Source of the DNA: Rebecca billardiae RCC1528 | Taxonomy: Eukaryota; Protista; Haptophyta | DNA length: 64,000 bases | Assembly: GCA_965240325.2 (NCBI GenBank) | Contig: OZ251222.1 | Coordinates: 3,844,001-3,908,000, forward strand | Reading direction: 5' to 3' | Shown here: positions 1 through 64,000 of the stretch, in pieces | How positions within the stretch are numbered: position 1 is the stretch's first letter | Layout of the letters: each line of letters begins with the position of its first letter | Translations under genes and position numbers: made by a program | Notes under the pieces: generated by a model | What the model saw: only the letters and a program-made list of their open reading frames with translations | Told to the model about the DNA's origin: nothing | Database searches by the model: none

Positions 1-510
1 GGCGAAGCCACGTCCATGGGCGCCCAGCGTGCAGGCGGCACGGTCACGCCGCTCGGCCGCAGCGACCGGCCTCGCACGCGTCCTTGCCGCGCGAAAGGGC
101 ATCCCAGCTGCGGTCATTCGACTTGTGCGTCAGGAGCAGTGTGCCAGCTAGCCGACGCGCACGCGCCGCGAGCTGCACGGCGTGCGCAAACGTAGCCCGC
201 CGAGCGTGCGCCGATGCGGCACAGCGGGAGAGGGCCCCGATCCGAAGGCGACTCTTGTCAGAGGCCCTCCGTAGCTTCGTGATCTACGAAAGCTAGCGTC
301 CTCGCGTTTGTCCAGCTACGGCCCTTGTCCAGCTGGCGCAACGCTCCGAAGCGTGCGCAGCAGGCCAGCAGCCATCTTGAAATCTGACCATCAGTTCTGT
401 GCATCTCAGTGGCGCGGGCCGCGGTACCGTCGTGCGGCCGAACTCCGCGCGGCGCGGCGGCGGGACGCGGCGTCGCCGCGCAGCCCCTTTGGCTCGCGCC
501 GCCCGGCGCC

Positions 511-1635
511 ATGGCCGCCATGGCCGCGCTCTGGCAGCTCTCGCTCGGCCTGGCGTTCACCCGTCTGTTCGACATGAGCATGCCGTCGAACGCGTCGGCG
601 ATCTGCGAGCATCTGCCCGGGGCCGAATGCCGCGGCCTCGTCTTCGTGCACGTGGGCAAGGCCGGCGGCGACTCGGTGCACAAAGGCCTGCGCGTCGCGT
701 GCGGCATCGGCGTGTGCAACGTGCTCGTTGACGTGCACACGTGCGACAAGGCCATTGAGGGCGTGCTCGAGTACGTGGACAGGTGGGGCCCGACGGTGTA
801 CACGAACGGCCCGCTCGTCGCCTCGCCCGGCTACGAGGACCTGTGCGAGGCGGAGAAGGCGCCGCTGCGCGCGCGGAGCGGCGTGCCGCCGACGCTCGCG
901 CGCACGGACCGGCTCGGCGCGCTCGTGCGCACGCTGCCGATCGTGCTGTGGGTGCGCGACCCGGTGGCGCGCGTGATCGCGTCGTGGGACTTCTTCGTGA
1001 ACATGCACTCCTGGCACAAGTACAAGGAGTACATGCTGCGCACCAACCAGTCCCTCTTCCTGCCCGACGGCTCGCCCATCCGCACGTCGGAGGTGACGCG
1101 CTTCCTGCGGCACGCGGCCGGCCCCGAGCTCGGGCTGGGCGGGCTGCAGGAGGGCGTGGAGCTCGGGCGGGTGCTCGCGGCGATGCGCGAGAAGCCGGAC
1201 CCGCTCGCCGTCGCGAGGCGCGTGTTCAGGCACGTCGACCACATCCTCACCGGACTCGCCTTCTACGTGGGCGGCGTGCGCGGGCTCGAGGCGCTGCGCC
1301 CTCGGCTCCTGTTTGTGGGCGCGGTCGAGACGATGCAGCAGAGCTGGGACCAGCTTGAGGCGGCGGTCTACGAGCGGCTGGGCCCGGGCCCGCTGCGGCG
1401 GAAGGAGAAGCTGCCGCTGCCGCCGCACACGCACGCCTCGCGCAGCGGCAGGCCGCGCCGGCCCGTCAGTCCGGAGGGCCTCGAGCAGCTGCGCGCGCTC
1501 GTGCGGGAGGACAGCGCGTGCCTGCAGTGGCTGCACGAGCGCGGCCACCTGAGCGCCGCCTACCTGCAGCGCGTGCGCGGCCGGAGCACGTACGACTACG
1601 AGCCGCCGCCGGAGAGCGAGAAGGAGCTCTTCTGA
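511..1635 (+). CDS. Sulfotransferase-family protein (Golgi/secreted type)
   Basis: FVHVGKAGG resembles the 5'-PSB PAPS-binding loop and LWVRDPVARVIASW the 3'-PB motif. There is a hydrophobic N-terminus after ATG 511 and strong GC3 bias. Confidence 0.7.
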   Translation: MAAMAALWQLSLGLAFTRLFDMSMPSNASAICEHLPGAECRGLVFVHVGKAGGDSVHKGLRVACGIGVCNVLVDVHTCDKAIEGVLEYVDRWGPTVYTNGPLVASPGYEDLCEAEKAPLRARSGVPPTLARTDRLGALVRTLPIVLWVRDPVARVIASWDFFVNMHSWHKYKEYMLRTNQSLFLPDGSPIRTSEVTRFLRHAAGPELGLGGLQEGVELGRVLAAMREKPDPLAVARRVFRHVDHILTGLAFYVGGVRGLEALRPRLLFVGAVETMQQSWDQLEAAVYERLGPGPLRRKEKLPLPPHTHASRSGRPRRPVSPEGLEQLRALVREDSACLQWLHERGHLSAAYLQRVRGRSTYDYEPPPESEKELF

Positions 1636-2324
1636 CGCGCGCGTGCGCACGGGCGCTCTGAGAGTGAGACTGACCGGTCTGACTCGCCTCGGCTCAGCGG
1701 CCGTACGAGCGTCGTCGTGTCGGAGTGGGCCGAAGGCGTCCGAGGCCGACTCACATTATAATAATGATAATTCTGAATTCACAAGTCGTGGTGTGGGACG
1801 TTCCTCAACTGCCGTCAGAATCTGATGATGATGAGTTACTGGTATGCTAGGAGTTCTAAAGTGAGTAATGGAAGCTTCTATGATGTGCAAAACGAGCGTG
1901 GGCCAGATATTATTCCGCTATCTCTGAGATCTCAACCAATCAGTGCATATGAGGGGAGGCCTGCAGCAGCTGATTAATACACCTGCTCGTCCACCGTCGT
2001 CAGTCGTGGGCGTGTGATAGGAGCTGAAATACCCGCTTACTGCCTGTCCTAATTTCAATCTGCTTTCGAGGGCCGACGACGACAGTGCCGAACGACGACG
2101 GGGCGGATTAGCCGAAAGGCAGGGGACACGGGGAAACTGAGCTCCTCTTCCGCTCCGCGCTCTCGCCTTTCGGCCCATTGCTCGGGCTCCGCACGGATTC
2201 GGCGTCTCGGCATCTCTGTTTTTCTCGTATTTTGCCTTGGCCGAGTAAAAGATTCACGCGCTCAGCTTTGACGTGCTGTGGCCAGTGGGGCGAGGGTGCG
2301 GCCCGCGGGCTTGGTGGCGGACCG

Positions 2325-4863
2325 ATGGATCGGCCTCGCGGGCAGGTGCGCCGCGCGCGTCGCGCGCCGTGCCCCGGCGCGCAGCGATGTCGACGCTTGG
2401 TCGGCTTGCCGCCAGCGCCATGCCCCTGTCCTGGCGATGCGCGCGCGCGCGGCCAAGCGCGCGCGCGGGATGTGCGCGATTTGCGCTTGCCGCTGCGCTC
2501 AGCTCAGCCGCGTGCGGCCGGCGCCTGCTCCGCGTGCACGCGCAGGGCGAGGGTGCGAACATCATCCCACGTTTCGACGAGCCGGTCCCCGGCCATGGCC
2601 CGATGCGCGGGCCCCTCCTCGCCGAGACGAGCCTGATCGCTGCGACCAACGAGCGCTACTCCATGCTGACGCAGCTGTTCGAATCGGCGCCTGCAGACGA
2701 GCAGACGCCCTCGGCGGCGCTCGAGATGGCGGCGTCGGCGCTGGAGAGTACGGCCAGCCTCCTGCGCACCGCGCCGCCGGGGCCGGCCGAGCCGGCCGTC
2801 GACCCGAGCGCGCTCCCGCCTGCCAAGCGCAAGTGGACTGACGGCGCCGGGGCAGACGACGATGCGCACGCTGCCAGCCAGCGCGGCGAGGGCGTCGCGG
2901 GGCCGTTGGCGACGCAGCTGGACGAGCCATTGCCGCCCAGGGCATACGCCGCCTCGCCCGCGCCGCCGCTGCCGCCCGCCCTCGGCGCCAGTGCGCCGGA
3001 CGCGAGCAGCGCGGCCGGCGGTTGGCTCGACCCGAGGCCGGCTGGCGAGGCCGGCGCCGCCGACGTGGAGAGCACGCAGCGGGCGCGCGCATCGGTGCCG
3101 CGCGCGCCGCCGCCGGCGGCAGAGCCGACGTCCGCGCACGACGCGGGTTGGGCTGACGCGGCTGGCTTGCTCACGCGGCTAGACCACGCGGCCGCGGCCG
3201 CGGGCGCGCCCGCCGCGGCTGCCACGCCTGCGGTGGACGCGGCTGGGCCCGCGGCCGGCGGCGCGGCTGCTCCGCTGACCACCCTCGGCGCGCGAGCGCC
3301 CGCCGAGGCTGAGGCGGCGGCGGGTGCGGGCGTGCCTCACACCGCGGCGCCCGCCGCCGGCCCGACCGCCCTGTCAGCCCACACGCCCGTTGCGGCCGGC
3401 AGCGGGTGGGAGGGGGCGCATGCCACCGCGCAGGTCGGCGCAGACGAGCGCGCGCGCGCGAGCTCGCCTGCGAGCGCAGACGCGCCTGGGGGCGCGGAGG
3501 GCGCGCAGGGAGCCGCGGAGGACGCGCCGGGCAGCAGCGGCGTGTGGAAGCGCAACATCGGCTCGCGCAGGTGCGTCGCGCGTCGTGCCCCACCCCAACA
3601 CGACTGCGCGCCGTGTGCCGCAGGCGCCACCCTCGTGCAGCCGGCCAAACGGGGGGGCGCCGCGGCGCTGCGGCCGGCGGCTGCGCGCGCCCGCTGGCTG
3701 CGTGCCGCCCGCCCTGACCTCGCCGCCCCCCCCCCCGGCGCGCTGCCCCGCGCCCCCCTTCCGCCGCGCAGCGCGACGTACAAATGCCGCCGGTGCGGGC
3801 TGCCCAAGCGGCAGCACATGTGCGTGGCCCCGCTGCCGCCCCCCTCGCTGCCTGCGGACGAGACGGCGGGGGGCGCGCCCGCAGGGGCGCCCGCCTCGTC
3901 CGCCGCGCGCGCCGCGGTCGCGCTGTGGTCCTCCGACGAGAACGAGACCATCTCGCGCATGGTGCGCGAGCACGGCTTCAAGTGGACGCGGATCGCGCGC
4001 GAGCTTCCGGGCCGCACCGACAACGCGGTGCGCAACCGGTGGAAGCGGCTCGAGCGCATGCGCGCGCTGCGCGCCGAGCAGCTGAGCGGCGGCGCGGGGG
4101 GCGCGGGCGCGGCGTCGGGCGCGACGCCGTCCGCCGGCGCGTCCGACGCGAGCGGCGCCACCGCCGCGCCGCCCTCCGGCGTGCGCGGCTACCGCTGCTC
4201 CAAGTGCGGGCAGGGCAAGCGCGGCCACCTCTGCCCCTACGCCGAGCACCCGATCTCGGACGAGCTGCTCGGGGGAGAGCTGGGCGGAGAGGGCGCCGCC
4301 GGCTCGGGCGCGCACGGCAGCGCGGATGCGCCGCAGCCGTCGCAGCTCGCGCGCGCGCACGCCGACACGCCCGCCGCGAGCGCCGGCGCCGGCGGCAGCT
4401 GGTGCGGCGCGCTCACCTCGAGCGCGCCTCAACTGCCGCCGCCGCCGCCCCAGCAGCCGCCATCGGCGCCCGGCGCGCCGCGCGCCGCCGCCGCCGCTGG
4501 CGCTGGCGCCGCCTCCGCCGCTGCGGGCCCGGCCGAGGCGGCGGCGCGCGCGACGAGCTCGGCGGCGGGCGGCGGCGGCGCCACCGCCGCCGCGGCCAGC
4601 GCGTCGGGCCCCTCCGCCGACGGCTCCTTGCCCGGGCTGGACGAGGTGGCGGGCGCGATGCACTGGCTGATCGAGACGGCCGGCTCGGACGACGCGGACG
4701 CGCTGGGCTTTGCGCTCGGGCCTGGCCTCGCCGGGCTGATGGACGAGGAGGGCAGGGGCGGCGCGGAGGGCGCGCCGGGTGGCGCGGCGCACTCGGGCAA
4801 GGCGCCCGCGAGGCCCGCCGCCGCCGCCGCCGCCCCCTCGGGCGGTGCGCACGGCTCGGCCAC

Positions 4864-4897
<34 letters not shown>

Positions 4898-5539
4898 TCG
4901 GGCGCGCACGCAGAGCGCTCCGAGCGCGAGCGCGAGATGGGGGGCGGGAGCGGCGCCGGCGAGTGGCCGCCGCCGTTCTGGTGGGGCGCCGGCGGGTACG
5001 ACCCGGCGAGCTACGCGGTGGCCGCCGCGGCGTCGGCCAGCTGGTGGCCCGCGCCGCCGCCGATGATGGGCGGCGGCATGCCCCCGCCGTGGACGCTCGA
5101 CGCGCCGCCGCTCACCGCCGGCCACGCCGGCTGCGACGCGTGGCGGGCGGCCAACCACGCGATGGAGCGGTGGCAGCGGCAGCGGTACGAGGCGGCCATG
5201 GCGTACTACCGGCGGTACTGCCAGATGGCGGCGCGCTCGATGCAGCACCACGCGGCCGGCCCAGGCCCGCCGCTGTGGTGGCCGCCGTACATGCCGCCGC
5301 CGGGCTGGCTGGGCCCTATGGGCGCGGGCGCGGACGGCGGCGCAGGCGCGGATGGCGGCGCGGGCGCGGCGGACGCGCACGCGCCGCGCGGCGCGGACGA
5401 TCTGCTCGACGGCGCCGCGCCGAGCGCGCCGGGTGCTGCGGCGGACGCGGCGGTCACCGAGGTCGACGACATGCTGGCCGCGCGCATGCCCACGCCGCCC
5501 GCCGCACCGCTCGACGAGCACGACGCCGCAGGCTTGTAG
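2325..5539 (+). CDS. Myb/SANT-domain transcription factor with two CxxC-x6-HxC zinc knuckles
   Basis: Myb repeat WSSDENETISRMVREHGFKWTRIARELPGRTDNAVRNRW is flanked by YKCRRCGLPKRQHMC and YRCSKCGQGKRGHLC. Predicted GT-AG introns are 2346-2545 and 3571-3771. The 5' model is uncertain. Confidence 0.8.
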
Positions 5540-6011
5540 CGCAGCGCGCGCGCGAGCGGGCTGCACCGGCCGCGAGCGCGGTGGCGGCTGCTCGCATGTC
5601 GATGGATGGCGCGCGGCGGGAGGCGCGGCGGCGGCAGCGGCAGCGCACGAGGGCGCGTGCTGCGACCGCGCGGTGGCGTCGACTGCGCGTCCGCGCGGCG
5701 TCCGCGGTGACAGCTCGCTTGCGTCCACGCGATGCCGCGAGCGACGCGACCAGCCTCGACGGCGCGTCGTTCGACAGCGGCGCTGCGGTGGGCGCGGCGC
5801 CAGCAGCAGGCTGGTTGTGTTGACGGCGGCGCCCGGTGACACGGGACAGCCCGACAGGCCTCGTCCGCTCTGGAGCCTGGAGGCTCGATGCAGTCCAGTC
5901 TGAAGACTCTTACAGTCATCATCCACGCGCAGGCGCAGCGTCAGTAGTACACGTGTCAGAGCGCTGTAGCAGAATATAGCAGAAATAGACGAATATATTA
6001 AATTATTAATT

Positions 6012-8174
6012 ATGCGGGCCCGGAGGGCCCGTGTACCAAAAATATGACCGCGTTCCGCGGTCCTTTTCTGCATAGAATCAACGCAGTTGGGGGCCCGCGG
6101 TGGCCGTGCAATCGCGGCTCTCCGCCGTAGTGGCAGTTCGCCAGTTGAAGTCGGTTCTGAGATGACTGAAGCTATTAGTCCGACCGTCGCCCTGCCTGCG
6201 CGACCGCGAGACTCATTCACACTTCACACAATCACAGCAGCGGGCCACCTGAGACCGCACCCGGCACCGGTCGTCAAATCGGACGTCCGTCTGACAACTA
6301 GCTGCCAAATGTCCAACTGGCTGATCAGCTCGGATCCGACCCGTCCGCGATCGTGCCATCGGCATCGGAATTACTACTAGTAGCTGCCAAACTGTGTCCA
6401 ACTCTGGCTGATCAGCTCGGATCCGACCCGTCCGCGATCGTGCCGAGTGAGTCGTGCCGCGGAGCTCGGAGTGACCCGTTGCACGGGTGAGTGACCGTAG
6501 GGCGGTGAAAATGCGACGTACCGGTGAAAATACGGTTTTGCAACTAGCGCTGGGCGATGGCTGCCGGGCGCGACGAGCCGGGCGGATTGGTGCACGGGGA
6601 ATCCAATTCCCCGTGCACCAATCCAATCCGTTCGTCGCCAGGTGCTGCCGTTGCCGAGATCGAGCTGCAAAACCCTCAGCAGGTGGTCAAGAGAAGGAAA
6701 CGGGGAGGGCTGTCGCAGCGCGCGCGCCGCGGTGGGAAGAGAGAAGGGCTTGCCTCCCAACTGCAGCTTTGGCAGCGTTCCCTCTTGCGGCAGTGGAAGC
6801 CGACGACGAGGAGGATGACGACGCAGCTGCTGATGACTGCTGCGAAGCAGCAGCGGTGACACTCTGCGGTGCACAGCTGCCACCGCGCGCGCCGCGCGCG
6901 ACTCGGTCTCGGACTCGGGTGATGGCGACAGCAGCACAGCAGTCCTCATGAAGACGATGAAGCTGCGTGCACGGGTGCACGAGGTGGCAGGCGAAAGCGC
7001 GCCGACGAGACAGCACTTGACACGCCTGAGCGCACGCCCATGCTCGCCGAGCGCGAGCGCTGCAAGTGCAACTACAGTGCGCGCCGAGGCTGTACTCGGC
7101 GGCACTGCGTCCGCGGTCATCGTCTCTTCACTTGTCGAGGCTGCTGCTGCGGCGGGCCGGGGGCACTACCCGGCACGCGCGGCGTAGCGCGCTAGACGGA
7201 AGGTGATGGTAGACGCACTGTCACGCTCCCGCCGCCGCCGCCGCCGCCTGCAAGACTATCGTCACTCTAGGCCGCGCCGAAGTGTCGTTTTTTCGGCGCT
7301 CACGCTTGCAACGGGTCGAGTACTGAAGGAGTCGGGTGTGACAGCAGGGTGCTTTAGCGCTGCGGCCCGTGCCAGCCAACGACCAGACGTACTCTGGCCA
7401 CTTGACCCGTTGCACGGGTGAGTGACCGTACGCCCTGCCTAGTGCCTACCGCGCGCGCCGCGCGACCGGCGACTCGGGGTGATGGAGAGCGGATGGCGAC
7501 AGCAGCAGCAGTCCTCATGAAGACGATGAAACTGGCGGCACGGGTGCACGAGGTGGCAGGCGAAAGCGCGCCGACGAGACCGCATTTGACACACCTGAGC
7601 CGCACGCGCGTGCCGTCGCCGAGCGCGGAGCGGCGAGCGCTGCAAACGCGCAACCGTACCGCGCGCGCCACGACGGCGCGGCACTAGCTGATGCAGGCCG
7701 TACTGCCGGCACTGCTTCTGCGATCATGCGCCACGGTCGCAGCTGACTGCGTGAGCAGCAAGCGGGAGGCGGGTCCGGAGGCACGTGCAGGCGCCGTCCC
7801 GCATATCCGCCATGCCGGGGCACGTCACCTCCGACGATCCGGATGTGGCCCAGTCCGGACGTCACGCGATCCGGGAAGACGAGTACGATTCGCTCGTAAC
7901 GAACCGTTACACTAATGTCACGTCCAGCTGACGTCCAGATCGCACTTTACTTAAGGGAATCAGCTGGGCGCGGTTTTTTTTGGCCTGATAGACCTCTCAA
8001 TGCGATCTCAAAAACTCGAAACTCGGTCTCCGCCAGCCCTAAAAATCGCCCCCCGTCCCTTTTTTTCCGCCGCCCCCCGTCCCTTTTTTCTTGATCAAAG
8101 ATCTTTTTGAAACGTGGTTCGGGCCCGCTGGTGCGGGCTCCACGCTGCGCGCTCCGCCCTGCACCGCGGGCCAT
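6012..8174 (-). mobile_element. Non-autonomous rolling-circle-like (Helentron/Helitron2-type) element A
   Basis: The minus-strand 5' end reads AATGGCCCGCGGTG. An asymmetric 11-bp inverted repeat lies at 8162-8172 and 6092-6102, with terminal hairpins at 6046-6062 and 6015-6031. The 3' end is shared with 58120-58185. It has internal duplications and no credible protein. Confidence 0.55.
6584..6624. repeat. Perfect 19-bp-stem hairpin
   Basis: GGATTGGTGCACGGGGAAT-CCA-ATTCCCCGTGCACCAATCC. Confidence 0.95.
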
Positions 8175-8557
8175 TATTAACTATTAAGCTGCTACTAGTG
8201 CGCGCTAGCTTAAGCTAGCGCTGCTACAGCGTCACGGCCACGGTGTCAGCCGAGCAGTACAGACGAGTCAGAGTACATAGACTCTCTCGAATCCGAGTAG
8301 TAGGCGCAGCGTCAGAGAGCGGGCAGCCCGGGCAGCGCCAGCCCAGCAGCTGTCGTGGCTCGGCCTCGTAGTCCGGTAGTCGTGCTGCGCGCTTCATCAG
8401 CTATTCAGCTGCATCAGCAGTCGTCAATAAACGCGCGCATGACGATGCACCGCCGCTGTGCCAGCAGGCACCGGACCCTGCGCGCGCGCGCCGAATGGCT
8501 CCAGCCGCGCCAGGCTGGCGGCGCCGGAGCGGCAGCCGTGCGCCCAGCCCCCGCGCG

Positions 8558-10201
8558 CTACCGGCGGCAGTCCAGCCGCCTCACCTTCATGTCGTGCACC
8601 TTGGGGCAGAGCGGCCCCCAGCCGCGCACAATGTCCCGGCACGCGCCGTGCAGCGGCGGCAGCGGCCTGGCGCCGCCCCACGTGGTCCGCCAGTAGCACA
8701 CCGCCTCGGAGAAGGTGGAGCCGGGCGTGGGCCAGAACTCGTCGGCCGCGACGAGCAGCAGCATGTCGTCCATCTCGGACGCGGCCGCCTGCACCGCGCC
8801 CTGCTGCCACTGCGCCAGCTCCGCCGCGTCGAGCGGCGCGCCGCCCTCCGCGCGCCGCGCGACCGTCGACAGCCAGCGGCCGAGGTCGGCCTTGTAGGAC
8901 ATCAGCATGTCGGACTTGGCGCGTGCGCGGGCGCGGTGCGGCGCGGCGCGGCGCATGAAGACGCGCGGGTGGTTGATCCACGCCGCGAACGCCGTGCGCA
9001 CGAACCGGTCCGTCGCCAGGAAGATGTGCGCCGCGCGCGGGCCGGCGGGCACGCGGCGCGCGCCCGCGCCCTCGCGCGCGCGCGCCGCGTCGTGCGCGAG
9101 CAGCGTGGACGGCAGCGCGCGCGCGTCGCACACGCTCTCGTAGTAGGCGAGGGCGGCGGCGCGGGCGTGGAGCGGGCCGAGCGCGGGGCCGGGCGGCCGC
9201 GCCGCGCCGCCGGCGTGCAGCTCGATCAGCCGGCGCGCCGCCTTCCGGCAGTTCGCGCCGAGGCCCTCGCGCGTGACCGTCTGCGCGCGCTGGTGGTGGC
9301 CGAGCACGCGCCCGCCCCAGCGGGGCTCCGCAGCCGCCTGCCGCGCGGCCGCGGCGATGAACTCGGCGCGCGGGCGGAAGGGCCAGTGCGCGCAGGCCAT
9401 CCGGCCGGGCCGGCCGGGCAGGTCGTCGTCGGGGTCCGTGCCCGACTGCCCGCCCGCGCGCAGCGCGAGCAGCTCGCGCGCCGTCACGCCCCACGCGCGC
9501 AGCGCCGCGCCGCTCTCCGCCTCAAGCTGCGCGCCGTCGCACGGCCCGCCGCACCAGAAGGCGTCCTCGGGCGAGAGGCGCACGGCGGCGGCGGCGGCGG
9601 GGGCGCCGCCGGCCCACGGCGCGGCGGGGCCGCCCGCGCCGGGGTCGGCGCGCCCGCGCAGCGCGAGCGCCCTCCCGACCGTCGGCTCGAGCACCAGCCT
9701 GCGCGCGCTCACGCTGCGCCGCAGCCAGCCGAGCTGGAAGAAGGAGGCCACGAACATCGACATGGTCGGGTCGAGGGCGAGGGAGGCGTTGGCGACGAGC
9801 GCGAGGCTCAGGCCGTTCACGACGGAGCGCAGGTGGTTGGAGAACGTGCCGATCCGCGCGCCCGTCAGCAGCAGCACGCGCCCGGGGCGCAGCGTCGCGT
9901 CGCCGCCGTCCGCCGCCGCCGCCGGCTGGCACGTGCTCGGCCGCCGCACGCCCGGCGCATCCACGCGCGCCGCGCGCGCGGCGGCAGCGTCGCCGTCACG
10001 CTGCTCGAGCGCAGACCGGCGAGAGGCAACGCCGTGCTCGTCCGCTGGCGCCTCCGCCGCGCGGCACGCGCACGCAGCCGCCACGAGCACCGCCCATCGA
10101 AGCGCGCGCCCGCATGCGAGTCCGCGCCGCGACCGCCGGCCTTCGGGTTCGGCGGCCGCGCGCGCGGCCTGTCGGCACGCCAGCGGTGCACTCGGCACCA
10201 T
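8558..10201 (-). CDS. Putative GT-B glycosyltransferase (O-/alpha-1,6-fucosyltransferase-like)
   Basis: It has an N-terminal hydrophobic anchor. GTFSNHLRSVVNGLSLA, HIFLATD and DMLLLVAADEFWPTPGSTFS resemble POFUT/FUT8/NodZ GDP-fucose-binding motifs. Confidence 0.6.
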   Translation of the reverse strand: MVPSAPLACRQAARAAAEPEGRRSRRGLACGRALRWAVLVAAACACRAAEAPADEHGVASRRSALEQRDGDAAAARAARVDAPGVRRPSTCQPAAAADGGDATLRPGRVLLLTGARIGTFSNHLRSVVNGLSLALVANASLALDPTMSMFVASFFQLGWLRRSVSARRLVLEPTVGRALALRGRADPGAGGPAAPWAGGAPAAAAAVRLSPEDAFWCGGPCDGAQLEAESGAALRAWGVTARELLALRAGGQSGTDPDDDLPGRPGRMACAHWPFRPRAEFIAAAARQAAAEPRWGGRVLGHHQRAQTVTREGLGANCRKAARRLIELHAGGAARPPGPALGPLHARAAALAYYESVCDARALPSTLLAHDAARAREGAGARRVPAGPRAAHIFLATDRFVRTAFAAWINHPRVFMRRAAPHRARARAKSDMLMSYKADLGRWLSTVARRAEGGAPLDAAELAQWQQGAVQAAASEMDDMLLLVAADEFWPTPGSTFSEAVCYWRTTWGGARPLPPLHGACRDIVRGWGPLCPKVHDMKVRRLDCRR

Positions 10202-10506
10202 CGGGCGTGCGTGCGTGCGCGGGCGCGGGCTGCGGCCGGCCAGCGCACCGCTCGGCCGACGCGTCGTCGCCGCTTGACGCGCCGTGGTTGGCAGCACCAC
10301 TCAAGCGAGCGGTGTGTGCGCGCGGCGAGCCGCTGGCCCGCTGCGCGCGCGCCGCACGATGGCGGCCGAGCGTGCGCATCAACTGGCAGTTTTTTGAGCC
10401 CAGCGAGCAAGAAGCAGCCTCAAGCGGCTTGTGTGAGCACGGGCGAGTTGCGCCCGGCCGCCCAGGCGGGCAGCGCGTGTGGGCTCGCGGGCCCGCGCGG
10501 GCGCCG

Positions 10507-13500
10507 ATGGCGACGCTGCACATCACCCTGCGCGACGTGACGCTCCACGACGCCGGCCACTACTTCCTCACCGTGCAGTACGTCACGCGCGACGGCGAGG
10601 AGCGCAAGGTGCGCACCGAGGTGTCGGTCAAGACCGCCACGCCCGAGTTCAAGAACCGGACGTTCGCGTTCGAGGTGCGCGCGCCGGGCGGCGTGCTGGA
10701 CGAGGCGGAGCTCCAGTTCGGCGCGTTCCTCGTCGTCCGCTCCGAGCGCGAGGCCAAGCCCACCGGCGAGAAGGCCTCGATCAAGGGCACGGCCAAGCTG
10801 GCGGGGCTGTGCACCAGGCAGCTCGCCGAGCTCGCGCCCAAGCTCGCGGCGGGCGGCGCGACGGAGTACATCGAGCTCACGCACCCGGACGGCGCGCCGA
10901 TCGGCACGCTCGCCGCCGAGCTGCGCATGGACATGCCGCCCGGCCTCCCGCTGCGCGCGAGCGCCGAGCAGCTGACGGGCAGCGCGTACGAGCTGGTGCT
11001 GCGCTCGGCCGTCAACCTCGCCGGGCTGACGGGCGGGCTGGCCGAGCCCGGCGCGGCGGGGCGCGCGGGCTCGGGCGTGCGCGTGGACGTGCGCGCCGTC
11101 TGCCGCGGCGCGCCCACCCCCGAGCTCGGCCGCACGCGCGCGGCGCACCCCTCCGGCCACGCGCGCTTCAACGACACGCTCACCGTCCGCCCGCCGCTCC
11201 CGTTTGGGGACGTGTATGATGGCCTCACGCTGTCGGTGGCCGCGGCGGGCGGGGGCGAGGGCGGCGAGCTGGCGCGGGTGCACGTGCCGCTCGGCGCGCT
11301 GCGCGACGAGACGCCGCGCGAGCTCCGGCTCGAGCTCGCCGAGGCGCCCGGCGCCGCGCTGTACGCGTCGATCCGCCGGCTGCCGCCGAGCGCGCCCACG
11401 GCGCCGCGGCTCGAGGCGGAGGCGCGCCAGCTGCGCGCCGACGCCGGGCTGACGCTGCCCGCGGAGGGCTGCGTGACGGTGGTGCGGCTGCTGCGGCACA
11501 TGGGCGAGTACGCGCCGGCGAGCATGCCCTGGCACCACGTCTACGTCCCGCCGCCGCCCGCCGCCGCCGAGGCACTCGCGCGCGCGGTGGGCGCGCCGCC
11601 CGCGCCCGCTGACGTGCGCACCGTCACGTGGGCGCGCGCGGGCGGCGCGTGGCCGCAGCTCTTCTCGTGGGGCCTCGAGGGCGGGCCGGACGTGGCGATC
11701 GGGAGCGACTCGGCGGTGGCCGTCGAGCTGTACGTGCCCGTCTTCCTCCCGGCCGACGCCGCCGAGCCCGGCGGCGACGGCGTCGAGTGGCAGCTGTGGG
11801 CGCACGCGCTGCTGCCGCTGGGGCATCAGCTGGCCACCCGGCATGCGGCCGCGGCAGGCGCGGGCGGCGCCGGCCGCGGCCGCGCGGACGACGGGAGCGA
11901 GCTGGCCGTGCCGTTCGAGCTGCCGCTGGTGCTGAGCGCGCCGTACGACAAGGCGGACCTGCCCGCGCCCGTGCTCGCCGGCACGCTGCGCTGGCGACCC
12001 GCCGCGCTCGCGCCGCCCGCCGCGCCGCCCGCTTCGGCGGACGCGATGGCGCTGCGCGCGCCGCTGCAGCCGTCGCCGCCGCCGCCGCCGCCGCCGATCG
12101 CGGGCGCCGAGCTCGGCGGCTCCTTCGACCGCGCGGCCGCGGCGGCGCAGCCGCACGACGCGCTGCTCGCCGAGCTCGCGCAGAAGCAGGGCCTCGTCAA
12201 CCGGCTGCTCCGCGAGGTCGACGGCCGCACCGCCGCGCTCTCGCGCTGCGGCCACGAGCTTGTCGAGGCACGCGAGGCGAACGGCGCGCTGCGTGCGGAG
12301 TTGGAGAGGGTGCGCGGCGCGCTGGCGGACAAGGAGTCCGCGCTCGACCGGCTCGCGGCGGACGCGACGAACGCCGAGCACATCGACACGGCCGAGCTGC
12401 AGCGCCGCCACCGCATGCTCGGCGGCGCGTACCGCTCCGAGAAGAAGCGCAGCGAGGAGCTCTGGGCGCAGCTCTCCCAGCTCAGCGCACACGTGGGCGG
12501 CGCGCGCCGGCTGGAGCGTGCCTACATAGCGCTGCAGGACGCGCACCGCGCGCAGACGGCGGAGCTGCACCGGCTGCAGGCGGAGGCGCGCGACCTGGGC
12601 AAGTACAAGCGCACCGTCGCGTCGCAGGTGCGCGGCGCGCCGCACCCTCGCGCGGAGCCCTCGCCGCCCGCGCCGAGCGCCGATGCGCGAGTGCCGCCGG
12701 CTGCGCCGCGCGCGCGCGCCGGCACGCGCCGCGCTGCGCTGAGCGCGCCGCCCCTCCCGACGCGCCCCGCCCCGCGGCGGCCCCTCCCGCCCCTGTCCCC
12801 GCGTGCGCGCCCGCAGGAGAAGCTGATCGCCAAGCTGGAGGCGCTCGTCAAGCCCGCGCTCAAGGACGCGCACAAGGGGCGCTCCGCCGACGCGGAGCTC
12901 GCCGCCGTGCGCGCCAAGCTCGCCGAGCTCGAGCGGCAGCAGGCGGACGCGGCGGGCATTGGCACGGAGGAGCACGTCAGGCTGGTGATGCGCGCGGAGC
13001 AGGCGGAGCGGCGCGCGGGCGCGACCGAGGCGGAGATGGCGGAGAGCGCGCGGACGCACGCGCGCGAGGTGGCGCAGCTCAAGCTGCGGCTCGCGGAGAA
13101 GGAGGCGCAGCTCATGGGCGGCTTCGGCAGCCTCGCCAACCTCGCGCTCGACGAGCTGCCGAGCGCGGCGCCGCGCGAGGTGCGCGCACGGCGACGCGCG
13201 CGCGCGCCTTGGAGCGTCAGCATGCGATGCGCCTTGCTGAGGCGCGCGCGCATGGCGGCACGCGGCCGCGGCCGCGCGCGTGCGCGCGGGCGGGGGATGG
13301 CCTCGTGAGCAGCCCCTGCCACCCACTCCCCGGTAGCCCTGACCGTAGACGTGCCCCCCACCCCGCGCCCCGCCTGCTCGGCTGCACCGACGCGCCGCAG
13401 CCCCCCGGCCCGAGCAAGCCGCCGCCCGTGCGCCACCCGTCCGGCGGCGTGCGGCGCAACAGCACGCCCAAGCTCGAGGCGCTCGTGCCGCGCACGCCCG

Positions 13501-13526
13501 ACGCGTCCGGCGCGGCGCCCGCATGA
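10507..13526 (+). CDS. C2-domain plus coiled-coil protein, CCDC33-like
   Basis: The N-terminus is C2-like (KVRTEVSVKTATPEFKNRTFAF) and the C-terminus is a coiled coil (SQ|EKLIAKLE, MAESARTHAREVAQLKLRLAEKE). Predicted introns are 12628-12816 and 13180-13400. Confidence 0.65.
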
Positions 13527-13754
13527 CAGTTGTGATGGCACGGCCCTGAGCGTACGCCTGAAACTCATAATCAGCATGCATTACTTAGCAGAAATAAGCT
13601 ACGCGCACTGGCTGAGTCGTCAGTCGGGACCCCAGCTGATAACGAACCGTTTCATCACAGCGGTTCCTGAACCGGAGCGGCGTCCGGATCGTCCGGATTA
13701 ATTAGCCGCGCTTTTGCGCCCAGACAGCAGCTTGTCGTCTCGAGCCTCGCCGCC

Positions 13755-14205
13755 ATGTACCGCACCGTCATCCGCACTGTCGCCGCGTGCCTGCTGCTCG
13801 CGGCCGTCGCCGAGGCGTTCCAGGCGGCGCCGCTGAAGGCGACTCGCCTTGCCGGTACGCGCACCCCCCTCGCTGCACCTAACGGCCCACTGCGCCCGCG
13901 GCCGTCACCAGCGCGCGCGCGCGCGTGCGCTTTGCGAGGCCCATGGGCGCAATGGTCGCTCACGCGCGCCCCACCTTCCTGTCGCGTCGGGCGTGCCATG
14001 CGCAGCGCGCGCGCAGCCGACGATGTCGCTCGAGGTCGCGGCGAGCCAGCTCGCGGACGGCACTGCTGCGCAGGTCACCAACTTCCTGCTCGCGTCGAAG
14101 GAGACCGATTTCGGCGGCTACACCGGCCCGGCGATCGGCGTCGGCATCCTCGCCCTCCTCCTCTCGTTCCTCGCGAACCCGTACGATGACCTGCGCGACC
14201 AGTAA
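13755..14205 (+). CDS. Small plastid-targeted single-pass membrane protein (about 99 aa, spliced)
   Basis: A signal peptide ends at AEA|FQAAP and is followed by a basic transit-like segment. GT-AG intron 13855-14005 joins in frame to ...ARAQPTMSLEV...ETDFGGYTGPAIGVGILALLLSFLANPY. Confidence 0.75.
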
Positions 14206-14708
14206 GCGCGTGTACATGTGCTCGTGCTCGTCTCTAAGCGCGCCGAGGAGCTTGCTGGGCTGCCCACACCGCGTCAGCGGCTTGCGGTCGACGCAGGGTT
14301 TCACGTCTCATCACGGACCGCCCAGACACATTCGTTCGGGCGGGTCACGCGAGCTGACAGACCTGGCCGTCACCACCACCAAAGTGGATCATGGTGCACG
14401 AGGACAACCCCTGACGTCAACTGTGCGCTGTCGTGCGGCACCTGGCAGCGGATCTCGGCGCGCAACGCTTTAGTATGACAGTACCTGCTGAATGACCTTT
14501 TCACTGCCTGATGAGTGATGTGGATGTGAGGTGGCCGAACGGCATTTTTTTTCGCCGCCTGACTCGGCAAGCCGACCGCCGCGGGGACGGCCGGCTCGGC
14601 AAACGAGGCCCGACTAAATAAAACGTGCTTAAAATGCCCGGACCTACTCGCGAAGTCCGGGCCAGCAGCTGGCACGGGGAAGGCGCGCCAAGCGAACAAG
14701 GGCCGGCG

Positions 14709-16760
14709 ATGGCGGCGGCGTCAGTCGCACGCTCGCTGCTTGCCCTGAAAAATTGCGGGCAAGCGCGCCCGCTAGCGACGACTATCACGAGGCGCACCGC
14801 GGTCGCGTTGTCAGCCGTGCCCTTCCGCCGGGCCGAGCCCCTCGCGTTCGCCTCGCTCGGTCTCAGGCTGGTGCACAGCGCACGAGCACGGCCTTCGACA
14901 GCAGATCGGACCGGGCGGACGACCCCGCCCAGGACCAGCGCCAAGGTCTCGCGCACCAGTGGCGCGCAGCGACGACGTCAGCGACGCAGCAAGAACGCAT
15001 CGGAGCGCACGGCGCACGTGACGGCTCCAGCCGCTCTCTCCGCACCGCGCACGCCTGCCGAGGCCGACTTGCCCGCGTTCGACTCGCTGAGCGGCGAGCA
15101 GCAGCAGCGGCTGCTGGCGAATATCTTCAGCTTCTATCGACGGCGCATGATGCGCGACCCGCCCGCGGCCACCGCCAGTACCGACGAGGCCGGCCGCGCC
15201 GCGTACATGCTCGGCAGCTGGGTCGAGGCGCTTCCACTCGCGCAGCTCGAGGCCGAGCTCACGGCGCGCGGCCTGACCGACGCGCTCGCCGAGAACCCGG
15301 CCGACCTCCCGGCCGTGCACAGGAGCGCCCTCGCGTCCAAGTACGAGGAGCCCGTGCAGCAGCCCGCGCACGGCGGGCAGCCCACGGCTGACCAGCCGCT
15401 GGGCCATGACGTCGCGGAGGCGCACGCCGCGGAGGCTGCGCCGTCGCCATCTCAGGCGCCGCCGAAGGAGATGGCGGCGGCAGTGAGCGCGCCGAGCCGC
15501 GTCTTCGAGTTTGTGCGCACGGCGTTGGGCCTTGGCGCCGCCCCCGCGCCCGCGCCCGCCGCCGCGGCTCCGGCCGCCGACGGCGCGGCCGAATCGGCTG
15601 AATCGGCCGAGCTGGCGGGAAGGGTGGAGCTCCAGCGGCGGAGCAGGCGGAAGCGGCGGCTGGCGGTGGCGCTGCGCAGGGCGGTCGAGCGAGAGCGCGC
15701 GCTGGCCGAGCGCGAGGCGCTCAACCAGCTGCCCACCGCCGTGCCGGCCGCGCGCGGCGTCGGCGGCGCGGACGCGAGTACGGCGGTGGCCATCGGTCTG
15801 CTGCACAGCGTCTCCCACGTGCTGCGCTGGCACCGCTTCGCCGCCAGCGCCGCGCTCGACGCGCACGCGGGCGGCCGGGCGCGCGAGGCCGCCAGCGCGC
15901 CGCCCCCGCCGCGGCAGAGGCAGCGCGGCGCGTCCACGGCGCACCTCCCGCCGCTCACGGGCAAGCTGGACGAGCGGGTGCTCTCCCTCGCGCCCGTGGC
16001 CACGTTCCGCGGCAGCCTGCTGCTCGCGTCGAGCGCGCGGCAGGCGGACGAGGCGCTGTCGCTGCTCGCGGCGGAGCGGGTGCTCGGCATGGACACGGAG
16101 TGGCGGCCGAGCTTCAGCAAGGGCGCGCGGCCGCGCACCGCGCTCGTGCAGCTCTGCTCGGCCACGCGCTGCGTGATCATCCAGGTGGCCAAGATCGGGC
16201 ACGTGCCGCCGCGGCTGCTCGCCCTGCTCCGAGACGCGCGCGTGTACAAGGTGGGCGTGGGCGCTTCCGAGGACATCTCCAAGCTGCTGGCGGACTACGG
16301 GCTGCCGCCACTCGAGGGCACGCCCGCGTCGTCCGGTGGCAAGGGGCGGCCACCGAGCGTGGCGGCCGTGGCGGGCATGGGCGCGCTGCAGCGGGGCGGC
16401 GCGCTCAACCTCGAGCAGCTCACGCGCGCACTAGGCATGAGCTCGACCCGCCAGTCGCCCGGCCTGAAGACGCTCTTCTTCCACTTCACCGGCGCGCGGC
16501 TGTCGAAGCACGAGCAGATGTCCAACTGGGAGCGGCCCACGCTCACGCCCGCCCAGATCCGGTACGCTGCGACCGATGCGTGGGCATCGCTCGTCGTGTA
16601 CACGCACATGGCGCGCGCGCTCGGCACGGAGAGGGTGCCGCAGCCGGACGGGTGGGACTGCTGGGCGGCGAAGGGCGACGCCGGCGGCGGCGGTCTGAGC
16701 GGTGGGCCGGACGAAGCGCAGCGGCAGCCCGCGCGTGACGAGCGCGAGCCGGGCGAGTGA
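14709..16760 (+). CDS. WRN/EXD2-type DEDDy 3'-5' exonuclease with long N-terminal extension
   Basis: Motifs are ExoI VLGMDTEWRP, LVQLCS, KVGVGASED and ExoIII SNWE..LTPAQIRYAATDAW. The Arg/Ser-rich N-terminus resembles an organelle targeting peptide. Confidence 0.85.
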   Translation: MAAASVARSLLALKNCGQARPLATTITRRTAVALSAVPFRRAEPLAFASLGLRLVHSARARPSTADRTGRTTPPRTSAKVSRTSGAQRRRQRRSKNASERTAHVTAPAALSAPRTPAEADLPAFDSLSGEQQQRLLANIFSFYRRRMMRDPPAATASTDEAGRAAYMLGSWVEALPLAQLEAELTARGLTDALAENPADLPAVHRSALASKYEEPVQQPAHGGQPTADQPLGHDVAEAHAAEAAPSPSQAPPKEMAAAVSAPSRVFEFVRTALGLGAAPAPAPAAAAPAADGAAESAESAELAGRVELQRRSRRKRRLAVALRRAVERERALAEREALNQLPTAVPAARGVGGADASTAVAIGLLHSVSHVLRWHRFAASAALDAHAGGRAREAASAPPPPRQRQRGASTAHLPPLTGKLDERVLSLAPVATFRGSLLLASSARQADEALSLLAAERVLGMDTEWRPSFSKGARPRTALVQLCSATRCVIIQVAKIGHVPPRLLALLRDARVYKVGVGASEDISKLLADYGLPPLEGTPASSGGKGRPPSVAAVAGMGALQRGGALNLEQLTRALGMSSTRQSPGLKTLFFHFTGARLSKHEQMSNWERPTLTPAQIRYAATDAWASLVVYTHMARALGTERVPQPDGWDCWAAKGDAGGGGLSGGPDEAQRQPARDEREPGE

Positions 16761-18390
16761 GCCGGGCGGGCGCGAGACGCCGCGACGAAGGTCTAGCGCG
16801 GCTGTTGCTGGCTAGAGCCAGCAGTGCTTCAGAGAGAGAAAGAGAGAGCTCGATGTATACATCGTCATATTAAACGACACTCATAATGGCGTGAGTCGGA
16901 GTGTGACGACAAATGGTCGCATAATGTACGACCTTGTCAACTCCTTGTAGAGCAGCAGGAGTGCGTGCGCCGGGGCCGCCCGGCCAGCCTGTGGCTAACT
17001 CATAACTGGAGCCTGTCGGCCCGTGGCAGCGCGCCCGCGTGGCCGTTTTTATCGCGCGCGATCTAGCTGTTACGACTATACTGCGCGCTGTCCGCCGCTG
17101 AGACCGCTGATGACAGCTCAAGCTGTGCATTGTCATCAGCAACTGAAGCGCAACGAATATCCGCGCGCCGCCGCGTTTTATTCGGCGCGCGCGCGGGGCG
17201 TCTGCTCAGACGACGCCACTCTGTGTCACTCCGATGTCCGCAGACGCCAGACATCGAAGACGATATCATTCGAAGCGGCAGGGGCTGCTGTAAGCAAGCT
17301 ATGAGCGCGAGTGACTAGCGCACGGTTGTCATCCGCGTCAACTGGCAGTCGCCTCGCGACTAGTTGAGTCGTGGCTCTGCGCCCTGGAGGCTGAGTGAGT
17401 GCGCAGAAGAAGTCTCAGTGCCGCGCCTCTTGCGCACAGCGGCACGCGAGGCTGCGCCGAGTGCGCGCACCAGCAGAGGCGCGCGAGTCTCAGTCTGTGC
17501 CGGCTGGCGCGCCCAGGCCGCCCGGCCCCCGGCGGCCGGGACGACCGTGACCGTGACCGTGTGATGAGAGCGCTGCCACGGGACCTCGTCGAACTCCATC
17601 ATCATATCATCAACTAGCAGCAGATGATTAATTAATCGTCCTACTACTATAGCTGTCTAGCATTATCTGTATCACCAGACTAGCAGTGAGCAGATCAGCG
17701 CGCAGTGAGATCATCGTCATGCAGGCAGTGCAGCATCCAGCACACTGACTTCTGAGACACATCACGACTACTAACTAAGATACTACTGCTATGATTGTGG
17801 CACTGCTAGCTGACGCTGTCTAGCAGCTCATCTCCGTCATGACCGTCATCATCTCTGATGCTGAATCTGATCTCGTCGGATATCGATTCATCTCGCGACT
17901 ACGAATAATTCCGCGCCGGATTCGGATTCTCGTCGTCTCTATGCACTCTCTACTGCTGATGCGCGCGCCGATATCAACTGTCGTCAACTGCGTCTGCTGA
18001 TGATATCAGCATATCAGTCGCAATTCAGTCATCATCATCCATCCGTAGTCTGCGAATAGGCCTTAAGCTATATATATATATAAGCCGTATAGTTGTACCA
18101 TCTGATAACTCGCTCATCTGACTCGTCTGAGTCTGTCCGTCTTATATAGGGATTATAGCTCCGCGGTCCGCCGGTCCGCGATCGTCGATCATCACAGTCT
18201 CGTCTCTACTGACAGCAGTAACGGCTGACTGTAGTACTCTCGTCTCTCTCTCTATATATATAGCTGCGCAGCATATCGTCACTACTACGCTGCGACGCAC
18301 ACCAATGCCGCAGAGCCCGCGCCGGAATTCACGGAGCCCACAACTTCCCAGGCTTTCTCCTTCAGAGTCATTGTCAGAGTGCTCCCTCGG

Positions 18391-20684
18391 CTAGCGCCAC
18401 TCGTCGTCTACGAGCATCATCGACGAGAGGTCGCCCGAGGAGCGCTCGGTGGCCGCGGAGGACGAGGGCTGGCGCCGTCGGCCGCTCCGGCCCGAGCCGC
18501 TCGCGCCGCCCGAGGAGGCCGTGGCCATCGACGTGTTGCTGGGCATGTGCCGCGCGGCTGTGGGCGACTCCCTGCCGCTCGCGCTCGATGCGGCCGAGCC
18601 CACGCTGTCGGCGCTCACGTGCCTCGAGCGGTGCAGCCCGCCGGTTGGTGGGCGCTTGGGCCGCGCGCCGGCGCCGTTGGGCGCGCCGAGCGACGCGTCC
18701 GCCGCCTCGCCCTCCTCGCCCTCCGCCAGGCTCGCCGCCTCGGCCGCGTCGGGCTCGTCCGCCCCCTCGATCCCCGCCGAGAAGAGGAACGCCCCGAGCG
18801 CGCCCGAGTAGCCCTCGTGCTTGAGGAAGAGCGCGTGCTGCGCGCCGTCCGACCAGCGCTCGACGTAGTAGGCGAGCGTGCGCAGCGCGATCTGGTTGGA
18901 GTGCAGGAAGGCGCCCGAGAAGATCACGCGCTGCACGCCCGCGCGCTCTGAGCTGAGGAAGGCCACCTGGGCAATCACCTGCGCACAGCACACAGCACAC
19001 AGCACACAGCACACAGAGCGCCGCGCAGCGCAGCAGGCGGGGCGCAGATGAGCGCGCGCGCGCCGGGGGCATGCCGCCGCCGCGGGCAGCCGCGAGCGCG
19101 CGCGCGCGCGGCGCGGCGCGCGCGCCTGCGAGATCATGACGAGCAGCGCGCGGCACACGTCGTTCTTGTGCACGCCCTCGTACGGGTCGTCCTTGCGCAG
19201 GATCTTGCCGAACATGGACGCGATCAGCTTGGGCGGCAGTCCGAACGCGTCGTACCCGCCTCCGTAGATGTCCTCCACCAGCAGGTTCACGAGCGCGTCG
19301 TCGCCGCGCGCGGCGTTCTCGAGGGCCTCGTCGAAGGTGTCCGCGCAGCCGAGCAGCCGGCACAGCCCGAGGAACGTGCCGCCCCCCACCGCCGTGCCCG
19401 AGATCCGCGCGAAGTCGTCCGCGCCGCGTATCTGCAGGATGGAGACCCCGCTGCCGATGTTGACGAGGATGAACGGGTACATCCCGCCCGCCGGGATGGC
19501 GTACGGCGTGGCGACGAGGGTCGCGCCGGTCGCGTCGGAGTACGGCTCGGCGCGCGGCGCGTTCTCCACGTCCTGGTACAGGAAGAGCTCGTCCGGCACC
19601 TGGTGCGCCCCCCAGCCAGCACACAGCGCGCGCGCACGGACAGCGCGCGCGCACCGCACGCGCGCGGGCGTCGGCGGGTGCCAGCGCGCGGGGCGGCTGC
19701 GCGCGCACGGGGGCGGCGCGCGAGCTGGCACGGGGGCGCGGCGCGGCGGGCGGCGCGCGCGCACCTCCTGCAGCAGCCACGTCACGCCGCGCACGCAGCA
19801 CGCCAGCTCGTCCAGCTTCTCCAGCGTGACGCCCAGCTTGGCCTCGAACGCGGGCGCAAACTTGTGCGCGCCGCCGCCCGTCGCGTACAGCGTGTCGGTG
19901 GCGGCGTGCAGGCCCTCCTCGTGCACGATGTCGAGGAAGGGGCCCATGTTGCGCGTCTCGAAGCGGATGAAGTGCAGCGTCCCCTCCAGCGCGCCGAGCT
20001 GCAGGTGCACGTCGCGCACCCCCGTCCGGTACTTTGCGGACGCGCGGATGAAGTGCGCGATGCGCTTCAGCTCGGCGCGCGGCTTGCGCGTCGGCTCAAA
20101 GTGGACGATCTTGGCGAGCGAGCCGCCGATGTCCATGCCGAAGTAGACCTCGTGCGAGCGCGCGCGCGGCGCGCGCGGCGCCGCGCGCTGCACCGCCAGC
20201 CGCTCCTCCTCGAGCGAGTGGATCTGCGAGGGCACCAGGCCGCCTCGCCTGTACGCGATCGGCGGCGGCAGCGGCATCGTGCGCGCGCGCAGCCGCATGA
20301 CGCCGCGGCCTTTGGAGAGCGCGAGGCGCGGCGAGCGGACGCCGCCGGCGATCGTGTCGCTACTCTTGCGGCCGGGGCTCGGCCCATCCCCATCCGAGCC
20401 CACGCCGCACGCGCTCAGCGCGCCCGCCGCCGCGCCGAGCGCGGCCGAGCCGTACGACGCCAGGTACTCGGAGAGCCACGCCCAGCGCCGAGGGGCGCGC
20501 CCGCCGAGGTCGAGCGGGAGGACGGTGCACGGCGGCGCCGTCTCGCCCGAGACGGGCGGCGACGCCGACTCGCTCGAGAAGAAGTGCGACTCCGAGCCCG
20601 ACGCCTCGCGCGACAGCGGCGGCCGCAATTGCGGCGCGGTCGCCGGCGCGCCCGGGTCGGGCGACCGGGCGCGCGCGGCGGCGA

Positions 20685-20718
<34 letters not shown>

Positions 20719-20811
20719 CGCCTCGCCGAGCGCGACGCCTGCGATCGCCATGCCAGCGAACACCGCCAGCGCCACGGCCGCGCGCGGCTGCGAGGAAAGG
20801 GCCCGCATCAT
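18391..20811 (-). CDS. PANK: Type II (fumble) pantothenate kinase
   Basis: Motifs are GMDIGGSLAK, ATGGGAHKF, DELAC, YPFILVNIGSGVSIL, GTAVGGGTFLGL, DIYG and FLKHEGYSGALGAF. Predicted introns are 19600-19764 (GT-AG) and 18979-19125 (GC-AG). Confidence 0.95.
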
Positions 20812-20912
20812 GATGGCGCAAGAGCGCGCGAAAAATCGTCATCAGTGATGGCAGCTTCCGCCGCGGAACCGACCAATTCTATGATTTAGAGGCAGCGCGG
20901 AAATTGCGCGCA

Positions 20913-22289
20913 ATGGCGGGCCGTAGGTCCGCCCCTTGTAGTGCCAGGGAAAAAGATAAGAAAAAGAAAATGAAAAAAGAAAATCGCCTCGCAAAGAAAA
21001 GAAAATCGCCTCGCTCACTGCCGGGTCGCTTCGCTCACTACCGGGCGCCCTCGCAGCTCCCACTGGGGACGCTCGGCCGAAAACCATCTTGGCAATGGCG
21101 CGGAGCGCATGGGTGGCGCGCGCCAAATCCAACGCCGGCGCGGTCATCGCGAGGGGACTCCCGAGGGGGGTTTTCGCCCGATTCGCGATTGCTGCCCTCG
21201 TCGTCTCGCGTGCAGGTCGAACGAGGGCCAAAGTCGACGCATTTGGAGGCACGCTCGGCGCGTCGACACGATCGTGCGACCTGGGGCGGTCCTCGCCCGA
21301 CTTGCACGTCGAGCGCTCGCACCGGCCATAGTAGCAAGCGCTGCGCACGATGACCGCCTCGCGCGATCCACCGTCGCGCGTCGGGCTCGGTGCGGAAACG
21401 CATTCATCACGAGGCGTCTCGCGGGCGGGAAGCGCCATCGCACGCGACGCAAGCTTTGGCGCGGCCTTCTGAACACCATAACCGGAATCCACACACCGGA
21501 CTGTCGCGTGCCCCGGTTGGCAAGGTCGGGCGCATGCAAATCCGTTTGCTACGATCGGTGGTTTTCCAGAGCGCGAGCGATCATCTTTCACGCTCGCGAG
21601 CTCGCGACCAAAGATCGCTCGGCGCCTGAGGGCCCACGTCCAGCCTGCATGGCGTCGACGGTGGCCAGTGCGACGGAGGCGCAGCGCGAAGCGGCGTACG
21701 AGGCGCACCGCACGCACCTGCCGGTTCTGCCGCCGTGGCCGGAATCGCGTCTTCGCGAATCGGCGATTGAGGCGACAGCGCGCTATAACCGATCCCAGGT
21801 GCGCATTCGCGACGAGCTGAAACGTCGCGCGTGCAAGATCGCCGCACCATCCTTGTCCATGGCACGGACGCTGCGGGACGAGGCCAACGTCGTGAAGCCA
21901 GTGGCGCATGCGCTGCGCTTCCTGTGCCTGCTCGAACAGCGCGTGCCCACCCTCGATCGCGAGTGGCACACGCTCTCGCACTGCGCGCGCGCGCACCACC
22001 GAGAGCTCCTGATACCGCCGAACGTGCGAGTGCCGGACCTGTCGCGCGGAGCGGCGAGCGCCGACGAGCGCTTGGACCTGGACGCGCTGTTGCGCAGCGT
22101 GGCGGCCGTGCACGACGCCGACGCGACCTTCGCCGAGCCCATCGTGCCCGGAGCGGACATTGGCATCCTCGCGACACACGATCTGTCATCCTGCCCGTCA
22201 ATCCGCTAAAAGACGCGAACCCGCTGGGGAAATATTGCGACAGCACTGGCACGGCCCGCCGACCCCCCCGCCCGCCAGGGCAGAGTTTA
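20913..22289 (+). mobile_element. Rolling-circle-like element D, copy 1 (internally deleted)
   Basis: It is collinear with 22290-24041 but lacks about 23570-23931. The 5' IR GGCGGGCCGT (20915-20924) pairs with the subterminal ACGGCCCGCC (22251-22260). Confidence 0.7.
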
Positions 22290-24041
22290 ATGGCGGGCCG
22301 TAGGTCCGCCCCTTGTAGTGCCCGGGAAAAAGATAAGAAAAAGAAAAAGGAAAAAGAAAATCGCCTCGCAGAGAAAAGAAAATCGCCTCGCTCACTGCCG
22401 GGTCGCTTCGCTCACTACCGGGCGCCCTCGCAGCTCCCACTGGGGACGCTCGGCCGAAAACCATCTGGCGCCTGGCGCGGAGCGCGTGGGCGGCGCGCGC
22501 CAAATCCAACGCCGGCGCGGACATCGCGAGAAGACTCCCGAACGGTGTTTTCGCCCGATTCGCGATTGCTGCCCTCGTCGTCTCGCGTGCAGGTCGAACG
22601 GGGGCCAAAGTCGACGCGTTTGGAGGCACGCTCGGCGCGTCGACACGATCGTGCGACCTGGGGCGGTCCTCGCCCGACTTGCACGTCGAGCGCTCGCACG
22701 GGCCATAGCATCAAGCGCTGCGCTCGACAACCACCTCGCGCGATCCACCGCCGCGCGTCGAGTTCGGTGCGGAGAGGCCCTCATCACGAGGTGTCTCGCG
22801 GGCGGGAAGCGCCATCGCACGCGACGCAAGATTTGGCGCGGCCTTCTGAACACCATAACCGGAATGCACACACCGGACTGTCGTCGCGTGCCCCGGTTGG
22901 CAAGGTCGGGCGCATGCAAATCCGTTTGCTACGGTCGGTGGTGTTCCAGAGCGAGCGATCATCTTTCATCTTTCACGCTCGCGAGCTCGCGGCCAAAGAT
23001 CGCTCGGCGCTCGAGGACCCACGTCCGGCCTGCATGGCGTCGACGGTGACCAATGCGACGGAGGGGCAGCGCGAAGCGGCGTACGACGCGCACCGCACGC
23101 ACCTGTCGGGTCTGCCGCCGTGGCAGGAACCGCGTCTTCGCGAGTCGGCGACTGAGGCGACAACGCGCTATCGCCGATCCCAGACGCGCATCCGCGACGA
23201 GATGAAACGTCGAGCGTGCAACATCGTCGCCCCATCCTCGCCCATGGCACGGGCGCTGCGGGACGAGGCCGACGTCGTGAAGCCAGTGGCACATGCGCTG
23301 CGCTTCATGTGTTTGCTCGAGCAGCGCGTGCCCACCGTCGATCGCGAGTGGCACACGCTCTCGCACCGCGCGCGCGTACACCGCCAACAGCTCCTGATAC
23401 CGCCGAACGTGCGAGTGCCGGACCTGTCGCGCGGAGCGGCGAGCGCCGACGAGCGCTTGGACCTGGACGCGCTGTTGCGCAGCGTGGCGGCCGTGCACGA
23501 CGCCGACGCGACCTTCGCCGAGCCCATCGTGCCTGGAGCGGACATTGGCATCCTCGCGACACACGATCTCAGCTGGCGGCAGGAGGAGATGCTCACGATC
23601 TCCTCTGGCGGATTCGTTGGCGGCGAGGCTCTCGACTACGTCATCGCGGTCGAGATGCGGCACATGCAGCGCGTACGCGAGCTCGCGCGGAGCAACGGGC
23701 TGCCCGCCCCGCCCCGCGTGCTGCACGTTCCCTCGTGGGTGTGGACCTTGCTCATGGGTGCGGGCGTGTACGCGTGGGAGAAGGTGGCCGACATCTTTGC
23801 GCTCTTCGACCTGAACGAGTACGACGTGCTCTCCTTCGTCATCAACCAGAACGGCAACCACTGGGCGCAGGGGGTCGTCGACTTGCGCCGCGAGCTCACA
23901 ATCATCTCGGTATGTCGCATTGTTATTCGTAGTCATCCTGCCCGTCAAACCGCTATAAATAAAAGGCGCGAACCCGCTGGGGAAATATTGCGACAGCACT
24001 GGCACGGCCCGCCGACCCCCCGCCCGCCAGGGCAGAGTTTA
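22290..24041 (+). mobile_element. Rolling-circle-like element D, copy 2 (carries Ulp1 fragment)
   Basis: It is joined head-to-tail to copy 1 (CAGAGTTTA|ATGGCGGG) and has the same termini. The dimer lies between host A20912 and T24042 with no TSD. Confidence 0.7.
23034..23909 (+). pseudogene. Truncated Ulp1/C48 SUMO-protease-like exon
   Basis: GFVGGEALDYV...DLNEYDVLSFVINQNGNHWAQGVVDL matches the C48 pattern up to the catalytic His. It ends at a GTATGT donor (23910), and no catalytic Asp/Cys exon follows. Confidence 0.65.
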
Positions 24042-24243
24042 TTTTCAATTTCGTCGAAAATACGCGCGTGCTGTTTCCCGGCGGCGATTTGCTGTTTTCC
24101 GCTCTGACGAAGGCGGTTTGGCCCTGTGCCGCCGCCGCTGTGGCGGTGCCTGCTCGTCTCGAGCGGAAGCAGGCCGATCGACGGCGGCTGTGGCGCCCTT
24201 GCTGCCTCGCTCGACATCAACGGCTGCGCTCACGGTACGCGAG

Positions 24244-24957
24244 ATGGAGAACAAGCTGGAGAAGTCGCTCGACGACCTCATCAAGTCGTCGCGCAAGGAG
24301 CGCACCGCGGCGAAGAAGGCGCCGAATGACAAGGCGGCGCAGGTGAAGAAGCGATCGCAGCAGCTGCGTGCCGACAAGGTGAACAAGGCGCGCGGGATGG
24401 AGGTCGACTCGGCTGCCAAGCCAAAGAAGGTGATCGTCAAGCCCACGGTGAAGGGGGCTAAGCGCCCGCAGAAGGCGACCGCCGGCCGTGCGCGCCCCAC
24501 CAAGCAGGCCAAGGTCAAGCCTGTCGTCGGCAAGGCCAAGAAGGGCACTGGCGCGAAGCCCAGGGCGCTGCCGAATGTGCCGCCTTCTGGGCTGATCGTG
24601 CAGGTGAGCGCGGGCGCTGGTCGAGGCGGCGGCGGCGGCGGCGGCGGCGGACGACGCGGTGGCGGGCGCGGTGGCGGGCGCGGCGCCAGTCGTGGCCTCG
24701 TGCAGCCGAACCCCGGCGCTGGAGGGGGCCGCACGCAGCGCGTCCGAGGCGGTGGCGGTGGCGGAGCCCGCGGGCGTGGCGGCATCATCAAGCCGGGCAA
24801 GCCGCAGGCGCCAGTGGGCACGTTCGGCTCGGCGTCAGCCAACGCGGCCGCCCGCTCCGTCGCACGCAGCATGGGTGGCGGCGGAGGCTCTAAGGCGAAG
24901 TCAGCGGCCAAGCCCAAGGCCAAGGCAGGTGGGTCACGGCGGAAGGCTAAGAAGTAA
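24244..24957 (+). CDS. Basic RG-rich protein with N-terminal UAP56-binding motif (ALYREF/UIF-like, no RRM)
   Basis: MENKLEKSLDDLIK matches the LDxSLDDII motif. The body is Lys-rich and RGG-rich. Confidence 0.65.
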   Translation: MENKLEKSLDDLIKSSRKERTAAKKAPNDKAAQVKKRSQQLRADKVNKARGMEVDSAAKPKKVIVKPTVKGAKRPQKATAGRARPTKQAKVKPVVGKAKKGTGAKPRALPNVPPSGLIVQVSAGAGRGGGGGGGGGRRGGGRGGGRGASRGLVQPNPGAGGGRTQRVRGGGGGGARGRGGIIKPGKPQAPVGTFGSASANAAARSVARSMGGGGGSKAKSAAKPKAKAGGSRRKAKK

Positions 24958-25388
24958 GTCGCCGTCATGTGACGAGGCGGGATCGACGACGTCGAGCACG
25001 GAGCGCCGAGCAGGAGCAGACGTCAACCCGGAGGCTTCGGCGTCACTCGACTTCAGCCCGACGACGCGTGATGAGGCTCAAAATCGCCACTCCGCGTCTG
25101 CCGCCGCGCGATGCGGGCGCCATGACTGGCGCGGCCGCGAGCCGCCGCGAGCGGCGACTCGACAGTCTCGTCTCTCGACGACACTGGGCCGCCCTCGTGA
25201 CTCGAGAGTCGAGTGTCTCGAGTCTCGACGAGGCGAGAGTCTGCGCGTCACTCTGCAGGCCGCCGCAGCCTAGTCGCGGCTAAGTTAGTATAGCGATCGT
25301 CACTATGTGCTGCATGCATGCTATCGTCGATCGTCGTCTAGTAGATCTCGGACAACGCCAATCATATTGAATCAAGACTACGACTGAT

Positions 25389-27552
25389 TCAGGTAGTAAT
25401 TGGCCTGGTCTTGCTTGCCGCCTCGGCGGCCATCAGCAGTGCAATGTCCGACTTGAGGCCGTCCACGTCCCATGTGCGCAGCGTCGTGCTGAAGTAGTCC
25501 TCCTGCACCGCGAGGCCGCGCGGGAGCGAAGGCGCGTTCGGCAGGAGGTCAGTGATCGGCGATGTGCGGGCGTGGCGCAAGGCCCGCTGCAGCAGCACCC
25601 ATTGCAGGCCACGGCAGGCGCGCTCCTCTGCAGCGCGGCGCACGCACCCGGTCGACCTCGTCGCGCGAGAGGTGCTGAAGCCTCTCAAAGAGGGAGTCGC
25701 CTGCCGGCTCGGCCTGCGGCTCGGCGGCGCGCAGCGGGCTGGGCTGCACGCCCGGGTCCGTGCCCGCGCCAGCGCCAACGTGCGCGGTGCCAACGGTGTC
25801 GGTCGGGCCCTCGCGCGCGCCAGGCATCTCGATGGCCGCCACGGCGGGCGCCTCCGTCGCAGCCGGAGCGGGTGGCGGTTGGAACGTGTCGTATCCGCCC
25901 ACGGCCGTGCCGCCCGCCGAGTAGCGCTCCGCATCCATCGAGGCGCGCGGCTCGGTGGACGCTCGCGCGGTCGAGTGCTCGCCGCGCAGGGGCTCGTACG
26001 CGCCGACAGCGGTGCCTGCAGGGCGGGGCACGCCAGCGGCAGAGAGCGCGCAGTGTGAGCCAGGCACAGCAGGCTCCTGCACAGGAGAGGCGCGCGCGGC
26101 GCCGGGCGTGCCGGGCGCGCGCGCACCACCCTCTGAGACAACAGGCGAGTCGGCCTGGCCGGCGCCTCGCGCCTGCAGCGGCTCGTAGCAGCCGACTGTG
26201 ATCCCCACAGAGAAGCGCACGCCGCCCTTCCCGCCCTTCCCACCGGCGCCGCCCGCACTCTCGGCGAGCTGGTCGAGCGCGCGCGCGCGCGCAGGGTCGA
26301 GCGACGGCGGGCGGAGCTCGGCCGCGCTGCTCGCCGCACTCGAGCGCGCGCTGCCCGGCTGGCTGCCCGGCGCGCCCTCGCTGCCCTCGGCAGAGGCGCC
26401 GCCCAGGCTCGCGCGCATCTCGTCGATCGAGGCCAGGCCGCCAGGCGCATGCAGCGGCGCGGCGGGCGGGGGAGGCGGCGCGTGCGCCGGCGGCGGCGGG
26501 AAGTCGGCCGCGCCGCTGCGCTGCGGCGACGCCGCCGCGCCCGCGGGCTGCGCCGCAGGCCCCGCGACGGAGGCGGCCGCGAGGGCCTCGATCACAGCGT
26601 CCACCTGCTGCTTGGCAAAGGAGGCGCCGCCCGCGTGCGTGGCCGCCGTGCGCGCGGCGTGCTGCGCACGCACCTCGCGCGCGATCCGCTGCGCGCTGAT
26701 CGCCGTGCGCGCCGCGACGCGCGCGCGCTCCGTCGCCTCCGCCGTCTTGTCGCCCGCCGCCGAGCGCGCCGAGTAGATGGAGCCGTGCCCGCCAAACCGG
26801 TCCGTGCCCGCGCGCGCCCACGCGGCCGTCGCCGTGCGGCCCTCGGAGGAGCTCGACGCCTTGCACGAGGCGAAGACGTCGTACGCGCCGACGCCGGGCG
26901 AGCGCTCGTGCGCCCTGCCGTACACCGAGTTTGGGCTCTCGAAGCGATCAGTCGCATCGCGGAACACTGCGGACGTGGGCTGCTCGCCGGGTGTGGGCTC
27001 CACGCCGCGCGCGAGTGTCTTGTGGTCGTGCGAGTTGTACTCGCCTGGGCCCGGCCTCTCGCGGGCGGCTCGCAGCTCAGTGGCGAAGAGCCCTCGGCTC
27101 CGTCGCCGGCTTTGAGCCCCTCGGAACGCCGCCTGCAGCCGCACGATGGACTTCTTGCGCGCCGACTTGTTGGTGCCCTGCGGGGTGTACGTGCCGACCG
27201 CGGGGTTGGCCACGGCGGTGCCGCGCTCGGCGTACGTCGAGCCGTACCCTTCGAAGCGAGGCTGTCGCCCCGAGAAGCTTGAGGTGAGAGGCGCTCCTTC
27301 GAGCTCGTGCTCCGCCCCTGCTGGCTGCGCCCCCACTTCGTACGTGCCCACGCCCGGCGTGCCGCGCGAGCGTGCAGAGTAGTAGATCGAGCCGACGTCG
27401 TCGAAGCGGGAGGAGGGCGAAGGGGACGGCGAAGCCGTCGGCAGGCGTCCTGCCTCTTTGCGCGGCGTCAGGTGCCTGCTCACACCGTTCTCTTTGCCGC
27501 TGCTCGCCGTCGGCGCGTCGCGCGCCCGCACGTTCGTCGTGTCGCGGAACAT
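25389..27552 (-). CDS. SHIPPO-repeat (ODF3/STPG-like) protein with IQ motif
   Basis: Repeats are PGVGTYE, PAVGTYT, PGPGEYN and PGVGAYD. The IQ motif is IVRLQAAFRGAQSRR. The last predicted intron is 25503-25647, and another is probable near 26020-26170. Confidence 0.7.
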
Positions 27553-27725
27553 GGTCGTTTCAGTCCCGAGCGCCGCCGACGGACCGTTTCGTCGTTCGAC
27601 GGCCGGGCGTGAGATTTGAGATTTCGTTTGGCGCGAGGAGCCACCCCACCCACCCAGTTTCGTCTGCCAAACCCCCCTTGGTCAGGCCTGCGCAGGGGCC
27701 GCCGACACCGTTGCCTCGTGCACTG

Positions 27726-28751
27726 ATGGGGCGCAGGCGCGCTCGGACGAACGCTTCAACCACGGGGAAGAAGGGGGTGAAGCCGTCGGAGCCAAAGCCG
27801 TTCGGCAAATTCCGGCCGCACGGCGCTGCCCACGGCGGGAGGGCGGACGGGGCCTCGGATCAACATCGCGGCGGAGGCCGCGCATCGGCTGTGCAGCCGC
27901 AGGTGCTCACACTCGGCGAGCACTCGGCCGACGTGGCATACCTGTGCGTCGGCCGGGATGACATCGACGACCAGCTGAGGCAGCTCGGCATCCTTCACGC
28001 TCCCATCGTCGGCTTTGACGTCGAGCGCCGCCCCGCCTTTGCGAAGAACCAACACTTCCCAACGGCGGTGTTGCAGCTGTCGACGCTCTCCAAGTGCGCC
28101 GTCATCTCGCTCGGCCGCGGCCAGATCTCACGAGAGCTCGCGATACTCATCCGCAGCGCCGACGTGCTCAAGGTTGGGGTCGGTATCCAGCAAGACCTCA
28201 GCGAGCTGTGCAAGGACATGCCCAAGGCGCTCGGCCACGAGGTCGGCGCATTCGTCGACCTCTCGCTGCTGGCCCTGCTCACAGGGCATGCGCGCGTCGA
28301 GGACGACCCGCGAGGGCTAAAGCGGCTGGCCGAGGCTTTCGGCGCCTCCGTCGAGAAGAGCAGGAGCGTGCAGCTGTCGCGCTGGGACGCCGTCCCGCTC
28401 TCGGCGCGCCAGATCCGCTACGCGGCGATGGACGCCTTCGCCTCGCGCTGGCTCGCCACCAAGCTGCTGGGGCCAGCGGCGGACGCCGTGCTGGCAGCCG
28501 CGGTGCAGCCGTACGCCAACATGCCATGCTCGCTCAAGGCGATCGCGCAGCACGGGGCGTGGCTTGATGCCCTGCCGGGGGATGCGCACGCCGTCGTGGC
28601 GACGATCAGGCGCGTGCTCGAGGAGCGCAAAGCCAAGCGAGCAGCGGCCGATGCAATGCATCCACGGCGGCTGAAGCCAAAGGCAAAGGCCAAAACGAAG
28701 CGCAGACGAGCGTCACGAGCGAAGCCGACGCAGCAGGCTCCCCCGCCTTGA
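27726..28751 (+). CDS. WRN-type DEDDy 3'-5' exonuclease
   Basis: Motifs are IVGFDVERRP, LQLST, KVGVGIQQD and SRWD..LSARQIRYAAMDAF. Both termini are basic and NLS-like. Confidence 0.85.
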   Translation: MGRRRARTNASTTGKKGVKPSEPKPFGKFRPHGAAHGGRADGASDQHRGGGRASAVQPQVLTLGEHSADVAYLCVGRDDIDDQLRQLGILHAPIVGFDVERRPAFAKNQHFPTAVLQLSTLSKCAVISLGRGQISRELAILIRSADVLKVGVGIQQDLSELCKDMPKALGHEVGAFVDLSLLALLTGHARVEDDPRGLKRLAEAFGASVEKSRSVQLSRWDAVPLSARQIRYAAMDAFASRWLATKLLGPAADAVLAAAVQPYANMPCSLKAIAQHGAWLDALPGDAHAVVATIRRVLEERKAKRAAADAMHPRRLKPKAKAKTKRRRASRAKPTQQAPPP

Positions 28752-29855
28752 CAAAAATACGCAGGCGGCATAGCAGTAGGCCTAAAAACTTGTAGTAGAG
28801 CTCTGCGCTTTATAGTGCCGCCTGGCGGGGCACGACGTCGACGACTATGACTATCCGCCCTCCGCGGGGCAGCCGTCCGGGCCCCGCTCGTTGGCCCGAC
28901 CGAGAGAGTACGGACTACGGTGCGGCTACTCTCAATCATCAAGTCTAACTCCATGACCGTAGTGGCCGAGACCCGACGAGTCCCTGTTAAGGTCGCGGGC
29001 GGGCAGCGGACGCGGTGACGGGTGAGCGGGACCTCCCGAGACTCAATTTAATTCCGGCAGTATACCGTGCGCTGTCAATAATTTAATAAGTTATAGCACT
29101 TTGACTAAATAATAAATGACTTCTATGACTTCAGTAGGAGTTAGTAGCAGTCTGACTCTGCAGTACCTGCTGACACTACTCTGAGTGACTGGCGACGGTC
29201 CGGGTCATGCATGTCTCACCGTTCTGTGACAGTCTGACTGACCAGTAGCTATAACTAGTCTGCTAGAGTCGTCAATGGGGTCTAGCTGCCGTGTTCGGTC
29301 GATTACTATACTAGTAGTACTAATTCTATGATTTAAAGACACAGGCACGAGGGCGCAGCTCTCCTGATTCGTCTGTAGTGGTACTGGTCGAAGCTTGCAG
29401 CAGTGGCAGTGGTAGAGTCGTCTAGTCTGAATTATTATTATAATAACTATAGGGCGCTCTACTTTAGTACTTAGTCTAAGTCTTATCAGATCGACACTGA
29501 TTTATTGTCCGACGTTACGACTGGTTATTAGTCGTCAGCCGTAGTTAGTTGCTACGGTTATCGTCAGCAACCGCTCCGCATTAGTTACTCATCACGTCTC
29601 ACTGCATACTAATTAACATATTGAGCCGGGGGCTCCTCCCGGACTGAGTCCGAGTCCGCGACTCCGCCACTCTCATCTGCTCTCCTTGTTCGGGACCGCC
29701 GGCCGTGCCAGTGAGCCCTGCAGTGCCACTCCCGACTCCGTCTCATCAATTTAAACACTGGCCCGTATTTTATATTTATCTTAAAATTATATATAACGAT
29801 ATATATGTATATATATATCGTTATTATATTAGTATAAAAATAGCAGCGTTATAAT

Positions 29856-31793
29856 TAGCCTGGTCCAAACGCACTGGAGCACTTTCGGGGATTTTATCGC
29901 CAAATGAATGCGGGCCCCTAGGCACGCGCTCACACCCGGAAACAGCGTAACAAATGGGCCCAGCCCGGGCGGAGCAAAAGTTTCGGCCTAAAAATCGCAT
30001 CCGCGGCCCGTCGTGAGCGTGCGCGCGCGCGCCGCGGACAGCTACGGACACATAGAGAATCGTCAGTCCGAATGTGGGTAAGTACTTAGCCGAAATGAGC
30101 CCAAACGCACGAACTTACTTATTGGCGTACGTCGAGGCGAGCATGAACCCTGGTACAGGCCATTAGGATGGGCTGTGGTCTGTGCGCAAGTGGCCGTACT
30201 CAACTACTGCAAGATCGACAATATTACCCATTTATACCCGCATATTATGGGCAATGTACCCGCATAAATATGCGGTCTTGACCTGTATAATTAAAATAAC
30301 ACTATGTCGTTACACATTCGCCATAGGTGGGTAGCTGTCCCAGGCTGCACGATTAGTGCGGCGCTCGGGGTGCAGTGGTCGGACGAGGCTCCGCCTGGCC
30401 TTCCGCGCACTCCTGCAGACAAGAAGAGGGCCGGACTCCCACCCGGCCAGGCGTGCGGCAGTCGGTCAGGTGCTGGACCTGGTCTGGAGACCATCTCCTG
30501 CGTGGCGACTGGCCGATATGCGGCACAACGCGCGCCGCCGTGAGCCACACGGCAGGTTCGCAACGGATCCGGTTCGCGTGTCCACGGCGGCGTGCATCGA
30601 GTCATTCAAGCTGTCAAGTCGCGTGCCACGCCCGCCCTTTCACTTGGGGCATCAGTACTGCCTACAACGACGACATGTGCGTCCTTAGATGAGGCATAAT
30701 CGCGATTCTAGCTGCCCGTCCAAGGGTCAGATCGCACGTCTTTGCTCGCCCGACAGCCTCAACGGCGGACTGATATGATCCGCGGGTGACGATGCGACCG
30801 CTTCGAGTGCGCCTACGGCCACCACCGGGGTGGGGATCGTTCATGGGCACCCTCTGCGTGCCATGACATGCTCTGGCCGTGCGTGGTGACTTGGCCCACC
30901 GCGCGTAAACGGGAAAGACACCCGAGCACGTGCTTCCGAGCCACCCGAATGGCACAATGTGCCACCCATGGACACCAAACACGTGCCAGAGCGCGAGCCT
31001 TGCGTGCTGGAGTAGCTGCACGACACCGAGGAAGACGTATGCGCGCTCTCAACCATCTTCAAGCGACGACTCCGTCGACTCTGCCTCGCAGACCGCGGTA
31101 CGATCCTTGACCTTGTGCTCGCAGCAAAGGCCATGACGGTAAAGCAGCACCCAGGCGATGGGAGTCAGCCGGCAGCCACCACACTGCGACTGTACACACC
31201 CAGCCCCGCAAGGCGAGCCATCCTGCTCGCCACCAGCCCGTCATACAGCTCCACGAGGAGCACAAATCGACAGCCGCCGCTCAGGACGACCCATGCGCGA
31301 ACGTGACGGGACTGGCCGGATGAAGCGTTGGCGATGCGCAGCGCGCCCAACGCTGGTGGTGGCATCGAATACATGCTAGGGGTAGGCGGTGGCCGACACG
31401 AGCCGTCGCGTGGCCCGCATATTACCCGAGGTGGCCCGTCTCGAAGGCGCGGCGCAACCCAGCAGGTGAGCGTTCGACGCACGCCGTCGGGCGAGAAGTC
31501 GACCTGGCGACGGACCGCGGGCGGCGGAAGCAACGCAGACATGTCGCTCAAGGTGTGCACGCACACCACCGGGGCACCCGAACGATGTGTCCAGCACTAC
31601 ACCTGACATGAGGCGGCGCAGTCGTCCAGTCAAGGCTCTCGAGCCCCTTCCGACCTTCGTCGCGGCGAGCCGTCGGACGGCCGGTGGCGATTTTTGACGA
31701 GCGCGACGAGCGACGAGAAAAATCGGGAGAAATGAGGCGCCCAAAATCCGAAAAAGGCTTTTTCAATGGCGAAAATCGAGATGGACCAGGCTA
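29856..31793. mobile_element. Non-autonomous TIR DNA transposon (about 1.94 kb)
   Basis: Perfect 12-bp TIR TAGCCTGGTCCA / TGGACCAGGCTA in AT-rich flanks. The TSD is ambiguous (TAAT, TA or a degenerate 9-mer). The interior has only broken ORFs. Confidence 0.7.
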
Positions 31794-31993
31794 TAATATA
31801 ATAACCAGCAGGGCATGCAGGGATGCCAGAGATTTCTGCTTACTGAGTCCGCGCGTGAAGGTCGCCAAAGACTAATAAGAGCAGAAATCGAGAGAGCTCT
31901 TTGGTCTTCCACGGTCGACCTTGGTTGGTACCTTCGCGAGACGGGTCAGTCCTGTGGCCGTGGGCTGAGTTCCTCGTATCCGAGAACGGCGGG

Positions 31994-32387
31994 TCACTCT
32001 CTGTGCTCATGTTCGGCTGCCTCGCCAAAGCTCAGCAGATGGTGCAGCCCATCCTTGATGTCGGTGTCGGTGACCTCCGTGACGGGCTTAAAGACCTTGA
32101 ACTTCTTCGGTGCTCCTTCTACAAGCAACGAGATGACAGTCTCCACCGGCGGGCATCCAGGCTCTTTGCACTCGATCTGTCCGGGGCATGGCCGCAGGGT
32201 GCGGCACGGTTCGGTGCCGACGCGCGACGCCCGGGGTGGTGGTGTACCGGGCGCTGGTGAGCGGGCGCACCTGATTGACCATCACGGCCACCTCGTCCAT
32301 GGCCGGTGGGAGCATCTCCTCAACCTTGTCGCGCACGCGCTCGATGTCTGCGCGATTGCTGGGCGGCTTCTTGCCCAGCTGAATCAT
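31994..32387 (-). CDS. Small 99-aa CxxPGCPP-motif protein (spliced, not intact in the ORF track)
   Basis: Exon 1 is 32387-32271, a GT-AG intron is 32270-32177 and exon 2 is 32176-31994. The product is MIQLG...VMVNQ|IECKEPGCPPVETVISLL...KFKVFKPVTEVTDTDI...EHEHRE. Confidence 0.75.
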
Positions 32388-33092
32388 CGTGCGCGCTCGC
32401 TCACGCGGTGGACGACGTCGCCGTAATATGGCGAGAACAGGTGTACGACGAGGGCCGCAAGGGGCGGGTCGATTCCTGCCTGGCTCGCCGTTGCGTCTCG
32501 GCGGCCGGATGGGCGGGGTCTTGATCGCGCCCAGTTCACGATGGCGTTCAGTCGCTTCGTGGGGGATGGCGGCGGCCTCTCTTCGATCTACCGCATCAAG
32601 GCCGGCTTACAGTTTACTAATAAGAATAAGAGACGCACGGGGCTGGCCAGGGTAGGGCTGGGGGCTTCGGCCGCCAGCCTGATCACCCGGAGCCCGTTAT
32701 AAAGGGGAATTTAAAACAGCTCAGGCAGGCGAGATTATACCTGCGCCGATTTACCTGTGTCGTTAAATCATAGAATGAGTTTACTAAGAATAAGAGACGC
32801 ACACAGCTCAGGCAGGCGAGATCACAAATCTTCCGGACGGCGCTACCGTGACCGTCGGCGACGGCTTCATAGGCGGTGACAGTTGGCGGGCGTCGATCTC
32901 GTATGCCTGATGAGCTGTGTGCGTCTCTTATTCTTAGTAAAATGTAGTTGTACCTCTTTTGTAAGCCCATTGCGGGCATTGTCCGCATGCCCGCATTCCG
33001 CTGTACAGTATCATGCTGTCGACGCTGACGTCGACAGTACTGTAAGACAGGCAAGCAGTCGCGGTGCATGAAACTGTCTGATTTCTTGCGCC

Positions 33093-33250
33093 CTGCTTCC
33101 GCCGGCGAACGTACAGCGGCATGCCGCCCTTCGGCCGCAGGATCATCTCCTCCTCGAACTCGAGCAGCTGCTGCGCTGAGCCCTCGTCGATCGAAGCGGA
33201 ACTCGAAGCGCGCGAGCGCGCTGAGCAGCAGCGCGTGGGTCATGAGCAGG
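33093..33250 (-). pseudogene. Duplicated C-terminal fragment of the P450 at 38619
   Basis: It is near-identical to 38619-38771, with a 4-bp TCGA duplication frameshift and the TAG stop changed to CAG. The 3' flank is also duplicated. Confidence 0.9.
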
Positions 33251-33510
33251 TGGCGAACACACGCTGAGGCCATGGCTCCGCCGCGAGGCGACACTGACAG
33301 TGGGGCACAAGCCGGCACGACTGTGTCTGTGACACGTTCGCGCGTCCGGCCGTCTAACGAATGGCACGAATTAGCTTACTGCTCGCACAGCAGGCAGCTA
33401 CAGCTACGCGGTACCGTGACGCCCCGTGGCTCAGCAGCCTGAGTGTAGACGCGATTGAATTTGAAATATCAGAAATACGGTGTCGTTTGCGTGTCAGTAT
33501 GTGTGTATGT

Positions 33511-33515
<5 letters not shown>

Positions 33516-33549
<34 letters not shown>
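33516..33549. repeat. (AT)n microsatellite
   Basis: Seen directly as a dinucleotide run. Confidence 0.95.
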
Positions 33550-33553
<4 letters not shown>

Positions 33554-33591
33554 ATGGGACCTAACAGCATATAGTCGATACTGTATATGAT

Positions 33592-35558
33592 TAAACTTTT
33601 CTGAGGATAGCGCACCAGCAATTTCCCTTGACCGCCATCCGGGCCGAAGTGGCGCAAAATGGCGGTTGCCCCGTTTGGGCGCCCTTCCGCGCCTTCGAGC
33701 GGCTCGTGCGCGTCGGGAAGTGCGCCGAAGCGTATCCGGAGCATGCTCCATCGACGCGTCGCACTGCCGGGCCCTCGCATGCGAGCCCATGCCGACGTCT
33801 GAGTGCGCCTCGCTGCGCACGGTACAGCTTGACGGTACACGGCACGATTCGGCCGCGAGCAGCCTCGTGCGCGCGACCGAGCCAGAGGTGGTCGTCGAGA
33901 GTAGCACGAGCGGCGGCACACAAGCGGGCCTGGTCGTTGCCGAATATCTGACGCACCAATCGACCTCGCCCAGCGCCATCTGCTCGTTTGCGCACGTGTC
34001 GGAAAGAATGCGCAGCTGCCTGCAAACGCCGAGCGCGCAGATGAGGCGTGGGCGAGCGAAGGGGCGGCGAGGGCCGGCGCGTGCGCGCGCGTAAATTCGA
34101 GCCTCCCCATACGCATCGAAACACACCGCGCTCGCTCGTCGAGCTGCGCACGGGTATCGGTGCGCGCGCGCCAACGCGGCGCGCCGTGAACGCGCCCGGC
34201 GAATGCACACCTGCTCGCGCGCGCACGCGCACGTGATGGACCGAGGAGGCCGCGCGAGCATGCGCGATGTGTCTGGATGGAGCGTGTAGGAGGTGTAGGC
34301 TGCGCTCCGCACGCGCTCCGCCACCGTGCACCGCGCTGCCCCTCGTCCACGCGATCGCCGCCGAGCCCAGATTCAAACGCGCGCGAGCGCTCGAGCGCAC
34401 CTCCGGGCAGCAGTCGCAGCTATCGTGACGAAGGCGTGGCGAGAGGCAGATGTGCATGGCAAGTATCGTCATTGTGGTGCCCATCACGCGCACACTCTCG
34501 CGCATGCTCGCTGCACCACCTCGTCGCGCCCACGTGCAGCGCGCGGGGCGCGCTTCGTGCCCGGAGCAGCTGCGGAGCGGCTGCCGCGCGCAGTGCGCGC
34601 GGCGAGTAGGGCTCAGCCAATGGTCCGAGGGCGAGCCGGCCGAGCGTCGTGCGTGACGCACACGGACCTGGTGCAACGCCGCGTACCACTCGCAGCCACC
34701 ATCGCGCCCGTACCAGCGAGCTGTGGCCGCCGCCGACACCCCAAAGCAGCCCAGCCGTCAGCGCGCGACAGCCGACGAGCGTCAGCGCGCGACGCGCGCG
34801 TGCACCACCGTGATGAGCACGGATGAGCGCGCGCGCCCGTGTCGTAGCTCAGGTGGGGTCCCCCGATCGCACGCACCACCGCGCTGCCACGCCTTCGACC
34901 ATCTTGTGTCACCACGCGGGCACACGCCGGGCAGGCGGCGGGGCAGCCCGCTCGGCAAACGGTCAGCGCGCAGCGAGGATGGAGTCCGGCGAGAGGCGAC
35001 CGGAGTGTCCGGCGCGACGGAGGGGGTCCACGCCGTGGTCGCCGACGCGTTCCTCACCACCTCCGAGGCCGTGGTGGCCGCCCGGGAGAAGGAATGCTCC
35101 CAGTCGCACCCTTTGCAGTGCTCCTTTGCGCGTGCACGCAACGGCGAGGAGCGGAAGCGTTAGAGGGCACTTTTTGTGCAGTTCAGGCGTTCTTTCCCCA
35201 AAATGTAGAATGCGCGGAGAAGTGCCCTCTAACGATTTTCGTGTGCAGCCGTGCCGCGCGCGCGAGGAAGGCCACATGCGGCTCCTTGCACATCTGCTGC
35301 AGATCGGCTCGTGCTCGGCGAGCGCGGCGAGGAGGAAGGTGCGCGCTCGCGAGCTGGCGCACCTGGGAGTCCTCGCGGCCTCCGAGCAGAAAGAGCGCGT
35401 CGAGCGCAACGCCGCAGGTCGCACGGTCGCGATCTCGCGAGAGCGGTGGTGCGAGGGCGGGCCTCGCCATCGCGCGTTTCTGCGTCCAAACGCGGCCTCC
35501 GTAAAATCCGGATGGCGGTCAAGGGATTTTGCTGGTGCGCTATCCTCAGAAAAGTTTA
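33592..35558. mobile_element. Non-autonomous TIR DNA transposon (about 1.97 kb)
   Basis: 51-bp TIRs at 33592-33642 and 35508-35558 differ at 2 positions (TAAACTTTTCTGAGGATAGCGCACCAGCAA..TCCCTTGACCGCCATCCGG). The outer TA may be the TSD. The interior is decayed. Confidence 0.85.
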
Positions 35559-35825
35559 CACATATATATATATATTAACGACGTGGTATGCAACGGGCAG
35601 GCGTCAGAGTTATATATATATATATTAATTCGTCGTCACACGCAGTACTGAATTACAGTCGTAGTAGTACTAGTAGTAGTTATTCTAAGAGTAAGTCTAA
35701 GACTAAGGCTGCTCGGAGACGACTCGATCGTCATGACTCATGAGTCTAAGTGGGCGGGCGGCCCGGCGGTTCGTCATCATCCGGTCCGGAGCAGCCGACT
35801 GGCGACTCCGTCCGCCATCATGTAG

Positions 35826-36662
35826 TCACGTCCGTGCAGAGAAAGCCAGCCGTCCGTACAGCTGGGGATCAGCGTCGTCGGCGGCGAGGGCGGCGGCGGC
35901 GGCGGCGAGGCGGCGGCGGACGGAGGGCGGTGGCGAGGGCGGTGGCGAGGGCGGTGGCGGAGGCGGCGGAGGCGGCGAGGGCGGGGGTGGCGAAGGCGGT
36001 GGTGACGGCGGCGGCGGAGGCGGCGGAGGGGGCGAGGGCGGTGGTGGCGAGGGCGGGGGTGACGGCGGCGGAGGTGGAGGAGGCGGAGGAGGCGAGGGCG
36101 GGGGTGGCGAAGGCGGTGGTGACGGCGGCGGCGGAGGCGGCGGAGGGGGCGAGGGTGGTGGTGGCGAGGGCGGGGGTGACGGCGGCGGAGGTGGAGGAGG
36201 CAGTGGAGGAGGCGAGGGCGGCGGTGACGGAGGGGGCAGTGGAGGCGGCGAGGGTGGCGGTGATGGGGGCGAGGGCGGCGGCGGCGACGGTGGTGACTGC
36301 GTGCACACGTGCTCGGGGCACGGCAGCAGCGCGCCGATCGCACCAAAGAGCAGCTTCGCCGTTGAGCGGGACCGCTGCGTGGGTGCGCGCGGCCCATCCG
36401 ACGCGCGCGACTTTGCTGTCGCCTTCTGCGACACGCGCGGCCCCGTGCCGCGCCCCACGGGGGTCTTCGGGGCCGGGGCAGCGGCCTCATCGTGCAGCCA
36501 CGCGTCCGGCGGCACCGCGTCGAGGCGGCGCTGCCGGCGTGCGGCACCCGACGTGGAGCGAGCGGCAGCACACGTGCAGTCGACGTCGGGCACGGGGTCC
36601 ATTTCGGCTACCGCCAGCTGCGACGCGCACATGAGCGCCAGCACGCTCACTCGCCCGAGCAT
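35826..36662 (-). CDS. Putative secreted proline-rich (PPPS-repeat) protein
   Basis: It has a signal-like start MLGRVSVLALMCASQLAVA, Cys residues, about 120 aa of SPPP repeats and RRRL motifs. Confidence 0.5.
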   Translation of the reverse strand: MLGRVSVLALMCASQLAVAEMDPVPDVDCTCAAARSTSGAARRQRRLDAVPPDAWLHDEAAAPAPKTPVGRGTGPRVSQKATAKSRASDGPRAPTQRSRSTAKLLFGAIGALLPCPEHVCTQSPPSPPPPSPPSPPPSPPPLPPPSPPPSPPPLPPPPPPPSPPPSPPPPSPPPPPPPPPSPPPSPPPPSPPPPPPPPPPSPPPSPPPPSPPPPPPPPPSPPPSPPPPSPPPPPPPPPSPPPSPPPSVRRRLAAAAAALAADDADPQLYGRLAFSART

Positions 36663-36762
36663 CGTGCGGCCCGAGCAGGGCTCGTGGATGACGACGCCTG
36701 GCCGTGCCGGTGGGGCTACCTGCGCGGCTTGCATGCGAACTCGAGTAACCGATCGTCCCGAT

Positions 36763-36877
36763 TGATGTATTTGATTTATTGATTTATTGATTTATTGATC
36801 AGCATTGATTGATTGATTGATTGATTGATTGATGATTTGATGAGGGGCGATTGAATAATCGCGATTGATTGATTGAT
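36763..36877. repeat. Degenerate (GATT)n microsatellite
   Basis: Seen directly. Confidence 0.85.
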
Positions 36878-37859
36878 CCCCTTACCGCAGTCTGCTTCTA
36901 TACGAAGCAGATTTGGGTGGGCGGCGGCGTGGGAGCGCTGGGCGCGCAGGTAGACGGCGCGAGCGGGCGCGCGCACGCTTGGGGGCATCTTTGGGACCAT
37001 ACCCATCGATGACCCGAGCCTCGCCGCCACCGCCCTTCCCCTTCTCCCGTGCCACGGCGTCCAGACGGAGTGCCAAACGAGCGTTTGAACATGCCACGAA
37101 GCAGATTTGGAATGGTGCTCAAACCGCTGCGGAGGTGATCGTCAGGCTGCGGCGTGAGGCGGGGAGGGGTATAATAACGTAATGGATGACGGTCGTCACC
37201 CGTGCGCCGGTCGGTAGGCTGCTACTCAGCGCCCGTAGGCTCGTACGCTGCACCTCGAGCTCAAGATCCCTCACCGTGGGCTCCGCGCGAGTGACACTGA
37301 GCACGAGGAGGGTGTACTTGCGAGGGGTACGCGCGTCGCGCCTGCGATCGACGCCAGGACAAGCGAAGAAGCGATACCACCACTCCCGCGAAGCGCCTGC
37401 CTGACTTGCACTCGGTGTACACACTGCGTGCGGCGTGCCGCAAGGAAGGAGCCCGACCCGTGCCTCAGCGTGTCCCGCGCGGCTGGCTGGTGGGCACTTT
37501 CAACGTGATCGGTCATGCGAACGCGCGCAGAGTAACGCGCGCAGTATGTACACTGTCTACAATCATCTTTGTCGGTCGCCCACGTGCTTGAAGCGGCTGC
37601 AAGGAGTGCAGCCGGGTGTCGCGGGCCAGTCGAGCGCCCAGCCAGCACGACGGCAGCTCGGCGCTGCCGCGCGTTGCCATCGTGGAGGCGGTGAAGCTGG
37701 AGGTACTAGGCTGGCGGCTGTCTGAGGGTAGCTAGACCATGCCTGGGCACTCTCAAGCCGTGTTCAACGCCCAGGCGCGCGTGGGTGGGCCGCAAAGCGC
37801 GCGCAGCGGCCGCCGTCAAATCTGCTTCCATACGAAGCAGATTGAACTGCGGTAAGGGG
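36878..37859. mobile_element. Non-autonomous TIR element (about 0.98 kb) with a BED-like Zn-finger remnant
   Basis: Ends are CCCCTTACCGCAG / CTGCGGTAAGGGG, each followed inward by the palindromic TCTGCTTC..GAAGCAGA, with AT on both flanks. The minus strand encodes CTYCARYSARVRMTDHVESAH. Confidence 0.7.
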
Positions 37860-38618
37860 ATATGGGGAAGGGGCAGGATGGTGAGCAGCAACGCACAGAT
37901 GGGAGACAGAGGGATCAGCGGGGGGCGCCAGCGCCGGCGCGCTGCGCGCAGCGCGCGCGTGTGTGAACGAATGAAAGGGAACGACAGACACGGGAGTCAG
38001 TTTGAGCGGACTGCGAGCCAGCGCGCGCGTGCGCGCGCACGCCGCGCGCGCGGGCAAGCAGGGCTCGGCCGCGACCCTGCAGCGCGCGTCGGCTTATGAC
38101 GACCGACGGCGACGCCCGCCGCCAGCCGACGGAGGCAGCCAGGCAGCCGTGCCGCGTCGCGGGGAGGCAGCGGACACCCAGCCACCGCGCCCGCGGGCAG
38201 CCCCAGCGCGGACCTTCCGCGTCGCCGGGCCAGGTTTCCTGCCCGCGACGTGCGCCCGCCCGCAGAGACGCAGCACGCGCCCGCGGGGCAGAGCGCGGCG
38301 GGCACGCCGGACGGCGAGAGAGAGGAGCGGGGACGAGCGAGGAGTCGTTGTCCCGGAGCGCCCGCAGCGGGGTATCAAGAATTCGTAGCCTACAGAGGGG
38401 TAAACTCCAAAACTGTACCTCGTCGATCTTTTGTAAGCCCATTGCATTGGCCGCATCATTCCGCTGTACAGAATCCGATGCCGTCGACGCTGACGTCGAC
38501 AGTACTGTAGCTTAAGCTACTGTAATCTCGCCTGCCTGAGCTGTGTGCGTCTCTAAACTGTAAGTCAGTAAGACAGGCAAGCAGTCGCGGTGCATGAAAC
38601 TGTCTGAGTTCTTGCGCC

Positions 38619-40367
38619 CTACTTCCGCCGGCGAACGTACAGCGGCATGCCACCCTTCGGCCGGAGGATCATCTCCTCCTCGAACTCGAGCAGCTGCTGC
38701 GCCGAGCCCTCGTCGAAGCGGAACTCGAAGCGCGCGAGCGCGCTGAGCAGCAGCGCGTGCGTCATGAGCAGGGTGAGCGGCGCGCCCGGGCACGCGTGCG
38801 CGCCGAGGTTGAACGCGGAGAGGAAGGGCTGCTCGGCGGGCGGCACGGCCCAGCGCTCGGGCTCGACCGCGTCGGGGTCCCCCGACCCGCGCGCGTGCAC
38901 CGGGTGGCGCTGCATCGCCATCGAGAAGAGCTGCACCTGCGTGTGCTTGGGCAGGCGGAAGGCGCGCCCGTCGGCCGCGCGCAGCACGAGGTCGCGCAGG
39001 CAGACGCCGCCGAGCGCGGGCACGAGCGGGTACAGCCGCAGCACCTCGCGGAAGAAGTTGAGCACCTCGGGCGAGGCGTCGAGCGCCTCGCGCGTCGGCG
39101 CGCCGAACGCGCCCGCCGCGCCCGCCGGGCTCGGCCCCAGCACCTCGCGCGCGCGCGCGGACAGCCGGCTCGCGAGCGCCGCGTTGCGCGGCTCGGCGAG
39201 CGAGCCAAACGCAAACGCGAGCGCGTGCGCCGTCGTCTCAAAGCCCGAGACGACGAAGACGCGGCACTCGGTGAGCAGCGCGTCGAAGCTGCCGTGCAGG
39301 TAGCGCGGCTCGTGCGCGAGCAGCGCCTCCACCGCGCACCCCGGCAGCCGGTCGGCCGCGCGCGGCGCGCGGCCGTGCGCCTCCTCCAGCAGCGCCGCCA
39401 CCTGCGGGCCGAGCACGGCCGCAAACACGCGGTGCGCGCGCTCGTTGGCCGCGCGCAGCCGGCGCATGCGCGACCAGCCGAAGAGGCGGAGCGGCGCGGG
39501 GTTGAGCAGCGTCCAGAACAGGTAGCGCATCGAGTCGCGCGCGCACTCGCGGAACGCCGCCGCGTCGAAGGGCGCGGTGCGGCCGAAGAGGAAGGTGAGC
39601 ATCACCTCGACTGCGAGCGTCGTGCACGCCGCCTCCATCTCCACGGGCGTGCCCGCGCGCGCGGCGGCGTCGAGCTCGGCGCAGAGCCGCTCGGCGGCGC
39701 GCGCGATCGCCTCGAACAGCTGCCGCTCGCGGTCGAGCAGCCGCGCCCCGTGGAACTCGCGCAGCAGCGCGCGCTTGCGCCAGCGCCACTCCTCGCCGCG
39801 CGCGTTGGTGAGCGACACGCCCACGGCCGCTCGCGACGCGCATGCAAAGCCGTTGGTGCGCGAGGAGAAGGCGGCGCCCGGCTCGTTGTCGTTGGCGTGC
39901 ACGAGGAGCAGCTGCCGCGCCGCCTCCACGTCGCCGATGCCCACGAAGTCAGGCGCGATGCCCGGCCACGGACTGCGGAAGATGAAGATGTCGCCATACT
40001 GCCGCACCCACCGCTGCTGTGACTCGGTGCCGCGGTGCGAGCTCATCGCCCGGACGAGCTCCATGAAGGGCGGGCCCTCAGGGAGCCGAGAGATGTGCTG
40101 CGCGCCCGCGTCGGACGCGCCGCCCCCCGCCGCTGCCCGCCCCTCGGCACTCGCCTTTGCGCGCTCGGGCACCCACTCTCCCGCATGCGGCGTGTTGTGC
40201 CGCGCCTGCCGCGCCCTGCGCACGCACAGAAGCGCGGCGGCAACGCAGAGAAGGGCGATACCCAGAGGGGGGTGCTCCGTGCAAGAACGCCATGCGAGTG
40301 CGTACGACGGCGGCGGCGGCGGTGGCGGCGGTGAAGGTGCGCGCGCTCGCGGGAGGCCGAAGCGCAT
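38619..40367 (-). CDS. Cytochrome P450 (intronless)
   Basis: It has an N-terminal TM anchor, I-helix SGFETTA, ExxR motif EVLR, PERW and heme motif FNLGAHACPG. The start is uncertain. Confidence 0.92.
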   Translation of the reverse strand: MRFGLPRARAPSPPPPPPPPSYALAWRSCTEHPPLGIALLCVAAALLCVRRARQARHNTPHAGEWVPERAKASAEGRAAAGGGASDAGAQHISRLPEGPPFMELVRAMSSHRGTESQQRWVRQYGDIFIFRSPWPGIAPDFVGIGDVEAARQLLLVHANDNEPGAAFSSRTNGFACASRAAVGVSLTNARGEEWRWRKRALLREFHGARLLDRERQLFEAIARAAERLCAELDAAARAGTPVEMEAACTTLAVEVMLTFLFGRTAPFDAAAFRECARDSMRYLFWTLLNPAPLRLFGWSRMRRLRAANERAHRVFAAVLGPQVAALLEEAHGRAPRAADRLPGCAVEALLAHEPRYLHGSFDALLTECRVFVVSGFETTAHALAFAFGSLAEPRNAALASRLSARAREVLGPSPAGAAGAFGAPTREALDASPEVLNFFREVLRLYPLVPALGGVCLRDLVLRAADGRAFRLPKHTQVQLFSMAMQRHPVHARGSGDPDAVEPERWAVPPAEQPFLSAFNLGAHACPGAPLTLLMTHALLLSALARFEFRFDEGSAQQLLEFEEEMILRPKGGMPLYVRRRK

Positions 40368-40639
40368 GGTCCGAGCCGTGCTGAGCCCGCCCGGGAGCGC
40401 ACGTCCGGCCGGGGCGCCCGGGGCCGACCACATGCAACCGATGGCTGCCCATGGCCCATGGAATCGCGCGGTGGCCACTGGAGCGCAAGGGCGCATGCCG
40501 TCTGCATACGTGCCGATGCGCATCGTGTTACACCGCCCTTGGCCTTGCACCGGCAGCCGTGCGCCCGCGCACCGAGCCCGCCGCGGGATGCCACGTGTTC
40601 TTACTACTATGTAGTACTGAGTGATGCCCGGCGCCGTGC

Positions 40640-41310
40640 ATGTGCGCGTTGTGAACTGGCAGTGCGGCCAGCTGGGGATCGGGAGACACGTGCGCACCCG
40701 ACGCTCTCGTGGGGACGCTTGCAGCAAAGGCTGTCGTCTGCCTTGCCGCAGGCGACGGCCATAGCCTCGCGATCGGCGCTGGTGGGTGTGCGTTGAGCTG
40801 GGAGTCAGTTCAGCCACAGCAGCATCGAGAATTGGCATGCTGTGGTGGACAACACAGAGGGCATGCTCTCGTTCAAGGGTTGGCACAGAAGTACTCGGCT
40901 ATCTTGGCAGCAGCATTGGCTCGGATCGTTCATCGACCGTAAGCGGGCGCTTCGAGAGGCTGGCCAAGGCGTCCGCGCTATGCGTGCATGCAGGGCGGGA
41001 TCCATCGCTTGGCGCTGGCGGCGACAGCGTGCTCAGACTCGCATTTGTGCCGTTCGTCGGGCACAATCAGCGAGGGAGGGCGCATCTGGCTTGCACCCGT
41101 GCTAGGTAGAGCTGCCCACGCTTGCGCAGTACGGCTCGGCGGATGTTGGCGTGCACTCGTGCAGCGCTGATACCGAATCGGAGCCGTACGCTGGACTTAG
41201 CACGCTACCATCGAACCGAGGCCCCGTCGCCGAGGGTGACCCCGCGGGCGCGAATTACTTACCAGTGCCAGGGTCCAGTGGCAGTGTCCAGTTCGGGCAG
41301 TTGGAGTTGG
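40640..41310 (+). pseudogene. Decayed RCC1-repeat gene fragments
   Basis: Separate short frames give GQLGIG, VVCLAAGDGHSLAIGAGGCALSW and QFGQL. Confidence 0.4.
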
Positions 41311-41812
41311 TGCGGAGTTGCCACCACAGCCACTCGTTTAGACGCACAGACGTTTAACTACTCGGTTTAGTCGTCGTTACTCCTCGTAGTCGTACCAGTC
41401 ATGCCGCTTGATACACACCTTCCCCAACCGACAGTGGGGCTCTACATTCCCTACTACATCCTCATCCTGTCGGCGCGCTGTCGCATCGGCGCCCAGTCGG
41501 CGAGTTCGGACGACGACGTTTTGTGGACGACGGTGGGGCGAGGACGACGGGCGCTGGCGCGCCGCGAGGCGGCCGCAGCCCTCATCCAGGCCTCGCAGGC
41601 GGACGGCTGAACGAATTTTTCCGGCGGCGCTACCATCGGCGACGGCTTCATGGGCGGTGACAGTTGGCGGGCGTCAATCTCGCCTGCCTGAGCTGTGTGC
41701 GTCTCTTATTCTTAGTAAACTGTAGCCTAAACCAGTGATGGGCCACTGACTGACAGTTTCGAGTGCCGGCTCCCGGGTCGGCGAATCCGAATCATGGGCA
41801 AATGGCGGAATC

Positions 41813-42332
41813 TAGAGGGGTCGGAGCCCCACTGTAGGGTGTGTGGCCCAAAATCCAACTTTCTGTCGTCTTGAGATGAGGCTCTCAAACTTCGGGATGT
41901 CAATGTCGTGATATTCGCCTGAAATATGGCCTGGTCGGTCACGCTGACACTGAGTTTCGCGAATGAAAAATGTCACATACTGGATATATACAACCTCAAT
42001 ATCGACGCGCGCGATCTCGGCAACATTAGTAGGGGAGATACACGATCTCCAAGGTGATCTCGCTATTTGCACCAGAATCGCACCGGCTAGATCACATTTT
42101 GGCAGTCTGAAATTGGCACATGCAGATTCCACTGTCCACACCCTGGAATAATATTAATTAAATGGACTCAAAAAGTTATAAACCGAGGAGATATTAATAT
42201 CTCATATTTCGAGAGTAACGGACTCAAACAGTTATAAACCGAGGAGATATCTCATATTTCGAGATTTCGCGAGATTGAATGACAGATTGTGTCACTCGGG
42301 ACGGTGTAACGGTCGGAGCTCTGACCCCACTA
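41813..42332. mobile_element. MITE (520 bp) with 9-bp TSD
   Basis: The imperfect TIR is TAGAGGGGTCGGAGCCCC / GGAGCTCTGACCCCACTA. An exact TSD GGCGGAATC lies at 41804-41812 and 42333-42341. The interior is AT-rich. Confidence 0.85.
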
Positions 42333-42844
42333 GGCGGAATCATGCTGCTGAATGCTGCGTGCACACTGGGCATGCGCCATGCCGGCATCATATGCCGACA
42401 TGCGGCCTGCCACGCCGGCCTGCCGCCGCAGCCGCGGCAACTCAGCCGCCAACCCGCAAGTCGCCAACCGCGCCGGAGACGACGAGTCGCTTTGAATAAG
42501 GAGCTAAGCCCATTGTATATATATATATGTACCTATGCCCATCACGGGATGCCAGCAGTGGTGCAGCCAGCTTCTAAACCGAGTCGTCGACGATGATTAC
42601 ACTGTGTGATGATATGCTTGTTCCTAAGTTCAGCAGTACGCGGTCAGTCAGACGACGACTCAGACCGGAGCGCCGAGCCATTGGCATTGAGCGCCGTGAT
42701 GAGCGCAGCCTGCCGCATTCACCCATCGGGATTGGCAGGAGTCTTTGACGAAGGTCCTGGTAGCGAGTCTGGTAGCTCTGACAACGTCATCACGCGGCGA
42801 GCCGCGCCACCTGCTGACCGGCAGAGGCCGAGGTCGATCGACAA

Positions 42845-43198
42845 TCACGTGTTTGTGCTGAACTTGTGCTGACACTTCGGGCACTCGTAAAAGACGGTCT
42901 GGCCCTCGTCGGCGGAGCGGAGCTGCATCGTATAATAGTACATCTGAGGGTGCTTGCACTTCTCGCACTGCTCATCCACGAGGGCACGCTCGGCGTTCTT
43001 GTCCCGCCCAGCGCCGCCGCGCTGCTCCTCGTCCTCAGCCCCCGCACGCATGTTCACGTGCAACACAGTCGTCACCTTCTTGTGCAGGAAGGCGTCGTGC
43101 GGCGCAGTGGCGCCGCAGATGACGCACGTAACATCGCTATCGACGCTCTCCGGGGGATCGAGGAGCGAGCTGCACTCCGAGCAGAACACGACGCGCAT
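42845..43198 (-). CDS. RPA12: RNA polymerase I subunit RPA12
   Basis: N-terminal FCSECSSLL..CVIC Zn ribbon and C-terminal TFIIS-like CEKC...QLRSADEGQTVFYECPKC. Confidence 0.93.
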   Translation of the reverse strand: MRVVFCSECSSLLDPPESVDSDVTCVICGATAPHDAFLHKKVTTVLHVNMRAGAEDEEQRGGAGRDKNAERALVDEQCEKCKHPQMYYYTMQLRSADEGQTVFYECPKCQHKFSTNT

Positions 43199-43384
43199 CG
43201 CATACGTCGAGTGGCCCGCAAATGACGCACGATGGCGACTGGCGACGACGTCAAGGCGCGAGATCTAAGAAATGAAGACCGTGTTGAGGGCCGGATTGAG
43301 ATGATTCCGGACGAGCAGGACTTCCAACGACAGGAATCAGAGAGCCCGAGCGGTTCCTCACCGGCCACACAGCCTCTGATCTAG

Positions 43385-44272
43385 ATGCAGCGCGCCGTCG
43401 CTGCGCTGGCCAGGGCACCGGGGCGGTTTCCGCGCGTGTTGACGCCTCGGAGGTGCGTCAACGCGCACATTGTGCGGACCCTGACTACTCACGCGGGGCG
43501 CGCTACGCTCCAACCCCGGCCATCTCCGCCAAGATGGGCGATTCTCAGCCTCGGCGCTTCTGCCGCGGCCTTTGCTCTCAAACACACAGTCAGCAGCTGT
43601 GACGCAAAGCTGGATCTCGAAGCGACGTCGATGGATGCCCTGTCGGTGGCCTTTCCCACCCTTTCGCGAGACGAGCTTCGCCGCTTCCTCAAGTCGTGCA
43701 AGGGGAACGTGCAGCGCACTGAGGAGAAGCTGAGGCGCAACCTCGCCTGGAGGGAAGCCACGTTTCCGCTCGCGCGCGAGGCGGTGCTCGACGATTTGCG
43801 GAGGGGCGTGCTCGTGCAGCACGGGTGTGACATGGACGGCCGCCCGATCCTGGTCTACTTCGGCAACCACTACCGCCCTGGCGAGAGCAACGTGGATGAC
43901 GTGGTGCGCGCCATGGTGTACGTGCTGGAGCATGCGATCACCACCATGCCCGACGGCGTCGAGCAGGTGGTGCTGTTCATCTACACGCCTCGCGGGGCGT
44001 CAATCGACTACTCGCTCATACGCTCACTCAGCGCGTGCTTCTCCGAGAACTATCCCGAGCGACTCCACCATGCCATCGTCTTCCCTGCTGGGCCCTGGGC
44101 CCGCTACTTTTGGTCGCTGATCAGATGGTGCTTCGTGCCCGCCGTGCGCGAGAAGGTGGTCCTGGTAAGGGACGGCCAGACCGAAGCGGCCGCGACCAAC
44201 GTTCATCCCTCGCAGCTGCCAAAGATGTTTGGGGGCGAAGAGGATTGGGTCTTCGACCCGGAGCTTGTCTGA
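43385..44272 (+). CDS. CRAL-TRIO (Sec14-like) lipid-binding protein
   Basis: Motifs are LRRFLK...NLAWR, GCDMDGRPIL, NYPERL, WSLIRWCFVPAVREKV and QLPKMFGG. The N-terminus resembles a mitochondrial presequence. Confidence 0.88.
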   Translation: MQRAVAALARAPGRFPRVLTPRRCVNAHIVRTLTTHAGRATLQPRPSPPRWAILSLGASAAAFALKHTVSSCDAKLDLEATSMDALSVAFPTLSRDELRRFLKSCKGNVQRTEEKLRRNLAWREATFPLAREAVLDDLRRGVLVQHGCDMDGRPILVYFGNHYRPGESNVDDVVRAMVYVLEHAITTMPDGVEQVVLFIYTPRGASIDYSLIRSLSACFSENYPERLHHAIVFPAGPWARYFWSLIRWCFVPAVREKVVLVRDGQTEAAATNVHPSQLPKMFGGEEDWVFDPELV

Positions 44273-44752
44273 CGAAGCGACGCGCTGTCGTAGCTGCCGA
44301 GCCAGTGCGGTTCGCGGCACTCGTGAGTCAGAGTTGTGACTCAGCCACTGTAGGCTTCACTTCGCAGCACGCGACTTTTAAAAGCAGAGTGAAGCTACTA
44401 GTATATCGTCGTGATGACGAGAATCGGCAGACGACGACGAAGTTGATCTGCTGATGACGACGATGATCCCACAATTGACAATACATTGTGACGCCTCGTC
44501 ATCTGGAAAGTGGAAGTGGAATGTGCCGCCGGATATGAAGTGGAAGGCCGCCTGACGGCTGAGCGGCCGCACTTCGGCAGGCGGATTCTTCGTCAGAGTT
44601 CATATGCAGGTCTATACTATACATATATATCGATCGCGTCATCCATCAGAATCGATGTGATGGTGACGAGACGAATCACTTCGTAGTACGCGCGTATAGT
44701 ATACATACTACTGACGACTGCTCGCTGGCACCGCTGCTGACATCATCATTCA

Positions 44753-46690
44753 TCATCGCTGTCTCCTCTCATCGTCGGTCAGGAGGAGGGCCAACTGCGC
44801 TTCGTCACATGCATCGGCCGAGTAGCCGACGCCGGACTCGCTCTCGCACATCACCCACTTGCGCACATAGTCCTCGTCCTTGTTCTCGTGCACCATGCGC
44901 ACGGTGCCAGAGAGAGCCTCGCTGTTTGCACCATTCATGACGCTCGGCAGCGCGAGGGGCACGACGATGACGACGAAGAGCAGCGGCAGAAAGATCGCGC
45001 AGCACGCGTCGAGGCCAGTCGCGATCTTCCTTGCAGCCGGGCCGTGCACCTCGGTCATGTCGTCATCCCGCTTGAGCCGCCTGACTGCCTCGGCAGCCAA
45101 CGACGCTGCGACGGACGGCAGAGACTGGTCAGGACCTGCCGCCACGCGTAGCCTGTCCGATCGCGCTGGTGCGTGTGAGGCGTCCGGTGCGCTCGTGGAC
45201 GCCGGCTCGGGCGAGGGCACCAACGGGGTGACACGCACGGACGGGTGAAGTGGAGCCGACCCAGACACCCGTTGGGGCGAAGCCGGCTCGGAACTGTGCG
45301 CGCGGCTGCGCCTCGCCTCCTGCCAGCCCGCATCACCCGCGTTCTCCTGCTCATAGCCCTTCTCGGCCATCCAACGCCGACGCATCACGGCGAGGCGCGT
45401 GACGCGCGGGTCGGTGACGAGGGGCGTGTTGCGCGCGAGCCAGAGCCACCCCTTCATCACCCACTGCACCGCCCAGCTGTGCGTCTCAGAGAGAGTCAGC
45501 GTCTCGCTCCGGTTGGCCACGATCTCCAGCCAGTCAGGGAAGGTGATGTGCGGGATGCCGTCATCGCCCAAGCGCTTGTCCACGTCTGCCAGGATGGCCT
45601 TCACCATCTTCTCGTCGAGGCCGAGCCGGCTGACGGCCTCGACCAGCTCGTCGCGCTCGAGCTCGCCGTTGTCGTTGCGGTCGACCTCGTGGAACATCTT
45701 GAGCAGTCGGTGCTCCGAGTAGTAGCCAGCGTTGGGGCGCACGTTGTGCAGCGAGACGGCGACGATCGAGATGACGGTCACCAGTAACATTGAACTTTGA
45801 CTCACCATGTAAAGAGAGGAGATCATCGTCCAGCGGTTCACCTTGGGCACTTCGTCGTGCGCGACGAGGTAGATGGCGACGACGGTGAGCAGCACCGTCA
45901 CGGAGAGCGAGATGCGCTCGCCCGAGTCGGGCGTGAGCACGAAGCTGCAGAAGCCGACCGCGGTGGACACGATTAACGGTAGGATGATCGAGTACGTGTA
46001 CGCCAGGTACTCGCGCCGAATCTGCAGGAAGAACTTGATCGTGGGGTACGGCTCGGGGCAGCACGAGTAGTACTGGTTCTCGTACACGCTGCGCGCCTCG
46101 ATGAGCTTGAACTCGGTGTGCTGGTGGAAGCCGTCAATGACCACGGGCACCTGGTTGCTGTCGCCGTCGAGCCGTGGCAGCACGCCCAGCTGGAAGCCGT
46201 TCATGTTCCAGCTGCCCAGGGTGAAGTTGCACGTCTGCGTGTCGAAAGGGAAGTCGTCCAGCTGCATCAGGCAGTGCATCGTGATCGTCGTGGGCTGCGC
46301 CGAGAAGAGGTCGCCGGTGTGGTACACCTGGGCCATCACCTCAAAGGGGACAGACTGCTCGATCGTCTCGTACACGACCACGTCCGGCGTCCAGATCAGG
46401 TCGCGAGGCATGATGTACGACGTGCGCCCTCCCCACTCGGCCGGGTCCCACGTCAGCCGCTCGTCGCGCCAATACTGGCGGAACCATGCCTGGAGCTTGA
46501 TCGACTGCACGGCAGTGTCCATTTCGATGATATTCTGCATGTTCATCTGCATGCGCGCGACCGGCAGGATGGCCGGCGGCGAGAGGCGGTTGTAGTTCCC
46601 GAGCAGCGCGGAGCCAAGATCTGTCTGATTGCCATCGAACGCTGCTGCGCGCGAGACGAGCGCGCATGCCAGGAGCACGCTGCGCCGCAT
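44753..46690 (-). CDS. Cys-loop pentameric ligand-gated ion channel, nAChR alpha-like, with EF-hands in the M3-M4 loop
   Basis: It has a signal peptide, WTPDVVVY, Cys-loop CLMQLDDFPFDTQTC, GSW, YYSCCPEPY, M2 SGERISLSVTVLL, four TM helices and EF loop DRNDNGELERDE. Confidence 0.93.
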   Translation of the reverse strand: MRRSVLLACALVSRAAAFDGNQTDLGSALLGNYNRLSPPAILPVARMQMNMQNIIEMDTAVQSIKLQAWFRQYWRDERLTWDPAEWGGRTSYIMPRDLIWTPDVVVYETIEQSVPFEVMAQVYHTGDLFSAQPTTITMHCLMQLDDFPFDTQTCNFTLGSWNMNGFQLGVLPRLDGDSNQVPVVIDGFHQHTEFKLIEARSVYENQYYSCCPEPYPTIKFFLQIRREYLAYTYSIILPLIVSTAVGFCSFVLTPDSGERISLSVTVLLTVVAIYLVAHDEVPKVNRWTMISSLYMVSQSSMLLVTVISIVAVSLHNVRPNAGYYSEHRLLKMFHEVDRNDNGELERDELVEAVSRLGLDEKMVKAILADVDKRLGDDGIPHITFPDWLEIVANRSETLTLSETHSWAVQWVMKGWLWLARNTPLVTDPRVTRLAVMRRRWMAEKGYEQENAGDAGWQEARRSRAHSSEPASPQRVSGSAPLHPSVRVTPLVPSPEPASTSAPDASHAPARSDRLRVAAGPDQSLPSVAASLAAEAVRRLKRDDDMTEVHGPAARKIATGLDACCAIFLPLLFVVIVVPLALPSVMNGANSEALSGTVRMVHENKDEDYVRKWVMCESESGVGYSADACDEAQLALLLTDDERRQR

Positions 46691-46869
46691 GCCCAAGCAG
46701 TCGACTTGGCCGTGTTCACTTGCGCCCCCACCCCGGACGGTTGCAAGGGGCAGGCTCGACCGTTACGTTAAAACATAGTAAACTGTATGATACCAACACT
46801 GACTCCATACTGTAATACCCACATTACCCGCCCACGTATCATCAGATCATGCAGAGTCGCGTCGCGTCA

Positions 46870-48003
46870 TCAATGATCAATCATAGTAAGGTCGCCCAGC
46901 CCGAAGAGCCGCTCGTACTCGGCGAGCACCCGCTCCCGGATGGGCTGGCTCTCGGCGAACAGCGCGCGCTGGTACGCGCGGTAGGCGGCGCGCCCGCGGC
47001 TCGTCTCCACGCGGATCGGTGACAGGTCCGCCAGCGTGAGCGGTGAAAGCTGGTGCGCGCCGTGCGGCACGGGCGCGGGCGCGTCGTCATCGTCGCCCTC
47101 CGCGCCTGCGGTGGCTGGCGGGCTGGCACACGCCCAGCGCGACACGTCGTACGGAGAGGCGCGCATGTCAAGGACCCGCGCCTTGAGCGCGAGGCGCAGC
47201 GTGAGCGGCACCAGCGACGCGTCGACGTACGGCATCGCCTTGAGCACCCACTTGAACAGGTCCATCGCGGCGTGCACGCACGCGGGCTGCTCCGCGGCGG
47301 GCTGCCCCGGGCGCGTCAGCTCGCCCAGGCGGTTGAGCGGGCGCGCCGGCTCGGTGAAGAAGCGGAATGCGTCGTAGTGCGTGCACCGGATGGGCGTGGA
47401 CTCGACGCACGCGTTCAGCTCGTCTTGACTCACGCGCAGCGGCACCGCTCGCTGGTGGCGCTGCGGCGGCGGGACGCCCGCCTCGGTCGCGGCGGACGGG
47501 TGATACAGCATCGCCCACTCGTGCAGGCCGTGGCAGAGGAAGTGCGGCTCGCGGCCGACGGAGGCGCGGAGCACCTCGAGCCCGTGCCGAAGGGCCCCGA
47601 GCTTGCGCTGCGTCAGCGCGCCACCGTCCGGCGCCAGCACGAGCGCGCCCGTCTCCTCGTCGAGCGCCCAGTGCTTGGCGGTTGGGATCATTTTGCCCAA
47701 GTCAGCCCTGGCGACGCCTTGCAGGCCGACGCCGAGGCCGGGACTCCAGTGAAGGAGCTGCTTCGGCTTAAATGAGTAGTACTCGAAGACGAAGTTGCGG
47801 ATTGGGTCGTCGCGGTCGTACGCCAAGCTGTCGTCCGTCCCGATGGCCGAAAGGACGCGATCGCGGTGCGCCCGTGCCCGCGCCCGCCACTCGTCTGGCC
47901 GAAGCACGGCGGAGACGGCAGGCGCGCGCGCAGCGACGCTCGTCAGGGCGGATTTGCCTGCGCCCGTGGCCATGGTCGCCGCGAGCATACAGGAGAGTAG
48001 CAT
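46870..48003 (-). CDS. Conserved bacterial-type protein of unproven function (family often labelled 3-methyladenine DNA glycosylase)
   Basis: Motifs are FVFEYY, CHGLHEWAMLY, CTHYDAFRFFT, EQPACVHAAMDLFKW and LDMRASPYD. The family was recognised from memory. Confidence 0.7.
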   Translation of the reverse strand: MLLSCMLAATMATGAGKSALTSVAARAPAVSAVLRPDEWRARARAHRDRVLSAIGTDDSLAYDRDDPIRNFVFEYYSFKPKQLLHWSPGLGVGLQGVARADLGKMIPTAKHWALDEETGALVLAPDGGALTQRKLGALRHGLEVLRASVGREPHFLCHGLHEWAMLYHPSAATEAGVPPPQRHQRAVPLRVSQDELNACVESTPIRCTHYDAFRFFTEPARPLNRLGELTRPGQPAAEQPACVHAAMDLFKWVLKAMPYVDASLVPLTLRLALKARVLDMRASPYDVSRWACASPPATAGAEGDDDDAPAPVPHGAHQLSPLTLADLSPIRVETSRGRAAYRAYQRALFAESQPIRERVLAEYERLFGLGDLTMIDH

Positions 48004-48167
48004 TGGCACCCAAGGGCAAGCGCTCAGGAGCCAGCCGCCATCGCCGAGCAGACAGCAGTTCGATGCAGGCGAGTCCGGCCGGCCCGCAAGCGCGGGACTG
48101 GAAGTCTGGAACGGCGTGAAGACAGTGTGGTCAAGGCGGCAAGCGGCCAGCTTCTCGAGCGCGCGCG

Positions 48168-49283
48168 ATGCATCTGCTCAGCTTGATGATCCCGCTCTCC
48201 TCGGCGCGCGCTGCGGCGGCCGGGAGCCGTACGCTCGCGTCTGCAGCTGTGCCCTCACGACTGCGCCCGTGGTTTGCACACGGCAGCTCGCTCGGCCGTG
48301 ACCGGGCCGCCCTCGCGCCTGCCGACGCGGACGAGGCGCTGCGCTCGGGCAAATTCATTCCAGTCACGAGCCGGCTAGAGTCGTTCACGACCCGCGCTGA
48401 GGACGGCGACTCGCTGCGAGCAGTGGAGCTCTCGTACGCCGATCTGCCCAAGAACCACCTCGAGGCCGCCCACTGGGCATGGATCGGCCGGAAGGGCGAG
48501 GACGGCGACCACGTGTTTGCGGTGGAGGTGCCGAGCGCGGTGGTTGAGAGCGCATGCGCCGGCGAGCCGCTCGAGCGCGCGCCGCTGCGCGACGTGGCGG
48601 ATCGGATGACGTGCCCGGATGAGGCCGCGCTGCTCAGCTCCGCGCGAGGGCTCATCCACTTCCACGCCTCGAACGGCTTCTGCCAGCGCTGCGGCCAGCC
48701 GACCGAGCCGTACAAGCTCGGCGCCGCGCGCCGGTGCACGGACGGCGACACGTGTCGGTCGCGCACGTACCCGCGCATCGACCCCGCGGCGATCATGCTG
48801 GTCACGTCGCCCGTGAGCGTGGACGGCGGCGCGCACGCGCTCCTCGGGCGCAAGCGCGGCTGGCCCGCGGGCCGCTGGAGCACGCTCGCCGGCTTCGCCG
48901 AGGTGGGCGAGACGCTGGAGGAGGCGGTGTGCCGCGAGGTGTACGAGGAGGCGGGCGTGGCCGTGCTGCACGAGTCGGTCCGCTTCGTCGCGTCGCAGCC
49001 GTGGCTGTTCCCGCAGTCGCTGATGATCGGCTTCAGCGCCGAGGCGGCGCCGGCCGAGGGCGCCGACGTGGACCCCGCGACCGGCCTGCCGCGCATCGCC
49101 GTCGACGACGAGATGGAGGACTGCGGCTGGTTCGCTCGCGAGTACGTGCGCGAACGGCTCGACCGCGGCGCCATTTCGCTCGTTGCGCGGACGGAGGGCA
49201 CGCCTGCCGAGGAGTTCCACATCCCTGGCAAGGTCTCGATGGCCCACCTGCTCATCTCGGAGTGGGCGCGCGCGGATGCCTGA
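48168..49283 (+). CDS. NADH pyrophosphatase (NudC/NUDT12-13-like Nudix)
   Basis: It has Zn ribbon FCQRCG...RRC...C, YPRIDPA, Nudix box GFAEVGETLEEAVCREVYEEAG and signature SQPWLFPQSLMIG. Confidence 0.92.
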   Translation: MHLLSLMIPLSSARAAAAGSRTLASAAVPSRLRPWFAHGSSLGRDRAALAPADADEALRSGKFIPVTSRLESFTTRAEDGDSLRAVELSYADLPKNHLEAAHWAWIGRKGEDGDHVFAVEVPSAVVESACAGEPLERAPLRDVADRMTCPDEAALLSSARGLIHFHASNGFCQRCGQPTEPYKLGAARRCTDGDTCRSRTYPRIDPAAIMLVTSPVSVDGGAHALLGRKRGWPAGRWSTLAGFAEVGETLEEAVCREVYEEAGVAVLHESVRFVASQPWLFPQSLMIGFSAEAAPAEGADVDPATGLPRIAVDDEMEDCGWFAREYVRERLDRGAISLVARTEGTPAEEFHIPGKVSMAHLLISEWARADA

Positions 49284-49878
49284 TCAGGCGACGGACGACG
49301 CCGACGCGCTTGCTGCGTCGTGCGCTGTGACCCAGTCGTCGTGTGTAGTTTGCTGAGTCCGTGCAGTAGGCCCCGGTCACCGTGCAGGCGCCGCGGCGGC
49401 TCGCAGGCACGCGGCCGCACGCCCGCACGGGCACCCGCTGCGAGGCTAAGATTAGCAGTAGCTAGATCGGATAGTCGTCTTGAACACATGATGTCGTCCG
49501 GATAGCAACTTAGCAACTCTGTATTCTAGTGATGAACTTACTGCTTAGACGGACTTTAGACTATAACTACAGTCTGCTAACTATATATATATATAGTTAT
49601 TATTAATAATATAATATATGATATATATAATTAATATTATTGCTGCGCTGACTGTGACGCGCTCGAGAGAGTCTCGGAGAAGTCGGAGAGCGGCTGATAT
49701 GAGTGATATATGTCGTATCGTCATCAGCATCACCAGCAGCCGCAATGATGATGATAGTAATAACGACATCATGAGCCGGGCAAGATGTCACAGTAGTAGT
49801 AAATCCTCATCCTTCACTCAGACTGACTTCGCGCCGTGACTCACTCGGCTGAAAGTGAGTGAAGCCGTGAAGCGAGGC

Positions 49879-52800
49879 TCAGCCGTCCAGCAGCGAGAAG
49901 AAGGTGATCTCGCCGACAACGAGGCGCTCGAGCCACTCGCCGAGCTCGTCCGGCGACATGGGGCCCGTGTAGTACGCGCCGCGCGTGCGCTCGATGTCGG
50001 ACGCGCGGCGCAGCGCGATGCAGCCGCAGCGCCGCAGCACGGCCTGCACGCGGTGGAAGATTGGGTTGCCGCCGTCCGGCTGCGCACGCACACGCGCAGC
50101 GCGCGGAGTGCGGCTAGTCGCGTCAGCTCGCGGTGGGCGGGGCGCGCGTCGGGTGCACGGCGCGGGCGCGCCGCGCGCACCTCGCCCAGGTCCACCACCG
50201 CAAACACGAAGCGCCGACTCCCCCTGTACCGGTGTGACGCGAGCGTCTGCGCGGTCGCGAGGCACCGCCTGCGCCGGCCGAGCGTGCGCGCGCGCGGGGG
50301 GCGCGTCAGAGGAGGGGGTGGTGCAAGGCCGAGCGCGCAGCGGGCAGCGCGCAGCGGGCAGCGCGCAGCGGGCAGCGCGCAGCGGGCAGCGCGCAGCGGG
50401 CAGCGCGCAGCGGGCAGCGGGCAGCGCGCAGCGGGCAGCGGGCGCGCACTTGGAGGTGTAGATGTTCGAGCCGATCGGCAGCAGCACGAGGAAGGGAGCC
50501 AGGGAGAGCGCGGTGGCGACGCCGCCCGCGTGCAGCCTGAGCACCGAGCCCGCGCCCTCGTCCGCTCCCGACGGCTCCTCCGCGCGGCCGCGCCCGTTGT
50601 GGAACGAGCCGCTCGCGCTGCCGGAGAACGAGGACGATGCGTCGTCGTAGTGCGCGTGGCGCGCCGAGCCGCGCTGCTGCGCGCCGGAGCCGTCCGGCCG
50701 CCTCCGCTCGCCCCCTCTGCCCGCGCCCTCCGCCCCCGGCTCAGGGTGTGCGGACGAGTCGCGCGAGCGGCCGTCGTCTCTCGAGCGCGCGCCCGAGGCG
50801 CCGCCGCGCGCGTCGGCGGCGCCGCCCGCGCGGCCGTTGGCGCCGGCGGCGCGGCCCTCCGCGCTCGCGCCCTGCGCGCCCGCGCCGCCGCCCGCCGCGC
50901 TCCCCTCGCCCTGCGCCCACGCGCCGCGCAGCAGGAAGGCGAGCAGCGCCACCCCGACCGGCAGCGTGAGGTACAGCGCCAGCCTCTGCTGGAAGGGCAG
51001 CAGCTCACCAAAGAGCAGCGCGTACCCGCGCGCGAAGATGGACGGGGGCGCGTCGGCGAGCAGCGGCGGCAGCTCGGACGAGCCGCGCGCCGCGCGCACC
51101 GTGCCGCCCAGCACGCCGTCAGCCCAGCCGAGCAGCGCGCGCGCCGCGCCGCTCGGAGGCGTGAGCGTCGGCAGCGGCTCGGGGTAGACCGCCCAGCGCG
51201 CGGCCGCGAGGCCGTCGGCGGCGGGCAGCAGGAGCGCGATCGCGGGGAGCGGGGGCGTGGCGGCGGCGGGGCGGGCGCCCGCGGGCCTCGCGCCGGCCCT
51301 GCTGCCGCCCGCGCCGCCGCCCGCGCCGCCGCTGCCCAGCAGCGCGCGCACGAGGGGCGCCTGCCGCGCGCCGTCCACCACCGCCCAGCGCACGCGCGGC
51401 TCGGCGCCGCGCGCGTCCGCGCGCGCCTCCGCCTCCGCCTCGCGCACGAGCGCGAGCGCTGCCGCGCACCGCGCGCCGGCGGGGTTGTCGCACAGCAGCA
51501 GCGCGCAGCCGTGCGCGCCGTGCGCGCCGCGCACGGCGCGCACACACAGCCGGTGCACGTTCGACGCGCGCAGCAGCGGCACGCGCGGCCCCGCGCGCCC
51601 CTCGAGCAGCGTGACCAGCCGCACGCGCACCGCCGCCTCGGCGGAGAGGCCGGCCGCCGCCTCGTCCAGCGCGGGGTCGTGCCCGCTCGACAGCGGGATC
51701 ACGTCGGGCGGCTGGCCGACGCCGTCCCTCCACACCGCGACAGACGGCAGCTCTCGCGCGCCCAGCTCGCGCGCCACCTCCGACCCCGCCGAGCGCCCGC
51801 CCACCCCGCCGGAGACGTGCACGTGCCCGAGCACGTACCGCACGCCGCCGTTCCCCGCCGCCACGCCGCCCTCCGCCGAGCCGCCGACGAAGCGGTGCGA
51901 GACGTACCGGAAAAGCAGCGAGTCGCCCGACGGGTGCGAGGACAGCACGACCACCGGCGTGCGCTCGTCCGCGGGCGAGCCCGTGCGCGAGCCGTGCCGC
52001 CGCAAGAAGTCGCGCAGGAAGCGGCCGTTGGCGATGCGCGAGACGCGCGCGGACGGGAAGAAGCGACGGCTCCACTCGCCCACCGCCTCGGCGCTCAGCT
52101 GCGCGCCGTAGTACGCCGTCGCGCGCGCCGCGTCGCCGCCCTCGTCGCCGACCATCACAACCGTCGGCAGCCGGTGCACGATCGAGCGGTACCGGCGCAG
52201 GATCTCCCAGTTGGTGCGCTGCGCGCACGAGCGCACGCGCACGGGGGCGGCGAGGGCGCGGGGCGTGCGCGGCAGCGGACGGCGGCTCGCGTGAGCCGGG
52301 CCGGGCGCGGGCACGGCGCGGCGCGCGCACGCGGCTGGGCGCGGCACGGCGCGGCGCGCGCGCGTACGCCGTTGGTGTTCACGCGCCCCAGCCGGATCAT
52401 CGGGTACATCCGCTCGGCCAGCGCCTCCCACTCGGGCGCAAACCGCACGGACTGGTCGGAGCTGTCCGAGTAGAAGAGCACAAGCCACAGCCGGCGCTGC
52501 GGCCCGCCCGGCCCGCTCTCGCGCGCGCCGACGAGGAGGTCCCAGTTGCGGTAGTCCAGGTCGACGGTCTGCGAGAAGATGGGCCGGTAGCTCGGCCGCC
52601 CGCCGCGGCCGTACGCCCCGCCCCCGAACTGGCGCCCAAACATCATCTCCTCGAACGGGTCGACGCGCTGGTGCGCCGAGCCGCCGCGGCCGCCGCGCGG
52701 CGGGGCGCGGTTGGCGTACTCGGGGCCGTACGCGTCGTACTGCCGGCGGGTCTCCGCGTCGGACAGCGTCTCGTACGCCTGCGCGATCGCCGCGAACTTC

Positions 52801-52988
52801 TCGGCCGCGTTCGGGTCGTCCGACTTGTCCGGGTGGAACTGCTTCGCCTTTGCGCGGTATGCCGCTTTGATCTCGTCGACGGTGGCGCTGCGGCGGACGC
52901 CCAGGTCGGAATAGTAGTCGGCCGCCGCCGAGACGCAGAGCGCCAGCGCGAACGCGAGCGTCGTGCGGCTTCGGCGCGCGCCCCGCAT
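49879..52988 (-). CDS. DNAJC16-like protein (signal peptide, J domain, thioredoxin-like fold, TM)
   Basis: J domain DYYSDLGV...HPD...AYETLSD. The Trx-like segment LVLFYSDSSDQSVRFAPEW lacks CxxC. Predicted introns are 52219-52367, 50269-50449 and 50080-50180. Confidence 0.85.
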
Positions 52989-52998
52989 CGGCGCGATC

Positions 52999-53393
52999 GC
53001 CTCTCGATCCGCCCGGCCGAGCGCTCGAGCGCGCGCGCGATCCCGGCCTCGATGTGCTCGAGCGCCTGCTTGCGCGGAAGACCCAGGCGCCCGGCCGCTG
53101 CCTGAGCGGCACATGCCTGCGGCCGCGTGGCGCTCCCACGATGGCGGCCGACGACCGCGATGCAATCATGGCGGCGTTGGATGAGGCTGTGCCCCCTGTC
53201 CTCGCGGATGACGACGATGGCACGGGCGTGCCGCTGCGCGAACAGCGCGCCATCTCCGCGTACGCGCGCTCTGCGCGCCGCGCCGCCGAGCTCCTCGCCG
53301 CCGCGCCGGACGAGGCCGTCCAGCCGTCGCTCGAGCACATCGAGGCCGGGATCGCGCGCGCGCTCGAGCGCTCGGCCGGGCGGATCGAGAGGC
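52999..53393. repeat. Perfect 66-bp inverted repeat (arms 52999-53064 and 53328-53393)
   Basis: The arms are exact reverse complements. The peptide LEHIEAGIARALERSAGRIER appears in ORFs on opposite strands. Confidence 0.95.
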
Positions 53394-54520
53394 AGGTGGG
53401 CTGGAGCATCCACTTCAGCTCGCGCCTGCTCACGCTGAGCCTGGCCTCCGAGCTGCGCACAGGCGCGGACTTTGCGCTGCGAGTGCTGCGGCCCGCGCTC
53501 CGATTGCTCGCGCTCGGCGCGGCCGTGCCCTCATACCTCCAGCTGCTGCGCACGTGCGTCGACCGCGTCCTCGCGCAAGTCGACGGCGTGCGCACGCTCG
53601 CCGAGACGCTCGTGCGCAGTGCCGACCCGCGGAGCGGCGGGCCCAACGCGCCGGCCGGCCCCGAGCGTGCCGCAGCCCTGCTCGCCATCAGCCTCGTCTT
53701 CAGCAGCGCCGTCGCGGCGAGCGGCGGCGCGCTCCGCGGCGCCTCGCCCTCGACGCAGGAGGCTGCGCTCGCCCTGCTCGAGTGCGCGCTGGCGTGTATC
53801 CGCGGCCCTGGGCACGACGGTCCGGCGCAGGCGGCGGCGTGCGCCGCTCTGTGCTCCGCCGTCCGCCTGAGCGCCTCGCTCCCTCGCGACGCAGACTGGC
53901 TGCGCGCCGCGGCCGTGCGCGGCGTCGAGCAAGCGCTGGGAGCGTTCCCTCAGCCGCTGCCGCTGCGCGCGGTCGCAGCGGTGGCGGACGTGGCGATGGG
54001 CGCGGGCGGCGGGGTGCACGGCGTGCTGCCCACGAGCGAGAGCACGCAGCTCAGCCTGAGCGCTGTGCGTGCGGTCGAGCAGCGCGCGCGTGCGCTGCTC
54101 CCCGCAGACGGCGCAGCGTGCGACGGCCTGGTGCGCGTGCTCGGCGCTCAGCTGCACCGCACGCACGGCGCGCGCGTGCAGGCCGAGCTGCAGGGCGCGC
54201 TCGAGCGGCTGCTGCTCGGCGCGGCGGCGGCGGCGGCTGACGGGCACGCCGCGCTGTGGCAGCGGCTGGGCGAGCCTGCCCACGCGCGTGCCACACCCGA
54301 CTCGGAGCGGGCGGGCGCGGGCGGGCGCGGCGCGGCGGCGGCGCTGGGCAGCGGGCAGGGGACGCTGTGGCAGGCGCTGCTCTCGACCGTGCGCGATGCC
54401 GTGTGCGACGATGCCGCGAGCTACAACAAGCACACGCTGGCACGCTGGTTCCTCGACGTCGGGCGTCGCGTCGCCGACATTGCTGGCGCCGGGCCGCCGA
54501 TGCCGCGCAGCAAGTTGTGA
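53141..54520 (+). CDS. Uncharacterised alpha-helical protein
   Basis: The ORF of about 459 aa from ATG 53141 has coding-like GC3 bias, is Leu/Ala-rich and has a C-terminal YNKHTLARWFL. Confidence 0.65.
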   Translation: MAADDRDAIMAALDEAVPPVLADDDDGTGVPLREQRAISAYARSARRAAELLAAAPDEAVQPSLEHIEAGIARALERSAGRIERQVGWSIHFSSRLLTLSLASELRTGADFALRVLRPALRLLALGAAVPSYLQLLRTCVDRVLAQVDGVRTLAETLVRSADPRSGGPNAPAGPERAAALLAISLVFSSAVAASGGALRGASPSTQEAALALLECALACIRGPGHDGPAQAAACAALCSAVRLSASLPRDADWLRAAAVRGVEQALGAFPQPLPLRAVAAVADVAMGAGGGVHGVLPTSESTQLSLSAVRAVEQRARALLPADGAACDGLVRVLGAQLHRTHGARVQAELQGALERLLLGAAAAAADGHAALWQRLGEPAHARATPDSERAGAGGRGAAAALGSGQGTLWQALLSTVRDAVCDDAASYNKHTLARWFLDVGRRVADIAGAGPPMPRSKL

Positions 54521-54795
54521 GCGACTCAGCGCAGCCGGCCTGGGCAGGGGAGTCTCCTGAGACCTGATGAGTCTGGGATGCCTTTCCGCTTTGACCGGCG
54601 ATCAGTCGCGGGCTCCGTTGTCACTGACTATGTATCATCATACAATGCTGACGTTGATGAATGCATAGTCATCAATTACCACATACCGTAAAAAGTACCC
54701 GCACCAAGGTTGCAACCTACCCGCACGGGCACGGCGGCAGCACGCACGGGCGGGTGGTTGCTCAGTGCCTGTCGTCCCTCTCGTTGTCACCGACC

Positions 54796-56680
54796 ATGCG
54801 CAGCGCTCGCGTCGCTGCGGAGCCTCAGGAGGCTCTGCGCGCGTCGAGCGAGGCGCTGGACACCTGCCCTTCGCCCTTACGCTCGCCGCCGGCACTCGAC
54901 GCAGCCAAGGAGAGCTCGGCCGCTCTTGGCGCCGCGCAGTCGGTGCAGGCGCATCTTACGCACGCCCACGACGAGGGGCGGCGGCGCCGATGGAGAATGA
55001 GCGCACCCCCGCTCATCCTCGGCCTGACGTGCGCGCACGTCGTCGCGCTCATGTACATCCTGGCCGAGGTGGGCGTGGTCCGACCGGTGGCGGCAAACAT
55101 CGCCTCGGCGGCCGCCGTGCCGTTCGGGATCACGCCGCACTTTGCGCTGCTGCCATCGGACCGCTGCCTGATCAAGTTCTTGTTCGCTGTCGCGGTGGCG
55201 GGCTTGCTCGCGCACGGCGCGCTCTTCTCGCGCGAGGCCGCCCTCCTCGTCCCGCGCGCATCGCACGGCTGGGCGCGCGCCTTCTTCTTCACGTCCGTGC
55301 TCGTCTCGACCCTGGTCGACGTGCTCGGCGCCGCGTACTTTGCGCGGCAGCTGGCTCGATCGACCGGCAGGCTGGGCACGGCGCTCCTAGAGCAGCTGTG
55401 GCGCGGCACGGGCCTCGTCGCCGCCGGGTACGCCCTGCTGCTGCTGCCGGTCAACGCGGTCGTGTGGGCGTGGGTGGGGCCGGAGGAGGTGCCCTCGCTC
55501 GGCGGGTCGGGCGGGCTCGGCGGATCGGGCGCGCTCGGCGGCCCGCTGCTGACGGTGCTGCTGATCGAGTTCAGCGCGGTCGCGTACGTGTGCTTCCGCC
55601 CGAGCCACCGCGCGTTCATCCAGGCGAAGCTACTCCAGCGAGGCGCGGAGGTGTCCGCGGCGGCGGGCATCGCCGCCCTCACCTCGGGCCGGAGCACGTA
55701 CGCCGTCGTGGCCGCGGCGAGCGGCCGCTTCCGCGGCGTGCGGCTGGACCGGCTGGAGCCGGGGCACATCCGCGACAACAGGCCGAGCGCCGTGCTCAGT
55801 GGCCTCGCCGAGCGGATGGAGCTCGGGCGGATCGACGCGTTCGTCTCGCACTCGTGGCACGACGACGCGGGCGCCAAGTACGACGTGCTCCGCGCGTGGG
55901 GCGAGGCGTTCCGCGAGGCGCACGGGCGCTTCCCTGTGATCTGGCTGGACAAGGCGTGCATCGACCAGCGGGACATCGACGCGGAGATCGCGCTGCTGCC
56001 GGTGTACCTCGCCGGGTGCAAGCAGCTACTCATACTGTGCGGGGACACGTACCTGACGCGCCTCTGGTGGTATGCGCCGCGCCGAGCGCCGCGCTGCGTG
56101 CTGCGCGCGCCCAGCGCGGGCGGGCGGGCGGACTGAGCGGCGCCCTCTCCCTCGCACCCGTGTGCGCAGCGTGATCGAGCTCTTCGTCTTCTTGCAGATG
56201 GGCGGCACGCACATCGAGATGCTCTCGCTCAAGGCAGACGGGCCGGCGCTTACCGCCTTCGACGCGCACGCGTGCGAGTGCGCCGTGCCCGCGGACAAGG
56301 AGCGCATGCTCGCCTTCATCGAGGCCGCGTGCGGCAGCATGGACGAGTTCAACGCGCAGGTGCGCTCGATGCTCGGCATGCACTGCACGACGTGCCCAGA
56401 CACGCAGGCCGTGCTCATGCGCTCCGCGCCACGCCTGAGCAGGCGGGGCAGCCCGCTGCTCCCCCGGATCGCAAGCGGCCGCCGACGCCCGCCGAGCGAG
56501 GAGTCCCTTGCCGCTCCGCCCGGCCGTCGGACACATGTCGATGAGTCCAACCATCATCATCATCCCTCGCGGGCGGCCTCGTCGGACTCGGTCCTCGTGG
56601 CGAGTACTGCTGATGGGGCCGCTGGTTCGCAATCTGCCGCCGGGCCGCCTGCGGCAGATATTGATGATTCGCCGTGCTGA
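54796..56680 (+). CDS. Multi-pass membrane protein with C-terminal TIR-like domain
   Basis: About 6 hydrophobic helices precede DAFVSHSWHD, WLDKACIDQ and LAGCKQLLILCGDTYLTRLW|CVIELF. The last motif is restored by GT-AG intron 56070-56169. Confidence 0.85.
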
Positions 56681-59373
56681 TGATATAGCGCGTTCCGACA
56701 GACGTCTCTCTCATACTGTCACAGTCATTATTCACTTGTTGAAGGCGCGCCAAGCCATCAAGCCACTGCTGACCCCCGGCCGGCGGCCACCACCCTGCTC
56801 GGGGGGGGTGCACCCTGCTCGAAGGGCTGATGGGCAGCAGGGTGGTTGGGGGGGGTTCTCGCACCCCGATTGAGCAGGCCCAAAGTTGGGTGCTGCGGCA
56901 GGCGCGCGCCGCGGGCCCGGGCAGGCCGCCGTCGCAGTGCAGGAATAAGTGGTCCCAGCCTGAGCTCTGCAGAGCGCGCCTGCGGCGCAATGACTGGCCT
57001 TCATAGCCGAGTAGTCTTCATAATCACCCATCCGTCATCTCATGATATCCGCCTAAGCGGGGGCCATCGCACCGAGCGCCACCGCGCGTGACTCGTGTCG
57101 GCGCGGCCAACCGACACCGTGACATCTACGGACTGCTCGGACGCTCGTCAGACGTCACTCCCGACTGGGACTCGACCGCCGACTGCACGAGCGGCACCCT
57201 GCCAAGGGCGGTCGGCGCGTCGCTGCTCGCGACGCACCTACCCCGAAGCAGACGCCCCACGCCGGCCCGCAAGCTCGGCCACCATGCCACCGCGTGGCGA
57301 GCGCAACCGATGCGCTCTGGGCTGACCAAGCCCGCAACCGGGAGCGGCGCGGACTCAGAAGGCCCTACAGAAGAAGTCCCCACAGAAGGACACAGTGGCA
57401 GGGTTACAACATGACTGCAGTATGACAGCTAACAGTCGATCCGGTTGCAGACTTGCAGACACTAGACAGTTACAGTCAGTGAAATAATATCGTCGTCATC
57501 AAAGTTAATCCTTTAATCAAGAGACAAGCAGATCACATCATCATGATCATCACTCATCATTATTGATTTTCGTCACTCACATATTTAATCAGCCGCCGAG
57601 GTAACTTGACATGCAGCCGCATTGAGCAGCGAGCCTCGTCAGCGGCGGCCCCGCCGGGCGCCCGGATTTTCTTATATAATAATCCGCTCGCAGCGCGCTG
57701 GCAGCAGGCCGCAGCAGCCTCACTCATGAATTTGACGAATGTTGACTTCGATCAGTTAGGGCGCGGCTGGCCGCTGGGCCTGGACCCGAGCCCGCCCTGG
57801 AGCCGTGGGCCATGACGGGCGCGCTGCTCAGACGCGCAGTCGAGTCGCCGAGTGATAATAATCGTCATCACTGATGATCGCAGATGACGATGATCGCAGC
57901 GCGTAGTCATCAGAGTCATCGTCATCATATTATTGATATATATATATATATATATCATATTTATTTATGACGACCTCTACTGCCAAGAGTGCGATGATGA
58001 GTCGTAGCTATACTGTATATACAGCAAGGCAGCTGTAAGTATACTAAGTAGTGTAACTCAGCTAAAGCTGCCTATCAGACTATAGTGTCGCATCACCTTA
58101 TAATATAAATACTAAGTAGTATGACCGCGTTCCGCGGTCCTTTTCCGTAGAACGAACGTAGTTCGGGGCCCGCGGTGGCGGTGCACTTTCCGTCGCAGTC
58201 GTCCCGTACGTAACTAGACTCCATCCAGCGGCGCGCCGCCCAGCGCCGCGCCGCCGCCGGCCCGGCCGGCCGGCCGGGCGCGGGCGCGTCGGCGGCTGGC
58301 GTGCGCCGAGTGTGGATGTCCGGGTCGTCGGCCGAGCTGCCCTCATCACAGACGGCCCTTACCTGACCCCCTGCGCGTGCGCGACGGCCGACAGGCGGAT
58401 GCGACTCGGCGTGATCGACGCACGAGCGCGACTCTTGCACGCCAGGCCACCGGCGGAGCTGACTGACTGACAGCCAGGGAGCCGACGGCGTCACGGCGCG
58501 GGACCGCGGATTCGACTTCGTTCGGGCCTGCCGCTGACCGTCGTCGCCGCGACGCCAGCAGCGCAGGAGTAGATGATCTGCAGGTCAGTAGGGTTCGACC
58601 TGCGCGCCTGCGCGACGGCCGACAGGCGGGCGCGAGGCGTGAGCGACGCATGAGCGCGACTCTACGTGCACACCAGGCCCACGCGGCCGAGCTGACTGAC
58701 CGAGCCAGGGAGCACGGTGCGAGCAGCCATGCAGCACCGGTGCTTGCGCGCGCCGCGCGTGCACGGGGTGACACACCTCGGTCAGGCTCGGCACGCGTCG
58801 CAGAGGCACGGCCAGCTCTGGGCACGCCAGGCGCCCAGGCCACGCGGAGCTGACAGCCACGGGGAGCCGACGGCGCGGGGCCGCGGCCAGTTCGACTTGC
58901 GCCTGCTCTGAAGAAGAGTTCTGGGAGACCCTGGCGGGGAGGCATGGCAAGGGGGGCGTGTGGTGAAGTCGGAGACTCAGAGATCGATCAGTCCGGCATC
59001 ATGCGCCGCTGCCCCCGAGCTTGCGAGAGCCCGAACACAGGGCGGCGGCTGCGGCGGCGGCTCGCGGCCGCGCGGCCGGCCGCGCAGGCATCGACAGGGC
59101 GCGGCAGGGGCGTGCGGAGTGACTAGTGAGCGGGCACGAACGCGATGTCGACGGCCGTCGGGACCCGCCGCAGACGCGCGCTCCAGGCGCCACTCGGCAC
59201 TCGCCACGCGCACCCGTGCCCATCGAGCGCCCCCTTGGACCGTTGGTTGGACGCCGACCGAGAGAGAGTCCGGTCGCGGCTCGCTAGTCGCTCGCCACCC
59301 CCCCCCCCCCGTGGACGCTGACTCAAGCCGCACCCACCCCAGCGCGGCGAACCCACGCCAGGGAGGGCGGGCG

Positions 59374-59833
59374 GGAGGCGGAGGAGCGCCGCTGGCTGTC
59401 CGTGAGTGTGCCGGCGCCGCCGCGGCCTGCCGCCCGGGGGCCCCGGGCCCGGGCGGGGCCGCTGTGCTCAGGCGTCGGCCGGGGCAGGGTGCGCCGGGGG
59501 GCAGTCGCGGCGGAAGCGGTCGACTGCACGACGTGGGCTGCCCTGACCGGCCCCGAAGGTGCGCCTGTCACGCCGAGGGTCGGCCCGCCTGCAGGTACGC
59601 TCACTTTCCGCTTGGTACCCGCGCCGCAAAGGCGAGCTGCTTCCGACTCACATCTCGTCGCCGTCCGGTCACTCCGGCGATGCCGCTGCGAGCGCCGAGC
59701 CCGCGTCCGGCCGGGTACCCCCACCTAGCGGGGAGGGGCACGGGCGGCGGCGGAGCAGCGACGCGGCAGTCATAACGCGATAACCGCCGCGGACTGCCAA
59801 ACCCACCACTCCCGTCGCGTCGGCCATCGCCCC
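59374..59833. repeat. 460-bp direct repeat, copy 1
   Basis: Apparently identical to 63159-63618. Confidence 0.95.
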
Positions 59834-60499
59834 ATAACCGCGCGCGCGTCGTGCTCCTTCTGGCGATCCGGTGTTACGATACGCTGATGATGCTGCAGGG
59901 GTTGCCTGGGGCCGCCAGTCGCCACGCGGGGGGCAGGGCGGCGAGGCAGCGCCCGCCCAAAGGGGCGCAGCGCCAGGCGCCACGCCGGCATGGCCGGCGT
60001 CGGCCGGCGCGGCCGAGGCCAGGCCCGGCCCCGACCCCCAGAGGCGCAGCGCCCTGCCCACCACTCCACAGCACGCCGCCGGCGCTTGGCCGCTGCGCGG
60101 CGGGTTTGGCCGCTGCGCGGCGGGTGGCGTGACGCCCCCTCCCGAGCGCTCAGCCCTTCCCAGAGGTCACCGAGAGCCCGGCAGCGACCTTCCGAGCAGT
60201 GGGGTAACCTGCCCGTCGTCGCGCGCCGGCACCGGCCAGGCGAGGCGCTGCAGGTGACCAGCAGGCCATGCGCCGTCCACTCGCCCGAAATCGCCCAGCA
60301 GCACGCGCGCACCGCCGCCGAGGCCGCCGGCCGGCAAGAGCGCATACGCCCGAGCTGCCGCGGCACACGCCCGAGCCGCCAAGAGGCTCAGGTATCGACG
60401 CCGGTTCGCCGACAACGTCGTCAATCACGCCCCGGCCGCAGACACCACGTGCGCCCATGGAAGCGCGCCGAAAAGTGTGTGCGAGACGACGCGCACGAA

Positions 60500-63120
60500 T
60501 GGTGATGGTCGCGCGGCGCACGCATGATGGTCGCGCGCGCGTGATGATCGGCGCATGATGATCGGTGCGCGCGCATGACGGCGCGCACGAATGATGATCG
60601 GCACAAGCGCATGATGATCGGCACGCACGCATGATGATCGGAGCGCGCGCATGATGAACTGATGATCGGCACATAATGACCGTGCGCGCGCGTGACGATC
60701 ACGCCCAGCGGCTCGAAGATAGACGATGAGCGCCATCACGCTCGAGCGAAGCAGAAGGTGATGAGTGAGGAAGATGGAACAGGAATGAGGGAAAGGAACG
60801 CGCGGTGCGTGACGGGAAGGATCAGGTGCGCCCGGCGCGAGGGATGGAACACGTGTAGTAGGAACGAAACGGAACGGAAAGTAGCTGCTTGAGCGCCAGG
60901 CAGAAAGTCATTGCCGATGATGAGCGCGTCCCCGCTCGAGCGACACAGAAGGTGGCGAGCGAGAAAGGCGGAGCTGGGATGAAGGAAAGGAACGCGCGGT
61001 GCGAGATGGGAAGGACCAGGAACGTGCAGCGTGAGGCAGGGAATGCACGTAGATCGGAACGGAACCGGATTGAAGGAGAGTCAGAGGAACGCGCGGTGTG
61101 ACACTGAAGTGGAACGCTCCGGACCGCGCGTAGGAACGGAACTGAAGGCAGCTGCTCGAGCGAGAGGCAGAAGGTGATTGACGATGAGCGCGTCCACGAT
61201 CGAGCGAAGCAGAAGGTGACGCGCGTGGATGACTGGCCAGGAGTGCAGGATAGGATTGGCTGTGGAGACGGAACAGACACGCGCGGCGTGAGGAAAAGGA
61301 CGCACGCGCGTCGTGTAGATCGGAACGAAACTGGAATGAAGGAGAGGAATGCGCGGCGTGAGACGGAAGTGGAATGCTCGGACCGCGCGCGGGAACGGAA
61401 ATGAAGGCCGCTGCTCGCGCGATAGGCAGAGGGTGATTGACGATGAGCGCGTTCACGCTCGAGCGAGGCAGAAGGTGACGCGTGCGGATGATTGACTGGG
61501 ATGAAGGAGAGGAATGCGCAGCGTGAGTAGATGGAAGTGGAACGCTCGTACCGCGCACGGGAACGGAACTGAAGGCCGCTGCTCGAGCGATAGGCATGAG
61601 GTGATTGACGATGCGCCCGTTCACGCTCGAGCGAAGCGGAGGGTGACGCGCGCGGACGAGAAGTTACGCGCATGTGAGGCGCAACGTCAGGCAGGCACAT
61701 GTGACGCGCGAAGAAGTTAAGCGCAGTGAGGCGCAGAGAAGACAGAAGTTATCATAGGTGCAAGTGACCCGCAAAGATACGCGCATGTGAGGCGCAAAGT
61801 TGGGCGCATGATTGTGACGCGCGGAGAAGTTAGGCGCAGTGAGGCGCAGAGAAGTTAGGCGCATGTGATGACCGTTAGGCGCAAGTGACGCGCGAAGTTA
61901 CGCGCATGCAAGGCGCAAAGTTAGGCGCATGTGACGCGCGGAGAAGTTAGGCGCAGTGAGGCGCAGAGAAGTTAGGCGCAAGTGACCGTTAGGCGCAAGT
62001 GACACGCGAAGTTACGCACATGTAAGGCGCAAAGTTAGGCGCATGTGATGCGCGGAGAGGTTAGGCGCAGTGAGGCGCAAAGACACGCGCATGTAAGGAG
62101 CAAAGTTACGCGCATGTGACGCTCGGAGAAGTTGGGCGCAGGCTGACACGCAGCCGCGCGAGTGCGGGCTCAGGCGAGCGGCGGCGAGCGGCGGCGGCGT
62201 GCGTGACACGAGCATGCCGCGTGCGAGCGGCTTGGTCCGTATCGATATGCGCCCCGCCTTCGCGCGCTGCCGAAGGACGTAGAAGTAGCAGCATGGATGT
62301 GGCCACTGCCCGCCCCGCCGAAGCGCGCTCCATCCACAGCTCGAGCGAGGTGGCGGAAGGTGATGATGAGTGCGCTCTCGCGCGAGCGAAGCAGACGGCG
62401 ATGAGCGCTGAGTGACCGCGACGGACGCCCGCGCACCGGCACCTCCCGCGGCGCCCCGCTGCGCGCTCAGCCGCCGGACGCTGCAGGAGGAGTAGCACTG
62501 ATGCACTCGTCGTCATCCCCAGGATACAAGCGCGCTCGAGCTCGAGCGAAGCAGAAGGCGCGGAGCGCGCGGCTCGTTCGAGCGAAGCAGAGGGTGGTGA
62601 GCTAGGAGCGCGCACGACGGGCGGCAGCGCACCGCTCCCTCGCGCTCCGCTCCGCTGTGCGCCCAGCGCCGGAAGCCGCAGGGGACCCCGAAGCAGCACT
62701 GGTGCAGTTGCATGAGGCCGGGCGTGATGAATGCGCTGAGGGCGCTCTCGCTCGAGCGAAGCAGACGGCGATGAGCGCTGAGTGACCGCGACGGACGCCC
62801 CTGCACCGGCACCTCCCGCGTCGCCCCGCTGTGCGCTCGGCCGCCGGACGGTGCAGGAGGACGCCGAAGCAGCACGGATGCACGCGTCATCCCCAGGATA
62901 AAAGCGCGCTGGCGCACGAGCGAGGCAGAATGCGCGGAGCGCGCGCCTCGCTCGAGCGAGGCAGAGGGTGGTGACGAGCGAAGAGCGCGCACGATGGACG
63001 GCAGCGCACCGCCCCCTCACACTCCGCTCCACTGTGCGCCCAGCGCCGGAAGCCGCAGGGGACCCAGAAGCAGCACGGGTGCAATTTCATGAGGCCGGGC
63101 GGGATGAATGCGCGCGCTGC
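60500..63120. repeat. Consecutive degenerate minisatellite arrays
   Basis: Units are GATGATCGGCGC (about 60500-60700), GCTCGAGCGAAGCAGAAGGTGA/GGAACG (about 60720-61650), AAGTTAGGCGCA (about 61660-62140) and about 360-bp units (62340-63120). Confidence 0.85.
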
Positions 63121-63158
63121 TCGCCACACCGAGGGGACACCGAGGAACGAAGAACGAA

Positions 63159-63618
63159 GGAGGCGGAGGAGCGCCGCTGGCTGTCCGTGAGTGTGCCGGC
63201 GCCGCCGCGGCCTGCCGCCCGGGGGCCCCGGGCCCGGGCGGGGCCGCTGTGCTCAGGCGTCGGCCGGGGCAGGGTGCGCCGGGGGGCAGTCGCGGCGGAA
63301 GCGGTCGACTGCACGACGTGGGCTGCCCTGACCGGCCCCGAAGGTGCGCCTGTCACGCCGAGGGTCGGCCCGCCTGCAGGTACGCTCACTTTCCGCTTGG
63401 TACCCGCGCCGCAAAGGCGAGCTGCTTCCGACTCACATCTCGTCGCCGTCCGGTCACTCCGGCGATGCCGCTGCGAGCGCCGAGCCCGCGTCCGGCCGGG
63501 TACCCCCACCTAGCGGGGAGGGGCACGGGCGGCGGCGGAGCAGCGACGCGGCAGTCATAACGCGATAACCGCCGCGGACTGCCAAACCCACCACTCCCGT
63601 CGCGTCGGCCATCGCCCC
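63159..63618. repeat. 460-bp direct repeat, copy 2
   Basis: Apparently identical to 59374-59833. Confidence 0.95.
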
Positions 63619-64000
63619 GAAAACCTGCACACGTCGGTCGTCCTTGCGACGGCGGCAGGTTTTGAGCTCGCCAGCTCGGTAAGTCAGTGACTATGGAATG
63701 GGCTGGCAACGAATAGCTGCGCGGGTATTTTCAATAAGGCTTGCGGGTTTTAGACTCTAGATAGTGATACCAACCGCCGCGAAGCCAAGTTCGTATTCAT
63801 CAAGGCGGAGGCAAACTATGATATACATGGATGTATACGAAGCGCTGTAAATGTTCTCAAGCGAATACGACCCCGTGATGAAGATTTTGCCGCTAACGAT
63901 GATGTGTAAAAATAGCCTCAAAGAAGCTGACGCTTGTATTGGACTTGTAACCGTCCTGAGACTTCACACTCACGCCCGGCCGTCCACGATTGATTAGGGG

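Follow-up and report, generated by a model that had tools for sequence, protein, structure and literature searches.

A nicotinic-alpha-type Cys-loop receptor gene with a predicted EF-hand pair after M3 in a haptophyte alga and its protist relatives

Of all parts of Cys-loop receptors, the cytoplasmic M3-M4 domain is, to our knowledge, the one understood least. In animals, M3-M4 loops have roles in clustering and trafficking. Metazoan-like Cys-loop genes with a cationic signature have been described in the haptophyte Emiliania, in Aureococcus and in ciliates (Jaiteh, Taly and Hénin 2016, PMC4795631). The same study notes that Cys-loop receptors of single-celled organisms have no known biological role, and it treats the M3-M4 region as unalignable, with 0 occurrences of EF-hand or calcium (PMC4795631). 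The gene described here fits this class of protist cationic-type receptors, which the original prediction had correctly taken as already known. The fusion of such a receptor to an EF-hand pair, and the family of proteins that shares it, are absent from that description. A full-text literature search brought up no paper that describes an EF-hand in the loop of a Cys-loop receptor, which agrees with the expectation that the novelty lies in the fusion.

Calcium sensors act on membrane proteins of other kinds. Polycystin-2 and NOX5/RBOH have built-in EF-hands. In CaV, NMDA and CNG channels calcium-dependent inactivation is mediated by calmodulin; there the sensor is a separate bound protein, whereas in our channel each subunit contains its own predicted sensor, a lobe with a single canonical site. 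The two-pore channel TPC1 carries EF-hands between its two halves (PMC11085791). Like our channel, TPC1, polycystin-2 and NOX5/RBOH have a cytoplasmic EF-hand pair fused into a membrane transport protein. Local Ca2+ thereby regulates these proteins directly, and for our channel the same is proposed. Their folds, however, are unrelated, and none of them is gated by a Cys-loop-type extracellular ligand-binding domain.

The window, a stretch of 64,000 nucleotides from Rebecca billardiae RCC1528, contains the channel gene on its minus strand. The frame is unbroken from either TTG 46696 or ATG 46690 to the stop codon at 44753-44755. The ATG is the likely eukaryotic start; residue numbers are counted from the TTG (46696). 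An independent assembly encodes the identical protein (P0001, 645 aa), and a second allele differs by 1 codon, the sole difference between alleles. The neighbouring genes encode CRAL-TRIO, NUDIX and TFIIS-type proteins. The order of domains is predicted signal peptide, ligand-binding domain, M1-M3, EF-hand pair, conserved helices, disordered linker, pre-M4 helix with M4, and tail. Outside the EF-hand module the features are:

44753..46690, minus strand: coding sequence without introns, 645 codons and stop; ATG at 46690, frame extending to TTG at 46696
46640..46690, minus strand: predicted signal peptide MRRSVLLACALVSRAAA, read from the sequence as a hydrophobic N-terminus directly before an N-terminal helix matching nAChR alpha subunits in the alignment
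46010..46621, minus strand: extracellular ligand-binding domain (Neur_chan_LBD), from Pfam and alignment to alpha4, alpha7 and 5-HT3A
46370-46393, minus strand: loop A WTPDVVVY, residues 102-109
46229..46273, minus strand: Cys-loop C142-C156, 13 residues between the Cys and FPFD inside; both Cys invariant in 18 full-length relatives
46208-46216, minus strand: loop B GSW, residues 161-163
46046..46072, minus strand: loop C with vicinal Cys, YYSCCPEPY, residues 209-217, from the alignment
45740..45988, minus strand: M1-M3 (Neur_chan_memb), from Pfam and hydropathy peaks
45914-45925, minus strand: cytoplasmic ring of M2, SGER, residues 258-261
45116..45334, minus strand: Pro/Ser/Ala-rich part of the cytoplasmic loop, probably disordered (pLDDT <50), of variable length among relatives
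44918..45118, minus strand: pre-M4 (MA-like) helix and M4, from hydropathy; one long helix in the model
44756..44917, minus strand: extracellular tail of about 54 residues beyond M4, containing Cys residues common to relatives

Judged by its sequence, the product belongs to the true Cys-loop receptors, and among these to the cationic, nicotinic-alpha type, as the original prediction had proposed. Pfam finds Neur_chan_LBD with an E value of 2.4e-42 (145 bits where the cut-off is 26), covering positions 3-215 of the 216 in the profile, and Neur_chan_memb with 7e-10 (40 bits against 28.1). Aligned to alpha4, the aromatic box is complete: Tyr in loop A, Trp in loop B, Tyr-x-Cys-Cys plus Tyr in loop C and Trp in loop D. 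The inner end of M2 carries the cation signature, with Gly at -2', Glu at -1', Arg at 0' and no Pro insertion. The aromatic-box loops A-D, the vicinal Cys, the Cys-loop and the Gly-Glu-Arg ring before M2, all named in advance, were found exactly where they had been placed. The same positions are largely kept by relatives: the CC pair of loop C in 16 of the 17 that have the region, and, across 18 full-length relatives, Arg at 0' in 18, Glu at -1' in 13 and Leu at 9' in 17. Four hydropathy peaks mark M1-M3 and, beyond the cytoplasmic loop, M4. A conserved helix lies ahead of M4, and the family motif there reads D-P-T-E-x-x-A-R-R-x-A-x-x-x-D. A full-length AF2 model built from five sequences is poor (pLDDT 58.7), and only secondary structure was taken from it. 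Plastid targeting, suggested by a Phe after the predicted signal-peptide cut, was considered and rejected: a transit peptide would not fit, and relatives do not share the Phe.

The animal homomeric-type subunits alpha7 and alpha9/alpha10, and also alpha4 and 5-HT3A, have the same domains in the same order. Animal nAChR-type subunits also align with our channel at the Cys-loop, the aromatics of loops A-D, the Gly-Glu-Arg/Lys ring and the 9' Leu. The differences lie elsewhere. Where animal receptors have a short MX helix after M3, our channel has an EF-hand pair; unlike animal subunits it carries a long tail after M4, and unlike animals its host has no nervous system. That the host is a unicellular alga is supported by the nearest ESM Atlas clusters, which are labelled Haptophyta. 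The module and the part that follows it are made up as follows:

45485..45715, minus strand: EF-hand pair (two helix-loop-helix units) starting about 8 residues after M3, from AF2, structural superposition and the family profile
45647..45682, minus strand: canonical EF loop 1, DRNDNGELERDE, residues 339-350, fitting PROSITE PS00018
45530..45586, minus strand: degenerate second EF loop and start of the exiting helix (…GDDGIPHITFPDW), residues 371-389; Trp 387 belongs to this hand
45374..45475, minus strand: conserved helices after the EF pair, with the motif D-G-L-A-x-x-H-N and then a basic stretch; model helices 87-102 and 109-120

Loop 1 fits the 12-residue EF pattern, with oxygen ligands at positions 1, 3, 5 and 12, Gly at 6 and a hydrophobic residue at 8. 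A PS00018 match anywhere is rare by chance, occurring in 52 of 20,000 shuffles of the channel protein. In the Pfam scan the receptor domains lie above their cut-offs, and the EF-hand scores just below its own: 24.3-24.4 against 25.4 for EF-hand_1 on the isolated segment and 26.1 against 30 for EF-hand_7. Modelling points the same way as the loop. AF2 models the EF domain with pLDDT 81.5 and pairs a short strand of the second loop with loop 1; VIA-align superposes the folded module on the calmodulin N-lobe (Z 10.0, rmsd 2.6 Å, 77 of 78 residues); and the top 50 Foldseek matches of the module model are all EF-hand proteins. According to these models the post-M3 module has an EF-hand fold, and the expected canonical loop with a degenerate second hand right after M3 is thus upheld by PS00018, AF2, Foldseek, VIA-align and the family profile alike. 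With one canonical loop and one degenerate hand, one calcium site per subunit is predicted to work. In other proteins, a single canonical loop within an EF pair often means low affinity.

The EF segment is also protein-coding, as far as its composition and its conservation tell. Its codons have a GC content of 0.9-1.0 at third and 0.23-0.30 at second positions, a pattern that marks the frame as coding here. Codon periodicity runs through the whole gene, more weakly in the Pro/Ser/Ala-rich stretch; on this ground, and on that of conservation at the protein level, an intron hiding the segment was rejected. Transcript evidence comes from a homologue, the MMETSP transcript P0002. Marked complete, it covers M3, the EF module and M4, so the segment is retained in the mRNA of a relative.

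The search for the same architecture elsewhere, which had been suggested at the outset, turned a single-gene observation into a family trait. About 41 clusters (at least 40) of environmental and protist proteins carry this module in the corresponding position, with the EF loop 76-84 residues past the GER ring of M2 in every member checked. Across 41 members, loop 1 has Asp at position 1 in all 41, D/N/S at position 3 in 38, S/N/D/T at position 5 in 38, Gly at position 6 in 38, a hydrophobic residue at position 8 in all 41 and Glu at position 12 in 36 (plus Asp in 2). The module as a whole has a mean identity of 27%. Conservation of the loop 1 ligands in so divergent a module indicates selection for metal binding. 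In 28 of the 41 relatives the homologous site also matches PS00018.

Most relatives likewise have a degenerate second hand, whose position 13 is Trp in 39 of 41; this hand is canonical in P0081, P0082, P0084, P0091 and P0099. Outside loop 1 the most conserved residues are Phe -3, this Trp and the His of the following helix; the His belongs to the D-G-L-A-x-x-H-N motif and is nearly invariant. EF-hand_6 is matched by 25 of 37 family modules (best E 6.7e-15), and one relative, P0004, exceeds the Pfam EF-hand cut-off (31.9 against 25). Calmodulin matches the family profile at about 1e-17, and calmodulin, CDPK and centrin do so over both hands. P0002, the closest full-length relative, has lost the loop ligands (DEEKSDELELSV) yet retained the module. 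Fifteen family clusters looked up by exact sequence correspond to MMETSP, JGI, ENA or Logan records. An ESM Atlas cluster named automatically for both domains is mostly Haptophyta, and the taxon of the relatives is taken solely from such cluster labels. The fusion is a hallmark of a protist family, Haptophyta where the taxon is recorded, with conserved residues that are predicted calcium ligands. Word-indexed searches, which have no bearing on absence, returned only the query itself for the EF region alone and nine proteins for an 18-sequence profile.

In the tree, all 21 EF-bearing receptors fall into one group, apart from animal nAChRs, with three EF-less rows nested (the subgroup P0005, P0185 and P0177). 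The EF clade comprises 28 rows with an SH-aLRT of 85 from a quick search, which is moderate support; the five closest reach 100. The gene is not an orthologue of a named animal nAChR subunit: it groups with protist and environmental sequences, apart from the animal receptors. The EF module is missing from every animal receptor retrieved, in keeping with the earlier statement on what animal M3-M4 loops normally lack. The best solved relatives are nAChR alpha4 and alpha7 (E 1e-36 to 1e-37), and over the animal subunits compared E runs from 3e-37 to 3e-36.

Our preferred reading, which we consider rather probable, is that the protein is a subunit of a pentameric nicotinic-type ligand-gated cation channel, in which a calmodulin-like EF pair replaces the post-M3 helix and lets calcium feed back on the channel. 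The subunit may assemble with copies of itself, as the original prediction has it. An extracellular quaternary-ammonium-like compound would open the pore, and cations would enter, probably Ca2+ among them. The Ca2+ increase just under the pore would then load loop 1, of which a channel would offer up to five sites. A change of shape in the EF lobe would follow; a short linker, constant in length, ties this lobe to M3, and the lobe may clamp the conserved amphipathic helix behind it. This change of shape would feed back on gating, desensitisation or conductance. The analogy is to CaV, NMDA and CNG channels: calcium entering through the pore would load an EF lobe at the inner mouth and alter gating. 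Negative feedback, that is calcium-dependent inactivation, is our guess at the likeliest direction. Several findings count against this reading. The protein's own EF-hand stays just below the Pfam cut-offs, only one of its two loops is canonical, the module is missing from the nested subgroup, clade support is moderate, and the module retained without its ligands in P0002 may serve a purpose that needs no calcium.

The EF pair could be a structural or docking module, with or without calcium, that anchors the receptor to a partner (the cytoskeleton, the flagellar or haptonemal apparatus and a kinase are candidates) or aids assembly and trafficking, and not a sensor for gating. The module retained in P0002, the second hand degenerate in most members and the hydrophobic-core or interface-type positions of Phe -3, Trp 13 and the His all suit such a role. 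The ligands of loop 1, including the bidentate Glu12 and Gly6, are nevertheless conserved far above the 27% background, which a mere scaffold would not need, and the link to M3 is a short one of constant length; we regard this explanation as unlikely. Doubtful to a greater degree is an output device, in which Ca2+ from the pore loads the lobe and the lobe binds and activates a downstream target, making the protein both a channel and a calcium transducer. By a topology taken from homology, the site sits next to where ions are predicted to leave the pore, and the lobe resembles those of calmodulin and centrin, which clamp target helices. Against this, the conserved amphipathic helix after the pair favours a target within the same chain, and the neighbouring CRAL-TRIO, NUDIX and TFIIS-type genes encode no candidate partner.

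The gene might also be a silent relic, or an artefact of assembly or of contamination from an animal, which would account for best named matches that are animal alpha10- or alpha7-like subunits. Identity to animal subunits is about 31-34%, however, and the clade of protist and environmental sequences is separate. Furthermore, the frame of 645 codons is intact, with third-position GC like that of a highly biased host gene, and two further assemblies hold the same gene with the same neighbours, 1 codon different. These assemblies and the separate clade rule out animal contamination; the relic-or-artefact explanation taken as a whole is very improbable.

A more specific version of the feedback reading is speculative, and we would not bet on it: haptophyte-type algae may possess self-adapting, alpha7-like chemoreceptors. 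Quaternary ammonium or sulfonium osmolytes (choline, glycine betaine, acetylcholine or DMSP) from neighbours, grazers or lysed cells would open the channel, Ca2+ would enter, and the channel's own EF pair would shut or tune it. If so, this would be the first Cys-loop receptor with a defined second-messenger sensor as its cytoplasmic domain, and a natural tool for studying how that domain talks to the gate.

The family offers a direct handle on two questions, the role of Cys-loop receptors in single-celled organisms and that of the M3-M4 domain. It is a large family in which this domain starts with a recognisable predicted calcium sensor, rigidly tethered to M3, and the expectation is that current varies with cytoplasmic Ca2+ and that loop mutants no longer show this. 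The family also suggests that marine algae of ecological dominance use ligand-gated calcium signalling. With zero, one or two hands predicted to work in its members, nature has already supplied a comparison series.

The original prediction described a Cys-loop receptor with an EF-hand module from a single gene. Our search for the same architecture turned up about 41 clusters with the module, and hence a conserved family. That this architecture is real we consider practically certain. The features of the receptor are as follows (residues counted from the TTG start; numbering in P0001, the identical 645-aa database protein, is two less).

46696 (TTG)/46690 (ATG) to stop 44753-44755, minus strand: receptor ORF, a single open frame, 645 codons from the ATG
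46634-46645, minus strand: predicted signal-peptide cut A-A-A / F, leaving Phe at +1
Residues 26-229: Neur_chan_LBD (Pfam E 2.4e-42)
Residues 237-319: Neur_chan_memb (Pfam E 7e-10)
Residues 328-338: helix starting 8 residues past M3 and leading into loop 1
Residues 339-350: EF loop 1, DRNDNGELERDE
After loop 1: helix, turn with a conserved Gly-Leu, then the long helix 362-378
Loop 2: G-D-D-G-I-P-H-I-T-F-P-D, then a helix from Trp 389

The best matches among solved structures are nAChR alpha4 (3e-37) and alpha7 (3e-36), followed by Torpedo and muscle alpha (1e-34), 5-HT3A (2e-33) and the nematode betaine receptor ACR-23 (4e-31). In each case the aligned part begins at the N-terminal helix and stops where M3 ends. 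The aromatic-box loops, Cys-loop and GER ring (the inner end of M2) of the original prediction match at their exact coordinates, and the alignment to alpha4 agrees: WTPDVVVY is loop A, GSW loop B, Y-S-C-C-P-E-P-Y with its vicinal Cys loop C, and the first Trp of W-F-R-Q-Y-W loop D. The Cys-loop is C142-x13-C156 with FPFD inside. M2 starts with S-G-E-R (Gly -2', Glu -1', Arg 0') and carries Leu at 9' plus Asp/Glu at 20'/21', the cation signature by which Jaiteh et al. sorted protist receptors (PMC4795631). Hydropathy marks M1, M2, M3 and a fourth helix at about 557-591. A homomeric receptor is plausible, since the principal face (loops A-C) and the complementary Trp occur together in one chain.

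The EF loop after M3 fits PROSITE PS00018, a pattern matched anywhere in only 0.26% of shuffles of the receptor protein. The second hand was rightly called degenerate: positions 1 and 5 offer no ligand, and position 6 is Pro. An HMM scan recovers both Neur_chan domains; Pfam EF-hand models, however, score just under their cut-offs on the window protein, and on that evidence alone EF-hand identity would be only probable. AF2, run on an alignment of 37 sequences, gives the module a mean pLDDT of 81.5 (above 90 over the pair) and the classical topology with a short strand in each loop; the strands recur in a second AF2 model. In Foldseek against the PDB the top 50 of 50 matches are EF-hand proteins, with weak E-values of at least 0.013. 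VIA-align superimposes the module on the calmodulin N-lobe (Z 10.0, rmsd 2.6 Å, 77 of 78 residues aligned), with centrin, S100 and penta-EF proteins close behind. Helical models easily reach a middling Z, and we count this superposition as agreement, not proof.

A first search found four close relatives, P0002-P0005. P0002 is a transcript from MMETSP, flagged as complete; the EF module is present in P0003 and P0004, and the loop of P0005 is unrelated. We then searched A2, a profile of M1-M3 plus the EF module, against 1.84 billion cluster representatives. At E <= 1e-10 there were 283 proteins, about 41 of which match without a break across the membrane helices and the EF region; the others are multi-EF-hand proteins (EF part only) or receptors (helices only). 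In full-length members a PS00018 match lies 76-84 residues past the GER ring, and nearly all have the vicinal Cys and the Cys-loop.

Residues of loop 1 in the 41 family sequences
Position -3: Phe, 41/41
Position 1: Asp, 41/41
Position 3: Asp/Asn/Ser, 38/41
Position 5: Ser/Asn/Asp/Thr, 38/41
Position 6: Gly, 38/41
Position 8: Leu/Ile/Val/Met, 41/41
Position 12: Glu, 36/41, plus Asp in 2

Across the module, mean identity is only 27%. Selection for metal binding would predict such a concentration of conservation on the metal ligands. Most members have a shortened or degenerate hand 2. The ancestral module was probably a true EF pair, because hand 2 is canonical in members P0081, P0082, P0084, P0099 and P0091, the last with two canonical loops 34 residues apart. 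The pair is followed by a conserved helix D-G-L-A-x-x-H-N with a nearly invariant His. A second conserved helix, D-P-T-E-x-x-A-R-R-x-A-x-x-x-D, continues into M4; between the two helices come a basic stretch and then a variable linker. A3, a profile of the module, matches radial spoke protein 7 (8e-31), CDPK (4e-21), centrin (1e-18) and calmodulin (about 1e-17) across both hands. Pfam EF-hand_6 is matched by 25 of 37 modules alone (best E 6.7e-15). Some members or neighbours of the family (P0073/P0228, P0068, P0136) have N-terminal extensions of 100-700 residues before the ligand-binding domain.

A tree of the first 49 matches unites the five closest sequences in a clade (SH-aLRT 100) and sets them, on a long branch, next to animal alpha7/9/10-like subunits (84). 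A second tree, from a quick search of core columns without the M3-M4 loop and rooted on a single GABA-A sequence, places 21 of 21 EF-bearing receptors within one 28-row group (85, unstarred), apart from the animal group (90). Also in the 28-row group are three rows lacking the EF module (P0005, P0185, P0177) and three that are truncated. A single acquisition followed by loss is consistent with this tree, not shown by it. None of the animal receptor sequences retrieved carries the module. The relatives looked up are MMETSP, JGI/IMG, ENA or Logan records.

How might the module act? By homology it should be cytoplasmic. At this place, next to where ions leave between the pre-M4 helices, animal receptors have the MX helix. 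Ca2+ entering via the pore, or raised in the cell for other reasons, would bind loop 1 of up to five lobes. When the lobe opens, the short linker of fixed length could pass the movement on to M3, possibly as the lobe clamps the conserved helix after the pair; desensitisation, open probability or conductance would change. Loop 1 probably does bind Ca2+; we favour only slightly that this binding acts on the channel itself and does not serve docking or output. The dead loop 1 of P0002 and the EF-less subgroup show that the role of the module is either dispensable or not calcium-dependent in every case. A small quaternary ammonium or similar cation is the ligand suggested by the complete aromatic box of nicotinic type, with choline, betaine, acetylcholine and DMSP as sensible candidates to start from. 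The original observation is confirmed, and its interpretation holds up within the limits of what sequence and fold can tell.

Protist homologues were indeed known: Jaiteh, Taly and Hénin (2016) reported that Emiliania, Aureococcus and ciliates have Cys-loop genes of the cationic type, and state that a biological role is known for no unicellular member (PMC4795631). The words EF-hand, calcium and M3-M4 are absent from that paper. A 2024 survey of diatom calcium channels mentions EF-hands for two-pore channels only (PMC11085791). In the full-text literature searched, with few subscription journals among it, no paper connects an EF-hand with the loop of a Cys-loop receptor. The domain combination, however, is already visible to automatic annotation: an ESM Atlas cluster (score 0.97, 83 members, commonest phylum Haptophyta) carries the automatic name 'EF hand/…/Neurotransmitter-gated ion-channel'; 99% of its members have Neur_chan_LBD and 95% have EF-hand_6. 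A second near cluster (0.95), the 56-member 'Acr-7 protein', also has Haptophyta as its commonest phylum. Cys-loop receptors with a built-in EF-hand pair are undescribed in the searchable literature but present, unremarked, in auto-annotated clusters.

P0001, called on a separate 8-kb genomic contig, is identical to the protein counted from the ATG and has the same neighbours (NUDIX gene, upstream 372-aa gene, CRAL-TRIO gene, TFIIS-type gene); an allele in a third assembly changes one codon (V350I). Codons 31-450, including the EF codons, carry a strong coding signal because third-position GC is 0.9-1.0 against 0.23-0.53 at second positions. In the Pro/Ser/Ala-rich stretch of the cytoplasmic loop (45116-45334, minus strand), codon periodicity is weaker and third-position GC is 0.73-0.77, against 0.9-1.0 elsewhere in the gene. 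This stretch could in principle be an in-frame intron of length divisible by three; we read it, with AF2 pLDDT below 50, as a disordered linker, and the receptor gene as intronless. Relatives are intron-split, as at loci L002 2386-3315 and L004 681-971. The pre-M4 helix and M4 of P0004 lie in a downstream exon in another frame, with a duplicated I-T-E-R-E-L-x-D-P-A-Q-K-I-A-R unit, and an exon for the ligand-binding domain of P0003 lies upstream of the called gene. Because of such introns, database proteins of this family are often truncated.

Phe at +1, as in the plastid-targeting presequences of algae with secondary plastids, raised the idea of plastid targeting; a transit peptide would have no room here, P0002 and P0005 lack the Phe, and we put its presence down to chance. 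The post-M4 tail (44756-44917, minus strand, about 54 residues) should be extracellular and has a Thr/Val-x-His motif and Cys residues in common with relatives P0002, P0003, P0060, P0067 and P0074. The receptor has one copy in the 64-kb window, in a compact arrangement: a same-strand upstream ORF of 379 codons (46870-48009) stops about 180 bases from the receptor start (gap 46697-46869), and the CRAL-TRIO gene downstream on the opposite strand (43385-44272, plus) ends about 480 bases from its stop. The window is GC-rich (0.57-0.81 in 2-kb steps), peaking at 0.79-0.81 in blocks 4001-6000 and 50001-52000 and lying at 0.57-0.61 at 28-34 kb.
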